A stretch of 64,000 nucleotides of DNA. Origin: Candidatus Falkowbacteria bacterium RIFOXYA2_FULL_47_19. Its GTDB lineage: Bacteria > Patescibacteriota > Patescibacteriia > Patescibacteriales > UBA12075. Of the stretch, positions 1 through 64,000 are shown piece after piece; the first letter of the stretch is position 1; each line of letters opens with the position of its first letter. The position numbers were made by a program, and so were the translations under genes. The notes under the pieces are model-generated. The model had not been told where the DNA came from, searched no databases, and worked only from the letters and a program-made list of their open reading frames with translations. The stretch covers positions 84,306 through 148,305 of the forward strand of contig MFGB01000005.1 of the NCBI GenBank assembly GCA_001780275.1. The letters run 5' to 3'.

Positions 1-1559
1 ACCCTCTGCCAGGTAACTCTTTTCGTTCCGTCTTTGAGCTCTTCGATATTCGCGGCCTCGTTCGTTTCGAGAAAAACCGGTCCGCCCCAAAGGAACTCTA
101 TGCCCAGCATCGTATTGTGGATGAATTCCTTTACCAGGGGTTTTCCTTCGAAGTGGTGCTTCAGGCACAGGCCCACCTCGGACGCTTCGTTGACGGTAAT
201 GTGCGGCGGATGATAGAGGGAATTGAAAAGCATTTGCCGGTAATCCTCGGCCTTGCGGCTTTTGACGTACCAGACCCAAACCCGGCGACCTTCGTCCAAA
301 TACCTGTCGGCCACGAAAAGATCGTTTTTCGTCACGAAACCCTGGTCCACGAAGGTGGACAGGAAACTGAAATCGCAGAGGCTTTCCCGGATCTTAAAGA
401 TGAATTCCTGTCCGTGCCCGGTCTGCTCATTGAACTTTTCGCGTTCCGTCGCGTCCGAAAGGCTTCTGTACTTAAGGGAATACTTGTTGGTGTCGCCCAA
501 CTCTTCGATCCATTGGAACAAACGCAGGCCCAGGGCATAGGGGTTTAGACCCACGCGCGGCATAGAGGTAACGCCGGCGTTAATGCGGGCAAAATCAACT
601 TCGTGGCCCCGGATGCGGTCATCGGTCAAGAACAGTTTTTCGTGCCAGTAAGAGGCCCAACCCTCGTTCATGATCTTTGTTCGGATCTGCGGCTGGAAAA
701 AAACCGAAGTTTTCCGCACTACTTCCATAACTGCTTTCATCCAGGAATTCTTATCCTGGTTCAAAAATTGCGAATTTTTGATTACGTATTGGATCGGATC
801 GATTTTTTGCGGCTGCGTGGTTTCCTTGCAATAGCTGGTGTATTTGGCGGGTAATTCCGGCCAGACCTGGTTGACGGCGTGGAGAAACGCGTTTTCTCCG
901 TCTGTTCGGTTGTACTCCTCGATCCATTTTAAGTAGGTTTGCCGGCGCAAATTGTCGTTTTTGAAATCGGCGATTGTCTGCAGGAATATATCGAAGAAAT
1001 AGTCGATTTTACCGAGTTTTTTCGGGGTTTCGCGGGAGTCGGTCCTGGACAATTCCCCCCAGTAATCCACCAGATTGTCCATGCCGCGCGTAAACTCGAT
1101 CACGTAATCGACCCACCGTCCGTGTTCCCTTCTTAAATTAGCGATCAGGCGCTTATCGGACAGCGCCTCGCCGCAAAAATCGTAATCCCAGGTGTTGCGG
1201 AAATAATGGTTTTTGCGGAAAAAATCGATATGACCAAGGACGTGATAGAAGATCATGACGTTCAACCAGTCCGGATTATTATCGTTGTAGAACGAAATAG
1301 CCGGGCGGGTATTGATCACGGTCTCGTAAGGATTCGAGGGATAAAGTTCGTATTTGCCCCGACCCTGAAGCACTTCGATATCGTGCACCCAGTAATCGTA
1401 CAGGGTCGGGATCATGATCTTCGGGGAAAGCTCTACAAGGTCGCGGTTGGTAATAATGTATTCCAGAGTTTCGTCATTGACGTCAAGCCCGGCGTCCACG
1501 GCTCGCTTTTTGCATTCCTCCATTATTCCTTTGGTGTGCTGGTCGATTAATTTCGTCAT
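1..1559 (-). CDS. spoVR: SpoVR/YcgB family protein, 3' end cut by window edge
   Basis: Not in the ORF track because it has no stop in the window. My translation from ATG at 1559 (GGAGG 6 nt upstream) stays open to position 1: MTKLIDQHTKGIMEECKKRAV..FYHVLGHIDFFRKNHYF..KIMNEGWASYWHEKLF. These blocks are typical of SpoVR. The listed + ORFs at 117-1550 are antisense shadows. Confidence 0.85.
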   Translation of the reverse strand, partial: MTKLIDQHTKGIMEECKKRAVDAGLDVNDETLEYIITNRDLVELSPKIMIPTLYDYWVHDIEVLQGRGKYELYPSNPYETVINTRPAISFYNDNNPDWLNVMIFYHVLGHIDFFRKNHYFRNTWDYDFCGEALSDKRLIANLRREHGRWVDYVIEFTRGMDNLVDYWGELSRTDSRETPKKLGKIDYFFDIFLQTIADFKNDNLRRQTYLKWIEEYNRTDGENAFLHAVNQVWPELPAKYTSYCKETTQPQKIDPIQYVIKNSQFLNQDKNSWMKAVMEVVRKTSVFFQPQIRTKIMNEGWASYWHEKLFLTDDRIRGHEVDFARINAGVTSMPRVGLNPYALGLRLFQWIEELGDTNKYSLKYRSLSDATEREKFNEQTGHGQEFIFKIRESLCDFSFLSTFVDQGFVTKNDLFVADRYLDEGRRVWVWYVKSRKAEDYRQMLFNSLYHPPHITVNEASEVGLCLKHHFEGKPLVKEFIHNTMLGIEFLWGGPVFLETNEAANIEELKDGTKRVTWQR

Positions 1560-1569
1560 GGTCGACCTC

Positions 1570-2919
1570 CTATTCGGACAGTATTGTTTTGATGCCTTCG
1601 ATCAAACGCGGTTCATCGGCGTTTTCGGGCATGGAATCAAGGCGGATCAACTTCGGATATTCTTTGAGCAGGTTGGATTTTTTAACGTATTTTTCAACTT
1701 CCGTAGATCCGTCGCCGTTTCCGTTCACCACGGTAATGCCGACCCGGTTAACGTAGCTCATCATTTTTTTGAGTTCCGGCACCGCATCCTTGCCTTCGGC
1801 GTCCCAGTCGTCTCCGTCCGTACCGTGGAAAACATAGATATTGTATTCCTGAGCCAGATTCTCTTTTTCGGCGATCTCGTTAACAAGTTTATAACCCGAG
1901 GACACTTGCGTTCCGCCGGCAACCTTCGAGTTGTAGTAAGTAAAAAAATCCGGAACTTCCTTGGCGGAGGTATCGTGCAGAATGAACCGGCATTCAGCCA
2001 TGTGCTCGTACTGGTAAAGCAGGAAGGCGTAGATCATGACATGCTGGCTCACAATAATTTGAGTTCGTTTTCCCGTCATCGAGCCGGAATAATCGCGGAC
2101 AAAGAAGATCATGGCCGGAGATTCGAAAACCTTTTCGCGGGAAAGTATCCGATAGATCATGTCTTTCGGCGACACGATCAGTTGTTCTGTATCGACGTTC
2201 TCGGGATCGATATTCCCCAACGATATGTTGGTCTCTATGATCTTCCGTAGCGAGGCCTTCTTGTCGAGAAATTGTCCGAAACCCCGGTTGCGGTCGGTCA
2301 GATCGTATTTGATGCGGGTACTCGGCCTTTTTTTCGATTTTTCCTGCAGATGCGGCAGGGAGAATTTTTCCGTAAGCACCCGGCCGAGCTCGTAAGCTGA
2401 TTGCTCGATACCGTGGTTGGTTTCTTCCCCCTGGCCCGGACCGGCGCCGCTGCCCTGTTCGCTTTGGTCTATCGGCTGCTCGCCGATGATCTCTCCTTCT
2501 TCGCCCTTGCCTTGTCCGCCAGCCCCTTCTTCCTCTTCCGAGACTTCCGGATCGTGGATGAACTTTTCCTCGGTTGTGGTCGGTACGACTATCACTCTTT
2601 GGCCGCTTCTTCCCGGTTTAACCAGGCGCCCGATCCGTATTTTTTCGGGAAAGCCGTCGTTTGTCCGCTGTTTGTCGTGCGCCAGAAGATCATCGATGGA
2701 CCGGATATTAAGGGACTTATCCGGTTCGGGCCGCATATTCAGAAAACGGCTTTGATCGTTATTCGCCGGACCGTATAACCCGGGGACCGGTTTAGGATCC
2801 GCCGCCGGCAGGCCATGATCGCCGCCAGCCTCTATTTCGGAGAGCATTCTTTTTCTCTTATCTTCGGAGCTTCTATCGGCGAAACGCCGATAGATCGGTT
2901 CAAGCTGGTTTTTATCCAT
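1570..2919 (-). CDS. yhbH: YhbH/YeaH (DUF444) protein with vWA-like C-terminal domain
   Basis: ORF track 1570..2967. Preferred start is ATG 2919 (MDKNQLEPIYRRF) behind GAGGGGGA. It has an acidic/Gly-rich middle and the MIDAS-like DYSGSM and GTDGDDWD blocks. It lies between prkA and spoVR, as in known operons. Confidence 0.85.
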   Translation of the reverse strand: MDKNQLEPIYRRFADRSSEDKRKRMLSEIEAGGDHGLPAADPKPVPGLYGPANNDQSRFLNMRPEPDKSLNIRSIDDLLAHDKQRTNDGFPEKIRIGRLVKPGRSGQRVIVVPTTTEEKFIHDPEVSEEEEGAGGQGKGEEGEIIGEQPIDQSEQGSGAGPGQGEETNHGIEQSAYELGRVLTEKFSLPHLQEKSKKRPSTRIKYDLTDRNRGFGQFLDKKASLRKIIETNISLGNIDPENVDTEQLIVSPKDMIYRILSREKVFESPAMIFFVRDYSGSMTGKRTQIIVSQHVMIYAFLLYQYEHMAECRFILHDTSAKEVPDFFTYYNSKVAGGTQVSSGYKLVNEIAEKENLAQEYNIYVFHGTDGDDWDAEGKDAVPELKKMMSYVNRVGITVVNGNGDGSTEVEKYVKKSNLLKEYPKLIRLDSMPENADEPRLIEGIKTILSE

Positions 2920-2986
2920 AAGAATCCCCCTCAATAGATAAACGGCCGGGAAACCTAAAAGCGGCATTCCCGGCCTTGTTGACGTC

Positions 2987-5050
2987 CTAATTTTCGTCGT
3001 CCTGGGTACAGAAGTACTCGATCGTCTTCTGCGCGCAAGTACGGCAATACATTAGCTTGTTGAGCATCGTCGATATCATACGGTCGTACAATTTCTGGTT
3101 CTCTTCGTTGGTGCGGTTGGCTAGAGCACCGATCAAGCTCCCGGCGCCGGCGATATCCGATTTCAGGCGAACGTCGGTGACGGCTTTGACCAGTTCCAGG
3201 TTGTCCATGAAATCGTAGTTCGGATCGACCGAAATTTTCTGGCCGTAGATCTTACGGATCGAGGTGCGGAAGGTTTCCCGCTGCTCCTGGGTTTTTAAGC
3301 CCAGCCGTTCTTCGACCGATTTGATGAATCTTTCGTCGATCTTCATGGCGCGAAGTTCCCCGCTCTGGGGGTCCTTATACTTCCACATCTTGTCCGGACC
3401 GAGGTTTTCCGCGTCGATGCCGATGATCATATTCACATAGTTCATGACATCTTTGCGGATGGCCAGCGGTTCGTCCATATAGGCGTTGAACATCTCCGTC
3501 ATGATCCGTTCACGGTAAAGTCCCTTGGCGAGCTTGATGTCCTCCAGGAATTTTATACGGTCATTATTGTCGGAGACATAATCCAGGACAACGCGTTCGA
3601 GCGCCGTATAAACGTCGAAAGCGAAGAGGCATTTGCCCTTGGTGGTCGCGGAGCTTTCATTTAAGATCTGCATCGCCCGGCCCAGGTTGCGCTGGCCGAA
3701 GCCCTTTTGTCCGAAATGATCCATCGGGTTGGCTTTTTGGTTCAAGGTGTCTATCACTTCGGCCAGAGCCTTGACGGATTTTTCGCCGGCTACTTCGCCA
3801 GCGGCCAATTTCATCATTTCGATCGGGTCGAGCTTTTCGGTCTTTGGCAGGCGCATGAGCACGGCGGCCACGGAAGCGGCATAGACGAGATTCGGGTCTT
3901 CATGCAGGGGCTCGCCTTTGAGCGTTGCCCTTTCCCGGTCGCCGATCGAATAGCGCGTGAGGTCGTACTGGAGCTTGTAGTTGGTGTTGTGGGATACGTA
4001 GCAAATGCGGCATCGGTCGATGATCGGGGATTGCGCCTTGTCGGCCAGGAAGTTCGCGAACTCGGAATTATTCGAGGTGGCGATGATAAGGGTGTCGATC
4101 GGCCACTTATAGCCGTCGATCTCGATGCAGCGGTTCTGGATGACGCCCAGGTATACCTGGACCAGGTCAAGCTTGTTCTTGTAGATTTCGTCAGCGAAAT
4201 GGATTCCGCCGCCGGCTACGCGGGCGAGTGCCCCGCGCCGCAGGTCGAAGCGGTAAGGATTGTTCGTGTCGGTAATGTGTAAGAGGCGCTGGATCGATTC
4301 CTCGCCCAAGAGGTCAACGGCCGATGAGGTGATCTTATCTTTGGCCGGATATTTTCCGGTAACTGTGCCGAGGCTTTCGCTCAAGGGAACCGGAAAAGTG
4401 CGGACAAAATCGAGCATCTTGTCGATTTTGCCCTCAGCGTGCTCGCGGACACTATCCCAGATATAGCTGGTGCAGGCGCCCAAGGGACGGTAATTTTCGT
4501 AAAGCTTATCGATCTGTTCTTTGGAAAATCCGCTCTGGCATAGAAATTCTTGGTTTTGGGACTTGTCTTCGAAGAGGTTCATGGCCAGGATCATCGGATC
4601 CTCGTATGTCTGCGATTCGATCGTCTTGATCCGGCCGTATGATCCGAGCTCTCCGACATTCACGAACTTGAAAGAATAACGGCGATTGGCCGGCTCTGAC
4701 AGGAATTCCCGGTATTTGCGACACAAGAATTCCACGAAAAACGTTTTGCCGTTTCCCGGTTCGCCGATCAGCACAAAGGCCATCTCTTTCGAAGAGCCGT
4801 TCTCGGCCGCGTCCTTTATGAAAGACACGAGGCTGTTGATCTCGTCGTAGAGGCCGATAATGTGCTTTTTCCCGCCGCGAAAAATGCTGTAATCGAACGT
4901 GTCGGAGCCGTTCACATTGACGTCTTCCGGCATTTTCCCCAAAATCATCCGGGAAATACCCTGGAAAGCATTTTCGAAAATTCTCTTCCCGGAGATAATG
5001 GCGGCGATATGGTCATTCAAGGTGTTGGCTTCAAGCGACTTTGCGGTCAT
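2987..5050 (-). CDS. prkA: PrkA serine protein kinase / AAA-type ATPase
   Basis: 687-aa ORF with Walker A LIGEPGNGKTFF, an AAGGAG RBS, and typical PrkA length and sequence. Confidence 0.92.
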   Translation of the reverse strand: MTAKSLEANTLNDHIAAIISGKRIFENAFQGISRMILGKMPEDVNVNGSDTFDYSIFRGGKKHIIGLYDEINSLVSFIKDAAENGSSKEMAFVLIGEPGNGKTFFVEFLCRKYREFLSEPANRRYSFKFVNVGELGSYGRIKTIESQTYEDPMILAMNLFEDKSQNQEFLCQSGFSKEQIDKLYENYRPLGACTSYIWDSVREHAEGKIDKMLDFVRTFPVPLSESLGTVTGKYPAKDKITSSAVDLLGEESIQRLLHITDTNNPYRFDLRRGALARVAGGGIHFADEIYKNKLDLVQVYLGVIQNRCIEIDGYKWPIDTLIIATSNNSEFANFLADKAQSPIIDRCRICYVSHNTNYKLQYDLTRYSIGDRERATLKGEPLHEDPNLVYAASVAAVLMRLPKTEKLDPIEMMKLAAGEVAGEKSVKALAEVIDTLNQKANPMDHFGQKGFGQRNLGRAMQILNESSATTKGKCLFAFDVYTALERVVLDYVSDNNDRIKFLEDIKLAKGLYRERIMTEMFNAYMDEPLAIRKDVMNYVNMIIGIDAENLGPDKMWKYKDPQSGELRAMKIDERFIKSVEERLGLKTQEQRETFRTSIRKIYGQKISVDPNYDFMDNLELVKAVTDVRLKSDIAGAGSLIGALANRTNEENQKLYDRMISTMLNKLMYCRTCAQKTIEYFCTQDDEN

Positions 5051-5104
5051 GGCTTTTTCTCCTTTACGGTTATACCGAAATACTTTTTTCGCGAAACCGA
5101 TCTA

Positions 5105-5134
5105 ATTATTGGCGTATCCTCCTTTAATTGTCAA
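5105..5134 (-). promoter_or_regulatory. Candidate sigma70-type promoter of the prkA operon
   Basis: On the minus strand: TTGACA (5134-5129), 18 nt, AATAAT (5110-5105), about 55 nt upstream of the prkA ATG. Confidence 0.45.
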
Positions 5135-5225
5135 AGTTCGATTTAATGGATAAATTTTCATTCATGCCATTTGCCCGTTTTCGCTGAATATCGGATAAGC
5201 GGACACGAGCGGATGGCGCGAGAGT

Positions 5226-5259
5226 AAAAAAGCCCAACTGTTCGAGAGTCGGGCTTTTC
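5226..5259. terminator. Orphan bidirectional hairpin terminator upstream of prkA
   Basis: AAAAAAGCCCAACTG-ttcgaga-GTCGGGCTTTT: an imperfect 8-9 bp stem with an A6 run on one side and T4 on the other. The T-run is better on the minus strand. No annotated gene ends here. Confidence 0.5.
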
Positions 5260-5514
5260 TTTATTTTATCCTGGTATTTGATCGGTTTAGCCCAACGAAA
5301 AACATTTCCTGATAAATAAGCAGGTATTAATGATCAAAGATGATTTTTTAACCTGTTGGGTCGGGGTCATTTCAAGAGGAATTAGAGTTTCATTAAGTCT
5401 TAATATTATATCTCATTGTAACAATTCGGGCATTTTTGTCAAGTTTAATAAGCAAACCTGTGCTTATTTCTAAAAAATATATATTAAAGCCAATATTAAA
5501 CAGAAACATGCCTA

Positions 5515-5543
5515 TTGACATTTTTGTAAAAATCTGATAAACT
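5515..5543 (+). promoter_or_regulatory. Candidate promoter for the 5588 gene
   Basis: TTGACA (5515-5520), 17 nt, TAAACT (5538-5543). Confidence 0.45.
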
Positions 5544-5587
5544 TAATCAACGTTAACAAATAGTTTTAATAAGTTTTATATAATCGG

Positions 5588-5848
5588 ATGTTGGCATTGA
5601 CTCTCAGGAAAATTTTATTAGTAAGCGCGGGTATTCTGACCGTTGTTTTCGGCATCATAAGCCTGGTATTGCCGATATTGCCCGGGTTTGTTTTGATAAT
5701 CGTCGGTCTGATGCTTTTTGCCAAAGCGGCCGGCGGGCATTGGGAAAAAAGCACGGAGCATAAAATCCAGAATATGGTTATAATGATCAAGGCTAAACTT
5801 ATCGGTTTAAGATTGGCGGCCAGAAAGATCACTGCAATCTTTTTTTAA
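5588..5848 (+). CDS. Small two-TM membrane protein (YbaN/PGPGW-like)
   Basis: 86-aa ORF with the hydrophobic hairpin LVSAGILTVVFGIISLVLPILPGFVLIIVGLMLF. Family assignment is by resemblance only. Confidence 0.55.
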   Translation: MLALTLRKILLVSAGILTVVFGIISLVLPILPGFVLIIVGLMLFAKAAGGHWEKSTEHKIQNMVIMIKAKLIGLRLAARKITAIFF

Positions 5849-5910
5849 TTTAATGGTTATGATATCATGAAACTGCCGGATATAAGGGGGCAGTTTTTAT
5901 TATTTATATT

Positions 5911-5994
5911 ATTACAAATTCACAAATCAAAGCACAAATAACACAAATAATATCGGGAAATCTAAATTTGTGATGAAATTTGTGAATTTGTGAT
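5911..5994. repeat. ACAAAT/ATTTGT hexamer-array palindrome, copy 1
   Basis: ATTACAAATTCACAAATCAAAGCACAAATAACACAAAT ... AATTTGTGATGAAATTTGTGAATTTGT. It shares the 18-mer ATTACAAATTCACAAATC with copy 2 at 9069. It ends 9 nt before the helicase ATG. Confidence 0.8.
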
Positions 5995-6003
5995 CATGAA
6001 GCA

Positions 6004-7299
6004 ATGACGAACAATATCAATCAGGAAAAAAACGGTTTTTACGGCTTGGGTATAGCGCCTAAATTTTTTGAAATTCTCGACGAATTGAATTTTACCGTGC
6101 CGACGCCGATCCAGGTAAAGTCCATACCGGTGGCGATCGAAGGGAAAGATCTGGTCGGGATCGCCCAGACCGGCACGGGGAAGACCCTGGCCTTCGGCGT
6201 GCCGATGCTACAGCGTCTGGCGCAGAACGGGGGCAGGGGACTCGTTATAATACCGACGCGCGAACTGGCTCTCCAGGTAAACGAGCACTTGACCATGATC
6301 GGGCGCAAGCTCGGTCTTCGGACGGCGGTTTTAATCGGCGGAGAAACTATTAATAAGCAATTCGCCGCCCTGCGCCGAAAACCGCATATAATAGTGGCCA
6401 CGCCCGGACGCCTGATCGACCACCTGGGACGTAAAACCGTTGACCTTAGCGCCGTAAAAATTTTGGTCCTGGACGAAGCTGATATGATGTTCGACATGGG
6501 ATTCGCGCCGCAGATCAGGGAAATTTTAAAAGCCGTGCCAAAGAAAAGACAGACGATGCTTTTTTCCGCGACCATGCCGCCGGAGATCATGAATATCGCC
6601 GCCCGCGAGATGGCCCTGCCGGTCAGGATCGAAGTCGCGCCGGCCGGTACTGCGGCCGCCGGCGTCACTCAGGAGATGATAATAGTGAACGTCGAGGATA
6701 AATTCGCCCAGGTGGAAAAAATATTAGTTAAGCATACCGGGCCGGTCCTGGTTTTCACGCGCACCAAGCACGGCGCCAAGAATCTCTGCCGCAAACTCCG
6801 GCAGATCGGCCACAAATCAGCGGAGATCCATTCTAACCGCTCCCTGGCCCAGCGCCGGGAAGCCTTGGACGGATTCAAGATCGGGAAGTTCCGGATCCTG
6901 GTCGCGACCGATATCGCCGCCCGCGGCATTGACGTTTCCGGCATCGAGCTTGTGCTTAATTATGACCTGCCCGAGCAAGCCGAGGATTATGTCCACCGCA
7001 TCGGCCGCACGGCCCGCGCCGGCCGGACCGGCGTCGCGATCTCCTTGGCTCTGCCCGCTCAGCTCGCCGCCATCAAAAAGATCGAAAAAACCATCAATAA
7101 AACCATACCCCAAACCCGCTTAGCCGCCTTTCCCGATAACGGCATTAGCTCTATATTTAACAGGAACCGCCTGAAGTTCAGTCATCACCGCCAGACCAGG
7201 GAAGCCGGCCAGAGCCGCGCCAACCAGCCGAAATTCAACCGGAATATCGCCCGCCGCCGTCGGTCTTTCAGTACCGGTAGCGTTCGACCGAAGCGTTAA
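6004..7299 (+). CDS. DEAD-box ATP-dependent RNA helicase
   Basis: Motifs AQTGTGKT, PTRELA, DEAD, SAT and HRIGRTARAG, with a basic C-terminal tail. Confidence 0.95.
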   Translation: MTNNINQEKNGFYGLGIAPKFFEILDELNFTVPTPIQVKSIPVAIEGKDLVGIAQTGTGKTLAFGVPMLQRLAQNGGRGLVIIPTRELALQVNEHLTMIGRKLGLRTAVLIGGETINKQFAALRRKPHIIVATPGRLIDHLGRKTVDLSAVKILVLDEADMMFDMGFAPQIREILKAVPKKRQTMLFSATMPPEIMNIAAREMALPVRIEVAPAGTAAAGVTQEMIIVNVEDKFAQVEKILVKHTGPVLVFTRTKHGAKNLCRKLRQIGHKSAEIHSNRSLAQRREALDGFKIGKFRILVATDIAARGIDVSGIELVLNYDLPEQAEDYVHRIGRTARAGRTGVAISLALPAQLAAIKKIEKTINKTIPQTRLAAFPDNGISSIFNRNRLKFSHHRQTREAGQSRANQPKFNRNIARRRRSFSTGSVRPKR

Positions 7300-7322
7300 G
7301 TTTAAACATTGGAATTGTATAG

Positions 7323-7348
7323 AAAATCGGTGTAAAACCGATTTTTTG
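7323..7348 (+). terminator. Rho-independent terminator after the helicase gene
   Basis: Stem ATCGGT/ACCGAT followed by T6. Confidence 0.7.
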
Positions 7349-7354
7349 TTACTC

Positions 7355-7383
7355 TTGACAAAAACTTGACGTCGTGCTATTAT
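7355..7383 (+). promoter_or_regulatory. Sigma70-type promoter for the 7434 gene
   Basis: TTGACA (7355-7360), 17 nt, TATTAT (7378-7383). A GGGAGG RBS precedes the ATG at 7434. Confidence 0.6.
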
Positions 7384-7433
7384 CCCTTATCAAGGGATTT
7401 TTTTGAACATTACATATCAAGGGAGGAAAAAGA

Positions 7434-7832
7434 ATGGAAAATGAATCCACAACAACCTGTGATCGCGAATGGGTGCTGGAGAAAGCGCTCGCCGCGAAAG
7501 TCGAACTCGCGAAGGCGAGAGAGCTGCTGATACCCAGTTGCATGGAAATAATTAAATCATGGTCTTTTTGGAAAAGGTTAGAATGGCTCTGCTTTCCTTG
7601 CACGGAAAAAATGGTGGAAAACCGCCGCTTTCCTTGCACGGAAAAAATGGTGAAAAACTTCGGCTTTTACATGTGGCCGGAATATGCGTTGTGGCTGCGT
7701 GAGTCCCATTTGGCCGAATTGATATATCTGGCCGAAAATGCTTGTGACGGCACGGTGGCCGTTACCGGAGCGGGCATGCATGCCTTGAAGTTCAACGCGG
7801 ATTCGTTCATTAAACATAGATTTGCTGATTGA
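7434..7832 (+). CDS. Hypothetical protein with internal 12-aa duplication
   Basis: 132-aa ORF with a good promoter, RBS and downstream hairpin terminator (AACGGGAG..CTCCCGTTTTTTTT). I recognise no family. Confidence 0.6.
   Translation: MENESTTTCDREWVLEKALAAKVELAKARELLIPSCMEIIKSWSFWKRLEWLCFPCTEKMVENRRFPCTEKMVKNFGFYMWPEYALWLRESHLAELIYLAENACDGTVAVTGAGMHALKFNADSFIKHRFAD
7591..7662 (+). repeat. 36-nt tandem duplication inside the CDS
   Basis: GCTTTCCTTGCACGGAAAAAATGGTGGAAAACCGCC followed by GCTTTCCTTGCACGGAAAAAATGGTGAAAAACTTCG. It encodes FPCTEKMVxN twice. Confidence 0.85.
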
Positions 7833-7965
7833 ACAACTTCTAAAAAACAAACGGGAGAACAAAGCTCCCGTTTTTTTTATTATGTTGCTCTTGTGGCAAA
7901 CCCCCGTAAAATTCAGGCGGGATAGACAAGTTTTTGTTATTATGCTATCATAAGATAAGTAAAAT

Positions 7966-8037
7966 GGCCCGTTCGTCTAATGGTCAGGACGTAAGGTTCT
8001 CATCCTTAAAACAGGGGTTCGATTCCCCTACGGGCTA
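7966..8037 (+). tRNA. tRNA-Glu (anticodon CUC)
   Basis: Hand-folded cloverleaf: acceptor GGCCCGT/ACGGGCT, anticodon stem TAAGG/CCTTA, loop TTCTCAT, T arm AGGGG-TTCGATT-CCCCT, 4-nt variable loop. No encoded CCA. Confidence 0.85.
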
Positions 8038-8045
8038 CGAAAATA

Positions 8046-8072
8046 AAAAGCTCCGCATCAGCGGAGTTTTTG
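8046..8072. terminator. Hairpin terminator between tRNA-Glu and the convergent fmt
   Basis: Stem CTCCGC-atca-GCGGAG followed by TTTTT and preceded by an A-run. Confidence 0.65.
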
Positions 8073-8090
8073 TGTTTGTAATTCGTATTT

Positions 8091-9047
8091 TTATTCGGCT
8101 AATAAATTTTTATATCCGTTAATGAATTCCTCTCCGCTCATGATCTTTTTTCCCTCCGGCTGGATTTTTTTAATAATCAAAGCATTTTGTCCGCATTGCA
8201 TGGCTAATTTATTTTCAAAAACAAAAAACTTCCCCGGTTCATATTCATTGATTCTTATCGGCACATGGTTTGTTTCTATGATTTTAATAATTTTGCCATC
8301 GCCATGTTTCATGTTTCGTGTTTCATGATAAAATGACGTCGGCCACGGCGACATCGCCCTTACGAACCGCTCGATCTCTTCCGCGGACTTTTTAAAATCT
8401 ATCAGTCCGTCTTCCTTTTTAAGCTGGCGGGCGTAAGAAGCTAAGGTTTCGTCCTGAGATTGCGGCGATATTTTTCCGGCGATATGATCTTTAAGGGTCG
8501 GCAGTAAAAGTTCCGCCCCTAAAAGCGAGAGCTTGTCAAAAAGCGTTCCGGCGGTGTCGGTATTTTCTATGGGGATCGATCTTTGCGCCAGGATCGGGCC
8601 GGTATCGAGCCCTTTATCCATTTTCATGATCGTTATTCCCGTCTCTTTGTCGCCAGCCATGATCGCCGCCTGGATACAGGACGCGCCGCGGTATTTAGGA
8701 AGAAGCGAGCCGTGGATATTCAAACAACCGTATTTGGGCGTGCTTAATATGTTTTCGGGCAGAATTTGGGCGTAAGCGGCAACTACGATCAAATCAATAT
8801 TAGCTATCGGATGTCGGGATATTTTTTCCGGTTGGTATATCGGTATTTTATATTTTTGAGCTTCGAGTTTTATCGGTGGGGGAGTGAGGATCTGTTTGCG
8901 GCCGGTTTTTTTGTCCGGCTGAGTAATAACCGCGACCACGTCAAACACTTCGTCTTTAATTAAGGCGCGCAGTGCCGGTATGCCGAAATCCGGGGTACCG
9001 ATGAATATAGTTTTTATTTTTTTTACAGACATGATATGATTAAACAT
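8091..9047 (-). CDS. fmt: Methionyl-tRNA formyltransferase
   Basis: IFIGTPDF N-terminus and the NIHGSLLPKYRG motif. The true start may be the internal MSVKK. Confidence 0.93.
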   Translation of the reverse strand: MFNHIMSVKKIKTIFIGTPDFGIPALRALIKDEVFDVVAVITQPDKKTGRKQILTPPPIKLEAQKYKIPIYQPEKISRHPIANIDLIVVAAYAQILPENILSTPKYGCLNIHGSLLPKYRGASCIQAAIMAGDKETGITIMKMDKGLDTGPILAQRSIPIENTDTAGTLFDKLSLLGAELLLPTLKDHIAGKISPQSQDETLASYARQLKKEDGLIDFKKSAEEIERFVRAMSPWPTSFYHETRNMKHGDGKIIKIIETNHVPIRINEYEPGKFFVFENKLAMQCGQNALIIKKIQPEGKKIMSGEEFINGYKNLLAE

Positions 9048-9068
9048 AGCTTATCAGCAATAACCAAT

Positions 9069-9150
9069 ATTACAAATTCACAAATCGCGACACAAATGCA
9101 CAAATTTAAAATTATTTGTGAATTTGTGATTAAATTTGTATATTTGTAAT
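9069..9150. repeat. ACAAAT/ATTTGT hexamer-array palindrome, copy 2 (fully symmetric)
   Basis: Left arm has four ACAAAT spaced 2-6-2 nt, then the centre TTAAAATT. Right arm has four ATTTGT spaced 2-6-2 nt. It fills the fmt/dedA divergent intergenic region. An embedded TTGTGA-17-TATATT faces dedA. Confidence 0.85.
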
Positions 9151-9158
9151 CAAACAGT

Positions 9159-9785
9159 ATGCACGAATTAATTGATTTACTCCTCGCTTTCAGCTCAAAC
9201 CTGGGCTATACCGGCATTATTTTGCTTATGGCGGTCGAAAGCTCGTTCATTCCCTTTCCGTCCGAGATCGTGGTGCCGCCGGCCGCGTACCTGGCTTCTC
9301 AGGGGGAGATGGATATTTTCCTGGTAATCCTCTCCGGTATTTCCGGCAGCCTGATCGGCGCGACCCTTAATTATTTCCTGGCCATGTGGCTGGGGCGCAA
9401 AGTAATTTATTCTTTGTCGCGCACCCGGATCGCCCGGATGCTACTTATCAATGAGGCGCAAATAAAAAAATCCGAAGACCTGTTTTTGAAATTCGGCAAT
9501 CTTTCCACTTTCTGGGGCCGGCTCATACCGGCGGTCAGGCAGCTTATATCCTTGCCGGCCGGATTCTCCAAAATGCCTTTTAAAAACTTTATTTTTTTCA
9601 CATTTCTGGGCTCCGGACTCTGGACGGTTATTTTAGCCGTTCTCGGTTATGTTTTTGGCGCCAACCAGGAAGCTTTAAGGCAATACTACAAAGAAATCAG
9701 CGTTATTTTCGGGGCGATAGCGATAGGGGTAATAATTTTGATGGTCATGAAAAAAAATAAAAACAAGGCGCTGCCCCCAAGTTAA
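9159..9785 (+). CDS. dedA: DedA family membrane protein
   Basis: Multi-TM protein with the typical MAVESSFIPFPSEIV and GRLIPxVR blocks. Confidence 0.88.
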   Translation: MHELIDLLLAFSSNLGYTGIILLMAVESSFIPFPSEIVVPPAAYLASQGEMDIFLVILSGISGSLIGATLNYFLAMWLGRKVIYSLSRTRIARMLLINEAQIKKSEDLFLKFGNLSTFWGRLIPAVRQLISLPAGFSKMPFKNFIFFTFLGSGLWTVILAVLGYVFGANQEALRQYYKEISVIFGAIAIGVIILMVMKKNKNKALPPS

Positions 9786-10249
9786 TTGCGTATAATGTCG
9801 CGCGCTTTGTCCGTAAACAAGATCCCGTCCAGATGATCGATCTCGTGCTGCAGCACCCGGGCCAACAAACCGGCAGCCGACATTTTTATGGTCTTGCCGC
9901 TTCCGTCGATATAAGAATAATCCACTTTTTTGTGCCTTCTTACCTGTCCGAAAACGCCGGGAATCGACAGGCAGCCTTCCGCGCCCCATTCTTTAAGCCA
10001 GGATCGTTTGGTTATTTCCGGATTGATCATGCAGATGGCGCCATCCTTCGTATTGACCGTAATTACCCGGATGTTTTTGCCGATCTGCGGAGCCGCCAGG
10101 CCTACGCCGTCCTTTTTTAACATAGTTAAAACCATATCCTCGCAAAGTTCCTGGATCTGCCGGGTTTTAAGTTTTTTTGGATCCAGTTTCCGGGACTTTT
10201 TCCGTAAGACAGGATTCGGGTCCGTAATTATAGTTAATAATAGAGGCAT
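9782..10249 (-). CDS. def: Peptide deformylase
   Basis: Motifs GVGLAAPQIG, EGCLSIPG and QHEIDHLDG. Confidence 0.95.
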   Translation of the reverse strand: MPLLLTIITDPNPVLRKKSRKLDPKKLKTRQIQELCEDMVLTMLKKDGVGLAAPQIGKNIRVITVNTKDGAICMINPEITKRSWLKEWGAEGCLSIPGVFGQVRRHKKVDYSYIDGSGKTIKMSAAGLLARVLQHEIDHLDGILFTDKARDIIRN

Positions 10250-10406
10250 ATTGACATTATTTATTATTCATGTTCTTTCTCGTATAATAGCTTATTTTTA
10301 TAAAAATGGCAAGATTTTAGCGCGATGTCGGCAATGACGGAAGATTAAAGAGAGTTAGTATTATTTTTAAAGCCGTTCATTAAAAAATTTAAAGGGGAAT
10401 GTAGCG

Positions 10407-11513
10407 ATGCGCGGAAAAAAAATATCCTGCTTTGTTTTCTGTCTTTTTTTACTTCTGAGCGGCTGCGGCACTTTTACTAAACCGGCCGACACGATAAAAA
10501 AAACAAAAGAACTCTTATTCGGACAGGCGCGGCATAATTTCAAAATACTGGAAGTCTCCATCAGAGAAAAAGTTCCGCATCGGCCGGAGATCGTGTTATG
10601 GGATTATCGCGCTGATAATGATCCGGAAGTAAAGGCCATGGTTTCTGGTTACGTGGCCGGAAAACAAGAGTTAATGGATAATCTCAGGTCGAGGCTTAAC
10701 TCTAAAATCATCCGGATATTTTTCGAAAATAGAGAATTACTGGTAGCATATACTTTTCAACCGGAGGAAAGACCGGAATTCATTGCCGCTTATAGCGCCT
10801 ATTTTAAAGACATTGCCCGGTTTTCCGCCGACCTGGGTATAGATTTGCCTGAGATCAATCCCATATTCATAAACGCACCCTATCCGGAGACACCGGCAAC
10901 TGAACGCACCGCCTATATCGTTTACAGATATTTCAAGCAATTCCGCCTGAAATGCTATTTCGAGGGCGAAAACGGCGAACGAACCAATCGCTTCTGGTTC
11001 GCCGGGTCGTTTTGCTCCGGTCAGCAGGGTGGGGTTGAAATTATCCTTTCAAATCCGGCCATCGGCGTCTATGAAGTCAGAAGGAACCCGCTGACGATCT
11101 GGAAAACCGACACCAGCAACATTTTTACGCTTCTGGCCACTCCTCTGGAAGAGCGTCTGCATTTTTTGGTTGGAGAATATACCGACAAAAAAATTCTTGA
11201 GGAGATCGGTCGCGTAAATGATCCGACAAGCGAGGAAATGCAGGTTATTCTTGACAAGTGGACGACCGTGGAAGAATTTATCGTCGGCGGCCTTGTTCAT
11301 AATATCCTGGATGCATACCTGGAGGCGAACGGACTAAAGATCGATCCAGCGGTCCGCGGGGAAGTAGTGGCTAATTTTAAAAATTCCCCTCAGTACAAAT
11401 ATCGGGCGGCCGGTATAGAATTCGTCCGTATAATCGGGATAAAAAAAGCGCTGGAGACCTATAAGCGCGATCCGGGTGCCTTGGCCGATCTTCTGAAAAG
11501 ATTCGCTAGATAA
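10407..11513 (+). CDS. Putative lipoprotein, unknown function
   Basis: Signal peptide with the lipobox LLLSGC, then a 368-aa ORF. A hairpin terminator follows. Confidence 0.7.
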   Translation: MRGKKISCFVFCLFLLLSGCGTFTKPADTIKKTKELLFGQARHNFKILEVSIREKVPHRPEIVLWDYRADNDPEVKAMVSGYVAGKQELMDNLRSRLNSKIIRIFFENRELLVAYTFQPEERPEFIAAYSAYFKDIARFSADLGIDLPEINPIFINAPYPETPATERTAYIVYRYFKQFRLKCYFEGENGERTNRFWFAGSFCSGQQGGVEIILSNPAIGVYEVRRNPLTIWKTDTSNIFTLLATPLEERLHFLVGEYTDKKILEEIGRVNDPTSEEMQVILDKWTTVEEFIVGGLVHNILDAYLEANGLKIDPAVRGEVVANFKNSPQYKYRAAGIEFVRIIGIKKALETYKRDPGALADLLKRFAR

Positions 11514-11515
11514 AC

Positions 11516-11545
11516 AACGGGAATTTTAAAAATTCCCGTTTTATT
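11516..11545 (+). terminator. Rho-independent terminator
   Basis: Perfect palindrome AACGGGAATTTT/AAAATTCCCGTT followed by TTATT. Confidence 0.7.
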
Positions 11546-11600
11546 GTGAGTATTAACATTTCGCCGGTCTAATGTTATAATAAAAACAATTATTAAAGTT

Positions 11601-11903
11601 ATGGACGAGAAAAAAAGCGACATTACCGGTATCGGAGATATCCTCAAATCAAGGCAAATAAAAAAACCGCCCGCTTACGCCTGGCAGGACCTGGCTTTGC
11701 GCGTGGTAAAAGAGCTTAAAATACCGCCATTTAAAAAGGGCGCGGTTTTTAAGGTTTGCAAAGAGCATCCTTCCCAGACAATACTGAACGCCATGAATGA
11801 TACTAAAGAATTATGCAAAACCAAGGGGGCGGGCTGGAAATATTTTTTTAAGATAATCGGAAGCCCCAAAGAGGAGGGGGCTGACGCGCAGGACCGATCT
11901 TAG
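11601..11903 (+). CDS. Hypothetical basic protein
   Basis: 100-aa ORF in an otherwise empty interval. I recognise no motif. Confidence 0.5.
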   Translation: MDEKKSDITGIGDILKSRQIKKPPAYAWQDLALRVVKELKIPPFKKGAVFKVCKEHPSQTILNAMNDTKELCKTKGAGWKYFFKIIGSPKEEGADAQDRS

Positions 11904-11932
11904 TCTTAAATTTTAAAGTTTATTTGTAAAAC

Positions 11933-11958
11933 AAAAGAGGCTTTTAAAGCCTCTTTTA
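11933..11958. terminator. Bidirectional terminator between convergent genes
   Basis: AAAAGAGGC-ttttaaa-GCCTCTTTT. Confidence 0.65.
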
Positions 11959-11971
11959 TAATATTATCCGT

Positions 11972-12760
11972 TTATAATTCAAAGTCCATCGCCAAGTAAC
12001 CCACTCCGAAAGGATATTCGTATGACAACAATTTCGGCTCATGCTTGATGCCGTCAAGGATCCCCAAAAGGATCAGGATAGATTTCAGTCCGCATTCGCC
12101 CGCGTCCATGGTCAGATGCCGATCGATCTCGACTATATCACGGAACCTGTTCTTTAAAAGGCACTCCTGGATCTTTTGGTCGAATTTTTTGCCCTTGGGC
12201 GAGTAACCGGCCGGCGCGTCCTTGGTCAGGCGGTGAGAAAGATCGCCGGAAGCGATAACCGCCACCCGGTCCCGATTGACCAGGAATTCGCGTTTCAGGA
12301 GTTCTCCGAATTGGAAATGGGCTTCGTTGCTGAGACCGGAATAATAGATGGGGATTATTTTTACAGCCGGCAATTTTTCGGTCAGAAGATAGAGCGGCAC
12401 GGACGCTCCGTGGTCAAGCTCTTCGGCGGAGATAAGCTGCAGAGGCGCTTTGGTTTCAAGGCTTTCCCTTATCCGGTGGGTTAGCGCGATATTGCCGTTC
12501 CAGGTTTTTTTCGTGGCAAAATCCCCGAAATCCTTGAAATTGCAGGAAAATTGGGGATTAAGATTCATCGTAAATACGTTAGACTGGATTATGCCGTGCG
12601 GAGAAATAATGACGATGGTGTCGATATTGTCGTCCGTAAGTTTTTTCGCCAGCAAGCGGTAGGATTCGGCCGTTGCCGCCAGCCGGGAAAGGTTTTCTTT
12701 CCCGATCGCGGGAATAAGCAGGGGCGGATGGGGGACCACTGAAGCGTGAACGAGAGACAT
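11972..12760 (-). CDS. LigB-fold (class III extradiol dioxygenase / Memo-like) protein
   Basis: N-terminus SVVPHPPLLIP plus the later ISPHG and SGDLSHR blocks fit the LigB/Memo superfamily. The exact subfamily is not resolved. Confidence 0.65.
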   Translation of the reverse strand: MSLVHASVVPHPPLLIPAIGKENLSRLAATAESYRLLAKKLTDDNIDTIVIISPHGIIQSNVFTMNLNPQFSCNFKDFGDFATKKTWNGNIALTHRIRESLETKAPLQLISAEELDHGASVPLYLLTEKLPAVKIIPIYYSGLSNEAHFQFGELLKREFLVNRDRVAVIASGDLSHRLTKDAPAGYSPKGKKFDQKIQECLLKNRFRDIVEIDRHLTMDAGECGLKSILILLGILDGIKHEPKLLSYEYPFGVGYLAMDFEL

Positions 12761-12809
12761 ATACTTTTACAAAAGACGCATGGATATTGCGTCTTTTTTC
12801 TTATATTTT

Positions 12810-14357
12810 TTATGGGTTTAAAATATTATTTATAGTTTCGCTTAACTCATCGTCCGCGGTCGAGGTCGCGGCGGCGTCCTGAGAGTCGGCTGCGTCATCG
12901 TCAGTCTCCGTTTCCGCCGCGTAAATCTCGCTTAAGGGTTCGCCGACTTCGTAGAGAGCCAGTATTTTCGGGGTAACCGTAATAACGTTCTCCCAGCGGT
13001 AGCCCATATCTTCGAATATTTTGCCGGAAGTGATCGCCCTTCTCCTGCCATTGTCTATGACATAAACGGCCGGCGAAGCGCTTGATTTTATGAGCTCGCC
13101 ATCGCCGAAGATGGCCGGTTCCACGGTTTTATACCCGGCCAGTTTTTCCGGGGATTCGGGGGTGATCGCCTTGCCCTTGAATTTAGTTTTAAGAAGCACG
13201 GCGTCCCAGAGCGGCGCTTTCGTCCCGTCGCTTACCCAGTAGATTCCGCCGGTAGTTTTATCCTGGAGCAAAGCGCCGGTCGGGTAAGAGGTCGTAGCGG
13301 TCAAGGGGACGCCCTCCCGGTAGGCGTTTATATCTTCCCAACTCGCGTTCATAACCTCTTCCGGGTTATAGCCGATCTTCCGGAAAGCTTCGGTGCTGTC
13401 AAACCCGCGCCGGGTATCATCAACTAAAAGATAAATCGTGCCCCCGGGGGAGCGAACCAGCGAGTATTGCGGGAATTTTATGGGCGCGCCTTTAGGGTAG
13501 CGGTCTAATTCGCTTTTACCCACCTGGAGCACTTTTTTGACATCAAAACGGCTGGTTAAAGCGCCCTTGCTTAAAAACGGGCGTTTTTGGCCTTTTTGGA
13601 TAAGCCAGACACCGGCCTCCCCCTTAACCTGGAGCAAACTGCCATTCGGATAAGTGAATGTAAAATAACGCATCCAGAGCTTGTGGAAATTAAAGTTGCC
13701 GTTATAAACATGCGGAGTGTAGTTATAAAGAGCGGCAGTAGCGTTGTTGGCCGGGGTAACGGCCTGAGCAGGCCGGCCGGTATTCGTGATCGTATAAGTA
13801 TTGCCGGCTTTATAGGAGTAAAGATGCGGGTTGGTGACATAATCGAAGAATTGCAAAGCCGCGGAATTCACCTGTTTTCCGAAGCCCTGCCAGCGGGAAT
13901 TACAGCCGCCGCCGTCCGGACAGCCGTAGCCGGTCGCCCAGTCAAGCTGCCTCGGGGTGGGGGAGGTATCATCGATAAGGCTTTGCTCTTTTTGCAGTAA
14001 AACGAGCAGTAGGCGGGGATTTATCCGGGCGGGTTTGCATTTTATCTTTCTTTCGGCCTCGGTCGGATTGGCGCTCATCTCCGCGTCGCCGCAATCGTAG
14101 TTATTGGTAGCGGCGTCATAGATTATCTCCGCGGCGGTTTTGGTCTTGCCCTCGAAGTTTGCCGTTTTATAGCGGGCAAGGTAGCCGCCCTGGTTATCCA
14201 GAAAAGCCTGAATTTCGGAGAGGGTCATGGTGCTCGAGTCGAGCATTTCCGCGTCGCTGATTATATTATTGGGATTGAATTCCGCGGCCCGCGCCCCGCT
14301 CCAAGCTAAACCTAAGCCGATCGTTATTATGCTCAGTAATAAAAACTTTTTAGTCAT
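12810..14357 (-). CDS. Secreted protein with acidic C-terminal tail, unknown function
   Basis: Signal peptide MTKKFLLLSIITIGLGLAWSGARA, 515 aa, C-terminal AETETDDDAADSQDAAATSTADDE. Confidence 0.7.
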   Translation of the reverse strand: MTKKFLLLSIITIGLGLAWSGARAAEFNPNNIISDAEMLDSSTMTLSEIQAFLDNQGGYLARYKTANFEGKTKTAAEIIYDAATNNYDCGDAEMSANPTEAERKIKCKPARINPRLLLVLLQKEQSLIDDTSPTPRQLDWATGYGCPDGGGCNSRWQGFGKQVNSAALQFFDYVTNPHLYSYKAGNTYTITNTGRPAQAVTPANNATAALYNYTPHVYNGNFNFHKLWMRYFTFTYPNGSLLQVKGEAGVWLIQKGQKRPFLSKGALTSRFDVKKVLQVGKSELDRYPKGAPIKFPQYSLVRSPGGTIYLLVDDTRRGFDSTEAFRKIGYNPEEVMNASWEDINAYREGVPLTATTSYPTGALLQDKTTGGIYWVSDGTKAPLWDAVLLKTKFKGKAITPESPEKLAGYKTVEPAIFGDGELIKSSASPAVYVIDNGRRRAITSGKIFEDMGYRWENVITVTPKILALYEVGEPLSEIYAAETETDDDAADSQDAAATSTADDELSETINNILNP

Positions 14358-14489
14358 ATTAAAACAAAAAAGACACGATTTATAATGTCCGTAAGTTAAT
14401 TTTTTATTATTTTTATTATACTATAGATCGCTTTTTTGCACAAATTAATACAATTAGAAAATTTTAAAAAATAAAAGAGGTTAATTTAT

Positions 14490-14927
14490 TCAACCTCTTA
14501 CTTTTTTATTTTTTTCTTTCGCTTCATCTAAAATTTTTCTGAATCTGTTGACATTCTTCCAGAAATCATACATTTCAATCCTGCCTGGATGGTGTTTTTG
14601 TAAGTCCCCGAACAGGCGTTTGGTTTTCCTATCCCAACCAGCTAAAGAAATAACCGGAAAATCTTTGATGGCCTCTTTGATCAAGCAGGTAGCCAAGCCG
14701 CGTCCGCGATAACGTTCATGCACATAAATCATAAAATAAATTTTATATTCATGGTGCAATACAAACGCCCAGCCCATAAGCTGTTTCGGACCCATTATGA
14801 CCATAGTCGGCGATTCTGGAAAATATGGGATAAAACGCCTTAGCCAACCGCCTTCAAGAGTGGCCCGCTTTAATCTCTCTTGCATTCGTTCGTCCCAATC
14901 ACAAAATTTTTTCCTGAGTATATCCAC
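14490..14927 (-). CDS. GNAT family N-acetyltransferase
   Basis: Acetyl-CoA binding block YVHERYRGRGLATCLIKEAI. Confidence 0.75.
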   Translation of the reverse strand: MDILRKKFCDWDERMQERLKRATLEGGWLRRFIPYFPESPTMVIMGPKQLMGWAFVLHHEYKIYFMIYVHERYRGRGLATCLIKEAIKDFPVISLAGWDRKTKRLFGDLQKHHPGRIEMYDFWKNVNRFRKILDEAKEKNKKVRG

Positions 14928-14969
14928 TATACAATACCCCCGTTTTTAGTCAAAGTACGAATTTTATCT

Positions 14970-14998
14970 AGTTTAGTATAAGTTAAAAGTTTTGTCAA
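14970..14998 (-). promoter_or_regulatory. Promoter of the GNAT gene
   Basis: On the minus strand: TTGACA (14998-14993), 17 nt, TAAACT (14975-14970). Confidence 0.55.
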
Positions 14999-15016
14999 AA
15001 ACATTTTTGCACAAAT

Positions 15017-15056
15017 AAAAACCCCGGAATTGATTTTCCGGGGATTTTTCATTTTT
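15017..15056 (-). terminator. Terminator of the 15079-16407 gene
   Basis: Stem CCCCGGAA/TTCCGGGG with a 6-nt loop, flanked by A and T runs. Confidence 0.75.
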
Positions 15057-15078
15057 TGAAAGGTGCTCTCATGCCCCA

Positions 15079-16407
15079 TTACGGCATGGATAAGATAAAC
15101 ATTTTGTTATTCTGCGAACGGGCAAAACTCCAATCTAATACTTTCCCGGCGCCTAGACGATTATCAATGTCGCCACGCTCTTCCGGTCCGGCCGGAAAAT
15201 CTCCTGGCATTGGCACCGGGTGCGTATTATAGTAATAACCTTCCTGGACATACGCGATATCCGATGCGTCCACTTTTATTTCCGAGAATAAAGGCGGTAT
15301 AGGATCATCTACCGTACCTTGCGTATTCCCGGGCAGATGACAGGTAATATACGGCGCGCTTTCCAATCCGTCAACCATGTTAGAGACGGAAATGAAAACT
15401 CCCGTAAAAAGATTGATACCACCGTACATCGCCACCGCGGCATTTATTTCTACTGCATATTCCGTGGTTCCCGCCGGGAGGAGAGTGTCAATAAAAGCCG
15501 CTCCGTCCGGACTTTCCAGGTCTTCTAAGGTCCGGGCAACGCGGAAAATAACGCCGTCGCTTTCGGCGGGCGGCATCCATCCGAAAATAGCCTTATAACG
15601 GTTGCCGACCGTACTTGCTTCCAGCCTTTGGAGATAGGCGTGCATTATGGGTTCAACAATGGGATTCTGGACCGCTATGGTTATATTCGTAAATTCGTAG
15701 CTGCCCGCTGCTTGACCGCAGTAAACCTTTAGTTCGGCAGTCATAACCGGATCTCGGAGGACGATTTCAATAGAATGTCGTCTCCATTCAGAATCGACAA
15801 ATACAGTCCTTTCGGTGGAGTGGGACACGCCGTCTTCGTCTTCTATTCTCAGCGAAATCAAACTGTCAGAACCGGCCAGATCGGTGAATTTAGCATCAAA
15901 TTCAACCAATACGACCTGTCCGACATTGGCGTTTACGCCGGTTTTCTTCCAATATATGTCTTTCGGGTCTATCGGTTCCGTTTCGACGTTGATGTTGATG
16001 ACCCGCAACGAGTGGTTAATCCCGTCATTGTCCGGATCAGTCCCGGTCAAATATGATTCATAGGAATCATTTAGAGTGTTTACATACGCGGTACCGAGCG
16101 TTACTTCGTTAGAATTTCCGCTTTGTTCGGTTGTGCCTACAATGTAGGCTCGGCAAACGAAATAGTAGGTATTATTTTCATCTATATCAGGAATGGTACA
16201 GTTAGTGGCCGTGCCCTCCCACCTGGGGAGGGAATAGTTATAGTTTGCCCCAGCCGATCTTATGAATATCCTGTAACCGATTTCTCTGCCCTGCTGATCG
16301 GGAGGATTTGGGTCCCAGGCCAGGCTTACATCGGCAGCGTTCGCGCTCATTGCGAAGAGACCGCCGAGTGCCAGAAAAAAGATCAGAATTACGGAAATTT
16401 TTTTCAT
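15079..16407 (-). CDS. Secreted protein with N-terminal FN3-like module
   Basis: Signal peptide, then VSLAWDPNPPDQQGREIGYRIFIRS (FN3-like). A weak dockerin-like pattern sits near the C-terminus (KVDASDIAYV.., GDIDNRLGAGKVLD). Confidence 0.7.
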   Translation of the reverse strand: MKKISVILIFFLALGGLFAMSANAADVSLAWDPNPPDQQGREIGYRIFIRSAGANYNYSLPRWEGTATNCTIPDIDENNTYYFVCRAYIVGTTEQSGNSNEVTLGTAYVNTLNDSYESYLTGTDPDNDGINHSLRVININVETEPIDPKDIYWKKTGVNANVGQVVLVEFDAKFTDLAGSDSLISLRIEDEDGVSHSTERTVFVDSEWRRHSIEIVLRDPVMTAELKVYCGQAAGSYEFTNITIAVQNPIVEPIMHAYLQRLEASTVGNRYKAIFGWMPPAESDGVIFRVARTLEDLESPDGAAFIDTLLPAGTTEYAVEINAAVAMYGGINLFTGVFISVSNMVDGLESAPYITCHLPGNTQGTVDDPIPPLFSEIKVDASDIAYVQEGYYYNTHPVPMPGDFPAGPEERGDIDNRLGAGKVLDWSFARSQNNKMFILSMP

Positions 16408-16521
16408 GCTTTCCTCCTATATTTGGGTTGTAATGAGCAATTTTGCTTGACTATTTTATGTTTTTATTTTTTAATATAGTTTATTTTTTATTCTAATATT
16501 AGTTTTATATAATTAAATTAC

Positions 16522-16550
16522 TTGACATATATTAATTTATGTGCTATAAT
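16522..16550 (+). promoter_or_regulatory. Perfect consensus sigma70 promoter for the 1096-aa surface protein
   Basis: TTGACA (16522-16527), 17 nt, TATAAT (16545-16550). The leader contains the hairpin GTCAAGCC/GGCTTGAC (16609-16636). Confidence 0.65.
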
Positions 16551-16650
16551 TAAATGTTAAGATATAAAAATATTAGAACTAACTACTATATACTAAAAAT
16601 TAAATTTTGTCAAGCCCTAGTTTTAAACGGCTTGACTAAGACAATAATTT

Positions 16651-19600
16651 ATGAAAAAACTATTCGTGATCATCGCTTTAAGCGCTCTCTTGCCGCTTAA
16701 CCCGGTCTTAGCCGCTAGCGCCAGAATCGTGGTGCCGGCAAGCGTAGGACTAAACGAAAGTTTTACTGCACAGGTCAATATTGACGATGCCGAGGATTTG
16801 CATGCCTCACGTTTCCTTGTAGATTACGACAAATCCCTTTTAGAATTTAATAATGCGGAAGTCGGCGAACTTATGGACCTTGGTTGTGATGACTTAACTC
16901 CCGGATTTCAGACTACTGATACTGGTTTACATTTTTACGTTGACAGGGGTAGTTGTGATGGAATAAATGGCAACGGTACGGCCGCGATATTAAACTTTAC
17001 CGCCAAAGGAGAGTCCGGGACTTCTGGGTTAAATTTTGTTACAGAAGGAGAAGAAAAAAGTTATCTTACTGATTCGGAGGGAATGCCCATTTCTGCTACT
17101 TGGGAAAACAGCCAAACTATAATTGATGAACAAATTATTCCGGAAGAACCGGTGGTCGATGTTATGATTACGCCGGCCGATCAAACCGTAAACGTAGGGG
17201 ATAACGTTGCTGTGGCCGTAACCGTCAAAGACGCAATCAATCTTAATACGGTCGATTTGGCCTTAACTTTTGATAATACGATTTTGACCTTTGTGGGCGT
17301 AACTCCGTCAGAAACATTAAACGATAATGGCTGGACTCTGTATGATCCGTTCGAGTATGAATCCGGATTAATCATGGTTTCAATGGATGGTATTGATGGT
17401 ACACCGATAAATAACAATCAAACACTCGTTATATTCAATTTTACTGCCATTGATTCGGGAACTTCTTATCTTAATTTCGAACCTGATTTCAATTTCTTAA
17501 ACTTTGGCGATTTAACAGCTTTGTGGAATAATGGAAACGTCACGGTTAACCAGGTAGTTGTGCCGCCGGTTGATGATACAATGGAGGTGCGTTTCTCTGA
17601 ACTTTACGAGCTTGATTACGGCTCCAGCTTCCCCTTTTGGGTAAAATTGTACAGGCCAATAGACGTATCTTACTTTTTTGCCGAATTTACTTATAACACA
17701 GAGGTTTTAAGTTACGAAGAATTTGAGTCAGGTATTACAAATGTTCCTGAATATAGCGACTGGATGCTTGATGTATTTGAAAATACACCCGGAACAATAA
17801 CGGTTATGATGGATGGAACCGGTGCGCTTCCAATAACCAATCCCACCGAAGATATACTCATGGTGGCGTTGAATTTTGAAGCGGTCGGATACGGCATAAG
17901 TACATTCGACTTTACTGAAAATCCCGACACCTGCCTGGTGGCCAACGAATCTTTTGAATCTTATGATGTCGAATGGGAAAATAGGGAAGTGACTGTTATT
18001 GATGATCAGTCTCCGATCATCAACGTAATTTTACCGACAAACGAAGACGTTTATTATTACGAAAACGCCGATCCGACCATCACTGTGCATGGAACGGCCA
18101 CGGACAATGTCGGACTTGTAAGTATCGGAAGCTCGATAGATGGCGGTACAGGTGGTGCGGGCGGCGGAGCCGGATTACCCGGACCAGATCCGGAAATTAA
18201 TTTCAGTTATGAATTCACATTAAGTGAAGGAGAAAATACAATAACAATAAGCGGCACCGACGAAGCCGGTAATTCCGCCAGCGATATTATCACAATCCAT
18301 TACTCTTTGCCCGATACGACCGCTCCGGTTATAACTTTAGTCGGCGAAAACCCTGTTAATATCTACGTCGGCGACACCTATACCGATGCCGGCGCGACCG
18401 CTATGGACGGCACAGACGGAAATATCACTGCAAATATCACTACTGTTAATCCGGTAGATATAAATATTGTCGGAACCTATGCCATAACTTATAACGTTAC
18501 CGACGCCGCTGGCAACCACGCTACCGAGGCGACCAGAACCGTTAATGTTCAGGAACCGCCTACGCCTCCAGCTCCCGCTGATATTATAGCTCCGGTCCGT
18601 TCTAATGGCGCGCCTGCGGGCACTTTAACAGCCGGCACGGCTAACGCTAACCTGACTTTTAATACCGATGAGCCGGCTTATTGCCGCTACGCTATGACGG
18701 CCAGCACCTCTTACGAGGCTATGACCGGCATCATATCGGCGGCCACGACCACCGCGCATACGCTTGCATTGAGCGGTTTAGCCAACGATACTAATCATAA
18801 ATATTATGTCCGCTGCGCCGACGAAAACGGCAACGCCAATATCGACGATTACGAAATATCCTTCTATGTAGATAAACCGGCCGCGAGTACCGGCGGAGGC
18901 GGTGGTTCTTCTTCCGGCGGCGGCAGCGGCGGAGGAGGCGGAGGAGGCGGGGGTGGCGGAGGCTCTTTGGCCACGCCCGTTTCGACCAAGCCGGGAACGG
19001 TAAGCTCGACTACCGCCGAAAGGACCGAGAACGCGATAACGATAAAATGGCAGAACCCGGCCGCTAATTACTCTAAATCCATGATCATAAAATCAACCGA
19101 GGCGCTTGCTTCCTACCTTACCTGCCAAGCCGCCGAGGCTCTCGGAGAAAAAATATATGACGGCAACGGCACCGCCTATGAAGACAAAGACATAGCTTCG
19201 AACCTTAAATATTATTACGCTCTATACGCCAAAAACAGCCAGGGTGAATGCTCGGACGCGGTTATCATAGAAAAGGGAGCGACAACCGGCGGAAATACCG
19301 GCGACTCCGATACCGATAATAACGGCGTAACCGTAGCAGTCGGCACATATAAGAATCTGGGCGGTGTCGAGGGACGGATAGTGGAAGCGGTCAGCTTAAG
19401 CGAGGCCCGGGAAATAAGAGGCAATAAAGCCCCCGTCGCTTTAAGCGCCACCACTAAGCGTTTGTATGATTATATCTATAACAAACGTAAAGCCGATCTA
19501 AGCGAAGAAGAAAGATACGCTTTAGCTTATTATATCCATAATGGCACTCCTACCACGAAAATACTCGGAGCAGGGGAAAGGGCGGGCGTTTTAAACTCCT

Positions 19601-19941
19601 ATCTGGCCGCTTTCAGTAAACTTCCCAAAACCGAGGCTGAATGGCAGGATGTTATAAAGATCGCGAACGGCCGCTGGCCAAGCGAAAAGAATGCCGCCAA
19701 GGAAAAAGCCGCCCAGGATACGAAATTCGCGGAAGTTTATAAGCGGCAACCTGATATGAACAACGCGCGCGATAATGCCGCCGTCACGGTCATCGCCTAC
19801 GGACTTAGGCCGGCCGAGAGGAATATGGAAAGCGAAAAAGCCGCTATCCGGATATTCAGGGCGATATTCAGCTACGATCCGGCCTCAGCCATTGACTGGG
19901 ATATTGTGAGGGCGATCGCTTATTCCGGCGCGGTAAGATAA
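16651..19941 (+). CDS. Large secreted multi-domain surface protein
   Basis: Signal peptide, then three cohesin-type modules (e.g. [41 protein letters not shown]). A DUF5011/Ig-like module follows ([32 protein letters not shown]). Then a poly-Gly linker (about 18890-18962), an FN3-like part and a helical C-terminus. Confidence 0.85.
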   Translation: [1096 protein letters not shown]

Positions 19942-19973
19942 AAAGACACAAAGACGTTTATAAGTTTATATAC

Positions 19974-20002
19974 GTAGAGACGTTGCAATGCAACGTCTCT
20001 AC
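19974..20002. other. Conserved GTAGAGACG hairpin, copy 1
   Basis: GTAGAGACGTTG-CAATG-CAACGTCTCTAC, a 12-bp stem, 33 nt after the stop of the surface-protein gene. Confidence 0.75.
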
Positions 20003-20088
20003 AGTTATTACGGTCGTGAGTTCGGAATTTATTTCAATAAAAAACCAGGTTCCTCATCGTGAACCCGGTTTTTATATTTAAAAATCCA

Positions 20089-22716
20089 TTATTTGACCGA
20101 CACCGACAATCTATCCTTTATCCCCATGTCTATCGCTACCCTGTCTCCATTCTTGATCTTGCCTTCGATAATATCAAGCGCGAGCTCATCCAATATCATG
20201 TTCTGGATAATGCGCTTTAAGGGACGGGCGCCGAAAGTGACGTCATAGCCTTTATCCGCGAGCATCTTCTTAACTTTGGGCGCGATCTTTAATCTTATAT
20301 TCTGGTCCTTCAAACGATTTTCCAGCTTGATCAATTCAAGATCGACGATCTTCGTGAGCGTATCCTTGTCCAGGCTCTTGAAGATGACGATCTCGTCTAT
20401 CCGGTTAAGGAACTCGAGCTTGAAATGATTTTTTAGGATCGTGTCGATCTTTTCTTTCATCTCGTCGGAGCGCATTTTAGCCGCGTCAACCGCGTTTCCG
20501 CCGTCGGAGAAGCCGATTGAGTACTGCTTAATGACCTCATTCCCCAGGTTGGACGTCATGATCACGATCGTATTCTTGAAGTTGACCATCCGTCCCTTCG
20601 AATCCGTAACGCGGCCATCGTCCAATACCTGCAGGAGGATGTTGAATACTTCCGGGTGGGCCTTTTCGATCTCGTCGAAAAGAACCACGCTATACGGCCG
20701 GCGCCTGATCTTTTCGGTCAGTTGCCCCCCTTCGTCGTGCCCGACATAACCGGGAGGCGAACCGATGATCTTGGCGACCGAATGTTTTTCCATGAATTCG
20801 CTCATATCGATCCGGATAAGCGCCGCATCATCGTTGAACATGAATTTTGCTAAAGCCTTGGCTAATTCGGTCTTGCCGACCCCGGTCGGACCGACGAATA
20901 GGAAGGAACCGATCGGCCGCTGCTCTTCACTGATCCCGGCGCGGGAACGCCTGATGGCGTTAGCTACGGACTTGATCGCGTCCGCCTGCCCCTTGACCCG
21001 GGAAGATAATTCTTCTTCGGCGCGAGCCAGTTTTTTTATTTCTGATTCGAGCATTTTCGAGACCGGAATGCCGGTCCAGCGGGACACTACTTTCGCGATA
21101 TCTTCTTCGTCGATCTCTTCTTTAAGTATCCTTTGGCCGCTTTTCTGTATCTTAAAAAGTTCGTCTTCGTTCTTTTTTACCTCTTTTTCCAACTGGGGAA
21201 TCTTTGAATACCTGATTTCCGCCACCTCGGTAAGATCGTCGCCTTTTCTTTCTATTATCTCAGCTCGGACTTTAAGTTCGTCTATATCCTTTTTTGAAGC
21301 GCGTATCCGCGAGATGATCTCCTTTTCGTTGTTCCAATGCAATTCGATCTGGCCGGCTTTTTCCTTTATTTGCGCCAATTTCTCGTTTACGTGCGCCAGT
21401 TTAGACGAGTTTCTTTTTTCTTTGACCAAACCGGCTTTTTCGATCTCAAGGCGTTTTATCTCCCTTTTTAACTCATCGAGTTCTTCAGGCATGGAATCGA
21501 TCTCCATCCGCAGGGCGGAGGTAGCCTCGTCAACGAGGTCGACGGCTTTATCCGGCAGGAATCGGTCCGTAATATAGCGGGAAGAAAGTTTTACCGCCGC
21601 TATGATCGCGTCATCAGTGATCCTGACGCCATGATGCACCTCGTATTTTTCCTTTATGCCCCTAAGTATCGCGACCGCGTCTTCCTGGTTCGGTTCGGCC
21701 ACATAGATCGGCTGGAAGCGCCTTTCCAGAGCGGAATCGCGTTCGATATATTTCTGGTATTCCTTGGTAGTGGTCGCTCCGACGGCCTTAAGTTCGCCGC
21801 GGGCCAAAGCGGGTTTAAGCATATTAGAAGCGTCCATCGATCCTTCGGACGCTCCCGCGCCCACTAAGGTATGGAGCTCGTCGATGAACAATATTATCTT
21901 ACCGCCGTTGGCTTTAACTTCTTTCATGACCGCTTTCAAACGATCCTCGAATTCTCCGCGAAATTTGGCGCCCGCCACCAAGGCACCCAGATCCAGACTG
22001 ATCAATTCCTTGTTTTTCAAGGTTTCGGGCACGTCCCCGGAAACGATCCTTTGGGCCAAGCCCTCGACGATAGCGGTTTTGCCGGTACCGGCCTCGCCGA
22101 TCAAAACCGGATTATTCTTGGTGCGGCGGGACAAAACCTGCATGATGCGCCTGATCTCGTTGTCCCGGCCGATTACCGGATCAAGCTTTTTCTTGCGAGC
22201 CAGATCGGTCAGGTTTATGGCATATTTTTCCATGACCTTATACTTGGTTTCGGGGTCGGGGTTATCGACTTTTTGCGTACCGCGCAGTTTCGACAATATT
22301 CCTAAAACGTTTTCGTATTCGACGCCCAATCCGATCAATATCCCCTGGGCTTCGGTTTTTATTCCGATAAGCGCCAATAGCAAATGCTCGGTCGATATAT
22401 ATTCATCGCCCATTTGTTCAGCCTCTTTTTTCGATCGTTCCAAAACCATGGCAACCTCCGCCGTGCCCTGAACGGTGCCCACGGCCGAAACAGAAGACGA
22501 CTTCGGAAGTTTTTCTATCCGGTCGTAAACTTTTTGCTCGACCGTTTCGGGAGCGACTTTCAGTTTTTCCAGGATCGGCTTGACCAGGCTTTCGCTTTGA
22601 GTCAGAAGCGAAGCCAGAATATGCAAAGCCTCGATCTGCATCTGTCCGTGATCCTGGGCGATTATCTGGGCGTTTATGATCGCCTCCTGTGATTTATTAG
22701 TAAATTTATTGAACAT
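20089..22716 (-). CDS. clpB: Chaperone disaggregase ClpB
   Basis: 875 aa with a Clp N-domain, two AAA modules ([16 protein letters not shown]) and a long coiled-coil middle domain. Confidence 0.96.
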
Positions 22717-22779
22717 ATTTTTATATCTTTAAATTATTATTATAAAATAAATAAGTTAACCCATAGTTAGAATAGCGTG

Positions 22780-22806
22780 TTAGCACTCTTACGACATGAG
22801 TGCTAA
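22780..22806. promoter_or_regulatory. CIRCE element (HrcA operator)
   Basis: TTAGCACTC-ttacgacat-GAGTGCTAA, an exact match to the CIRCE consensus TTAGCACTC-N9-GAGTGCTAA. It lies 64 nt upstream of the clpB ATG. Confidence 0.85.
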
Positions 22807-22810
22807 TTAT

Positions 22811-22839
22811 AATTTACAACAAAAGAATTTACGTGTCAA
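22811..22839 (-). promoter_or_regulatory. clpB promoter abutting CIRCE
   Basis: On the minus strand: TTGACA (22839-22834), 17 nt, TAAATT (22816-22811). CIRCE starts 5 nt downstream. Confidence 0.55.
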
Positions 22840-22923
22840 GTGCTCAAGGATTTTTAAAAATTTTATAATATAATTAGCTAAAATAAAATACCCCTTAAGG
22901 CATTAAAATTTAGGTAATAATAT

Positions 22924-23958
22924 TTATTCGATGATATTCAGGTCGCGGTCGCAATAGGCGCAGCGCCCGCCCGCATCCAGTCGTTCTATGCTATATCCCA
23001 TTCGCCGTATAGCGATCTCGCCGCATTTGGGACAGTAAGTATTTTCTTTCTGGTCGCCGGGGATATTGCCGGCATAAACATATTTAAGTCCCGCTTCCCG
23101 GCCGATCTCGCAAGCCTCGTATATAAGGTCGTCGGCGGTTGGAGCCAGGCTTTTAAGCTTCCATGACAAAGAAGGGGAAAACCGGGTGACGTGCCAGGGT
23201 ACGTCAACGTCAAGTTCTCCGGCAATGAATTCCGCTACCCGGTTTAGCATGGACGAGTTAGCGGATAAAGAGGGGATTATGAGCGTCGTTATCTCCAGGT
23301 GGACCTGTTCCTGTTTTAACATTTTCAGATTTTCCAGAACCGGATCCAGACGCGCTTCGCAATTAGCTTTATAAAAATCATTATCGATCGATTTCAGGTC
23401 AACATTGATCGCGTCCAGATGGGGGATTATGGCACTAAGACAATCTTCGCTCATATAGCCGTTAGAAACCCAAACATTCTTAAGGCCGCTTTTCCGGGCT
23501 AACTTCATGATATCCAGGGCGTATTCGGCGAATACGGTCGGCTCGTTGTAGGTATAGGAAATTGAAACGCAATCATTGGCTAACGCCTCTTCGATCATTC
23601 TTTCCGGCGTAACGAAATTCAGATCTTTTATTTTTTTTTCAAGCGTTTTGGCCTGGCTAATGTTCCAGTTCTGGCAGTTGGCGCAAGCGAAGTTGCAACC
23701 CAGGGTGCCGAAAGAATAAGTACTGGAACCGGGAAAAAAATGAAACAGAGGTTTTTTTTCAACCGGATCCACATTAGCGTCCAGCGGGTATCCGTAAACC
23801 AGGGAATATAAAACGCCGTTATCATTTTTTCGGGCGCGGCAAATACCGGTCTGACCGTTTTTGATCACGCAAAAATGGCTGCAAAGGCGGCATTCTACGG
23901 ATCTATCATCAAGTTTTTTATAAAATAAGGCTTCATGCATACCGATTTTCAAATACAT
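22924..23958 (-). CDS. amrS: AmmeMemoRadiSam-system radical SAM enzyme (PFL-activase-like)
   Basis: N-terminal Cys-rich stretch CRLCSHFCVIKNGQTGICRARKN, then CNFACANCQNW (CxxxCxxC). Length and ends are typical of AmrS. Confidence 0.8.
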   Translation of the reverse strand: MYLKIGMHEALFYKKLDDRSVECRLCSHFCVIKNGQTGICRARKNDNGVLYSLVYGYPLDANVDPVEKKPLFHFFPGSSTYSFGTLGCNFACANCQNWNISQAKTLEKKIKDLNFVTPERMIEEALANDCVSISYTYNEPTVFAEYALDIMKLARKSGLKNVWVSNGYMSEDCLSAIIPHLDAINVDLKSIDNDFYKANCEARLDPVLENLKMLKQEQVHLEITTLIIPSLSANSSMLNRVAEFIAGELDVDVPWHVTRFSPSLSWKLKSLAPTADDLIYEACEIGREAGLKYVYAGNIPGDQKENTYCPKCGEIAIRRMGYSIERLDAGGRCAYCDRDLNIIE

Positions 23959-23992
23959 TGCTTAACCTCGCTATTTACAGTATAATAATTAT

Positions 23993-24562
23993 ATGAAAAA
24001 TGTCAAAAATAAAAGATTGTTCATAGCCTTGAACCTCCCCGCCGAGATGAAACAAAGCGTAAAAATTTTTCTTGACGGAATTAAGGAAAGTATCCCGGGG
24101 GTTGTCTGGGCGCATCCTTTGACACTACATATTACCCTTCATTTTCTAGGGGATACCGGACCGGAGCAAGCCGAAAAAATAAAAATGGAAATGCAAAACC
24201 TTTCCGGCAAGTACCACCCGATGGAATTCGCTTTAAGCGGCCGGCTGAACGCTTTTCCGGCCATGAATAATCCTAAGATCCTGTACCTGGAGTTAAAGCA
24301 GTCAAACGGCAATTCCGCCCTTTCGCTCCAAAAAATATTGGGCAAAAATCTCTCCCAATGGATAAAGATCGATAAGCGGCCATGGCATCCCCATATTACG
24401 ATCGGCCGGATAAAAGAACCTTCCGTATTCCGCCTTCCCGTAACCGTGCCGCTTATGCGGTCCGGCGGATTCGCGGTCGAAAGTTTTGACCTGATGGAAT
24501 CGAGATTATACCTGGCCGGCGCGCGGTATACGGTCGTGGAGAAATTTAAATTATCGCTTTAA
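23993..24562 (+). CDS. thpR: RNA 2',3'-cyclic phosphodiesterase (2H phosphoesterase)
   Basis: Two HxT/S motifs (HITLHFLG and HITIGR) with the typical spacing. Confidence 0.85.
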   Translation: MKNVKNKRLFIALNLPAEMKQSVKIFLDGIKESIPGVVWAHPLTLHITLHFLGDTGPEQAEKIKMEMQNLSGKYHPMEFALSGRLNAFPAMNNPKILYLELKQSNGNSALSLQKILGKNLSQWIKIDKRPWHPHITIGRIKEPSVFRLPVTVPLMRSGGFAVESFDLMESRLYLAGARYTVVEKFKLSL

Positions 24563-24569
24563 TTTTAAT

Positions 24570-25775
24570 ATGGATAATATTAATATATTAGGTATAGGCA
24601 TAAGTTCGATCGATAAAATTTCTCTTTGGAAAAAGATCGGGGGGTTTTTGTCAGACGGCCGCCAGCATTATATTGTTACCCCTAATCCTGAAATAATCCT
24701 TGAGTCTTTGCGCGACGAGGAGTTTTGGCATATCCTTAACCACGCCGATCTGGCTTTACCGGACGGTGTTGGGCTTAAATTCGCCGCGTGGACAATGGGT
24801 TTTAATTTAAAACGCGTGACCGGAGCTGATCTTACCGTGGAGATACTAAAAATGGCTGAAAGCGAAAACCGCAAAATAGCCGTATTGAACTGGCGCAAAA
24901 GCCTTTCGCGAAAAGAAGACATAGAAACCGTTTTGCGGAAAAACTATCCGAAGCTGAACTTCGCGATCGAAGAGGTCGATCGGGAATGGAGCATGCCCTA
25001 TTACCAGAATATCAATGTTTTCCAGCCCGAAATAATATTCGTAACCTTAGGCGCTCCCTGGCAGGAAAAGTTCATTTATGGCAACCTGCCGAAAATGCCT
25101 TATGTTAAATTAGCCGTCGGCGTGGGCGGTTCTTTCGATTTTTTGACCCAAAAAATAAAACGCGCGCCTAAACCAATACGTGTCCTCGGGTTTGAATGGT
25201 TATGGCGGGTTTTTAAAGAAACCGGGGGGCGGCGGCTGTGGCGCCTTAAGAGAATATATCAAGCGGTTATCATATTCCCTTATAAATTCATCAAATGGCG
25301 ATTTATACTGCCGTTTTTATACCGTCCGAATGTCGCCTGCCTGCTGTTCAAAAAAGAAAATGATAGATATCGGATTTTATTGACGGAACGAAAAGATGAT
25401 CCCGGCCATTGGCAACTGCCGCAGGGGGGAACGGACGGGGAAAACATAGAAACGGCCGGCACGCGGGAATTGTCAGAGGAGCTTAACACTAATAAATTCA
25501 AGCCCCTTGCTTCTTTCGAAAATTTGTATAAATATAAATTCGCTGATAGAACGGGTTACAGGACCAATCAACATATCGGTTATCGGGGACAAAAACAAGG
25601 GCTTTTTATCGCCGAGTTCATCGGAAAAGACGAGGATATTGATCCGAATTACTGGGATCACGCCGGCTGGAAATGGGTAGATAGCGATAAACTGGTAGAA
25701 GGGGTGCATGAAGTAAGGCGGACGGCGGCAAAAATATATTTGGAAAAATTTAATAAAGCAATGAACAAACAATAA
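24570..25775 (+). CDS. WecG/TagA/CpsF-family glycosyltransferase fused to a Nudix hydrolase
   Basis: The N-terminal ~235 aa look WecG/TagA-like (ADLALPDGVGL, GAPWQEKF). The C-terminal ~150 aa carry the Nudix box GGTDGENIETAGTRELSEEL. Confidence 0.75.
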   Translation: MDNINILGIGISSIDKISLWKKIGGFLSDGRQHYIVTPNPEIILESLRDEEFWHILNHADLALPDGVGLKFAAWTMGFNLKRVTGADLTVEILKMAESENRKIAVLNWRKSLSRKEDIETVLRKNYPKLNFAIEEVDREWSMPYYQNINVFQPEIIFVTLGAPWQEKFIYGNLPKMPYVKLAVGVGGSFDFLTQKIKRAPKPIRVLGFEWLWRVFKETGGRRLWRLKRIYQAVIIFPYKFIKWRFILPFLYRPNVACLLFKKENDRYRILLTERKDDPGHWQLPQGGTDGENIETAGTRELSEELNTNKFKPLASFENLYKYKFADRTGYRTNQHIGYRGQKQGLFIAEFIGKDEDIDPNYWDHAGWKWVDSDKLVEGVHEVRRTAAKIYLEKFNKAMNKQ

Positions 25776-25780
25776 ACAAT

Positions 25781-25969
25781 ATGAAAATGCGTTTAAAAAA
25801 ATACATCTACCTTATAAATGACATAACCAACATAATCTTAAAAAAGGACAGAGAGGAAGAGGCGGCGCAAGCGGCGGAAAACGTCAAAAAACTGCGGACA
25901 GCGCTTATCGCGGCGGGTTTTCTTCTCCTGGTCTCGCTTATATTCAATATTTATTTTCTTATCGGTTAA
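25781..25969 (+). CDS. Small single-TM protein (uncertain)
   Basis: 62-aa ORF with the C-terminal TM segment LIAAGFLLLVSLIFNIYFLIG. Confidence 0.4.
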   Translation: MKMRLKKYIYLINDITNIILKKDREEEAAQAAENVKKLRTALIAAGFLLLVSLIFNIYFLIG

Positions 25970-26002
25970 AAACTGTACAAAAAATTTGTACAGCAAAAAA
26001 AT

Positions 26003-26755
26003 ATGAAACTGACTGTTTTAGGTTCCGGTACTTTATTTTTGACCCCAAAAAGATTCCCTTCGGCTTTTTTACTTGAGCACGAAAACAAGAAAATTCTCCT
26101 GGATTGCGGTTTCGGCGCCATAGCCCGATTATCCGAAGCGAGCATAGACCACAGGGATATCGGCGCTATCCTGATATCGCATTTCCACACGGATCATTTC
26201 GGGGACTGTTTCAACCTCATCCACTCTCGTTGGGTCGGGGATTGCTACGAAGGCCGTAAAAACAGGAAGATCGTTATAGCCGGACCGCAAACCATCGAAA
26301 GAAGATTCAAGGAATGGCGCCGGATCTTCTGGCCGGAACCGAAAGAGCATCATCCGGTGGAGTTCCGCGAAGGAACCGTCGTTTTCAGGACAGGCGGAAT
26401 AAGCGTGAAGACCTTTCCGGTTTTTCACGTGCCCTGGTTTAAATCGGTCGGTTACGTGATAAAAGCCGGCGGCAAAAAGCTGGTTTATCCGGGAGATATC
26501 GGTAGTGAAAAAAGCTTAAGTTGTCTGTCCGAAGCGGCGCGTAACGCGGATCTGCTTATTATTGAAGCTGGATATCCGAAACCTACACCCAACCATTTCA
26601 GTCTGGACCGGCTTGACCGTATCATGAAAATAGCTAATGTAAAAAAAGCCCTGATATGCCACTTAAAGGAGTCTGATGAAATACGCGTAAAAGAATATGC
26701 AAAAACGAGAAAAAAATGTATAATAGCTGAAGATAAATTAAATCTTAAATTATAA
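26003..26755 (+). CDS. MBL-fold metallo-hydrolase (RNase Z-like)
   Basis: Motif ISHFHTDHFGD and an N-terminal LGSGT block. Confidence 0.8.
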   Translation: MKLTVLGSGTLFLTPKRFPSAFLLEHENKKILLDCGFGAIARLSEASIDHRDIGAILISHFHTDHFGDCFNLIHSRWVGDCYEGRKNRKIVIAGPQTIERRFKEWRRIFWPEPKEHHPVEFREGTVVFRTGGISVKTFPVFHVPWFKSVGYVIKAGGKKLVYPGDIGSEKSLSCLSEAARNADLLIIEAGYPKPTPNHFSLDRLDRIMKIANVKKALICHLKESDEIRVKEYAKTRKKCIIAEDKLNLKL

Positions 26756-26759
26756 ATAT

Positions 26760-28226
26760 ATGGAAAAAATAAGAACGCGCTTCGCTCCCAGCCCGACCGG
26801 ATTTTTGCATATCGGCAACTTCCGCACGGCTTTATTCGCCTATCTGATCGCCAGGGCCGAGCATGGCACGCTGGCGCTACGCATCGAAGATACTGATGAA
26901 AAGCGTTACGTTGGTGAAGCGGAAGAGGCGCTTTTCCGGATTCTCGACTGGAGCGGCCTTAAATTCGATGAAGGACCCGGTATCGGCGGCGAATACGGAC
27001 CGTACGTGCAGAGCCAGCGCCAGGCGATTTACGATAAATACCGGGATGAAATTCTGGCTAAAGGCGGCGCTTATCATTGTTTCTGCAGTCCGGAAAGGCT
27101 GGAAAAAATGCGCGCCGAACAGCAGGCGAATAAGCAGGCGCCACGCTATGACCGCCATTGCCGTGATTTATACCCGGAAGAAGTTGAGGAGAGAATAAAA
27201 GCGGGAGAAAAATACGTGATCAGACAGAAGATGCCTTTAGACGGCGAGGTAGTGGCCCACGATGAATTGCGCGGAGATATTAAATTTCAGGCGTCAGAAC
27301 TGGAAGACCATGTGCTTATTAAATCAAGCGGCATGCCGACTTATCAGTTCGCAGTAGTAGTTGATGACCACCTGATGGAAATAACCCATGTCGTCCGAGG
27401 TGAAGACTGGATACCCTCTTTTCCTAAAAACATTTTGTTATACAAATCCTTTGGCTGGGATGTGCCTAAATTCGTACATCCGCCGTTAATTTTAAATAAA
27501 GGCGGCGGTAAATTATCAAAACGCCAAGGCGATGTAGCCGTCGAAGACTATCGCGACAAGGGCTATCTAACTGAGGCGCTTATAAATTTTTGCGCGCTTT
27601 TAGGCTGGCATCCGAAAGGCGATAATGAAATATTGACCCTGAAAGAGCTTGAAGAAACCTTTGACTATAAAAATATCGGCACAAGTCCGGCGGTCTTCGA
27701 TATTGATAAGCTGGACTACTTTAACGGCTATTACATCCGGCAGAAACCACTTGGTGAACTGGTCGAATTGTGCCGACCGTTTCTAGAAAAAAACCTGGCC
27801 CTGACCGATAATCCTCGAAAGCAATCGAAAGATTTTATTACCAAAGTTGTTGAACTTGAACAGGAAAGACTCAAAAAACTTTCCGAGATCGGTGAACTTA
27901 CAAGATTCTTCTTTGTTGATAAACTGGACGCGGCCAAAGTTTTATTGCTTTTGCCCTGGAAAAAACTAACCGCCGAACAAGCGCGCGAAAACCTGAAGCT
28001 TATCGTCGGACTTATGGAAAAAATCCCTGAAGTAAATTGGACCAATGATTCCCTTGAAGAGGGGATTATGGACTATCTTAAAAAGAATGAACTTAGGGTA
28101 GGGGAATATCTTTGGCCGATGCGGGTCGCTTTGACCGGAGAAAAGGCCAGCCCCGGTCCTTTTGATGTGGCCGAGGTTTTAGGCAAGGCGGAAAGTTTAG
28201 AAAGAATAAAAGCGCTTACGATTTAA
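26760..28226 (+). CDS. gltX: Glutamyl-tRNA synthetase
   Basis: RFAPSPTGFLHIGN (HIGH region) and KLSKR (KMSKS region). Confidence 0.95.
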   Translation: MEKIRTRFAPSPTGFLHIGNFRTALFAYLIARAEHGTLALRIEDTDEKRYVGEAEEALFRILDWSGLKFDEGPGIGGEYGPYVQSQRQAIYDKYRDEILAKGGAYHCFCSPERLEKMRAEQQANKQAPRYDRHCRDLYPEEVEERIKAGEKYVIRQKMPLDGEVVAHDELRGDIKFQASELEDHVLIKSSGMPTYQFAVVVDDHLMEITHVVRGEDWIPSFPKNILLYKSFGWDVPKFVHPPLILNKGGGKLSKRQGDVAVEDYRDKGYLTEALINFCALLGWHPKGDNEILTLKELEETFDYKNIGTSPAVFDIDKLDYFNGYYIRQKPLGELVELCRPFLEKNLALTDNPRKQSKDFITKVVELEQERLKKLSEIGELTRFFFVDKLDAAKVLLLLPWKKLTAEQARENLKLIVGLMEKIPEVNWTNDSLEEGIMDYLKKNELRVGEYLWPMRVALTGEKASPGPFDVAEVLGKAESLERIKALTI

Positions 28227-28253
28227 ACGGGAAAAAATATAAAGGCGAGGTTT

Positions 28254-28282
28254 GTAGAGACGAGGCAATGCCTCGTCTCAAC
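28254..28282. other. Conserved GTAGAGACG hairpin, copy 2
   Basis: GTAGAGACGAGG-CAATG-CCTCGTCTCAAC, 28 nt after the gltX stop. It has the same outer stem and loop as copy 1. The inner 3 bp are changed in a compensatory way. Confidence 0.75.
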
Positions 28283-28328
28283 GTTTTGGTATTTTTTTTG
28301 GTTTATGTTATAATAATGGCACGGGATT

Positions 28329-29573
28329 ATGAAAAAAACGATCAAATTAGCTTTTTTATTGTTAGCGATTTTGGCCTGTCTCAACTCGGCTGATTTTATT
28401 ATGGGGGCAACTTTGAATTACGGCGACGCGGAAATGATCAATAAGGAGATTAAAGACATAAATAACGATATCCAGGATAACAAGAGCCAGATCAACAAGA
28501 TCCAGGAGCTGCAAAAAAAATACTCGGACGAGATCAAAAAAAAACAATCCGAAAAAGTGAGTCTTAATAACCAACTTTCTATCATGGATAACCGTCTGGC
28601 AAAGTCCGAGCTCGATATCGAACTTGTAGAAACCGAGATCGAACGCACCAAGCTCGAGATCAAAAAAACCGATATCGAGATCGAAAGCAAGAGTGAGGAG
28701 ATCGAAACGGAAAAAACCCACATCGCCAATATTATCCGGTTAATGCATAAAAGCGACCGGGTATCCACGCTCGAAATACTGCTTTTAAACGATTCTTTAT
28801 CCGATTTTTTGACCCAGGTAAAATACCTGGAAGACATGAACGAAAGCGTAAGCGATGGCCTTGATATCCTCGAAAAGCTCAAGCGCCAGCTTGAAAGCGA
28901 GAAAAGGGGATTGGACAGCCAGAATAAAGAACTGGCAAAATTAAGGGATGACCTTATTAACAAGAAGAAGCAGCTGGAGAGCGAGAAAGAAAGCAAGGCC
29001 CTGGTACTGACTCAGGTTAAATCATCGGAGCAGGAATACCAGAGACTCCTGGCCCAGGCCAAGAAAGAGCAGGAAGAGGTCGCCGCCGAGATCGCCAGCA
29101 TGGAAAAGCTGGTACGGGCTAAGATCGCGAAACTCCAGGGCAACGACAAGCTTGAGTTCAACGATAACGGCTTTATCTGGCCGGTACCCAAAAATGTCGT
29201 TACCGCTTATTTCCATGATCCTGATTATCCATTCCGTAATATCTTCGAGCATCCGGCGATCGATATCCGCGCGGCTCAGGGCTCAACCTTAAAAGCCGCC
29301 GCCTCCGGTTACGTTGCCCGGATTAAAACCGGCGGAGCAACCGGTTACGGCTATATAATGCTTATCCACGGCGACGGCTTATCGACCGTTTACGGGCACG
29401 TTTCGAAGATCTACGTGGCCGAAGACGAATACGTTGTCCAGGGGCAGGCTATCGGCCTATCAGGAGGCCTTCCAGGCACCCCCGGGGCCGGCCCCTTAAC
29501 CACCGGTCCGCATCTTCATTTTGAAGTCAGGCTTAACGGTATTCCGGTCGATCCTTTGAGTTATTTGCCGTAA
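28329..29573 (+). CDS. M23 family metallopeptidase with long coiled coil (EnvC-like)
   Basis: Signal peptide and ~240 aa of heptad-rich sequence. The C-terminal M23 domain carries HPAIDI, GDGLSTVYGH and GPHLHFE. Confidence 0.88.
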   Translation: MKKTIKLAFLLLAILACLNSADFIMGATLNYGDAEMINKEIKDINNDIQDNKSQINKIQELQKKYSDEIKKKQSEKVSLNNQLSIMDNRLAKSELDIELVETEIERTKLEIKKTDIEIESKSEEIETEKTHIANIIRLMHKSDRVSTLEILLLNDSLSDFLTQVKYLEDMNESVSDGLDILEKLKRQLESEKRGLDSQNKELAKLRDDLINKKKQLESEKESKALVLTQVKSSEQEYQRLLAQAKKEQEEVAAEIASMEKLVRAKIAKLQGNDKLEFNDNGFIWPVPKNVVTAYFHDPDYPFRNIFEHPAIDIRAAQGSTLKAAASGYVARIKTGGATGYGYIMLIHGDGLSTVYGHVSKIYVAEDEYVVQGQAIGLSGGLPGTPGAGPLTTGPHLHFEVRLNGIPVDPLSYLP

Positions 29574-29605
29574 CGAAAAATCCATGTTATCATGTTTATA
29601 ACTAT

Positions 29606-30022
29606 ATGGCGGAGGAAAAAATAACCAAAAAAGACGTACAAAAAATCGTGGACAAGGCGATTGATAGATTCGCCCGTCTTATTAATGTAAATTTTTCCGG
29701 ACAAGATAATAAAATAACGAAACTTGACGCTAAGATCGATGGCGTGGAAGCGAGGCTTGACGCTAAGATCGATGGCGTGGAAGCGAGGCTTGACGCTAAG
29801 ATCGATGGCGTGGAAGCGAGACTTGCTACTAAAATGGCCGAGGGCAATGATATGATAATCAGGGAATTGAAAGCCATGCGCGAAGAGAATGCGGCGGCTG
29901 TGGGCGGTAAACAAAGAATAGACGATAAACTTCTGAATCATGAGGACCGCATCGTCAGCCTGGAAAATTTTACGAAGACCAAGAAAATGAAAATCGCCGC
30001 CAAATGTCGTACGAAGAACTGA
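29606..30022 (+). CDS. Small coiled-coil protein with three perfect 11-aa repeats
   Basis: 138-aa ORF containing LDAKIDGVEAR x3. It overlaps the next ORF by 19 nt. Confidence 0.6.
   Translation: MAEEKITKKDVQKIVDKAIDRFARLINVNFSGQDNKITKLDAKIDGVEARLDAKIDGVEARLDAKIDGVEARLATKMAEGNDMIIRELKAMREENAAAVGGKQRIDDKLLNHEDRIVSLENFTKTKKMKIAAKCRTKN
29723..29821 (+). repeat. Perfect 33-nt tandem repeat x3 (in frame)
   Basis: CTTGACGCTAAGATCGATGGCGTGGAAGCGAGG x3. Only the last base of copy 3 differs. Confidence 0.95.
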
Positions 30023-30381
30023 TACAATCCATTTGCGATCATGCCTTAAAAATATTGGGGCAGGGGACGCTTCGTTTCCGGCCTATGAGAAGAAAAACCC
30101 GCGTTGATCCGAAACGCGGTTTTGTTATCGGCCGGACAAACCTTAAAACCGGCCTGATCACGATCGATATTCTGACGCCGGCTAAACGCGAGCCCAAGAA
30201 AATAGCGTCGGTCTTGCGCACGCTCTGCCACGAAGTCGCGCACCACCAGAAACCGCCCTACAGGCAGTTTTACCGCTGGCGCTGGATCATGCGGCAGCAT
30301 TATCCGAAATTCTATAAACAGATACTAAAAAACATCGAAAAACTTAAAAAAGATGAAATATTAAAAAATTATTTTAATTAA
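30004..30381 (+). CDS. Small HExxH zinc-metallopeptidase-like protein (SprT/DUF45-like)
   Basis: 125 aa with LCHEVAHH and a basic N-terminal half. Confidence 0.55.
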   Translation: MSYEELIQSICDHALKILGQGTLRFRPMRRKTRVDPKRGFVIGRTNLKTGLITIDILTPAKREPKKIASVLRTLCHEVAHHQKPPYRQFYRWRWIMRQHYPKFYKQILKNIEKLKKDEILKNYFN

Positions 30382-30436
30382 TCTTTGCTAATATTAAATA
30401 ATTTTTATATAAAATTAAAAATAAGTTAAAAGGCTC

Positions 30437-30465
30437 TTGACAGAGTCTTGTTTTTATGCTAGAAT
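30437..30465 (+). promoter_or_regulatory. Near-consensus promoter for the GC-rich gene
   Basis: TTGACA (30437-30442), 17 nt, TAGAAT (30460-30465). AGGAGG lies 7 nt before the ATG at 30546. Confidence 0.6.
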
Positions 30466-30545
30466 GGTAACAAGTTTCTATAAACCTGGGTCGTTAATTA
30501 AGACCCTGACAACAACCATTCTTTCAAAACACAGGAGGATCAAGC

Positions 30546-31025
30546 ATGACCAACAACGGACAAAACGGCAACGGCGCTCCGGTCTACGCCACCCCCAAGG
30601 GGATTCAAAATGGCAGCCTCCGAACCGGCCCCAAGAACGTCCTGCAGCGCATTGCAGGGACCAAGCCGGTTCTCGGGTTGCCCGAGGCCGAACGGATCTT
30701 CGATGACCTGGCCGGGAGCGGCGTTTCCGGCGAAGCCGCCATTCCGGCCGCAATCACGGCAACCGCCAGGCTCTTCGGCGCCGACGTCGTCGTCGAGGCC
30801 GAGGCCGCTGCCAAGGTCTCCGAGATGGAAGCGGCCGCCTACGCCGCCGAAGACGCCCGCGCCGACTATGAGGCCGCCATGGCGGCCGAAATCGAACGTA
30901 TCGAGGAGGGGATCAAAGCCTCCAACAGCATGGCCGCCTCGGTCAAAAGCATCGCCGCTGGCATCCGGAACAAGGCCGCCGCTGTCGCCAATTACTTCAA
31001 CTACAAGGCTCCGGTCGCCAACTAG
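30546..31025 (+). CDS. Ala-rich helical protein, compositionally foreign
   Basis: 159 aa with a strong SD and strongly G/C-ending codons (GCC, GGC, AAC, GTC). All six frames are open here, as expected for GC-rich DNA. This frame was chosen on promoter, SD and terminator. Confidence 0.65.
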   Translation: MTNNGQNGNGAPVYATPKGIQNGSLRTGPKNVLQRIAGTKPVLGLPEAERIFDDLAGSGVSGEAAIPAAITATARLFGADVVVEAEAAAKVSEMEAAAYAAEDARADYEAAMAAEIERIEEGIKASNSMAASVKSIAAGIRNKAAAVANYFNYKAPVAN

Positions 31026-31053
31026 ACCACGCATCCTCCATCGCAAAACTCAA

Positions 31054-31088
31054 GGGCGGTTCCAATACGGGACCGCCTCTTCTTTTAC
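31054..31088 (+). terminator. Terminator of the GC-rich gene
   Basis: GGCGGTTCC-aatac-GGGACCGCC, a 9-bp stem, then TCTTCTTTT. Confidence 0.7.
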
Positions 31089-31142
31089 ATAAAACGGCCT
31101 TAAAGCCGTTTATTTTATTTGAAAAGGGCGGGCGGAAGGGGA

Positions 31143-32105
31143 TTATTCCTTAAGCCTGCCGCCGTTATGTATCTTTTTGTGTATATCCTTAAGCTGTTTA
31201 TTGGTCACGTGCGTGTATATCTGAGTCGTGGCGATATTGCGGTGGCCTAAAAATTCCTGCACCAGACGCAAATCCACCCCTTGGGCCAATAGATCAGTAG
31301 CGAAAGAATGCCGGATCGTATGAGGCGTGGCCATGACCGGCAGGCCGGCTATAACCACGTATTTTTTTACTATATTCTCAACGCTTTGAGTCGTAAGCCT
31401 GCGTGACTTGCCGCTTTTCTCGATGCCGGGTTTATAGTTGATGAATAATGCCGGATCCATGTCCGCGCGCTTGTCCAGATAGGATTTTAGCCATCTGACG
31501 GCCCGTTCGGAAAAATAAACGGACCGGACTTTATTGCCCTTACCAACCACGGCAACTTCAATTTCTTCGGCGGAGTTCCTTATTTTTAACTGATCGCGAT
31601 TAAGAGCCACTAACTCCGCCACGCGCAAACCCGTGGAGAACAATGCTTCAAGTAAAGCCCTGTCGCGTAGGCCTTGTTTTGTTTTAAGATCCGGAGCTAA
31701 AAGCAGCCTTTCTATCTGCTCCAAAGTCAAAAATTTTATTTCCTTATCATCCTTATCTCGGGCTAATTTTACCTGAGTGGGGGACAAGGAAGATATTTTT
31801 TTGTCAGCAAAAAATTCCAATAAGCTTCGGAGCGCGATCAGGTAGTAATTCTGAGTGGTTTTTTTAAGCGTCCGGCGCGTTTTCGGATCCATATGGCGCG
31901 ATAAAAATACCCGGTATTTCCAGACATGGTCGTCGTCTATCTTTTCGGGCTTAAGAGAGGAGAGGTTAGCGGCCTCTAGCCAGGAAAAAAATTTATGCAA
32001 AAACCGGCTGTAGTTTTCCTGGGTTTTACTTGATAAGCCTTTTTCGATCTCCAGATAGTCCAAGTAGTCTGTTAAATATTCTATTATAGGTTTATTACTT
32101 GCCAT
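31143..32105 (-). CDS. Tyrosine recombinase, XerC/XerD-like
   Basis: C-terminal catalytic blocks HTIRHSFATDLL and GHRNIATTQIYTHV, with an N-terminal SAM-like core-binding domain. Start chosen at MASNKPIIEYL. The track's 34-aa extension lacks support. Confidence 0.85.
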   Translation of the reverse strand: MASNKPIIEYLTDYLDYLEIEKGLSSKTQENYSRFLHKFFSWLEAANLSSLKPEKIDDDHVWKYRVFLSRHMDPKTRRTLKKTTQNYYLIALRSLLEFFADKKISSLSPTQVKLARDKDDKEIKFLTLEQIERLLLAPDLKTKQGLRDRALLEALFSTGLRVAELVALNRDQLKIRNSAEEIEVAVVGKGNKVRSVYFSERAVRWLKSYLDKRADMDPALFINYKPGIEKSGKSRRLTTQSVENIVKKYVVIAGLPVMATPHTIRHSFATDLLAQGVDLRLVQEFLGHRNIATTQIYTHVTNKQLKDIHKKIHNGGRLKE

Positions 32106-32257
32106 AACCTTATTATAACACAAATACCCTAGGGGATAAATATGAAAAAATCCCTGAAAACACAGGGATTTCATTATATAATACTTTGCATAATGTAGAT
32201 TAATCAAAGTATTATGTCTATAAAAAGGGAAACATACCTAAGTCTGTTTACGGTTCT

Positions 32258-32416
32258 TTTAGTATTGTCTGGTCATGGTAATGCCCAGGATATTTAATTC
32301 GGGATATGCCAATAGCAACATTTTTATGATCAGCAAAAACAAACCGATTATAAAAAGGCAAAAAATAAAAATAGCAAAAGCAAAAACGATTTTAAAAGCT
32401 GCCTCCATATTATTCA
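32258..32416 (-). CDS. Unannotated 52-aa hydrophobic small ORF (tentative)
   Basis: My translation: MNNMEAAFKIVFAFAIFIFCLFIIGLFLLIIKMLLLAYPELNILGITMTRQY. It is below the ORF-track cutoff and sits in a 390-nt intergenic gap. Confidence 0.35.
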
Positions 32417-32601
32417 TGTAACTTCGTAACTCTTAACGCGCAAATTACTCGTTAATTAGTTATGAGTTTAGTAAAAAATAATTATTTTATATTTTATTTA
32501 ATATTGGTAAAAAAACAATATTTTTATCTAACTTTAAATATTCTATTACATAATCCTTAAATTACCGTGAAAATTGAAAGTCGAATAATGCCTTATAGCG
32601 G

Positions 32602-33534
32602 CTACCGATAATATACACTATCGCCGATCCTTAAATCTATGTAGGTCTTTTTGTGGAAATCCTCTTTGATCTTTTCGTTCTTTATGATGATTAATTTATT
32701 TATCTGCCGGCCGGCGTCTTCCTGGATATTGAAATAAACCATCGGACCCTCGGTAAGAACTAATTTTACCGTATTGGCTTCGTTATCGATCACGAATTTT
32801 TGGATCTTGAATATTTCGTCAAGTGAGACCTCATTTTTTTCTTTACTGACAGGATCTTCATGCGTGGTTTTATATTCCCGAAACCGGCTGAAAAGGTCCG
32901 CAATGTAACTCAGGTATAGTTTATCTATGGCTATCGCATCGCCGGTTATCTTGCTGTCGCTTTGGTTGTTTATTAAAGGATAATCCTTCTCTTGGACCTC
33001 GAGTGGATCAACTTCGGATATGACCGCCCCGCCTTCGTCTATGTAATAGAATTTATCGTCCTCGTTCCAGATAAACGAATGTTTTTTTTCTTCATAGTTT
33101 ATTGTAAGCGTATGCGGCAATTTCTTATCAATATGAAGATTATCAAATGAGTATTTGTCCTTGAGGACCTTTTCCAGATCGCCTTTATCGAAAAAAAACA
33201 GGTTTTTTTGCGGAAGGATCACGAGTACGCTCCTGTTTATAAGCTCCTGGGCTATTTTTTCGACAGCGGAGACCGGCACCCTTCCCTGGCCGCTTATCTC
33301 CACGACGGTAATACGGAAATAAGGAGAATAGAACAACACCCAGATAGCGGCGACCGCGACGGCCAGCACGAACAAAGACGTTAATTTTACGTAGAGCGGC
33401 AACTGCTGGGCGTTTATTTTAAAATTACTGCTTTTTCTTTCGGCAAAGAACGGATTGGCATACTCCCGGGTGCTGTAGCGCAACGCCCCCTTATTTCTGA
33501 TTTTTCTTTTACTATGTAAATCGCCCGGCAGCAT
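32602..33534 (-). CDS. ftsQ: Cell division protein FtsQ/DivIB-like (POTRA domain)
   Basis: N-terminal TM segment, then FRITVVEISGQGRVPVSAV (POTRA). It lies immediately downstream of ddl, as in dcw clusters. Confidence 0.75.
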   Translation of the reverse strand: MLPGDLHSKRKIRNKGALRYSTREYANPFFAERKSSNFKINAQQLPLYVKLTSLFVLAVAVAAIWVLFYSPYFRITVVEISGQGRVPVSAVEKIAQELINRSVLVILPQKNLFFFDKGDLEKVLKDKYSFDNLHIDKKLPHTLTINYEEKKHSFIWNEDDKFYYIDEGGAVISEVDPLEVQEKDYPLINNQSDSKITGDAIAIDKLYLSYIADLFSRFREYKTTHEDPVSKEKNEVSLDEIFKIQKFVIDNEANTVKLVLTEGPMVYFNIQEDAGRQINKLIIIKNEKIKEDFHKKTYIDLRIGDSVYYR

Positions 33535-33563
33535 ATTTTTTTTTATTAGTAGCTCTTAAATAG

Positions 33564-34649
33564 CTATTGGATAATCGCCCCGGCGATCAATTTATCCAAA
33601 AAAGCGGTAAAATCGAGGCCAGCGGCCCGGGCGGCTTCGGGAGCCAGGCTGGTAGCGGTCATTCCCGGAATGGTGTTCAGCTCGATAAAATAGATAACAT
33701 CATCCTCGCCGCTCCAGATAAAATCAGCGCGCGCCAGATCGCGGCAGCCTATCGCTTTAAAGGACGCGACCGCGTAAGCCTGCATTTTCGCGCGGATATT
33801 GTCGGGAATATCGGCCGGACAGACGTGTTCGCTGCCGCCTTCCTCGTATTTAGCTTTATAGTCGTAAAAATCCGATATTTTCGGAATGATCTCGATGACC
33901 GGCAGGGCTTCCGGCGTATCAGTGCCCATGACCGCCACGGTAAATTCTCGGCCGGCAATATATTTTTCAAGCATAACGGTTCGGCCGTATCGAAAAGCGT
34001 CCGCTATCCCCTTCTCCAAAGATTTTTTATCTTTGGCGATAGCGATACCCACGGATGAACCGAGCTCGGCCGGCTTTATGACCAAGGGTAACGATAATTC
34101 GCTGATTATTTTTTCCGCGTCATAGTTTTCGCCGTCGTAAAGCAAGCGTTCGGCCGCGACCGTCACTCCGGCATTCTTAACGTTGATCTTGGCCTTTGGC
34201 TTATTCATAGCCAGGGCATGGGCCAGAACGCCGGAAAACACGTACGGAATGCCGAGCATATCGAGCATGCCCTGAATCCGCCCGTCTTCTCCGTAAGCGC
34301 CGTGAAGTATGGGGAGGACAAGATCGATCCCGCCGGAAATTTCACCCTCCATAAAACCGGACAGATTTTTTTCATCATTATTTTTGGATGTAACAAGGCT
34401 TTGCGACGATTCCAAGCTGATGGCATTTTCCTTACCGGCCGACTTCGCGTGCAAACGAAGATACTCTCCGCCCTTCGCGCCGATAAGCCAGTTTCCTTTT
34501 TTGGTTATGGCAACCGGTATAGTATTGTATTTATCTCCGCTTAAGGCCTTAAGCACGCTTTTAGCTGAGGCGAGCGAAACTTCGTGCTCGCTTGATCTCC
34601 CGCCAAAAATGACCGCCAGGTTTATTTTCGATTTATCGTTATTCGCCAT
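33564..34649 (-). CDS. ddl: D-alanine--D-alanine ligase
   Basis: GGRSSEHEVSL N-terminus and an ATP-grasp body ending in ELNTIPGMT. Confidence 0.93.
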   Translation of the reverse strand: MANNDKSKINLAVIFGGRSSEHEVSLASAKSVLKALSGDKYNTIPVAITKKGNWLIGAKGGEYLRLHAKSAGKENAISLESSQSLVTSKNNDEKNLSGFMEGEISGGIDLVLPILHGAYGEDGRIQGMLDMLGIPYVFSGVLAHALAMNKPKAKINVKNAGVTVAAERLLYDGENYDAEKIISELSLPLVIKPAELGSSVGIAIAKDKKSLEKGIADAFRYGRTVMLEKYIAGREFTVAVMGTDTPEALPVIEIIPKISDFYDYKAKYEEGGSEHVCPADIPDNIRAKMQAYAVASFKAIGCRDLARADFIWSGEDDVIYFIELNTIPGMTATSLAPEAARAAGLDFTAFLDKLIAGAIIQ

Positions 34650-34670
34650 AAAAGGATATCGAATTTGCCG

Positions 34671-35987
34671 CTACTTGCGCGCTATTCGATCTATATTTCC
34701 CGGCATAAATTTACGCAAAACTTCGGGAACGACCACTGAGCCGTCCGCTTGCTGAAAATTTTCCAGGATAGCGATCATCGGTCGTATGCTCGGCAAAGCC
34801 GTATTATTTAACATATGAACGACTTTCTTTTGTCCATCCGCGGTTTTATATTTAACGTTCAGGCGCCGCGCCTGCCAATCGCCGAAGTTAGAAGCCGAAC
34901 CGGTTTCCCCCCAGCCGTTTCTTGACGGCATCCAGGCTTCCAGGTCGAACATTTTATATTTTCCGGCGCTCATATCGCCGGTGCAGATCTGCAGGACACG
35001 GAATGGCAGTCCCAGTTCCCGGTGCAGTTCTTTCGAGATCTCTACCATCTCCAAGTGCAGTTTATTTGATTCTTCGAAATCGGCCCTGGAAACGCAAACC
35101 TGTTCCACTTTCATGAATTCATGTACGCGATACAGCCCCTTGGTGTCTTTACCGTAAGAGCCGATCTCGGACCGGTAGCATTGGGAAAAACCGCAAACCT
35201 TTATTGGCAGATTCTTCTCCTCGAGCGTTTCACCGGCGAAGTACGCCAAAAGCGAGGGCTCGGCCGTTCCGACCAAAAATTTATCTTCTTTGTTCTTTTT
35301 ACCGTCTGCCTCGACCTCTTCATTGGCTATCTTGTAGATCTCGTCGACTTCCGGATCGAATTTCCGGCCGGAAAAATAACCGGAGCCGAATAGAGCGAAC
35401 TCTTTGACCAGCGTAGGCGGGATCATCGGCGTAAAGCCCTTGCCGATAAGCTTCTCTAGGGCAAAAAGCATCAAGGCCATCTGCAGGCTGACCGCCTCGT
35501 TCTTTACGTAATAACCGCGATAACCGGCGACTTTCGCCCCCCGTTCCAGGTCAAAGAGATCGAGGTCGCGGGCTATTTCCATATGACTTTTCGGTTCAAA
35601 ATCGAATTTAGTCGGCTCGCCCTCGCGGTATATTTCCACGTTTTCCGAATCGTCTTTTCCGACCGGAACGTCCTTTGACGGTATCGTCGGGACCTTGACC
35701 ATTATATCCTCGTATTGCTCTTCGACGGCATTAAGTTCGGCCTCGATCCTCGCCACTCCTTCCTTAAGTTCTTTGCCCTTACTTATCTGTTCCGCCGAAG
35801 GTTTGCCCTGTTTGGCCGTTTTAGCCAATTCATTCCTTTGCGCCCTAAGATCGTCTATCTCCTGAAGAAGACCGCGGCGACGGTCGTCAAGTTTAAGCAA
35901 TCCGTCTATATCGACCTTAATATTCTTGTTTTTAGCCGCTTGTTTTATTTCATCCGCGTGCTCACGGATATATTTGATGTCTAACAT
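34671..35987 (-). CDS. serS: Seryl-tRNA synthetase
   Basis: MLDIKYIREH plus an N-terminal coiled-coil arm. Class II motifs are present (FRSE-like CYRSEIGS, GSASNFGDWQARR). Confidence 0.95.
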   Translation of the reverse strand: MLDIKYIREHADEIKQAAKNKNIKVDIDGLLKLDDRRRGLLQEIDDLRAQRNELAKTAKQGKPSAEQISKGKELKEGVARIEAELNAVEEQYEDIMVKVPTIPSKDVPVGKDDSENVEIYREGEPTKFDFEPKSHMEIARDLDLFDLERGAKVAGYRGYYVKNEAVSLQMALMLFALEKLIGKGFTPMIPPTLVKEFALFGSGYFSGRKFDPEVDEIYKIANEEVEADGKKNKEDKFLVGTAEPSLLAYFAGETLEEKNLPIKVCGFSQCYRSEIGSYGKDTKGLYRVHEFMKVEQVCVSRADFEESNKLHLEMVEISKELHRELGLPFRVLQICTGDMSAGKYKMFDLEAWMPSRNGWGETGSASNFGDWQARRLNVKYKTADGQKKVVHMLNNTALPSIRPMIAILENFQQADGSVVVPEVLRKFMPGNIDRIARK

Positions 35988-36034
35988 ATCATCTTATAAT
36001 TCGTAACACGTAACTCATAACGCAAAACGAATGT

Positions 36035-36448
36035 TTATTTAATTTTATTTATATCACCGTTTAAAATCACCGGTTGCATGGCGAGAATTTCATCAGTGTA
36101 GATCATATCCGGAATGCCGTTTAAAATGAAGGTTTTTTTGCGCAAAGCGTGCCCGTAACCTAATTCGAGAAAGGCGTTGCCGCCGATATAGTCTTTTATA
36201 CCGTTCTTGGTCTCGTTCACTATCAAAACCGCGTCCGCGGCTTTTATTTTTTCATAATGATCCCGTATAAGGTCATGGTTTATCTTGTTTTGCGTGGATT
36301 CATGGCTTGATTCCGGCGCCAGATCGCCGTTTGCGTATTCACGCGCGTGCCTCGGCAAAATAACCATATGGTCGAATTTTTTCAGTTCTATTTCTAGCGC
36401 GACCATTTTCTTTGCTGACGACATGCTGCCGCAAATGACTATTTTCAT
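36035..36448 (-). CDS. Nucleoside 2-deoxyribosyltransferase-like protein
   Basis: MKIVICGSM N-terminus and the GNAFLELGYGHALRK block, which resembles the catalytic-Glu region of the family. Confidence 0.55.
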   Translation of the reverse strand: MKIVICGSMSSAKKMVALEIELKKFDHMVILPRHAREYANGDLAPESSHESTQNKINHDLIRDHYEKIKAADAVLIVNETKNGIKDYIGGNAFLELGYGHALRKKTFILNGIPDMIYTDEILAMQPVILNGDINKIK

Positions 36449-36457
36449 AAATCGGCG

Positions 36458-37930
36458 CTATCGATTTTTAGGTTTAAGCAAGGGGAATATCTGGCATTCA
36501 CGCGACGTCCTGTTCATAAGGAAGCTGAAAACGCGCTCGCTCATGCCGAAACCGCAGGTGGGCGGCATGCCGTGCTCAAGGGCTTCCACGAATTCCGGAT
36601 CCGCCATTTGCGCTTCATCATCTCCCGCTTCCCGCAATTTCTGCTGTTCGGCGAATCTCGCCGCCTGATCCACCGGATCATTAAGTTCGCTATAGCCGTT
36701 GCCCAGCTCGGAACCGGCGATAATAGGCTGAAAACGCTCCGTTAACTCCGGCCTGTCCGACATTTTTTTTGCTAAGGGGCTTACAGAGAGCGGTACGCCG
36801 ACCAGGAATCCCGGACCGGCTATGCTTTTGCGGCAATACTTCCAAAGATTATCTATCGCCCGGGTTATATTAAAACCCTTTTTATCGTAGTCGATCTTTA
36901 ATTCTTTAAGCTTTGCCTCGATGGCCTTAATGTCCGTATTTAAAATATCGATGCCGGTTTTTTCCTTTACTGTGTCCCGGTAATCATAAATCGCCCATTT
37001 TTGATCAAGATCTATGTCAAAACCGCGAATTTCGAACTTAAGCGTGCCGAAGGTTTCCCGCGCGACATGTTTATATAATTCCTCGACCAGCGCCATGCCC
37101 ATCTTATAATCGGCGTAAGACCAATAAAACTCCATCTGGGTATAATCCTGCAGATGCTCGGCGTCCATGCCTTCGTTGCGGAACTGGCGCCCGATCTCGA
37201 AGGTTTTTTCGAGTCCGGCCACCATCAGCCGCTTTTGCCAAAGTTCGCCCGTTGATATGCGCAGGAATACATCCATGTCCAGAGCGTTGTGGTGGGTAAC
37301 GAAAGGCCTGGCATCCGCACCGCCGGTAGTAACTTCAAGAACCGGGGTTTCCACCTCAAGAAAACCTTTATTAAGCAGGAAATTTCTGATCGAGTTCCAA
37401 AATTTGGAACGTTTTTCTATCATATCCCTGGTTTCGCCGTTAAGCATTATATCCAGGTATCTTTTTCTTAATTTTTCTTCTTCATCCTTAAGCCCGTGCC
37501 ATTTTTCCGGCAGGGGTCTTATCGCCTTAGAAAGCAATTTCCAGCTTTTGACCATGATGCTTTTTTCACCCTTGTGAGTAACGAAACAAACACCCGTTAC
37601 CTCGACAAAATCACCCATGTCTATTAATTTATCGAACATTTTATAGCTTTCAGCGGAACCCAGCTCTTTCTTGGAAACCGCTATCTGGATCTGGCCGCTT
37701 ACATCCAATAAATTGGCGAAATTCAGGTTGCCGTGCGATCGTTTGGTCATAAGCCGTCCGGCCAATATAAGCTCCCCGCTATTTTCCTGAATTTTTTCAA
37801 AATTTTTTAAAACCTCTGACGCTAAATGCGTCCGGTCGGATCTTGACGGATACGGGTTTAAATCGTTTTTCCTTAATTCCTGAAGTTTAGAAAGACGCTC
37901 ATCGCGTTCGTTTATTTTTTCTTGTGGCAT
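36458..37930 (-). CDS. lysS: Lysyl-tRNA synthetase, class II
   Basis: OB-fold N-domain and class II core (FRNEG, GGADARPF, GMPPTCGFGMSERV). Confidence 0.95.
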   Translation of the reverse strand: MPQEKINERDERLSKLQELRKNDLNPYPSRSDRTHLASEVLKNFEKIQENSGELILAGRLMTKRSHGNLNFANLLDVSGQIQIAVSKKELGSAESYKMFDKLIDMGDFVEVTGVCFVTHKGEKSIMVKSWKLLSKAIRPLPEKWHGLKDEEEKLRKRYLDIMLNGETRDMIEKRSKFWNSIRNFLLNKGFLEVETPVLEVTTGGADARPFVTHHNALDMDVFLRISTGELWQKRLMVAGLEKTFEIGRQFRNEGMDAEHLQDYTQMEFYWSYADYKMGMALVEELYKHVARETFGTLKFEIRGFDIDLDQKWAIYDYRDTVKEKTGIDILNTDIKAIEAKLKELKIDYDKKGFNITRAIDNLWKYCRKSIAGPGFLVGVPLSVSPLAKKMSDRPELTERFQPIIAGSELGNGYSELNDPVDQAARFAEQQKLREAGDDEAQMADPEFVEALEHGMPPTCGFGMSERVFSFLMNRTSRECQIFPLLKPKNR

Positions 37931-38020
37931 ATTCGTAAAATATAAAAATCTCCTGCTTTAAGCGAGAGTGGTAATTTTTTAAACATTATATTTATTTTAA
38001 TATAAATAGCGAAAAAAAGC

Positions 38021-38100
38021 AAATAAAAAACCCGTAATCCACACCCTTGACCATAACTGTCACGCGACAATTCTTAATCATGGGTTTCGAATTACGGGAG
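38021..38100 (-). terminator. greA terminator with an unusually long hairpin
   Basis: On the minus strand: CCCGTAAT...~52 nt...ATTACGGG followed by T6. Confidence 0.55.
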
Positions 38101-38105
38101 TAAGA

Positions 38106-38564
38106 TTATCCGATCTTTAAAATCTCATATTCTATTTCTCCCCGCGGAGTTATTACCCTGATCTTGTCCCCCTTTTTTCGATCGATCAGTTCTTTACCCA
38201 AGGGCGATTCATTCGATATTTTGCCTTCGAGCGGGTCAGCTTCGTTAAAACTAACTATAGTGTAATTAATTTCTTTATTTCCCTGCCGGAGCGTTACTCT
38301 TGAGCCCATGCCGATATTTTCTTTGTTGTGGTCGCTTTCGACTATGGTCAGGTTTTTGATCACTTGGCTGAGTTCAGCTATGCGACCCTCGTTAAAGGCC
38401 TGTGCGTCTTTTGCTTCGCTATATTCCGCGTTTTCCGAGAGATCGCCCATGTCTTTCGCTTTTTGTATTCGATCCGCTATTTCCCGTCTTTTGACATTGA
38501 TCAGATTATCAAGCTCCTGTTTTAGTTTATCGTATCCCTCCTGGGATATAATTTGATCGGACAT
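38106..38564 (-). CDS. greA: Transcription elongation factor GreA
   Basis: N-terminal coiled coil with DLSENAEY and a C-terminal SPLGKELIDRKKGD. Confidence 0.93.
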   Translation of the reverse strand: MSDQIISQEGYDKLKQELDNLINVKRREIADRIQKAKDMGDLSENAEYSEAKDAQAFNEGRIAELSQVIKNLTIVESDHNKENIGMGSRVTLRQGNKEINYTIVSFNEADPLEGKISNESPLGKELIDRKKGDKIRVITPRGEIEYEILKIG

Positions 38565-38660
38565 AATTTAATGGCTTTATAGTTAGCTTTTAGCTTTTAG
38601 GCAATGCCCGATATAATCGTTATGGCATGACCAAAACTATAAGCTAATATACAGTAAATT
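38565..38660. repeat. Word-periodic imperfect palindrome (GCTTTTAG family) upstream of greA
   Basis: TTAGCTTTTAGCTTTTAGGCAATGCC ... GGCATGACCAAAACTATAAGCTAA. The arms are ~24 nt with a few mismatches and built from 7-nt words. Confidence 0.6.
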
Positions 38661-40229
38661 TTATTTTTTATCAAGGGATAGTTGTCCACACCGGAAACCC
38701 GTCAGTCCGCTTTCGAAAATAACGGCGGTAAGCATTAAATAGCCGATTCCTAGGGGGTGGTTAAAATACGGACTGAAAAAATTTACGGCCGCCACAACAA
38801 TGAGACCGATGGCTAATCCTGCATGCATGCCAGCCTTCTTTGTTTTTGAAAGTTTAACGGCGATAAACGTAATATTAAATAAAATAAAAAGATAAGTCAA
38901 TAGACCAAATATACCTAATTTTAGCCAAATATCTAGCCAGCCCCACTCAAAGGCGTAGGTCGTGTATTCGCCGGTGGCGTTCGTTTCCCTGACCCTGGGA
39001 TCGTTCGATTCATAAGTAACCGTGGACCCGAAACCCTGCCCGAAAACGGCTTCCCGGCTTATCTTTCTCCATAATTCGGGTAAAAGATTCCAACGGGAAG
39101 ACACGGCGGCTTCGCCGGTTAACCGGCCGGCTCTTTCGGTTAGAAGGCCGACGGCGTTATATCCACCCAGAGGTCTCGGATAAGGAAATTTTACCGTGAT
39201 CATTATAAGGCAGAGACTCACGACCGCGACGGCCGCCAAAACACCGCCGAATCCGATCGATCTTTTCCAGCCGTATCTCCAAAACGAGAACGCCGCGAAA
39301 AGCAAAAGCCCGATCACCAGACCAACCCAAAAACTTCTAGAAAAACTAATGACGATCGTGGCTAAAAGTAAAACCGCGAATAGGGCCATCAAGCAAGAGG
39401 TCTTGTTTTTCCAGCCGTTTTTATATATTCGTTCGGTCCAAAGGCATAAAATAATAAAAAATCCGGCTAAAGAGAATATCTGCGACTGGAGGAAGATGCG
39501 GTAAAACCCTCCCTGCATCCGGGTTAATTCCCCCACTCCGGTCAGGCGCACCCAGCGATAAAGTTCGGCGGTCATGCCTATCATGTCGTGCGAGAAGATA
39601 AACAGTAGAAAGAAAGTTTTAAAACCGAGCCAGAGCACGGAGGCCGCAAAAACGGCCGATACCCCTTCGAGCGCTTCGCTCGCGCTCCGGAAAATCCTTC
39701 TTTCCTTCACGAAAATATCGTAAAGCGGAAAGATCAGAGTAAAATACAGCCAGCCGTTAAAATCAAAAAAGATGTTGCCGAAGTCATTATTATGCAAAAA
39801 ACCGTTTACGATCCCCCAAAGCATGAACAGGAATAGAAAAAGGAAATACGGCAATATATGCCCCCTTTTCAGACTGAATTTCCGGTGGAGTAAACTGAAT
39901 TTCTTTTCGGAAACGATCCTGGTGATGTTTTTACCCGCCCAGACCGACATAAGGATAAGCCAAAAGGCGATGCGGATGGAAAGGCTGAGATCACCGATCT
40001 CCAGGAAAAACAGGTAGCCCTTAGAACCTATAAAAAGTTCAGCTAAAACGATATATATTCCGTACTCAAGTTTATGAAGAGTTAATATCAAGAACAGGCA
40101 GACAACCACGCTAAAAACAATCGTCATGAAAAACGGCACGAGAAACCCGCAGAGCGAAAATAATTCCCCCAGAACTATGAACAACAGGGTGGTTTTGAAA
40201 ATTTTGCTGCTTAAAAATTTATAACCCAT
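38661..40229 (-). CDS. Polytopic membrane protein, O-antigen ligase/polymerase-like
   Basis: 522 aa with more than 10 predicted TM segments, adjacent to the GT2/GT4/flippase genes. The family call rests on context and architecture only. Confidence 0.5.
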   Translation of the reverse strand: MGYKFLSSKIFKTTLLFIVLGELFSLCGFLVPFFMTIVFSVVVCLFLILTLHKLEYGIYIVLAELFIGSKGYLFFLEIGDLSLSIRIAFWLILMSVWAGKNITRIVSEKKFSLLHRKFSLKRGHILPYFLFLFLFMLWGIVNGFLHNNDFGNIFFDFNGWLYFTLIFPLYDIFVKERRIFRSASEALEGVSAVFAASVLWLGFKTFFLLFIFSHDMIGMTAELYRWVRLTGVGELTRMQGGFYRIFLQSQIFSLAGFFIILCLWTERIYKNGWKNKTSCLMALFAVLLLATIVISFSRSFWVGLVIGLLLFAAFSFWRYGWKRSIGFGGVLAAVAVVSLCLIMITVKFPYPRPLGGYNAVGLLTERAGRLTGEAAVSSRWNLLPELWRKISREAVFGQGFGSTVTYESNDPRVRETNATGEYTTYAFEWGWLDIWLKLGIFGLLTYLFILFNITFIAVKLSKTKKAGMHAGLAIGLIVVAAVNFFSPYFNHPLGIGYLMLTAVIFESGLTGFRCGQLSLDKK

Positions 40230-40231
40230 AC

Positions 40232-40927
40232 TTAAAGATGGTGTTTCTTTTTTACGATCGCCAGGGCGTTATTGTACTTTCTGACATTGGGCAGGAAAGG
40301 AAAAAGCTTATAAAATACAGACGGTAGCCAGTTACTGTATACTCCGCCCGGCCTGATCGTAAAAAGCACCCGGTCTATCCAGAAACCGGTATGCCCCTCG
40401 GAGAGCATCGACAGGTAAAAATCCCAATCATTAAGCTTCCTGATATTCTCGTCCCATCCGGCTTTAGGAAAATGCTCCCGTCTTATTAAAGTTGTCGTAT
40501 GAATATAAGGCATTTTTTTAAGTTTATCCGCGTCAAAAGGCCAAAGCCGGAAGAGCTTGCGGCCATATTTATGGGATGGGTAAGCGTAGCTGGCTTCCGG
40601 ATGTTCTTTAAGTGTTTTCAGCATTATCTCGAGCGCGTCAGGCGCCAAAATCGCGTCCGCGTCGCAGAACATGACGAACTCTCCTTTTGTTTTTTTAAAA
40701 CCTTTGTTGCGGGCATAAGGCGCCCAATGGCGGGCCTGGTTATACCAGTAGTCGAACTTAAGTCCCAGCTCATTTTTGTATTTTCTTAATACTGGCGCCA
40801 GATGGTCGGTTGAGCGGTCATCGATCACCACCACCTCGTAATTCTGGTAGGTCTGGTTTTTTATTGAATCTAAACATTCAACCAATTTATCAGCTTGGTT
40901 ATAAACAGGAATAACTATTGAGATCAT
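40232..40927 (-). CDS. Family 2 glycosyltransferase
   Basis: ISIVIPVYNQ, VVVIDDRSTD, and the DxD motif in FCDADAIL. Confidence 0.88.
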   Translation of the reverse strand: MISIVIPVYNQADKLVECLDSIKNQTYQNYEVVVIDDRSTDHLAPVLRKYKNELGLKFDYWYNQARHWAPYARNKGFKKTKGEFVMFCDADAILAPDALEIMLKTLKEHPEASYAYPSHKYGRKLFRLWPFDADKLKKMPYIHTTTLIRREHFPKAGWDENIRKLNDWDFYLSMLSEGHTGFWIDRVLFTIRPGGVYSNWLPSVFYKLFPFLPNVRKYNNALAIVKKKHHL

Positions 40928-40953
40928 AATATTATTTTGTTTAAATTTTTAAC

Positions 40954-42030
40954 CTATCGTTGCTTGTTTAAAATTTCATAAATTTTTCCGGCCTGTTTCT
41001 CCCAGTTAAACTCGTTGATCGCCCGTTCTCTCCCCTGCTCCCCCAACTGTTTCCTTAAAGACTCGTCCTGGGCGAGGCGGATCACGGCGGCCGCTATCCG
41101 CTCGGTGTTTTCCGGATTCACCAAAAGGCCAGAGAAAGCGTTTTTGACCGCGTCGCGTACTCCGCCGGAGTCGCCGGCTATGACCGGTTTACCGGCTAAA
41201 TTCGCCTCAAGATAAACTATGCCGAAGCCCTCGAAATCCCCGGCTATATTCCTTGAAACCATGGCAAAAATATCGCACGCCTCGAGCCAGGCCCATTTTT
41301 CCTCATCATCGGGTTTTTTCAGGAATACTATATTCGGTATCCCCCGGGCTTTTTCGTAAATATATCTCTTGTCCGGACCATCGCCGGCAATGAAATAATA
41401 GAGATTGGGTACGGCCCGGAGTATCTCCGGCATGGATTCCACCACTTTATCGAACCCCTTGCGTTTTACCAAACGGCCGACGCTATACATGACTATCTTA
41501 TTGAAAAAACGATGCTTTTTCCTTATGGCCGCTATCAGGTCTTCATTACGGACAATATCTTTTTCCGCCCCCGGATTAACTACCCTTATCCGGCCGTTAT
41601 CACCGATAAATTCCTTTACCAAAGAGGCCGTGTAATTGCTCGCACAGATTATATGTGCGGCTTTTCCAAGAATTTTCCGGCTCATGCGCTTTTTGCGGAG
41701 GGTTTTTTGCGCGTAGACGATATCCATGCCGTGCACGAAGATCGTGTATGGCGTTTTAGTCAGTTTTGTCACGTAATAAGCGGCAATGCCGAGAGGCAGG
41801 AGGTGGCCGACCAGGACGTGCCCGATATTTTTTTCTTTTATTTCCCTGTAAAGGCGCAGGACGGCCTTAAGCCAGCGGGGCCGAAACCAGCGGCCGATAA
41901 GCTTGTTTTCGTTATTATGCAGTACGAAAATATTTTCCGGCGAAGGGAAGTGCCTGACTAAATTGCCGTAATAACTGGCGACGCCGCCTTTGAAGGGGGG
42001 GTATTCAAGGGTAAAGAGAAGTGTCTTCAT
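40954..42030 (-). CDS. GT-B glycosyltransferase (GT4/GT1 family)
   Basis: C-terminal EGFGIVYLEANLAGKPVIA (E-x7-E region). Confidence 0.88.
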   Translation of the reverse strand: MKTLLFTLEYPPFKGGVASYYGNLVRHFPSPENIFVLHNNENKLIGRWFRPRWLKAVLRLYREIKEKNIGHVLVGHLLPLGIAAYYVTKLTKTPYTIFVHGMDIVYAQKTLRKKRMSRKILGKAAHIICASNYTASLVKEFIGDNGRIRVVNPGAEKDIVRNEDLIAAIRKKHRFFNKIVMYSVGRLVKRKGFDKVVESMPEILRAVPNLYYFIAGDGPDKRYIYEKARGIPNIVFLKKPDDEEKWAWLEACDIFAMVSRNIAGDFEGFGIVYLEANLAGKPVIAGDSGGVRDAVKNAFSGLLVNPENTERIAAAVIRLAQDESLRKQLGEQGRERAINEFNWEKQAGKIYEILNKQR

Positions 42031-42036
42031 ATTTGA

Positions 42037-43494
42037 TCATCTTAAAAACGATCTTGCCACGCTTTTTATATCCTCGACCCGGAGTGCTTTCATTAGAAAA
42101 AGCAGCCCGAAATAAACCGCACCGGCCAGGATAACAACTATGAAAATATTGAGATAGGCTTTAGCCGGCCAGACAAAGGCGACCATGATCGCGGCCGAGG
42201 CCAAGGACTTGAAAAAAACAGAAACGATCTTACGCGGCCTGGCCTCGATGATCTTCGGGACCCAGATGATCCCCATGAAAAACATCAGAAAATTAGTCAG
42301 AAGAACGGTCGCGGCCGCTCCGGCGGAGTGGAATTTTGGAATAAGGAAAAGGTTAAGAATCACGCTGGCCGCCAGAGCAAGGCCCATGTTCCGGGTATTT
42401 ATCTTCTGTCGGTCGCAGGCGTTAAGCAGGGCGCCTATGGGAAAATTAAGGAAAATAAAAAAAAGCGCGGCGACCGCTATCTGGAGCGGCAGGACGGCGG
42501 CGGCGTACTCCGGCCTAAAAACAAGGATTATCCTGTCGGCCAGGGTAATTATACCGAGGCTTATCGGCAGGCTTATTATGATAAGATAGTTCATGGCCCG
42601 TTCGAAGGTTATCGTCAGCTGTCCGCGGTTGTTCTTCCAGTAATCGGAAAATGCCGGGTAAACGCTCGCGATAAAAGCCATCGGCAGGAATTGCAAAGCG
42701 AATACGACCTTAAAGGCGATCTGGTATATTCCGACATGATAGTCGCCGGCGATCTTCGAGAGCATTACAGTATCCAAATACATGTACAGGCGCTGGAAAA
42801 CGACATAAAGGGCGAAGGGCGCCGCCAGAGCCAGCAGGGGTTTAAGAGCTGCGCGGTCAAAAACGGGCCGGATCGCCAAAGCAAATTTATATTTTATAAG
42901 CAAAAACGAATAGATGAAATTAAAAAGACTAGCCAGGACTAAAGCGCTCATGATCCATTTCAGTCCAAAACCGGCTTTAAGCGCGGATAAGCCGAACACT
43001 AGGACTATGACCTGGAAAACGACAGAGGCTATGCTTTCATATTTTAAATTATGAAAACCGCGCAATGCGGAAAAGAAAGTCAGGGTAAATGAATCGAGGA
43101 CCATGCAGATCGAGGACAGATAGACTAATTCGGCGGTTAACGCGGAGTAGCCGAGTATTTTTGCGGCGAAAACGATAACGGCCAGAGTGACGAGGGCCAG
43201 GGGGATTTTTAAGGCCAGGGTGCACCCGATAAGGCGTCCGGCCGCGCGCTGATCCTTGGCGGTTTCCCTGACCAAAATATTGGCTAATCCCAAATCGACA
43301 AAAATCGCGAAAATCGTGGTGAATGAAATTGCCAGGTAGTATTGCCCTAATTCGGCGGGAGCTAAATTGCGGGCCAGGACGGCAAAGTAAGCGAAACTGA
43401 TCACTTTTTGGATAACCAGGGCGAAAGTAAAATAACTCGTATTTCTGGCTATGCCCCTCACGCGGGGATTAGCGTCTGTGTTAACCTCAACCAT
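42037..43494 (-). CDS. Polysaccharide flippase (Wzx/MOP superfamily)
   Basis: 485 aa with ~12-14 TM segments and an N-terminal RNTSYFTFALVIQKVISF typical of Wzx-like proteins. Confidence 0.8.
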   Translation of the reverse strand: MVEVNTDANPRVRGIARNTSYFTFALVIQKVISFAYFAVLARNLAPAELGQYYLAISFTTIFAIFVDLGLANILVRETAKDQRAAGRLIGCTLALKIPLALVTLAVIVFAAKILGYSALTAELVYLSSICMVLDSFTLTFFSALRGFHNLKYESIASVVFQVIVLVFGLSALKAGFGLKWIMSALVLASLFNFIYSFLLIKYKFALAIRPVFDRAALKPLLALAAPFALYVVFQRLYMYLDTVMLSKIAGDYHVGIYQIAFKVVFALQFLPMAFIASVYPAFSDYWKNNRGQLTITFERAMNYLIIISLPISLGIITLADRIILVFRPEYAAAVLPLQIAVAALFFIFLNFPIGALLNACDRQKINTRNMGLALAASVILNLFLIPKFHSAGAAATVLLTNFLMFFMGIIWVPKIIEARPRKIVSVFFKSLASAAIMVAFVWPAKAYLNIFIVVILAGAVYFGLLFLMKALRVEDIKSVARSFLR

Positions 43495-43635
43495 AAGTTG
43501 CTGGTATCATAATATTTTCTAGGCTTAATATTTATTATAGCACGTTTAGGACGTATAATACAAAAACAGCCTCGGATAACAAAAATCCTTCCGGCTTAAG
43601 GAAGGATAGGATGGGTTTGATCCGAGGGTATTTCT

Positions 43636-44169
43636 TTATCTGGCCTTTTTGGCTATTTTTCCGACCGCGGGGGCCATCTTTTCGGCGGATGAGACCGTAC
43701 TGGCCGCGGAGGTCATATTTTGCACAAAGGCATTCCCGAGGGGCTTGATCCGGGCGAGAAAGATCTGAAAGGCTTCCGGAGCCTTAAAGCCGGCCTTTTT
43801 GAGGTTTTCGTAATCCCGGTAGTCGGTTTTGGCCCTGAGCCTGGAAAGCGCGTCCAGTTCCGGCTCGATATCCTTTTTGACATCAAGCAAAAGCCCCAGA
43901 AAAACGCGGATGGCGTCGGCTGCCTCTTTTTTGTTGCTATCGACAATTTGTTTTGCCAGCGCGATATATCCTCTGGCCTGTTGCGCGAACGCCTCGGCCT
44001 CGGCAAGCATCGTTAGTTTCGCCATCTCTTCGGCGATTTCGGCGAGCTCTTTTTTTATTCGCTCTTTTGTTTCGTCGTTGTTATCCCCGTAACACTCCTG
44101 AGAATACTCCTCTTTTTTGCGCTCAAGCGCGCCCTCAAGAGCCTCTAACTTTTGCGATGTTTCGGTCAT
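43636..44169 (-). CDS. Hypothetical helical protein
   Basis: Start moved to MTETSQKLEAL (AGGAAG RBS). I recognise no family. Confidence 0.55.
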   Translation of the reverse strand: MTETSQKLEALEGALERKKEEYSQECYGDNNDETKERIKKELAEIAEEMAKLTMLAEAEAFAQQARGYIALAKQIVDSNKKEAADAIRVFLGLLLDVKKDIEPELDALSRLRAKTDYRDYENLKKAGFKAPEAFQIFLARIKPLGNAFVQNMTSAASTVSSAEKMAPAVGKIAKKAR

Positions 44170-44342
44170 TTTTCTTCCTTTCTTCTGTAAAAAGTTGATA
44201 AAAAACCTGAAAAAAACAAAATTTAACAATGTACATTACTAAACGTTAACACATTATCATTAATAAGTCAATACTTAAATAACAGGGCAAAAATACAAAA
44301 ACAGCCCCGGACAACAAGGCTGTTTATTTATTTTAGCTTATT

Positions 44343-44857
44343 TTAGCCACGATTACTTAATTCTTCAATAACGGCCTGGTATTTTTCGTGGATCATTTTC
44401 TGGTCGAATTCATTGCCTTCCCGGAGCATATCTTCCTTCTCGGCATCGGAAAAATAATGCATAACCGGAATAAAAAATTCTTTGTCTTCCCGGGCTATAT
44501 GCCACGGATAAAGCTCTACAAGAGTTTCAATACAAGTAACGGCCTCGTCTTCTGCTTTGGCTGATGCTAACCCGCTCACGCGCTCACGTGCCTCTATATG
44601 CTCGTTGGTTAGTTGTTCCATGATGGCGCGCGATGTTCCGGGCTAATATCCTTTTTTCGTAATTCCCGAAACAGTATTTGCTCTTCCTTGCCGTGGTGGG
44701 TTTGGTCGGCGTAAACGCGGAAAAAATCCGCCGCGGCGCGGTTGAATTCGCGGTCGATCGGGCCGCCGCCCTTAAGACGCTTAAGCTCAAAGGACATAAG
44801 TCCGATCATTTTTTCGATCAAACGGTGTTCGATCATTAACGGTGCGATTGGCAGCAT
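44343..44857 (-). pseudogene. Hemerythrin-domain protein interrupted by a +1 frameshift
   Basis: ORFs 44609..44911 and 44343..44621 are two halves of one hemerythrin-like protein (..YADQTHHGKEEQILF..ISPEHRA | IMEQLTNEHIEAR..). Deleting one base in GGCGCGCG (44625-44632) restores the frame. This could be an assembly error. Confidence 0.6.
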
Positions 44858-44871
44858 AAAATTAAAAAAGT

Positions 44872-45033
44872 TTATTGAACTAAAATGAACTTGTCTTTGC
44901 CGGCGCCGCATAACGGGCAGGTCCAGCTGTCCGGAATATCGTCGAATTTGGTACCCGGCTTCACACCGCGCTCCGGATCGCCGATAGCTTCATCGTAGAT
45001 GTAATCGCAGATCGTACATTTGTATTTTGCCAT
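44872..45033 (-). CDS. rub: Rubredoxin
   Basis: Below the ORF-track cutoff. My translation: [53 protein letters not shown], with the CxxC ... CPxCG motifs. Confidence 0.9.
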
Positions 45034-45194
45034 AGGTTTGATCGGTTTATTATCCTAATTATATAATCGCATAGTTAAACTCTAGCACATCGCTCGCTTT
45101 TCATCAATACTTTACGCCCGGTAGGCAAACAAAAAATCCTCCGGAATCTTTGGGAGGATTTTTTGCATCTATATACAAAGAAGGGTGTTTTAGT

Positions 45195-45638
45195 TTAACG
45201 CTTGCTCCACTGAGGAGAACGTCTCGCGCGTTTCAAGCCAGGCTTCTTCCGCTCTTTCTTTCTTGAATCCCGTGTTAACCAGCCTTTCGGCTTGATCACA
45301 GGCTTGATCGTTTCATCCATCTCGACCAGAGCCTTGGCGATGCCGTGGCGGATAGCTTCCGCCTGTCCGACGCCGCCGCCGCCTTTTACCACTATGGAAA
45401 AATTAAAGGATTTCAGGTTGCCTGTAAGCTTTAACGGCTGTTTGATCGTATTTATTTTATCCTGTGAAAAATAATCGCTTAATTTCCGTCCGTTCACTAT
45501 AAAAATACCGGTTCCTTTCTTGTAGATCCGCAGACGGGCGACGGCCGTTTTTCTCCGGCTGACAACGCTCGTATGCTTGCCCTTGAGCACTACCGGCTCC
45601 TCCGCTTTTGTTTTATTTGTTGTTTGTTGAGTTGTCAT
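45195..45638 (-). CDS. rpsI: 30S ribosomal protein S9
   Basis: C-terminal GLKRARRSPQWSKR and S9 core blocks. Confidence 0.93.
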   Translation of the reverse strand: MTTQQTTNKTKAEEPVVLKGKHTSVVSRRKTAVARLRIYKKGTGIFIVNGRKLSDYFSQDKINTIKQPLKLTGNLKSFNFSIVVKGGGGVGQAEAIRHGIAKALVEMDETIKPVIKPKGWLTRDSRKKERKKPGLKRARRSPQWSKR

Positions 45639-45683
45639 AACTGATTATTTCTTAATGAAATCTAAAAATCTAATTTCCTCCGG

Positions 45684-46031
45684 CTATTTTATGGTCAGAC
45701 GCTTAAGCATTTCCTTCCTGAATTTTACCGGCGGCAGCATTTCACGAACGGCCCTCATAAGGATATTACCGGGATCGGTTTTAACGATATTCTTCATTTT
45801 AGCGGTCTTTAAGCCGCCGGGATAACCGGAATAACTGTAATACTCTTTCTGTTCGAGTTTCTTTCCGGTGAATTTTATTTTATTTATATGGCTTACCTCG
45901 ACCAAATCCCCGCAATCCGTATGCGGTTCGAATTCCGGCTTGTTCTTTCCCCGCAAAATAACGGCGATTTTGGTGGCTATTCTCCCTATGCTTTGGTTAG
46001 TAGCATCGATTTTGTGTAATTTTCTTTCCAT
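45684..46031 (-). CDS. rplM: 50S ribosomal protein L13 (short form)
   Basis: IDATNQSIGRIATKIAVILRGK N-terminus. At 115 aa it lacks the usual C-terminal ~25 aa. Confidence 0.88.
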   Translation of the reverse strand: MERKLHKIDATNQSIGRIATKIAVILRGKNKPEFEPHTDCGDLVEVSHINKIKFTGKKLEQKEYYSYSGYPGGLKTAKMKNIVKTDPGNILMRAVREMLPPVKFRKEMLKRLTIK

Positions 46032-46087
46032 TTTTCTTGGTTTCGCGATCCCGCCTTATGGACTGCGGGAGGCATAATTTTAAATAA

Positions 46088-46438
46088 TTAAACTAATTCG
46101 ATCCGCACCATTTCCGCCCCGTCCCCTTGCCTGGTCCCGATCTTTACTATCCTGGTGTAGCCGCCCGGCTTATCTTTATATCTCTCGCCCAAAACCTCCA
46201 TGGCTTTTTTTACGGCCATTTTCTGCGGTAAAACGGAAATGAGTTTTCGGCGGGACGTTAAATCGCCCTTTTTAGCCGTCGTAATGGCTTTTTCCACGAG
46301 CGAACGGACAACCTTGGCTTTGGCTTTCGTGGTTTTAACCTTTTCGTATATCAAAATACTTGACGCGAGATTCCGAAGCATCAATTCGCGCGGCGCTTTT
46401 TCCCGGCTTAGAATTTTTTTTGTATTACGATGTCTCAT
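46088..46438 (-). CDS. rplQ: 50S ribosomal protein L17
   Basis: MRHRNTKKILSREKAPRELMLRNL start, typical of L17. Confidence 0.93.
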   Translation of the reverse strand: MRHRNTKKILSREKAPRELMLRNLASSILIYEKVKTTKAKAKVVRSLVEKAITTAKKGDLTSRRKLISVLPQKMAVKKAMEVLGERYKDKPGGYTRIVKIGTRQGDGAEMVRIELV

Positions 46439-46476
46439 GTCTCTAAATTAATTTTATAATGGTATGGTTAATAAAA

Positions 46477-47337
46477 TTACTCGGCTGATTTTTTAGGACG
46501 GCCTCTTTTTCTTTTGGGGGCAGAATCCTCATCATCGGTTTCTTCCTTTTCTGTCGCTTCTTCGGATATCTCTTCTTCGGAATTTTCGATTTCTTCCTCT
46601 TTCTCTTCTTCCGTTTCGGCTTCTTCCTTAATACCCTCCTCTTTTTCCCCTTCTTTGGATATCAAAGCGTTGAATTGTTCCAATAATATTTTGACGGAAT
46701 TATTGAATGCTTCCGCGGGAGTGATAGTGCAGTCGGTGGTAATATCAAGGATCAGCCTTTCCCAATTCGTCATTTTGCCGACGCGGACATTTTCGATCTT
46801 AACGCCCACGGCGGTAACCGGCGTATAAACTGAATCCATTTCGATATAGCCGATCTCTTTTTCCTTATTTTCCCTGGTTTCGATCATCTCGTAACCCATG
46901 CCGTGCGCCACGAAAATTTCCGCGTAAAGGCTGCCTGACATATCGGTTATATGGCCCAAAACCAGATCCGGATTGACTATTTCAACCTGGCTATTCGCCT
47001 TAATATCCGAAGCTTTAATGTCCTTTTTGCCGTGCACGTCGAGTTCGAGTCTGACAGGTTCTTCGCTGAATATCTTAAGCCGTAATTTTTTTAAATTCAG
47101 GATAAATTCCAGGATATCCTCTTTAAGATGCGGTATAGCGGCAAACTCGTGGTCGGCTCCTTTTATCTTTATTCCGACCGGCGCCGCACCCTCTAAAGAC
47201 GAAAGCAGAACGCGCCGGATGGAATTCCCCAAAGTAATCCCGTAACCCGGATAAAAAGGTTCGACGATGATCTTTCCACGGCCGGCTTCCTGCCCCTCTT
47301 CGTATTTAACGGAGCTGGGTATGGCTATTTTTTGCAT
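46477..47337 (-). CDS. rpoA: RNA polymerase alpha subunit, NTD only plus acidic/AT-hook tail
   Basis: The alpha NTD is clear (GYGITLGNSIRRVLLSSLEGAAP ...). After ~aa 228 the protein continues as an E/K-rich tail ending in PKRKRGRPKKSAE. No alpha-CTD-like sequence is present. Confidence 0.9.
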   Translation of the reverse strand: MQKIAIPSSVKYEEGQEAGRGKIIVEPFYPGYGITLGNSIRRVLLSSLEGAAPVGIKIKGADHEFAAIPHLKEDILEFILNLKKLRLKIFSEEPVRLELDVHGKKDIKASDIKANSQVEIVNPDLVLGHITDMSGSLYAEIFVAHGMGYEMIETRENKEKEIGYIEMDSVYTPVTAVGVKIENVRVGKMTNWERLILDITTDCTITPAEAFNNSVKILLEQFNALISKEGEKEEGIKEEAETEEEKEEEIENSEEEISEEATEKEETDDEDSAPKRKRGRPKKSAE

Positions 47338-47426
47338 ATTGTTTTAAAAAGGCTCGATAGGGCTTTTAGGGCTATCAGGGCGACCCCCCTTTATTGACGC
47401 CTGTAAAGCCTATAGCTCCCTGTTGA
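47338..47426. repeat. Word-periodic imperfect palindrome upstream of rpoA
   Basis: GATAGGGCTTTTAGGGCTATCAGGGCG ... CGCCTGTAAAGCCTATAGCTCCCTG. The arms are built from AGGGCT-type words. Confidence 0.5.
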
Positions 47427-48056
47427 TTATCTTGAATAATATTCAACGATCATTTGAATGTTGAAATTCGGCCTGATCATGTCCATTTTCGGCGCCTCTA
47501 TGATCTTGGCTTCCAGTGTATCCTTCTTAAGGCTTAACCAGCCGGGCGCGTTAAAATTCTTAAGCTTTTCCGATAACGCGCTGAATACCTTCGCTTCCCT
47601 TTTGTTGCTTTTTATCTTAATAACCTCGCCGGCCCGGACTATATAGGAAGGAATATTGACCATCCGGTCGTTAACGGCAAAAAGGCCGTGGCCGACGAAC
47701 TGCCGGGCCTGATTCCGGGAAGAAGCCAGACCAAGACGATAGATGACGTTATCAAGCCTCATTTCCAGAAGTTTCAGGAAGTTCTCGCCGAGATTGCCCT
47801 GTTGGCGGCGGGCTCTTTCGAAAAATATCGTAAATTGCTTTTCCGTTAAATTATATTGCCGTTTGGCCTTTTGCTTTTCCGCCAGCTGCAGACCGTAATC
47901 GGTCATTCTTTTCTTGCCTTTGGATCCGTGAAAACCGGGAGGAAAATTCCGTTTCACGATTGCGCATTTCGGCGTATTACAACGCTCGCCCTTCAAAAGT
48001 AGTTTTTCCCCGGCGCGGCGGCACTGTTTGCATTTTGGATTTAGATCTTTAGCCAT
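47427..48056 (-). CDS. rpsD: 30S ribosomal protein S4
   Basis: N-terminal zinc-ribbon-like CKQCRR..C..PKC and an S4 domain. Confidence 0.93.
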   Translation of the reverse strand: MAKDLNPKCKQCRRAGEKLLLKGERCNTPKCAIVKRNFPPGFHGSKGKKRMTDYGLQLAEKQKAKRQYNLTEKQFTIFFERARRQQGNLGENFLKLLEMRLDNVIYRLGLASSRNQARQFVGHGLFAVNDRMVNIPSYIVRAGEVIKIKSNKREAKVFSALSEKLKNFNAPGWLSLKKDTLEAKIIEAPKMDMIRPNFNIQMIVEYYSR

Positions 48057-48092
48057 ATACTAGTTTGTTTTAAATTATTCGATCAAGTTAGG

Positions 48093-48722
48093 TTATACTC
48101 TCCGCGGTTTTTTAGGGCGGCAACCGTTATGCGGTATCGGGGTAACATCTTTTATGTTAGTAATTATAAGCCCGTTGCTATTTAGAGCCCGGATAGCCGA
48201 TTCGCGGCCGGTGCCCACTCCCTTGACGACGACCGCCACTTCCGACATGCCGTATTCCTCTTTAGCTTTGCCCACCGCGATGCGGGTAATTATGGAAGCG
48301 GCGTATGGCGTCGATTTTTTAGGGCCTTTAAAACCGGCTATGCCCGCCGAAGCCCAGGAAATGACGTTCCCGGCAGGATCCGTTATCGTAACTATCGTGT
48401 TATTGTATGTCGCTTTGATAAAAGCCTTGCCGACCGATATTTTTTTAGCTTCCCGCTTCTTCTTTTTTCTTGCCTTTTTCCCCTTTTTGGATTTTTGCTC
48501 GTTTTCGATCTTTTTCTTCTCGAGCTTTTTCCTGATCTCTTCCGGCAGTTCTTCAAGTCCCAGCTCGTCTTTCTTGACGCGTAAAAGATCATCGGCCTCT
48601 TCTTTTAGGCTTTTTTCTTTTTTTTCTTCCGCCGGCTTCTTAGCGGCAGCTTTAACATCGGACGAAGTTTTTTCCGTCTTTTTTTCTTCCTCCCTCTTTT
48701 CTTCTTTTTTATCTTCACTCAT
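48093..48722 (-). CDS. rpsK: 30S ribosomal protein S11 with ~85-aa K/E-rich N-terminal extension
   Basis: The S11 core starts near [18 protein letters not shown]. The upstream in-frame region has no internal ATG, so the listed start is the only ATG. An alternative non-ATG internal start cannot be excluded. Confidence 0.8.
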
Positions 48723-48787
48723 ATTTAATCTTATTTAGAGATATCAGCCCAAAGGCTAACGGTTATAAGCTAAAAACTAAAAGCTCA
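48723..48787. repeat. GCTTTTAG-family word repeat upstream of rpsK
   Basis: TTATAAGCTAAAAACTAAAAGCTCAC uses 7-nt period words. It shares TTAGCTTATA (reverse complement) with the greA-upstream element. Confidence 0.45.
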
Positions 48788-49180
48788 CTAGGTTTTTTGC
48801 GCCGCCATCTTCTTGCCGGAAACGGCCGTCTGACGCTTATTTCCCCGGACCGTGCGGCTGTTCGTTTTCGTACGCTGTCCACGTACCGGCAGATTCCGGG
48901 CGTGCCGTAGACCCCGGTAAGATCCGATCTCTTTAAGCCTCTTTATATTGCCCATGATCTCACGTTTAAGGTCTCCTTCGACGCGGTACTCTTTTTCTAT
49001 TATTACCCTTAACTTATTGACTTCGTCCTCGCTTAATTCCTTTACCCTTTTATTGTTATCGATCCCGGATGACTTAAGGATTAAATTCGATTGAGTGCGG
49101 CCAATGCCAAAAATATAAGTCAAAGCGATCTCGACTCTTTTTTCATTTGGAATTGTGACCCCGGCGATTCTTACAGCCAT
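48788..49180 (-). CDS. rpsM: 30S ribosomal protein S13
   Basis: Start moved to [15 protein letters not shown], the canonical S13 N-terminus. The track's 20-aa extension covers an intergenic repeat. Confidence 0.92.
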
Positions 49181-49261
49181 ATATTCGACAGTTGACCTTT
49201 GACAATTGACTGTTAACTTCACAAAGTCGTCAATTGTCAATTGTTAATTGTTAATTGTTAT
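49181..49261. repeat. TTGAC/GTCAA word array with 12-bp perfect inverted repeat and 7-nt tandem repeats
   Basis: TTGACAATTGAC (49199-49210) pairs with GTCAATTGTCAA (49229-49240). Then AATTGTC AATTGTT AATTGTT AATTGTT follows (49232-49259). It lies between rpmJ and rpsM. Confidence 0.8.
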
Positions 49262-49375
49262 CTAACCTTGCCTCTGTTTGTGCTTCGGATTTTTGCAAAT
49301 TACAACCACCCGGCCTTTGCGCCGTATGGTTTTACAATCTTTGCATATTTTTTTTACCGAAGCCCTGACTTTCAT
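49262..49375 (-). CDS. rpmJ: 50S ribosomal protein L36
   Basis: Below the ORF-track cutoff. My translation: [37 protein letters not shown]. Confidence 0.93.
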
Positions 49376-49422
49376 AATATTTGAAAAATATTTATTAAAA
49401 ATTATTAAAAGATATTTGACCG

Positions 49423-49680
49423 TTAAAGCCTGTAGGTGATCCTGCCCTTGGTCAGATCGTAAGGACTGATCTGGACCCTTACCCTGTCTCCGGGAAGGAG
49501 CCTGATGCGGTTCATTCTCATTTTACCGGACAAATGGGCCAGGATCTCGTGCCCGTTTTCCAGCATTACCCGGAAGGTGGCCGCCGGCATCAATTCAGTG
49601 ACTTCGCCGACGATTTCCAGGAATTCCTTTGAATCAATAACCTCTTTTTGGTTAAATTTTTTATCTTTGTTCGCTACCAT
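49423..49680 (-). CDS. infA: Translation initiation factor IF-1
   Basis: S1-like fold sequence [43 protein letters not shown]. Confidence 0.93.
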
Positions 49681-49798
49681 TAAAAATTTACGCTTATTAC
49701 TATAAAGTATTAAAAATTAGCAAAATTTAAAAAATTTTACCGGTTATTTTGGTAAATATTTTAATCTTTGCTTTAATTTTATAGGGTTACTGAAATTA

Positions 49799-49827
49799 AT
49801 TATATAGTGCGGCGCGAAAAATGTCAA
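49799..49827 (-). promoter_or_regulatory. Perfect consensus promoter of the infA-rpmJ-rpsM... operon
   Basis: On the minus strand: TTGACA (49827-49822), 17 nt, TATAAT (49804-49799). Confidence 0.65.
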
Positions 49828-49918
49828 GAGGAATATATAAATAATAAAGCAAATGTTCGGCAAAATAATTTATGCTGACATTAAATAAAATATTATATTT
49901 TTAAAATTACATGATTTT

Positions 49919-51802
49919 TTATTGGTTTTCTAACACAGCCTTAATCCTTCTGGTGCCGGAGCCCGAGGACTCTTCCTTCTTTATCTTGAACTTTCCCAAA
50001 GAGCTGGTGTTGTCCACATGGGGCCCGCCGCAAATTTCTTTGGAAAAAATATTATTCCCCTCGCCCACCGTATAAACCTTCACTTTTTCGCCGTATTTTG
50101 ACTCGAATACTCCTTCCGCGCCGTAAACGCGGGCTTCATCCAGGGTCATTTCCTCATATTTTACGGGAAAACCGCCGGCGATCGCCTCGTTTACGAGGCG
50201 TTCTACCGCTTGCTTTTGCTCGTCGGTCATTTTTTCCGGATGGGAAAAATCAAAACGCAAACGTTCGGCCGTTATATTCGAGCCTTTTTGATGCACGTGA
50301 TCTCCCAGAACGCGCCGCAAGGCAGAGAGCATAAGGTGGGCGGCGGTGTGCAACTTCGTTACCTCCTCGCTATGGTCCGCCAATCCGCCCTTGAATTTTC
50401 CGGCGGCGGCCGTGCGGGACATATCCTGGTGCTTCTGCATTTGCCGATTATATTCGCCCATCACTGAATCTTTGTCGTATTTTATATTATTCCTGTCTAA
50501 TTCTTCGAAGAACATTTCCAGGGGAAATCCGTAAGTCTGGAAAAGATTAAAGGCGTCTTGCCCGGTAACTTTGCCGGAGTCCATTTTTTCGAACTCCTTT
50601 AATCCCTTGTTCAATGTTTTGGCGAACTTCGTTTCCTCTTCATCAAGGTTATTTATGATGAATTTTTCGTTCCGTGCTAATTCCGGATAGATCTCCCGAT
50701 ACTTCTCTATTACGATCCCAGCCGCCTCTTTCGTCCAATGATCTTTATTTATGCCGATCTGCTTCCCGTATCGGACGGCTCTCCGTATAAGCCGGCGCAC
50801 CAAATAACCCTGGTCAGTGTTCGAAGGCGCTACGCCCTTGTCGTCTCCCATTATAAAGCAGGCGGCTTTCAGGTGGTCGGCGATCACTTCGAACGAGCTC
50901 ATGTTGTCTCGGTATTTTTTACCGCCCGAAAGCAGGGTTATCTTTTCTAAAATGCCGGAATAAAGATCGGTCTCGAAAATATTGTCCTGGCCCTGTGATA
51001 CCATGGTTATTCTCTCCAGGCCGCCCCCGAAATCAACGTTTTTCTGCGGCAAGGGCTCGAAACCCTTTTCTGTTCTCACGAATTCGATGAATACGCTGTT
51101 TCCGATCTCGATAAAACGGCCGCAGTCGCAATTCACGTGGCAGGGTTCGTCTTTCCATTTTGATTTCTCGTGACGGTTAAGTTCGGCTCCTAGATCGTAA
51201 AATACCTCCGAATCCGGTCCGCCGATCTCCCCGACGGGCATGTTGGCCGGCGCCCCTGACCGCGACCACCAGTTCTTTTTGTCGCCGTAATAGAATATCC
51301 GGCCGTCACCCATTCCCTTTTTATCGGCATCTTCGATATCGCGGGCCTCGATTCCCGTCTTTTTAAAAATTTCTTTCCATATTTCGACAGAGACCGTATC
51401 CCGCTCGACGCCGATCTCCGCGTTGCCGGAATAAACCGAAACGTAAAGCCTTTTCGGATCAAGACCGACTTCTTTCGTTAGAAATTCGAAGAACCAGGGC
51501 AGTTGTTCTTTTTTAAAATAATCGCCCAAGGACCAGTTTCCGAGCATCTCGAAAAAAGTGGAGTGGCGGTTATCCCCTACCTCCTCTATATCCTCCGCCC
51601 GGAAAGATTTCTGGGAATCGGCCAGGCGCGTTCCTTCCGGATGCTTTTCGCCCATCAGGTATGGCACGAGGGGCTGCATGCCCGAACTCGTAAAAAGCGT
51701 GGAGGGATCGTTTTCCGGCAATAAGGAGGCCGACGGGATAACGGCGTGTCCCTGTTTTTTAAAAAAATCAAGATATTTTTGTCGAATTTCCCTGGAAGTC
51801 AT
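49919..51802 (-). CDS. alaS: Alanyl-tRNA synthetase, short form
   Basis: MTSREIRQKYLDFFKKQGH start, a class II core, and editing-domain motifs HTAAHLM and CGGPHV. At 627 aa it lacks the C-Ala domain. Confidence 0.92.
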   Translation of the reverse strand: MTSREIRQKYLDFFKKQGHAVIPSASLLPENDPSTLFTSSGMQPLVPYLMGEKHPEGTRLADSQKSFRAEDIEEVGDNRHSTFFEMLGNWSLGDYFKKEQLPWFFEFLTKEVGLDPKRLYVSVYSGNAEIGVERDTVSVEIWKEIFKKTGIEARDIEDADKKGMGDGRIFYYGDKKNWWSRSGAPANMPVGEIGGPDSEVFYDLGAELNRHEKSKWKDEPCHVNCDCGRFIEIGNSVFIEFVRTEKGFEPLPQKNVDFGGGLERITMVSQGQDNIFETDLYSGILEKITLLSGGKKYRDNMSSFEVIADHLKAACFIMGDDKGVAPSNTDQGYLVRRLIRRAVRYGKQIGINKDHWTKEAAGIVIEKYREIYPELARNEKFIINNLDEEETKFAKTLNKGLKEFEKMDSGKVTGQDAFNLFQTYGFPLEMFFEELDRNNIKYDKDSVMGEYNRQMQKHQDMSRTAAAGKFKGGLADHSEEVTKLHTAAHLMLSALRRVLGDHVHQKGSNITAERLRFDFSHPEKMTDEQKQAVERLVNEAIAGGFPVKYEEMTLDEARVYGAEGVFESKYGEKVKVYTVGEGNNIFSKEICGGPHVDNTSSLGKFKIKKEESSGSGTRRIKAVLENQ

Positions 51803-51872
51803 ATTTCATTACCCCTCCCGCCTCATATGATTCGGCACCCTCCCCTAATTAGGGGAGGGACGGGGAGGGGTG
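51803..51872 (-). promoter_or_regulatory. Structured alaS leader
   Basis: Perfect 22-nt palindrome CCCTCCCCTAATTAGGGGAGGG (51838-51859). The + strand carries GGGGAGGGACGGGGAGGGG (51852-51870). The mRNA-sense C-tract can also pair with the SD region GGGAGGGG. Confidence 0.55.
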
Positions 51873-51890
51873 TTAAGAGTAATATAAAAA

Positions 51891-51919
51891 AGTATACAGA
51901 AAAACACGCGAAAAAGCAA
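51891..51919 (-). promoter_or_regulatory. Candidate alaS promoter
   Basis: On the minus strand: TTGCTT (51919-51914), 17 nt, TATACT (51896-51891). Confidence 0.5.
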
Positions 51920-51976
51920 GAATGCGCTGACGATGCGGAATAATAAAACGGACAAAGATCATGTCCGTTGATTTAT

Positions 51977-52240
51977 TTATTTCCCCCAATCCTTGAAAAT
52001 ATCCCCGAAAGGATTTTTGCCGCCGAAAGGATTCCGGCTTTCTCTGGCTTCTTTGCGGAACATTTCCGCGCTTTTTTTCAAAAGATCCCATTTACCCTGG
52101 CAATCGGCGCAGATAAGCTTGGCGCCTTTCGCGATTTTGCTTCCCACTCTGATCCGGCCGGCGATCTTTCCGCAGATAAAGCATTTGTGATCGACCAATA
52201 CGCCGTCCTCGGTAACCCTCGTCTTCGCGTTTTCCGTCAT
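51977..52240 (-). CDS. Small zinc-ribbon protein
   Basis: 87 aa with CFIC ... CADC and the C-terminal NPFGGKNPFGDIF repeat. Confidence 0.55.
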   Translation of the reverse strand: MTENAKTRVTEDGVLVDHKCFICGKIAGRIRVGSKIAKGAKLICADCQGKWDLLKKSAEMFRKEARESRNPFGGKNPFGDIFKDWGK

Positions 52241-52265
52241 ACTTTAATCCTTTCCGATCGGGTTT

Positions 52266-52697
52266 TTACCATTCCTCCAGGCCTTCTTGATACTTTCGGG
52301 CGTCCTCAAAAGCAAACCGGTGCATATTGACCGCTCTTTGCGTCAAAGGCGGGCAATTCAGGGGCGGGCCAAGCGCCACCACGGCTCCGGGAACGATAAG
52401 GTACATGGACCCGTCGATTACGACGGAAAAATCGTCAACGATAAGCTTTAGCAATTCGTCCGGGCCGGTAGCGGCCAAAAAGGCGCGCCAGCCGTTCGCG
52501 TCCTGTTCGGGAAGCGGAACCGGATCGAAACCGGAAAAAAGGTCGAGCAGATATTCGTAAGCCAGGCCTTCCTCGGCGTGAACCGCGCAAATGGTGCCGC
52601 GGTCTTCGATGACGAGATCGTATCGTCCCCTTTCGATCGCTGCGGCGATCTCCGATTCGAAAATATTCTTTTCTTTCAGCACCAGGGCGGTCGGCAT
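52266..52697 (-). CDS. Hypothetical protein
   Basis: 143-aa ORF with a GGAGAGAG RBS-like sequence. I recognise no family. Confidence 0.55.
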   Translation of the reverse strand: MPTALVLKEKNIFESEIAAAIERGRYDLVIEDRGTICAVHAEEGLAYEYLLDLFSGFDPVPLPEQDANGWRAFLAATGPDELLKLIVDDFSVVIDGSMYLIVPGAVVALGPPLNCPPLTQRAVNMHRFAFEDARKYQEGLEEW

Positions 52698-52754
52698 GTT
52701 CTCTCTCCTTTTTTTCGATAAAAAATATTAAAAAAATTTAACTATATCCCAGAT

Positions 52755-54221
52755 TTAAACCGACATTTTTCCCAGATCAAGGTATTGGTCGATCTTTATC
52801 TCTTTAAAGAATTCCGGCATGTGGCTCACGAGGATCAAAGCGCCTTCGTATTGATCGAGAGCGCGGGCGATCACCGGCAGATGCCGGAAATTTATGTGAT
52901 TGGTCGGTTCGTCCATGACGAGCAGGCCGGGCTTCATAAGTACCAGCCGCGCGAAAGACAGGAGACCTTTCTGCCCCTCGGAAAGGTCGGCGACGGAGCG
53001 CCCCATAAGGTCGCCGGTAATAAGGAAGCCGGCGGCAACGGCTCGCATTTCCTGGGAATCGGTCCCTTCGGCCAATACCGCCTCCAGGCAATCGAAAACC
53101 GTCTGGCCGTAATCAAGCGTGGCGAAATCCTGGCTGTAATAACCCGTCTTGACGCCGTCTTTTATGCGCACGCCCGGATTTTGCCCGTTTACCAGTTCGC
53201 GGAGCAGGGTCGATTTGCCGATGCCGTTGGGGCCGGAGATCAGCAGCCGCCCCCGTTTCCGAATAGTAATATCGGTTTCCACCGTAACCGGTTCATGGTC
53301 CTTTATGATCTTGACCGATCTTATGTTGACGATGCCGCCGCCAGTCTCTTCGATCTCCTGCGCCGGAAAAACGAAATCCCGGATCGTCTTGTCCTCCCGC
53401 CGGATATCGACCATGCTGTCTTCGAGTTCTTCGGTCTCGTCGCGCATCTTCTTGGCGAGCTTGCGCATCTTTCCCCCCTTGTAGGCGAAAAAGTTGGCTT
53501 TTTCTTTTCGGTCCTTGATCTGCTTTTCGAGCTGGGCGTTCTTTTTCTGCTCCCGTTCGATCCGGTTCTGGATCTCTTCCACGACGGAAAAATAATCGCC
53601 GACGTAGGTTTCTATCTTTTTCGTGAAAATATCAAGATAAAGCACGCCGTCGGTAAAGCAGTTCAGGAAGTCGGCGTCGTGGGAAATAACGATCACGGTT
53701 TTTTCATACATGATAAGGAAGGTGATCAGGCTGTCGATGCCGTCTTTATCAAGATTGTTCGTGGGTTCGTCAAGAAGGAGGATATCCGGATTCTGTATGA
53801 GCGCGTAAGCCAGGAGGAGCCGGGCTTGCTGGCCGCCGGACAGATCACCTACCAGGCGGTCGGTCGGCACGGTCAGGTTAACCGCCTCCATGGCCTTGCT
53901 TATCCGGCTTTTCAGGTTGGCGGGAACTTCGTAAAAAGCTTTGGCGAAGTATTCTTCGAGGTTAAGGCCGAAATCCCGGCGATTGACCGTCTGTTCCGCC
54001 ATGCCGACGGAAGCCTTGTTGGTAACATGGATCTGCCCGCTCTTGGGTTTAGCCGTTCCCGCGATAAGATTGAAAAGCGTCGATTTGCCGGCGCCGTTCT
54101 GGCCCATAAGGGTTATCTTGGCGCCCTTGCGCACGCTGAAAGAAGCCTCGTCCAATAAGGGCTTTTTATGCTGGTATTCGAATGTCACTTCGTCGAAGCG
54201 AAGGATAACTTCCTCGGCCAT
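52755..54221 (-). CDS. ABC-F family ATPase (two ABC domains, no TMD)
   Basis: Walker A GQNGAGKST and GPNGIGKST, signatures LSGGQQ and LSEGQK, and a charged inter-domain linker. Confidence 0.92.
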   Translation of the reverse strand: MAEEVILRFDEVTFEYQHKKPLLDEASFSVRKGAKITLMGQNGAGKSTLFNLIAGTAKPKSGQIHVTNKASVGMAEQTVNRRDFGLNLEEYFAKAFYEVPANLKSRISKAMEAVNLTVPTDRLVGDLSGGQQARLLLAYALIQNPDILLLDEPTNNLDKDGIDSLITFLIMYEKTVIVISHDADFLNCFTDGVLYLDIFTKKIETYVGDYFSVVEEIQNRIEREQKKNAQLEKQIKDRKEKANFFAYKGGKMRKLAKKMRDETEELEDSMVDIRREDKTIRDFVFPAQEIEETGGGIVNIRSVKIIKDHEPVTVETDITIRKRGRLLISGPNGIGKSTLLRELVNGQNPGVRIKDGVKTGYYSQDFATLDYGQTVFDCLEAVLAEGTDSQEMRAVAAGFLITGDLMGRSVADLSEGQKGLLSFARLVLMKPGLLVMDEPTNHINFRHLPVIARALDQYEGALILVSHMPEFFKEIKIDQYLDLGKMSV

Positions 54222-54275
54222 AATTTAAAAAACAACTCTCAAACGAGTTGCGGCTGAAAATCACTGAATAAAAAA

Positions 54276-54512
54276 TTAAGCTTTTGATTCGATGCGTTCC
54301 TTGATTTTTATGATTTCCGACTGCAACCGGTCATGAGCAGCCTGGTTCGATGTTAATTCTTCGTCAAAATCCTGATGTTTTCTGGCGATACCATCGACGG
54401 CCGTCAGCACTTTATCGATTTTTTGGCTCAATCTTTCTTCTGATTCCCTGATAGCTTCTTTAAGGTCATCTTTTGTAACTATTTTATTAAATTGTTCTAT
54501 CGTCATCGTCAT
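54276..54512 (-). CDS. Small coiled-coil protein
   Basis: 78 aa. Its promoter -35 is supplied by repeat copy C (TTGACA 54588-54583, 17 nt, TATGAT). Terminator CAACTC/GAGTTG+T6 lies at ~54234-54258. Confidence 0.55.
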   Translation of the reverse strand: MTMTIEQFNKIVTKDDLKEAIRESEERLSQKIDKVLTAVDGIARKHQDFDEELTSNQAAHDRLQSEIIKIKERIESKA

Positions 54513-54582
54513 AATAATTGTCCTGATATAGCCTATAATAAACGATTAAATCTGTTTTTATCATATACTACAACACGAAATC

Positions 54583-54650
54583 TGTCAAACCGTTAAATTT
54601 AAAAGCAGTATTGTTTTGTTCACTCGGATTTTGGGGTAAGTTGGAAATTG
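54583..54650. repeat. Module copy C (decayed)
   Basis: TGTCAAACCGTT ... GCAGTATTGTTTTGTTCACTCGGATTTTGGGGTAAGTTGGAAATT. It aligns to the right arm and flank of copy A (about 17/23 and 22/29 identities by hand). Confidence 0.6.
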
Positions 54651-54775
54651 CTTATGAAAAAAAACCACCTATTTGCTAAGGTGGTCGCTATATTAAGCCA
54701 ATACCCCTGGTCGTCTTCTTCAAACACGAATCATTGCTCTTCCATCAGGGCCTTCTCGTTAGAATTTGCTTTCAT

Positions 54776-55129
54776 TTACTGTTTTTTAAACCAGCAACCG
54801 CTAATAAGGGCGTTGATTCCCCTGTTGTCTTTGATGGGTTCGCCGTTTTTGGCGATGCTTAGGCGTTGATGATGGCCCGAAACCTCTATTTCCGTCATCC
54901 GCTTATCGCTATGCCGGCAATAACCGAAGGGGGCGCCGCAAGAGCACATATTTAGCGGCACCGGCAGTACCGACAAAACGACAAAGGGGCCTTCGCCGAA
55001 TTTTTCAAAAGGACCTTCGCCGAAATATAGGCGTAATTTTTCATTCAGCTCTGAATTTAGCTTATTTTTTTTCCAGACAACCGCGTCATTGACCGAAAAA
55101 TTTTCCGGGCGTTCTTCCTGCGCGTCCAT
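54776..55129 (-). CDS. Hypothetical Cys-containing protein
   Basis: 117 aa with an internal FGEGPF duplication and its own promoter. Confidence 0.5.
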   Translation of the reverse strand: MDAQEERPENFSVNDAVVWKKNKLNSELNEKLRLYFGEGPFEKFGEGPFVVLSVLPVPLNMCSCGAPFGYCRHSDKRMTEIEVSGHHQRLSIAKNGEPIKDNRGINALISGCWFKKQ

Positions 55130-55189
55130 GGATTTACCTCCAATAATTATTTATTTGTTAAGAACCTGACATAGAATGATATTTAAATT

Positions 55190-55218
55190 ACTATAAACTA
55201 TTTATTAAAAAATGTCAA
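55190..55218 (-). promoter_or_regulatory. Promoter of the 54776-55129 gene
   Basis: On the minus strand: TTGACA (55218-55213), 17 nt, TATAGT (55195-55190). Confidence 0.55.
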
Positions 55219-55346
55219 GTCTGGTTTGCCCTAATTTTCCGGATTTTTGCATTAAAAATTTTTAAAAATACTGGACAAAAAAACCGGGCTTTAATATAAT
55301 CAAAGCACCTGTTTTTAATAAAAAGTTCATTGCAAAGGAGAGGGTC

Positions 55347-55601
55347 ATGGCAGAAGAACAAAAACAACGTCCTTTTCATGAAACAGTCATAGAAGCGTTC
55401 GATTGGTGCTCGGGTCCGCTTGACCACACGTTTCTGCTTCTCGCGCATTTGATTAAAAACACAGAAATAACAGCTAACCATGACAAGATCATTGCGAGAA
55501 TCGACGCTTTCTTTGACTTCCCGGGAGGACACGAAGAATGGGCGCCAACCATAGAAGAGCTTAAAAAAAGCATTCTTGAGCAAAAACAAAAACGATCCTA
55601 A
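55347..55601 (+). CDS. Hypothetical protein
   Basis: 84 aa with an AAGGAGAGGG RBS, followed by hairpin terminators at ~55611-55645 and 55656-55697. Confidence 0.55.
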   Translation: MAEEQKQRPFHETVIEAFDWCSGPLDHTFLLLAHLIKNTEITANHDKIIARIDAFFDFPGGHEEWAPTIEELKKSILEQKQKRS

Positions 55602-55714
55602 ACATAATTTTAGGGCGCGTATCTATTACGACGCCTTTTTTTAATTCATAGTTTTAAAAAAACCTCTTCGTTTTTGCAAACTCAGAGGTTTTTTATTTAG
55701 AGATTAGTATTCAC

Positions 55715-55969
55715 TTAAAAGGTAGCTACTATATCCTTTTGATTATGTTCGGTATTATCATCGCCGCTCCAAACGAATTGGTTTATTACAACCTTGTTGG
55801 CGGCCACACTCTTTATTTCCGGCGGCTCCAAATCATCTCCATAATCCCAATAAGTAATGGAATAAATATTATTATAGTTATCTGCGTCTTCGTTGATTTT
55901 CCAAACCAGAACCTTAAATCTTAACTGGTTATCCCTGGTCCCGGAAACAAATTTAAAAGCGGGTTGATG
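55715..55969 (-). pseudogene. Start-less 84-codon ORF (possible gene remnant)
   Basis: My translation: HQPAFKFVSGTRDNQLRFKVLVWKINEDADNYNNIYSITYWDYGDDLEPPEIKSVAANKVVINQFVWSGDDNTEHNQKDIVATF. It looks protein-like, but there is no ATG, GTG or TTG in the first ~47 codons. Confidence 0.3.
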
Positions 55970-55992
55970 TTATCGCACCGCTTAGGATTGTG

Positions 55993-56238
55993 TCAGACCT
56001 CGTTTAAGTCTATGTCGTATGACCGATAGAGATCGTAGGTGGGGCCCAATGCGGTTCGAGGATAGGCTTGCTCCAATACCTCTGTGAGCTGGCCCCTGAG
56101 TATTTCCGCCGATTCAGCCTCCTTCACCACCTCGCCGCTTGCGAGAATGCGTTGATCTCCGTCCCGAACCCCGTCTTCATGCTCTCCGCGACCATTAACA
56201 AACTCTGTCACTTTCCACTTAACGTTAAATTTCGGCAT
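55993..56238 (-). CDS. Hypothetical acidic protein
   Basis: Start moved to MPKFNVKWKV behind AAGGAGG. The leader has a GATAC-TTCG-GTATC hairpin. It is more GC-rich than its surroundings. Confidence 0.55.
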   Translation of the reverse strand: MPKFNVKWKVTEFVNGRGEHEDGVRDGDQRILASGEVVKEAESAEILRGQLTEVLEQAYPRTALGPTYDLYRSYDIDLNEV

Positions 56239-56321
56239 ACAGACCTCCTTCTTTTTTCTATTCACATTTGAAAAGTACCCGTAAAACGATACCGAAGTAT
56301 CATGACACCCTATCATCTTTT

Positions 56322-56428
56322 TTATAATAAGTCAAGCGTTCTCGCTCTCCCAAAACAAATAAAATAATACGCCGCTTTTTGCGGCGTATTATTTTATTTG
56401 CTCGGAACTTGGGACGAAGTTGGAACTT
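56322..56428. repeat. Module copy A
   Basis: TAATAAGTCAAGCGTTC-TCGCTCTCCCAAAAC, then the 19-bp-stem hairpin AAATAAAATAATACGCCGC-TTTTT-GCGGCGTATTATTTTATTT (56357-56399). GCTCGGAACTTGGGACGAAGTTGGAACTT follows. Confidence 0.85.
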
Positions 56429-56445
56429 TTTTGGCTAATGGTGGT

Positions 56446-57171
56446 TTATATTTTATTATTTAGTTGAGCTTCGTATAAATTAATAAGATTTTTTTTATGC
56501 TCGTCAGACATTCTGTCATATCTTACTGATGATTTAATAACTTCCGCGACTGTTTTTACCGAGCCTGTTTCTAAAACCTTTTTGACACCTAAAGTGCAAA
56601 ATGATTTTACGTCAGTGTCATCCCCCCAAAGACAGGAGTAGCCCGTAAATAATTTCTGATGATAAACGCCCATATAAAATATATCCTCAACTACGCACAG
56701 CGGCGTGGAAATCAACACGATCGAATCTTTTTCTATATGATGCTTGGGAACAGTAAGTTTTTTATCAGCATGGCCTACTATATATTCACCGTAATCAACC
56801 GTATTTGACGCTCTTTGATAAACACATGTTTTATTTTTATTTATATCTTGCCCCGCTTTTTGATAAAAATCCGGAAGCATGATATCAATTTGACAAGGTA
56901 TGTTCCCCCAAACGAAATGCAACGCCAAACTCTGTACGGTCCCACTCAGATAAACATCAGCGGATCTTTCCGCTAAGTATTCATTCTTCGGATCTAATTT
57001 CTTACATACCTTTTTCCAGTTTTCCAAATTATCTACCGTACCCACAAGATCAATATCCGAGCTTTTCCTGAACTGACCTCCGTAAGCCAACGATCCCACC
57101 AAAAAAACCGAGTTAAATAACGGTTTAAACGATAGCCTAAACTCTTCAAGAGCTTTTTGCCAATTTTTCAT
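56446..57171 (-). CDS. Pol-beta-fold nucleotidyltransferase (minimal NTase, KNTase-sized)
   Basis: GSLAYGGQFRKSSDIDLVG (GS..DxD) and a downstream CQIDIML third acidic site. Start set at MKNWQKALEEF, and TAAtATG couples it to the rSAM gene. The track's 60-aa extension would overlap the rSAM CDS. Confidence 0.75.
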   Translation of the reverse strand: MKNWQKALEEFRLSFKPLFNSVFLVGSLAYGGQFRKSSDIDLVGTVDNLENWKKVCKKLDPKNEYLAERSADVYLSGTVQSLALHFVWGNIPCQIDIMLPDFYQKAGQDINKNKTCVYQRASNTVDYGEYIVGHADKKLTVPKHHIEKDSIVLISTPLCVVEDIFYMGVYHQKLFTGYSCLWGDDTDVKSFCTLGVKKVLETGSVKTVAEVIKSSVRYDRMSDEHKKNLINLYEAQLNNKI

Positions 57172-57172
57172 A

Positions 57173-58249
57173 TTACATGAACTTGCTTTTCCAACCCTCC
57201 CATTCTTCCACTGAAGTAACCGGTTTATCAAGGGGGCAAAGCGGATTCTTATGGTTGAAGTCTCCGTATCTATTGAAAGTGGCGGCAAAACAATCCGACA
57301 CCTTGCAATATTTGAGAAAAATACACTCACTGCATTCATCCGCCCCTTCAAATTTCCTGATATTCTTTAATGTATCCGATTTTTCCCAAATTTCGTTGAC
57401 ATCATCCTTGTTTATGTGACCCAGGCTAGTATGCACGCCAAAGCATTCGCGGATTTTTCCTTCGGCGGTTACTCCTAAATAAGTTTTTCCGCAGGTACAA
57501 TGCGGTATGCTCGATGCTGCGGGCATTTCTTTTCCGAATAAAAATTCATAACAACCGGGGAGGCATTTAATACGCATTTTATCTTTATATTTTTCTTTAA
57601 GTGCCAGTACTCTGGGTATTATTTTTTTGAAATCATCATTCGTTAAAGCGTAACTATCATCAATCTCTTTGATATTCGTGGGACTGAATGCCCTGAAGTC
57701 AAGTTCTTCGACTTCGAGTTCGTACATTTTGTTAATAATATTTTCCACATCGTTTAAGTTGGGTTTCATGATCGTAACCCTAACCTTTCTCCTGAAACCA
57801 AATTTTTTCAGATTCTTTATGGCCCTGATTATCAAATCGAAACTTTTTGTATCTGGGTTAGGCAGAAAACCGTCATTGATCTCCGCAGTTGAACCATAGA
57901 TGCTGATCCTGATCCAATCCACGCCTATTGCCTTGAGTTCTTTAATTTTATCTTCATCCAATAATACGCCGTTGGTAAACAGGCCTATTTCTTTTACGTC
58001 TTTTTTCTTGCATAGTTTTATCGCATCATTCAGGTGGGGCCAGACCAAGGGTTCTCCTCCGGTCAGAATTACCAGTCTTAATTTATTCTTTGCCGTCACT
58101 TCTTCAATGGTTTTTTTAAAATCTTCCCAGGCGATACTGGCCTTTTTTTCCATTTGTTGTTGGCAGAACCGGCAGTTAAGATTACAATTATAGGTAACTG
58201 ATATTTTTAAATAATCGAGTTTATTGCATGTTTGATATTCTTTGTTCAT
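57173..58249 (-). CDS. Radical SAM enzyme with C-terminal SPASM domain
   Basis: CNLNCRFC (CxxxCxxC) at aa 22-29. The C-terminal Cys pattern is CGKTYLGVTAEGKIREC ... CSECIFLKYCKVSDC ... PLCP. Confidence 0.85.
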   Translation of the reverse strand: MNKEYQTCNKLDYLKISVTYNCNLNCRFCQQQMEKKASIAWEDFKKTIEEVTAKNKLRLVILTGGEPLVWPHLNDAIKLCKKKDVKEIGLFTNGVLLDEDKIKELKAIGVDWIRISIYGSTAEINDGFLPNPDTKSFDLIIRAIKNLKKFGFRRKVRVTIMKPNLNDVENIINKMYELEVEELDFRAFSPTNIKEIDDSYALTNDDFKKIIPRVLALKEKYKDKMRIKCLPGCYEFLFGKEMPAASSIPHCTCGKTYLGVTAEGKIRECFGVHTSLGHINKDDVNEIWEKSDTLKNIRKFEGADECSECIFLKYCKVSDCFAATFNRYGDFNHKNPLCPLDKPVTSVEEWEGWKSKFM

Positions 58250-59174
58250 ACTTTTTATTTAAACTTTGAATATTATTGAATGCCGAAGTGTAGCTTTCGA
58301 CCGTCACCTCTTTTTCTTTGGCTATATCCAGAATTTGCCTGAACAATTTTAAATCGCCATCATAAACGGCGATTGCCTGAGGATGAAAACATCCGCCGAT
58401 ATAGATGGTTTTATTTCGTTTTTTTGATTCATCCATCGCTTTGTCCATCAACTCCGTATAATGCCCGACAATATATTTATCAACTTTCTTTTTATCCCAT
58501 TTTTGAAATTGCGGCACCCCCGGAATGTCCAGACCGGAAAAAGCCATATCCTGCCAGCCATGAGACGGCATCTCTATAAGTCCGTTAGAATATTTTCTTG
58601 GCTGGCGTATTTCATGACCGTCGAATAAGTCAGTTTTGATTTGCCAGTCTTTATTCCTCAGATCCGAGCTAACGTAGTGCATGCCGGCATTTTTGACGCT
58701 TTCTGTCAGTTCTTCGGAATTATTCAACCCCAGGGCATACCCCCTTGGCGCTCTTAATCCGATCGGCTCTTTGTGTAATATTTCGGATATAATTTCATTT
58801 GCCTTTTTTATGTCTTCAAATACCTGTCCGGGTGTCAGGGTGGGTTTATTCATTCCAACGGGTACGTGCCTGAACTGCCGATGAGAATAAGCGTGAGACT
58901 GTACATCAATCAAAGGATTATCTATGTTGAATATTTTTATTAATTCTTTATTATATAGTTTTGCGGCTTTTTCGACAAATTTTCCCAAGAGGAAGAATGT
59001 TCTGGATACCTTATATGAATCAAAAAGTGAATTCAAGCTTTTGACGATCGTTATTGTTTGATAAATTGCTGGTTTGATATCTTCTTCTTGGTGTGGTTGG
59101 TCAAACGGCGCTTCAGTATCGAATCCTAATAATAAACTCACCTTACGGAATGGTTTAACAATATTTGTTTTCAT
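58221..59174 (-). CDS. CE4 (NodB-type) polysaccharide deacetylase family protein
   Basis: Motifs GFDTEA, QSHAYSH and LRAPRGY. Start set at MKTNIV, because the track's GTG start at 59210 lies inside the -10 box. Confidence 0.8.
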   Translation of the reverse strand: MKTNIVKPFRKVSLLLGFDTEAPFDQPHQEEDIKPAIYQTITIVKSLNSLFDSYKVSRTFFLLGKFVEKAAKLYNKELIKIFNIDNPLIDVQSHAYSHRQFRHVPVGMNKPTLTPGQVFEDIKKANEIISEILHKEPIGLRAPRGYALGLNNSEELTESVKNAGMHYVSSDLRNKDWQIKTDLFDGHEIRQPRKYSNGLIEMPSHGWQDMAFSGLDIPGVPQFQKWDKKKVDKYIVGHYTELMDKAMDESKKRNKTIYIGGCFHPQAIAVYDGDLKLFRQILDIAKEKEVTVESYTSAFNNIQSLNKKYEQRISNMQ

Positions 59175-59200
59175 ATAATTATACTTCTTCTCGTTAAGTA

Positions 59201-59229
59201 AATTTAACACAAAAATATTTAATAGTCAA
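59201..59229 (-). promoter_or_regulatory. Promoter of the CE4-rSAM-NTase operon
   Basis: On the minus strand: TTGACT (59229-59224), 17 nt, TAAATT (59206-59201). Confidence 0.55.
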
Positions 59230-59328
59230 AAAATTTATCTTGCTGCCGTCCGTTCGAATCCCTCCCGCTCCCCCAAAAACAAATAAAATAATACGCCGCT
59301 TTTGCGGCGTATTATTTTATTTGCTCGG
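59216..59328. repeat. Module copy B (most complete)
   Basis: TAATAGTCAA..., then the tRNA-like 3' fragment TTCGAATCCCTCCCGCTCCCCCA (59253-59275). The hairpin AAATAAAATAATACGCCGC-TTTT-GCGGCGTATTATTTTATTT follows (59281-59322). GCTCGG then merges into tRNA-Gln. Confidence 0.85.
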
Positions 59329-59394
59329 GGACAGGGATTCGAACCCCGATACTCAGGACCAGAACCTGATGTCCTACCATTAGACGATCCCCGA
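59324..59394 (-). tRNA. tRNA-Gln (anticodon CUG)
   Basis: Hand-folded: acceptor TCGGGGA/TCCCCGA (U1-A72), anticodon stem TCAGG/CCTGA, loop TTCTGGT, T arm CGGGG-TTCGAAT-CCCTG, discriminator G. No encoded CCA. Confidence 0.85.
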
Positions 59395-59408
59395 ATTTTA
59401 TAATAATG

Positions 59409-59437
59409 AGTATACTCTAACTATTTATTTTTTGCAA
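59409..59437 (-). promoter_or_regulatory. Candidate tRNA-Gln promoter
   Basis: On the minus strand: TTGCAA (59437-59432), 17 nt, TATACT (59414-59409), about 15 nt before the mature 5' end. Confidence 0.5.
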
Positions 59438-60232
59438 GATATCCGGCAAGGCTTTTTTCGCGGCCTCTTCCCCGGCCCTGATGAACTTTCCCACATCCGC
59501 GAATTTAAAGCTGTCTATCGTTTTCCGGAGAACCGGCTGGATAAGGATCTTATCGCCGGAAAAACCGGCCGCGTTATGCCTGAAAGCCTGCGCCCGCATA
59601 AGCTCGTAAGCGTGCAGGAGGACGGAAACCAGGCTCGGATCTTCTTTTACGGTTTCTTTCTTAGCCATAAAATCAACTACGATGGCGATATCACAGCCGG
59701 CCTCGCCAGCGACGGTAACCGGCGTCGGGTTGGCCACGCCGCCGTCCATATAGAATCTTCCGCCTATGTTAACCGGCGGAAAGATCCCGGGTACGCTGAT
59801 CGAAGCCATGATCGGCCGCAAAAGATCGTTCTTGCTAAAGACCTTCTCTTCGCCGGTCAAAAAGTCGGTGGCTACGATGAACATGCGGGTGCGCAAGTCG
59901 CCGAATTTCCGGCCCTTGACCAGATTCTTCCGCAAAAAATTCCCTATCTTCCGGCCGCGCAAAATAGTTTTCCCCGGCCGGCCGAAGTCGATGAATGTCC
60001 GGAATATCTTCATCTTATTATCGTAAGAAAGCACCATTTCCTCAAGCTCATCGACGTTGCCGTGTATCGCGTAATAAGCCCCTATGATAGAACCGATGCT
60101 GCAGCCGACGACGCAATCTACGCGCACGTTATTTTCCAATAAAACCTTAAGGACGCCGATGTGCGCGATCCCCCTTGCTCCTCCTCCCCCCAAAACCAAA
60201 CCAATCTTTTTTTTGCTTATAGCGTTAGGCAT
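59417..60232 (-). CDS. Patatin-like phospholipase
   Basis: GGGGARGIAHIGV (oxyanion), GCSIGS (GxSxG) and MDGG (Asp of the dyad). Confidence 0.88.
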   Translation of the reverse strand: MPNAISKKKIGLVLGGGGARGIAHIGVLKVLLENNVRVDCVVGCSIGSIIGAYYAIHGNVDELEEMVLSYDNKMKIFRTFIDFGRPGKTILRGRKIGNFLRKNLVKGRKFGDLRTRMFIVATDFLTGEEKVFSKNDLLRPIMASISVPGIFPPVNIGGRFYMDGGVANPTPVTVAGEAGCDIAIVVDFMAKKETVKEDPSLVSVLLHAYELMRAQAFRHNAAGFSGDKILIQPVLRKTIDSFKFADVGKFIRAGEEAAKKALPDILQKINS

Positions 60233-60244
60233 GAAGAACGCGAA

Positions 60245-61894
60245 TTAGTTTATTACCCTTCCCCCGAAAGTCTTAAGCAGGTTCTCGATCATGTTGTTGG
60301 ACGGTTCCTTCGCGCCGTCATTGGATACCGATGCGCCGCCGTCCGCCGTTTCCGACGTTTCCGTCTTGGCCGCGGTTATTTCCGGGACAATATTACCTTC
60401 CCCTCCCACCTCGATCGTTTCATCGACGATAGCGCCCAGTATCAAAGGGCTGCCGTAAACCTCAAAAAGCACTTTTTCCACCATTTGTCTGATATTGACC
60501 TCCCCTATCCTGTCCTTGTGGAATTTATATTTAAAGGCCAGACAGAGCTCCCGGCCGTCGAATCCGATCGGCTTGCAGACCCGCAGTATAAAAGACAGGG
60601 AATGGTTGTATTTTTTTACCTTGGCCAGAACTTCGTTCCATTTAGCCGCGATTATTTCCTTGTTTAGCTTCCCCGGACCGGCTTCCGGCGCTGCGGGAGT
60701 TTTCTGATCTAACGCCGGTCCCGCCGGGTTGTCCGTACCGGCCGGTTCGGCCGGTTTCCGCCCCGAAGAAAGGGGCGGCCGAGCGCTCCGTTCGGGCGAA
60801 CACAATTCGAGGATCGCGATCTCCAGGGGCAGCTGTTCGATAAAACTGCCCTTAAGTTCGTTCCTAACGGCCATGAATTTTTCCGTAAAAGCGATTATCC
60901 GGCCGAGTTCCAGCCCGGAAATGATCCCGGCAATTTGCGCCTCGACCGTCTCGCCGCATTCCAGACCGATCTTTTCGGCTAAGGCCGGACTGGTTTTCAT
61001 GAGCATCATCTTCCTGAGGATCTCGACCAGGTCGGTTAAAAGCCTTTTAAGCTCTATGCCCTCGTCGACCGCCCGGTTTACGAGCTCGATCGCCCGGCCG
61101 GCGTCTTTTTGGGATAAAAATCCGATAAGCTTCACGACTTCGGAAAGGTCGCTTCTGGGTATCACAAGATCCGCTTCTTCGGCGGTGATCTCGCTTCCGC
61201 CGACGGCTACCACCTGCCCGAAAAGGCTTACCGCGTCGCGCATATAACCTTCCGAATGCCGGGCGATCGCTTCGAGTATGGCCCGATCGATCTTGATCTT
61301 TTCCTCTTTGGCGATAAATTGCAGCCTGGCCGTAATATCGCTAAGCGGAAAACGGCGGAAATCGAACCGCTGGCAGCGGGAAATTATGGTAGCCGGTATT
61401 TTATGCGCTTCGGTGGTGCACAGGATAAAAACGACGTTCGCCGGCGGTTCTTCCAATACCTTAAGGAGCGCGTTAAAAGCCGGGGTGGAGAGCATGTGCG
61501 CTTCGTCGATGATAAAAACCTTATACCGATAGCGCGTCGGCGCGATCCGCGATACCGCGATAACATTTTCGCGCACGTTATCCACGCCCGTGTGGCTGGC
61601 GGCATCGATCTCGATGATGTCAAGGCTGCGTCCGGCCGTGATCTCGCGGCAGGAATCGCATTCGCCGCAAGGATCGTGTTCGCCATCTTTGCGCCTGAGG
61701 CAGTTCAAGGATTTGGCCAGTACCCGCGCCACCGTCGTTTTACCGACCCCGCGCGGACCGCAAAATATATAGGCATGAGCGATCTTATTCGATTCTATCT
61801 CATGTTCGAGGGTAATCTTCACGTGGTTTTGTCCTACGAGGTCGCTGAAGGACTGCGGACGGTATTTTCTGTATAAAGTAGACATATTCAACAA
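60245..61894 (-). CDS. dnaX: DNA polymerase III subunit gamma/tau
   Basis: YRKYRPQSF, GPRGVGKTT, a zinc module CGECDSC, DEAHML and SRCQRF. Confidence 0.95.
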   Translation of the reverse strand: MLNMSTLYRKYRPQSFSDLVGQNHVKITLEHEIESNKIAHAYIFCGPRGVGKTTVARVLAKSLNCLRRKDGEHDPCGECDSCREITAGRSLDIIEIDAASHTGVDNVRENVIAVSRIAPTRYRYKVFIIDEAHMLSTPAFNALLKVLEEPPANVVFILCTTEAHKIPATIISRCQRFDFRRFPLSDITARLQFIAKEEKIKIDRAILEAIARHSEGYMRDAVSLFGQVVAVGGSEITAEEADLVIPRSDLSEVVKLIGFLSQKDAGRAIELVNRAVDEGIELKRLLTDLVEILRKMMLMKTSPALAEKIGLECGETVEAQIAGIISGLELGRIIAFTEKFMAVRNELKGSFIEQLPLEIAILELCSPERSARPPLSSGRKPAEPAGTDNPAGPALDQKTPAAPEAGPGKLNKEIIAAKWNEVLAKVKKYNHSLSFILRVCKPIGFDGRELCLAFKYKFHKDRIGEVNIRQMVEKVLFEVYGSPLILGAIVDETIEVGGEGNIVPEITAAKTETSETADGGASVSNDGAKEPSNNMIENLLKTFGGRVIN

Positions 61895-61942
61895 AATTTA
61901 AAATCCCATTTAAGATTTACGAATTAATAAAACCGCTCCTAA

Positions 61943-62626
61943 TTAAAATTTACTGCGAACGATATTATCGACGGCGGCCCATTGGCTCTGGCCCGCCTTC
62001 GGAACCAGGATAACCACTTCATCGCCGGACTTTCCTTTATAATAAGTAACGCTGGCGGTCAGCACGCGCCATTTTTTACCTTCCGATATTACGATAAAAG
62101 AACCGGTATCGTTTTGCTCGAGTTTGCCGATCACGCGGGAACGTTCGATCGGGCCGATCTGCTTATAAACAAAAGTGCCGGATGGCGTGATCGTAAGCTT
62201 CAGGATATCCCCTTCCACTAACTTGGATTTCGAGGCGTAGTTCGCCGGTACGCTGTACTGCTTGCCGTCAGGACCGATCATGTTCTCGCCGTCAAAAACC
62301 CCTTCGATAACGCGGCCCGCTTCCGCTTCCGCCTGGTCGGAGACGAAGCTATCGTCGCTCATCTGGCCGATGCTCAGGCGCGCTTCATCTTCCTCGCCGA
62401 TCGTTCCGGCCAAAAGCTGGATAAGCTGATCGTTGTTCTCCCTGATATTCTCGAGAAGTTTTTTTGCCAAAGCTATCTTCGTCCTGCTCATAAGGACGCC
62501 GTCTTCTTTCTTTCCCTGGCCGGTTTTTTTCTCCGGTTCTTCCTCTTTGCCCTCCATCGACAGTTCCAGGTCATCGATCATATCGCCGCTGTTTTGTTCT
62601 TTGTTTTTTAAGTTTGTTTTAGACAT
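61943..62626 (-). CDS. Hypothetical protein (acidic N-half, beta-rich C-half)
   Basis: 227-aa ORF. I recognise no motif. Confidence 0.6.
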   Translation of the reverse strand: MSKTNLKNKEQNSGDMIDDLELSMEGKEEEPEKKTGQGKKEDGVLMSRTKIALAKKLLENIRENNDQLIQLLAGTIGEEDEARLSIGQMSDDSFVSDQAEAEAGRVIEGVFDGENMIGPDGKQYSVPANYASKSKLVEGDILKLTITPSGTFVYKQIGPIERSRVIGKLEQNDTGSFIVISEGKKWRVLTASVTYYKGKSGDEVVILVPKAGQSQWAAVDNIVRSKF

Positions 62627-62710
62627 ATTTTTGTATTAAATTATTTAATCCACCTTAACGCTCTATACTACATACTATATTATTTTCTTTTTTTTGTAAA
62701 ACGAACGGGA

Positions 62711-64000
62711 TCACAGGTTTTCCGTCACCCTTCTCTTGATCTCCGCCTCTATAAGTTCGCGTTCCTGGCCGTATTTCAGGCGGGACAAGATCTTTATTTT
62801 TTGGGCGATCTCGCTTCTTTCCGTACCGGGAAGGGGCCAGGGGGTCGCCATGGAAAAAGGGCGGGATGAGCTATTTTCGATAAGCAACTTAACGTAGGCG
62901 GTGTATTTTTCGATGTTGATGAGATCGTATTGGTTAAAGACCGGGCTGAATTCCTTGGCCATAACCTCCGCGTCTTCCGAACCTATCTTGAATAAAAGCC
63001 AGGTACCGACGTTGCCGAAAACGGCGTCTTTGATCGAAGAATCCTGCCCCTTGACCAGCTGCCCCAGATATTGATGGGCCATGATAAGATTAAGGTTGTA
63101 TTTCCGGGCTTCGGATAGGATCGAGCAGATCGAATCGGTCGTAAAATTCTGGAATTCGTCTATATAAAGGTAAAAATCCTTCCGCTCTCCCCGCTGCATA
63201 TCCGTACGGGACAACGCGGCAATAAGGATCTTGCCCACCAGGATCATGCCCAAAAGAAAGGCGTTCATTTCCCCGACCCGGCCCTTGGAAAGATCGACCA
63301 AAAGGATCTTGCGCGTGTCCATGACGTCGCGCAGGTTAAATGAACTTTTCTGTTGGCCGATGATCGGCCGCATGGTGTCGTTCGATATGAATTGGGTCAG
63401 TTTAGAAGTAACGTAAGGCACTACGTTGGCCAGGGCGGCGTCGCCGCCGGCCTTTTCCGCCTCCTTGCGCCAAAAATCCACCACCGTGATATCGTTGCAT
63501 TTGCTTAATTTCATGCGGCGGAAATCCGGGTCGGCGAGCACTTTCGGAATTTCCATGAGGGTCGAGCCCGATTCCGGATGGCTCATAATGAGAAGCATGG
63601 CATTCCTTATATATTGCTCAAAGATCGGGCCGCCGGTCGCCTTAAGATCGTAAAGCTTGTCGAAGATCTTTATCATCTCGTTGATCACGAAAGTTTTCTG
63701 TTCAGGATAGCGCGAATCGAATTCGAGAAGATTTAAAGCCAAAGGCCTTTCCGTGTCCGCCGGAGCGAAGAGTATCACGTCTTCGGCCCGTTCCGGAGGA
63801 ATCCGTTTAAGAACATCGTCGATAAGATCGCCGTGCGGATCGATCAGGCACACCCCTTCTCCGTTTATCACGTCCTGGATGGCCATGCTGGCCAAAAGCA
63901 CCGATTTGCCTACGCCCGATTTACCGATGATATAAGTATGGCGCCGCCTATCCTCGCGCTTGATCTTAATTTCCCGGACCTGCCCGCGATAAACATTCTC
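62711..64000 (-). CDS. VirD4/TraG/TraD-like P-loop ATPase, 5' end beyond window
   Basis: The frame stays open upstream of the listed Met to position 64000 (..HTYIIGKSGVGKSVLLASMAIQD..). That gives Walker A GKSGVGKS and Walker B-like LYIDEFQNF. The architecture resembles T4SS coupling proteins. Confidence 0.65.
   Translation of the reverse strand, partial: ENVYRGQVREIKIKREDRRRHTYIIGKSGVGKSVLLASMAIQDVINGEGVCLIDPHGDLIDDVLKRIPPERAEDVILFAPADTERPLALNLLEFDSRYPEQKTFVINEMIKIFDKLYDLKATGGPIFEQYIRNAMLLIMSHPESGSTLMEIPKVLADPDFRRMKLSKCNDITVVDFWRKEAEKAGGDAALANVVPYVTSKLTQFISNDTMRPIIGQQKSSFNLRDVMDTRKILLVDLSKGRVGEMNAFLLGMILVGKILIAALSRTDMQRGERKDFYLYIDEFQNFTTDSICSILSEARKYNLNLIMAHQYLGQLVKGQDSSIKDAVFGNVGTWLLFKIGSEDAEVMAKEFSPVFNQYDLINIEKYTAYVKLLIENSSSRPFSMATPWPLPGTERSEIAQKIKILSRLKYGQERELIEAEIKRRVTENL

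Follow-up and report, generated by a model that had tools for sequence, protein, structure and literature searches.

Repeated junction sequences between small gene blocks downstream of tRNA-Gln(CUG) in a Falkowbacteria genome: candidate decayed islets lacking an integrase

Insertion beside tRNA genes is a well-known bacterial route of gene gain. The genomes of candidate-phyla-radiation bacteria are tiny, and their ways of acquiring genes are poorly known. The stretch of DNA analysed here (the window, 64,000 nucleotides of a Candidatus Falkowbacteria genome) carries related junction sequences around unrelated genes directly downstream of an intact tRNA-Gln(CUG) gene, which raises the question of whether gene blocks were inserted one after another at this tRNA gene and, if so, by what kind of element.

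The variable interval downstream of tRNA-Gln(CUG)

The interval between tRNA-Gln(CUG) and the ABC-F gene (54222-59322) had a GC content of 0.388, which is the lowest of any 5.1 kb of the window (vs 0.459 ± 0.019). The interval, its flanks and its genes are as follows.

59417-60232, minus strand: patatin-like phospholipase adjoining DnaX; conserved flank towards the tRNA
59323-59394, minus strand: intact tRNA-Gln(CUG) (ARAGORN; Rfam tRNA, 58.6 bits, E=4.7e-11, Infernal)
56446-59174, minus strand: cargo of block E1 (Pfam, NCBIfam; GC 0.379)
58221-59174, minus strand: polysaccharide deacetylase (E1)
57173-58249, minus strand: radical SAM/SPASM protein (E1)
56446-57171, minus strand: 241-aa protein, weakly nucleotidyltransferase-like (E1)
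54776-56238: cargo of block E2, with genes for proteins of 81 aa (55993-56238, minus strand), 84 aa (55347-55601, plus strand) and 117 aa (54776-55129, minus strand)
54663-54686: separate terminator in the E2 block
54276-54512, minus strand: 78-aa coiled-coil-like gene, the last block before ABC-F
52755-54221, minus strand: ABC-F ATPase (Pfam), the conserved flank on the far side

The three blocks lying between the junction copies were mutually unrelated in gene content. The E2 proteins had no match in Pfam, PHROGs, NCBIfam or PADLOC, and no homologues of the E1 cargo were found at the corresponding loci of relatives. In the relative L013, the synteny DnaX-patatin-tRNA-Gln...ABC-F was kept (ABC-F 72% identical), while the interval consisted of 1.4 kb of unrelated small genes with no homologue of any island protein. 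The earlier note had named as a refutation that related genomes all carry the same syntenic genes here; in L013 the flanks are conserved and the genes between them differ. A search for a relative with an empty site found none, the L013 interval being filled with these other genes. The interval therefore has the foreign composition and the relative-dependent content of tRNA-integrated islands.

None of the seven interval proteins matched an integrase family, nor did any protein of the related inserts, and protein family searches thus confirmed that 54-60 kb holds no integrase. The sole tyrosine recombinase (Phage_integrase) in the window is an Xer-type enzyme (31143-32207) located 27 kb away, for which the integron-integrase model gave 101 bits where the cut-off is 265.

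Structure of the junction copies

The elements that make up the three junction copies (A, B and C) are listed below; the hairpins and G/C-rich segments are given without strand.

59280-59323: module B hairpin with perfect 20-bp arms, a 4-nt loop and flanking A-tract and T-tract; match in the terminator scan
56356-56400: module A hairpin with the 20-bp arms of B and a 5-nt loop
59240-59279: module B G/C-rich segment (X; the earlier tRNA-like fragment), conserved left-end sequence of the putative inserted block
56337-56355: shortened remnant of the G/C-rich segment in module A (minus strand TTTTGGGAGAGCGAGAACG), T-loop-like part missing
56401-56431, minus strand: 31-nt right-end repeat of E1 (minus strand AAAAAGTTCCAACTTCGTCCCAAGTTCCGAG)
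54605-54650, minus strand: copy C, composed of the right-end repeat (54623-54650) and one decayed hairpin arm (54605-54622)
59201-59229, minus strand: promoter-like TTGACT-17-TAAATT (with TG) before the deacetylase, radical SAM and nucleotidyltransferase-like block (consensus scan 9/12)
56300-56335, minus strand: possible promoter of the 81-aa gene (TTGACT at 56330-56335, poor -10; ambiguous)
54560-54588, minus strand: promoter-like TTGACA-17-TATGAT before the 78-aa gene (consensus scan 11/12)

Formal alignment bore out the repeat relation claimed for A and B: A (56349-56405) and B (59273-59328) have 57 nt in common with one substitution and one loop indel (97% identity between 56349-56379 and 59273-59303, and 100% between 56377-56405 and 59300-59328). 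The stem described as a perfect 19-bp palindrome was indeed perfect with arms of 20 bp, the loop of T5 in A and T4 in B was as described, and the right arm of B meets the 3' end of tRNA-Gln(CUG). The calculated RNA folding energy was -40.3 kcal/mol for B (z about -10) and -36.0 kcal/mol for A (z about -9). Within the 64 kb, the hairpin pattern occurred at these two places only, both in this array, with a chance expectation of 0. The hairpin is a predicted bidirectional intrinsic (rho-independent) terminator placed directly after the tRNA, and it shares with known terminators of this kind a GC-rich stem top, a 4-5-nt loop, A- and T-tracts extending the stem and a location at the 3' ends of transcription units. 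Palindromes of 16-20 bp are the usual terminator style in these genomes. However, a terminator alone leaves the conserved 31-nt and G-rich flanks and the exclusive linkage to tRNA-Gln genes unexplained.

Copy C, which had been counted as a third module, proved to be a half-copy: it has lost the G-rich segment and one of the two arms, and a fold energy of -0.4 kcal/mol indicates that no hairpin forms. A and C have ca. 44 nt in common, with a local alignment score above all 2000 shuffles, and the flank pattern CTCGGA..TTGGG..AAGTTGGAA matched twice (A and C) against 0.00 expected; the shared flank is thus genuine. Its proposed weak likeness to the T-arm/acceptor part of tRNA-Gln was not borne out: the similarity to the tRNA-Gln 3' half was at shuffle level, with only the terminal CCGAG in common. 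The 31-nt repeat finishes in these same letters.

The G/C-rich segment had been read as a tRNA-like 3' end with an encoded CCA. Infernal gave no partial tRNA match and no T-stem partner was found. The 'CCA' arises where a C-run meets the terminator A-tract, and it is coincidental; the five tRNA genes examined in this organism do not encode CCA, and the copy in a sister species lacks it. Segment X shares an exact 12-mer (GTTCGAATCCCT) with the T arm of tRNA-Gln itself in inverted orientation (beating all 2000 shuffles), and its 20-mer AGCGGGAGGGATTCGAACGG was also found after tRNA-Gln(UUG) in the sister species L121. The remnant in module A was identical to B at 14/16 positions (equalled by 17 of 2000 shuffles), and global alignment showed that, instead of the ca. 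9 nt supposed earlier, the whole T-loop-like part is gone.

It had also been suggested that each copy supplies a -35 box for a leftward transcription unit. Consensus matches were present in C and B, whereas the scan of copy A preferred a different pair (TTGGGA-18-TATTAT at 56353-56324), and promoter-like sites were not enriched over shuffles (19 vs 14.5 ± 3.6). Judged by their match to the consensus, the module sites may act as promoters.

Related sequences in relatives and at tRNA-Gln(UUG)

In the same species (L096), the 31-nt right-end repeat recurs, together with a hairpin, 190 nt downstream of the other tRNA-Gln gene, tRNA-Gln(UUG). The 31-nt repeat of E1 and the L096 copy (L096:11235-11265) were identical at 25/31 positions, which was equalled by 2 of 2000 shuffles. 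A fourth hairpin copy (D) lies 2.45 kb downstream at this locus, the DNA of which is also low in GC (0.377 vs 0.482). Derived characters are common to A, C and the copy in L096; independent decay is insufficient to explain them, and an element-borne origin or gene conversion is needed. Intact hairpins numbered two in 64 kb and one in a further 21 kb, all downstream of tRNA-Gln genes; this survey covered ca. 100 kb of these genomes, and module copies may occur elsewhere.

In L121, the core genes of which have 90-93% DNA identity, a B-type module follows tRNA-Gln(UUG) (86.8% over 167 nt); the outer arms of its hairpin are unchanged, and the GC core is altered by compensatory changes. Next to this module, a perfect 20-nt repeat of the tRNA-Gln(UUG) 3' end (AATCCCTGTCCCCGAGCAAA) lies ca. 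185 nt past the tRNA's own copy in direct orientation; it begins within the T loop, and a further terminator comes after it. Such a repeat is the classic signature of an element integrated in a tRNA gene. This clean direct repeat was seen in L121 only, at the other tRNA-Gln gene and around a non-coding insert of ca. 185 nt. The genes downstream of tRNA-Gln(UUG) in L121 differ from those in L096, and the sister species carries a 64%-identical homologue of the 78-aa gene, with a homologous terminator, beside FtsX near tRNA-Gln(UUG).

In L015, a species with 81% FtsX identity, a 100% identical hairpin follows tRNA-Gln(UUG), whereas the orthologous position in the species of the window is occupied by another hairpin. 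These results suggest that the hairpin moves together with the inserted DNA rather than staying with a locus. On the contig L118, the left half of A is joined to the right half of D with the junction at the hairpin centre, and C and D look like complementary half-sites.

Origin of the array and comparison with known systems

On balance, we favour the view that the array consists of decayed, integrase-less islets of one family that accreted in tandem at tRNA-Gln 3' ends by site-specific insertion. Small horizontally acquired blocks would have been inserted one after another at the 3' end of tRNA-Gln(CUG) by site-specific recombination, and the three copies would be the junction scars. The tRNA gene (59323-59394) would be the integration target and the attL side, and the 31-nt repeat would represent the attR-side sequence. 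The left end of such an element may comprise the bidirectional terminator hairpin, placed directly after the tRNA or the preceding block, together with the G-rich segment bearing the inverted T-loop-like motif and a promoter-like site that points outward; the 31-nt sequence finishing in CCGAG like tRNA-Gln may form the right end. The proposed order away from the tRNA is tRNA-Gln, B, deacetylase-radical SAM-nucleotidyltransferase, A, the 81/84/117-aa genes, C, the 78-aa gene and ABC-F. The insertion agent was presumably a tyrosine integrase, and we infer the order of events likewise; the blocks may since have lost a recombinase or never carried one, so that the array would resemble cis-mobilizable elements (CIMEs).

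The earlier idea of repeated gene acquisition at a tRNA-proximal site with a duplicated attachment region is thus retained in part. It agrees with the composition, the content of L013, the presence of the family at both tRNA-Gln loci and the direct repeat of L121; the origin of the fragment from another tRNA, the tRNA origin of the A/C flank, the promoter roles and a full copy C are dropped from it. Among the assemblies of this species, neither strain variation nor an empty site nor a circular junction was found, and the array is the same in every assembly whose marker proteins are identical. Nor was a recombinase found, and any present mobility is putative.

Local duplication without a site-specific recombinase is an unlikely competitor. 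The terminator-promoter junction after tRNA-Gln would have been duplicated through recombination, unequal or illegitimate, or through gene conversion involving the two tRNA-Gln loci, the foreign genes would have entered by homologous replacement between the conserved flanks after DNA uptake, and the palindrome would merely be a fragile or recombinogenic spot. The lack of any nearby integrase, the A/C flank that is not significantly tRNA-like and the A/D hybrid of L118, which suggests exchange between copies, are consistent with this, and B need not be special where palindromes of its size are normal terminators. Local duplication nevertheless leaves unexplained why the same pair of ends lies on both ends of two unrelated blocks, why the family clusters solely downstream of two tRNA-Gln genes and why L121 has a perfect 20-nt repeat of the tRNA 3' end that begins in the T loop. 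Another rival, a terminator repeat of REP or MITE type that is dispersed genome-wide and unrelated to gene gain, would suit the frequent breaking of assemblies at the hairpin, as at repeats, and the presence of at least four copies in ca. 85 kb of this species. We consider it the most improbable explanation, because in the ca. 100 kb examined all copies lie at most 5 kb downstream of a tRNA-Gln gene and the window has no other copy. A metagenome scan for the exact hairpin returned two contigs, one of them an unrelated hairpin, from a collection that was incomplete and missed a known carrier; a viral collection gave 0 matches.

It is also improbable that a trans-acting recombinase still moves integrase-less, promoter-bearing mini-cassettes between both tRNA-Gln genes of Falkowbacteria; their ends would be the hairpin with the inverted T-loop motif and, opposite, the 31-nt CCGAG-terminated repeat, and this would constitute a cassette-exchange system specific to reduced-genome Falkowbacteria. 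Likewise improbable is an active cassette system in which the hairpin serves as a lox/dif-like site (12-bp inverted arms, 6-7-nt spacer) and a trans-acting Xer-type enzyme shuffles promoter-bearing cassettes between tRNA-Gln loci in the manner of pdif modules or integron cassettes. By eye, the site could be taken for a pair of inverted binding arms flanking CTTTTG or CTTTTTG; the C and D half-sites, the central junction of the L118 hybrid and the Xer-type recombinase encoded in the window would fit. However, the A and B spacers are unequal (5 vs 4 loop bases), an obstacle to strand exchange; the compensatory replacement of the L121 core fits selection on the fold and not on a protein-binding sequence; no dif-like consensus was seen by eye; the Xer-type protein falls far below the integron-integrase cut-off; other terminators in these genomes share this architecture; and no polymorphism was seen among strains. 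Integron arrays and pdif/Xer modules are alike in having short gene blocks split by palindromic sites, and differ in that the array lacks an integron integrase, attI, imperfect palindromes of the attC type and a dif consensus. An integron-like form of the cassette array proposed earlier is not supported: no integron integrase was found, the palindromes are perfect over 20 bp and, unlike integron cassettes, which mostly lack promoters, the blocks own promoter-like sites and terminators.

The proposed islets can be set beside two documented systems. The Islander principle (PMC4383910) maps tRNA-integrated islands by a regenerated tRNA accompanied by its displaced 3' fragment. Like these islands, here compared for the T-loop/T-stem attP class, the locus has an intact tRNA at one end, insert sequence directly after it, low-GC variable cargo and co-oriented border repeats, and L121 has the perfect 20-nt repeat of the tRNA 3' end from the T loop on. 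Unlike them, it has no integrase gene, its blocks are 0.2-2.9 kb instead of many kb, the distal repeats in the window are not recognisable as tRNA fragments beyond CCGAG, and what A and B have in common lies in the terminator region instead of the tRNA body. That decayed elements retaining att sites can accrete in tandem has been documented in the ICESt1/ICESt3 family (PMC5704250). As in CIMEs, integration and transfer genes are absent, att-type repeats are kept in a tandem arrangement at a single target's 3' end, and the three junction copies, all in one orientation, delimit three unrelated blocks that lack a recombinase; in contrast to CIMEs, an ICE or IME that could be the parent, with a matching integrase, was not found, and excision or cis-mobilisation in the array is putative. 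Within the literature searched, such elements are not documented in candidate-phyla-radiation bacteria.

If the islets are as proposed, the locus reveals no new mechanism: Falkowbacteria would gain genes by the ordinary route of insertion at a tRNA gene, with repeated scars left beside each of the two tRNA-Gln genes. The blocks stand out by their unusually small size, the absence of a recombinase and the terminator and promoter-like signals that they bring themselves. Their sequence motifs may help in searching these genomes for further islets and possibly for the integrase that is missing here.

Gene content of the interval next to tRNA-Gln(CUG)

The genes around the repeat array, every one of which except one lies on the minus strand, are as follows.

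60245-61894, minus strand, DnaX
59417-60232, minus strand, patatin
59323-59394, minus strand, tRNA-Gln(CUG)
58221-59174, minus strand, polysaccharide deacetylase
57173-58249, minus strand, radical SAM/SPASM protein (rSAM)
56446-57171, minus strand, 241-aa protein, weakly nucleotidyltransferase-like
55993-56238, minus strand, 81-aa gene
55347-55601, plus strand, 84-aa gene
54776-55129, minus strand, 117-aa gene
54276-54512, minus strand, 78-aa gene, coiled-coil-like, adjoining ABC-F
52755-54221, minus strand, ABC-F

The interval between tRNA-Gln(CUG) and ABC-F (54222-59322) had a GC content of 0.388, the lowest among all 5.1-kb stretches of the window (mean 0.459, standard deviation 0.019), and the repeat copies A, B and C separate three mutually unrelated blocks. 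When the cargo was searched against NCBIfam, PHROGs and PADLOC, only generic rSAM/SPASM and deacetylase matches were obtained, and nothing was assigned to phage or defence functions. No recombinase family was matched by any of the seven interval proteins, in agreement with the earlier note, which had seen no integrase between 54 and 60 kb. The sole tyrosine recombinase in the window is an Xer-type protein encoded 27 kb from the array (31143-32207, minus strand), whose score against the XerD model (238 bits) was under the cut-off of 330.

The possibility that relatives all carry the same genes at this site did not hold. A relative (L013; ABC-F 72% and patatin 45-49% identical) retains the order DnaX-patatin-tRNA-Gln...ABC-F, and its interval is 1.4 kb long with different small genes, among which no homologue of the window's seven proteins was found (0/7). 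In another Falkowbacteria genome, an acetyltransferase and a malic enzyme follow tRNA-Gln. The interval is variable and foreign-looking. Near more distant ABC-F orthologues (75-76% identity), synteny was lost and no tRNA was nearby. In one of the more distant Patescibacteria (L108:1-9700), a type III restriction-modification pair, together with a gene encoding an AbiEii domain, precedes the ABC-F orthologue (76%), again with no tRNA nearby. In a patatin-profile scan of the genome collection, distant phyla predominated among the matches listed, RIFOXYD12_FULL_34_57 being the only useful locus among them.

Repeat copies at the two tRNA-Gln loci

The repeat is real and beyond chance. Copies A (hairpin at 56356-56400) and B (59280-59323) have 57 nt in common, differing by one substitution and one loop indel. 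Their arms are perfect palindromes, as the earlier note had claimed, with a length of 20 bp rather than 19 bp. The hairpin does not occur again in the 64-kb window, where none is expected by chance. The predicted RNA folding energies were -40.3 (B) and -36.0 (A) kcal/mol, with z near -10 and -9, respectively. The B hairpin was detected by a terminator scan, and its arm continues straight into the 3' end of tRNA-Gln, confirming that the module abuts the intact tRNA. A 16-nt G-rich stretch downstream of the hairpin is common to A and B (14/16 identical), a value equalled by 17 of 2000 shuffles; in B, the supposed tRNA-like segment contains an exact 12-mer, GTTCGAATCCCT, found in inverted orientation in the T arm of tRNA-Gln itself. 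Copy C (54605-54650) stood only in part as a third module: its alignment with A over ca. 44 nt (flank and one decayed arm) exceeded all 2000 shuffles, and it has no fold (-0.4 kcal/mol). The flank shared by A and C, CTCGGA..TTGGG..AAGTTGGAA, gave two matches versus 0.00 expected.

The tRNA-related readings of these copies fared less well. The A/C flank, thought to resemble the T-arm/acceptor part of tRNA-Gln, was as similar to the tRNA 3' half as shuffled sequence. The supposed tRNA-like 3' end in B gave no Infernal match and has no T-stem partner, and its encoded 'CCA' is a C-run meeting the A-tract of the terminator; neither the five host tRNA genes examined nor the sister-species copy carries CCA. 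On the same grounds we rejected a fragment of a second, convergent tRNA, for which tRNA-His had been considered because a C precedes the CCA. Instead of a deletion of ca. 9 nt, A lacks the entire T-loop-like part. In Rfam, the tRNA alone passed, the remaining matches being sub-threshold terminator look-alikes. Each copy had also been said to supply a -35 box; promoter-like sites matched the consensus at C (11/12) and B (9/12), while A was ambiguous, and these consensus matches showed no enrichment over shuffles.

The window's species has a second glutamine tRNA, tRNA-Gln(UUG), located after FtsX (L096). Ca. 190 nt downstream of it lies a copy of the 31-nt repeat, which ends in CCGAG and is followed by a terminator hairpin; this copy is identical to that of A at 25 of 31 positions, which only 2 of 2000 shuffles matched. 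As a fourth copy (D), the module hairpin recurs ca. 2.45 kb downstream of tRNA-Gln(UUG), where its left arm is truncated and the G-rich segment is present in a version of its own. The GC content after this tRNA was 0.377 versus 0.482 upstream. In a related species (L015; FtsX 81% identical), a hairpin 100% identical to that of B follows tRNA-Gln(UUG), whereas an unrelated hairpin occupies the orthologous position in the species of the window. Since the hairpin is identical at non-orthologous sites and different at orthologous ones, it travels with inserted DNA. L015 also carries a nucleotidyltransferase and HI0074-like substrate-binding gene pair between its FtsX and tRNA-Gln genes (L015:1521-2213), absent from the window's species.

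In the sister species GCA_043801965.1 (L121; FtsX protein 99%, core-gene DNA 90-93% identical), tRNA-Gln(UUG) is followed by a B-type module (86.8% over 167 nt, including the 20-mer AGCGGGAGGGATTCGAACGG). The outer arms of its hairpin are those of B, and the GC core is swapped for a different, still complementary sequence; this replacement fits selection for the fold, as a terminator would show. Furthermore, AATCCCTGTCCCCGAGCAAA, made up of the 3'-terminal 16 nt of the tRNA (from the T loop) and the next 4 nt, has a perfect repeat ca. 185 nt beyond the copy in the tRNA itself, and a second terminator then follows. Islands integrated by tyrosine integrases are mapped by a signature in which the tRNA is regenerated and a 3' fragment of it lies displaced in direct orientation; among attP classes, the T-stem region is the most frequent (PMC4383910). 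Farther downstream, L121 and L096 carry different genes. A homologue of the 78-aa gene (L121:10968-11201; 64%, 50/78) with a homologous terminator lies beside FtsX, upstream of tRNA-Gln(UUG); this small gene is present at both tRNA-Gln loci. The contig end right after the hairpin orthologous to the second L096 hairpin (L121:14101-14350) encodes ...DRGSENLGYEEIEKELGFDCYYAHAYHSWERGSNENLNGLI, which resembles the C-terminal part of IS30-type transposases; an IS30-like reading was not adopted, as the fragment has no Pfam match.

A proposed origin of the array

We propose that the copies are junctions in a tandem array of small islets of one family. The left end of an islet would provide the tRNA with a terminator and would also carry a promoter-like site and a G-rich segment in which the inverted T-loop motif lies, and the right end would be the 31-nt repeat terminating in CCGAG. 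B would then be the junction of the tRNA with islet 1 (the deacetylase, rSAM and nucleotidyltransferase-like block), A that of islet 1 with islet 2 (the 81-, 84- and 117-aa block), and C, in decayed form, that between islet 2 and an older segment carrying the 78-aa gene. Derived characters common to A, C and the L096 copy imply an element-borne origin or gene conversion. Cis-mobilizable elements are decayed, have lost the integrase and retain att repeats, and have accreted in tandem (PMC5704250); the array, as proposed, likewise comprises tandem decayed blocks without an integrase. Unlike in typical tRNA-integrated islands, the distal repeats in the window are not recognisable as tRNA fragments, the clean repeat being found in L121.

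Recombinase-free duplication with homologous replacement was considered, but it leaves both the paired conserved ends and the L121 repeat unexplained. Against an active cassette system, in which the hairpin would be a lox/dif-like site, stand spacers that differ in length, the compensatory replacement of the core in L121 and the fact that other terminators here are built alike. A dispersed REP-like repeat does not accord with the exclusive linkage to tRNA-Gln within the ca. 100 kb examined. Serial insertion next to the tRNA, as the earlier note had read the array, is largely right, although several of its details did not stand. The phenomenon is of a known kind, encountered here on a small scale in a CPR bacterium and lacking a recombinase.

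Strain comparisons, contig ends and tRNA-Gln-like pseudogenes

The patatin and ABC-F of the window are protein-identical to those of RIFOXYC2_FULL_46_15, and FtsX to that of RIFOXYB2_FULL_47_14. The empty site that the earlier note had proposed to look for, or a different one, was not found in strains of the window's species; exact look-ups of patatin, ABC-F and rSAM returned identical contexts throughout. Contigs L009, L010, L015, L107 and L120, like those of many public assemblies, end within tRNA-Gln or at the module hairpin. These breaks likely arise from k-mers common to both tRNA-Gln genes and from the repeated palindrome; thus, the contig ends are not evidence for strain variation. In a low-coverage contig from another sample (L118:3040-3165), the left arm of A continues into D, from the loop through the right arm to the flank. 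L118 may be either a genuine recombinant of the two copies or a chimera produced in assembly. It had looked like a strain difference beginning after copy A, which was rejected: the final 80 nt match D (L096:13526-13605) at 98.75% and therefore give no evidence of different cargo. A metagenome hairpin scan yielded two contigs, one of which (L014) has an unrelated hairpin, in a collection that is incomplete and missed a known carrier. Viral contigs scanned for the hairpin, outer arms, G-rich 20-mer, rSAM protein and tRNA-Gln 3' end gave nothing relevant, the matches obtained being phage-borne tRNA-Gln genes.

tRNA-Gln-like pseudogenes split by several short GC-rich hairpin insertions were observed at L121:11328-11530, L015:2216-2320 and L011:4545-4617; the FtsX locus in the species of the window has none. 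They have the motif GTCATCCGAC in common, the first insertion is identical in two species, and their position is either immediately upstream of the genuine tRNA-Gln(UUG) or directly behind patatin. At L011:4543-4560 (patatin 78% identical), TTCGGGGcttgCCCCGAG after patatin links both halves of the tRNA-Gln acceptor stem through a 4-nt loop, the picture that loss of the tRNA body would leave.
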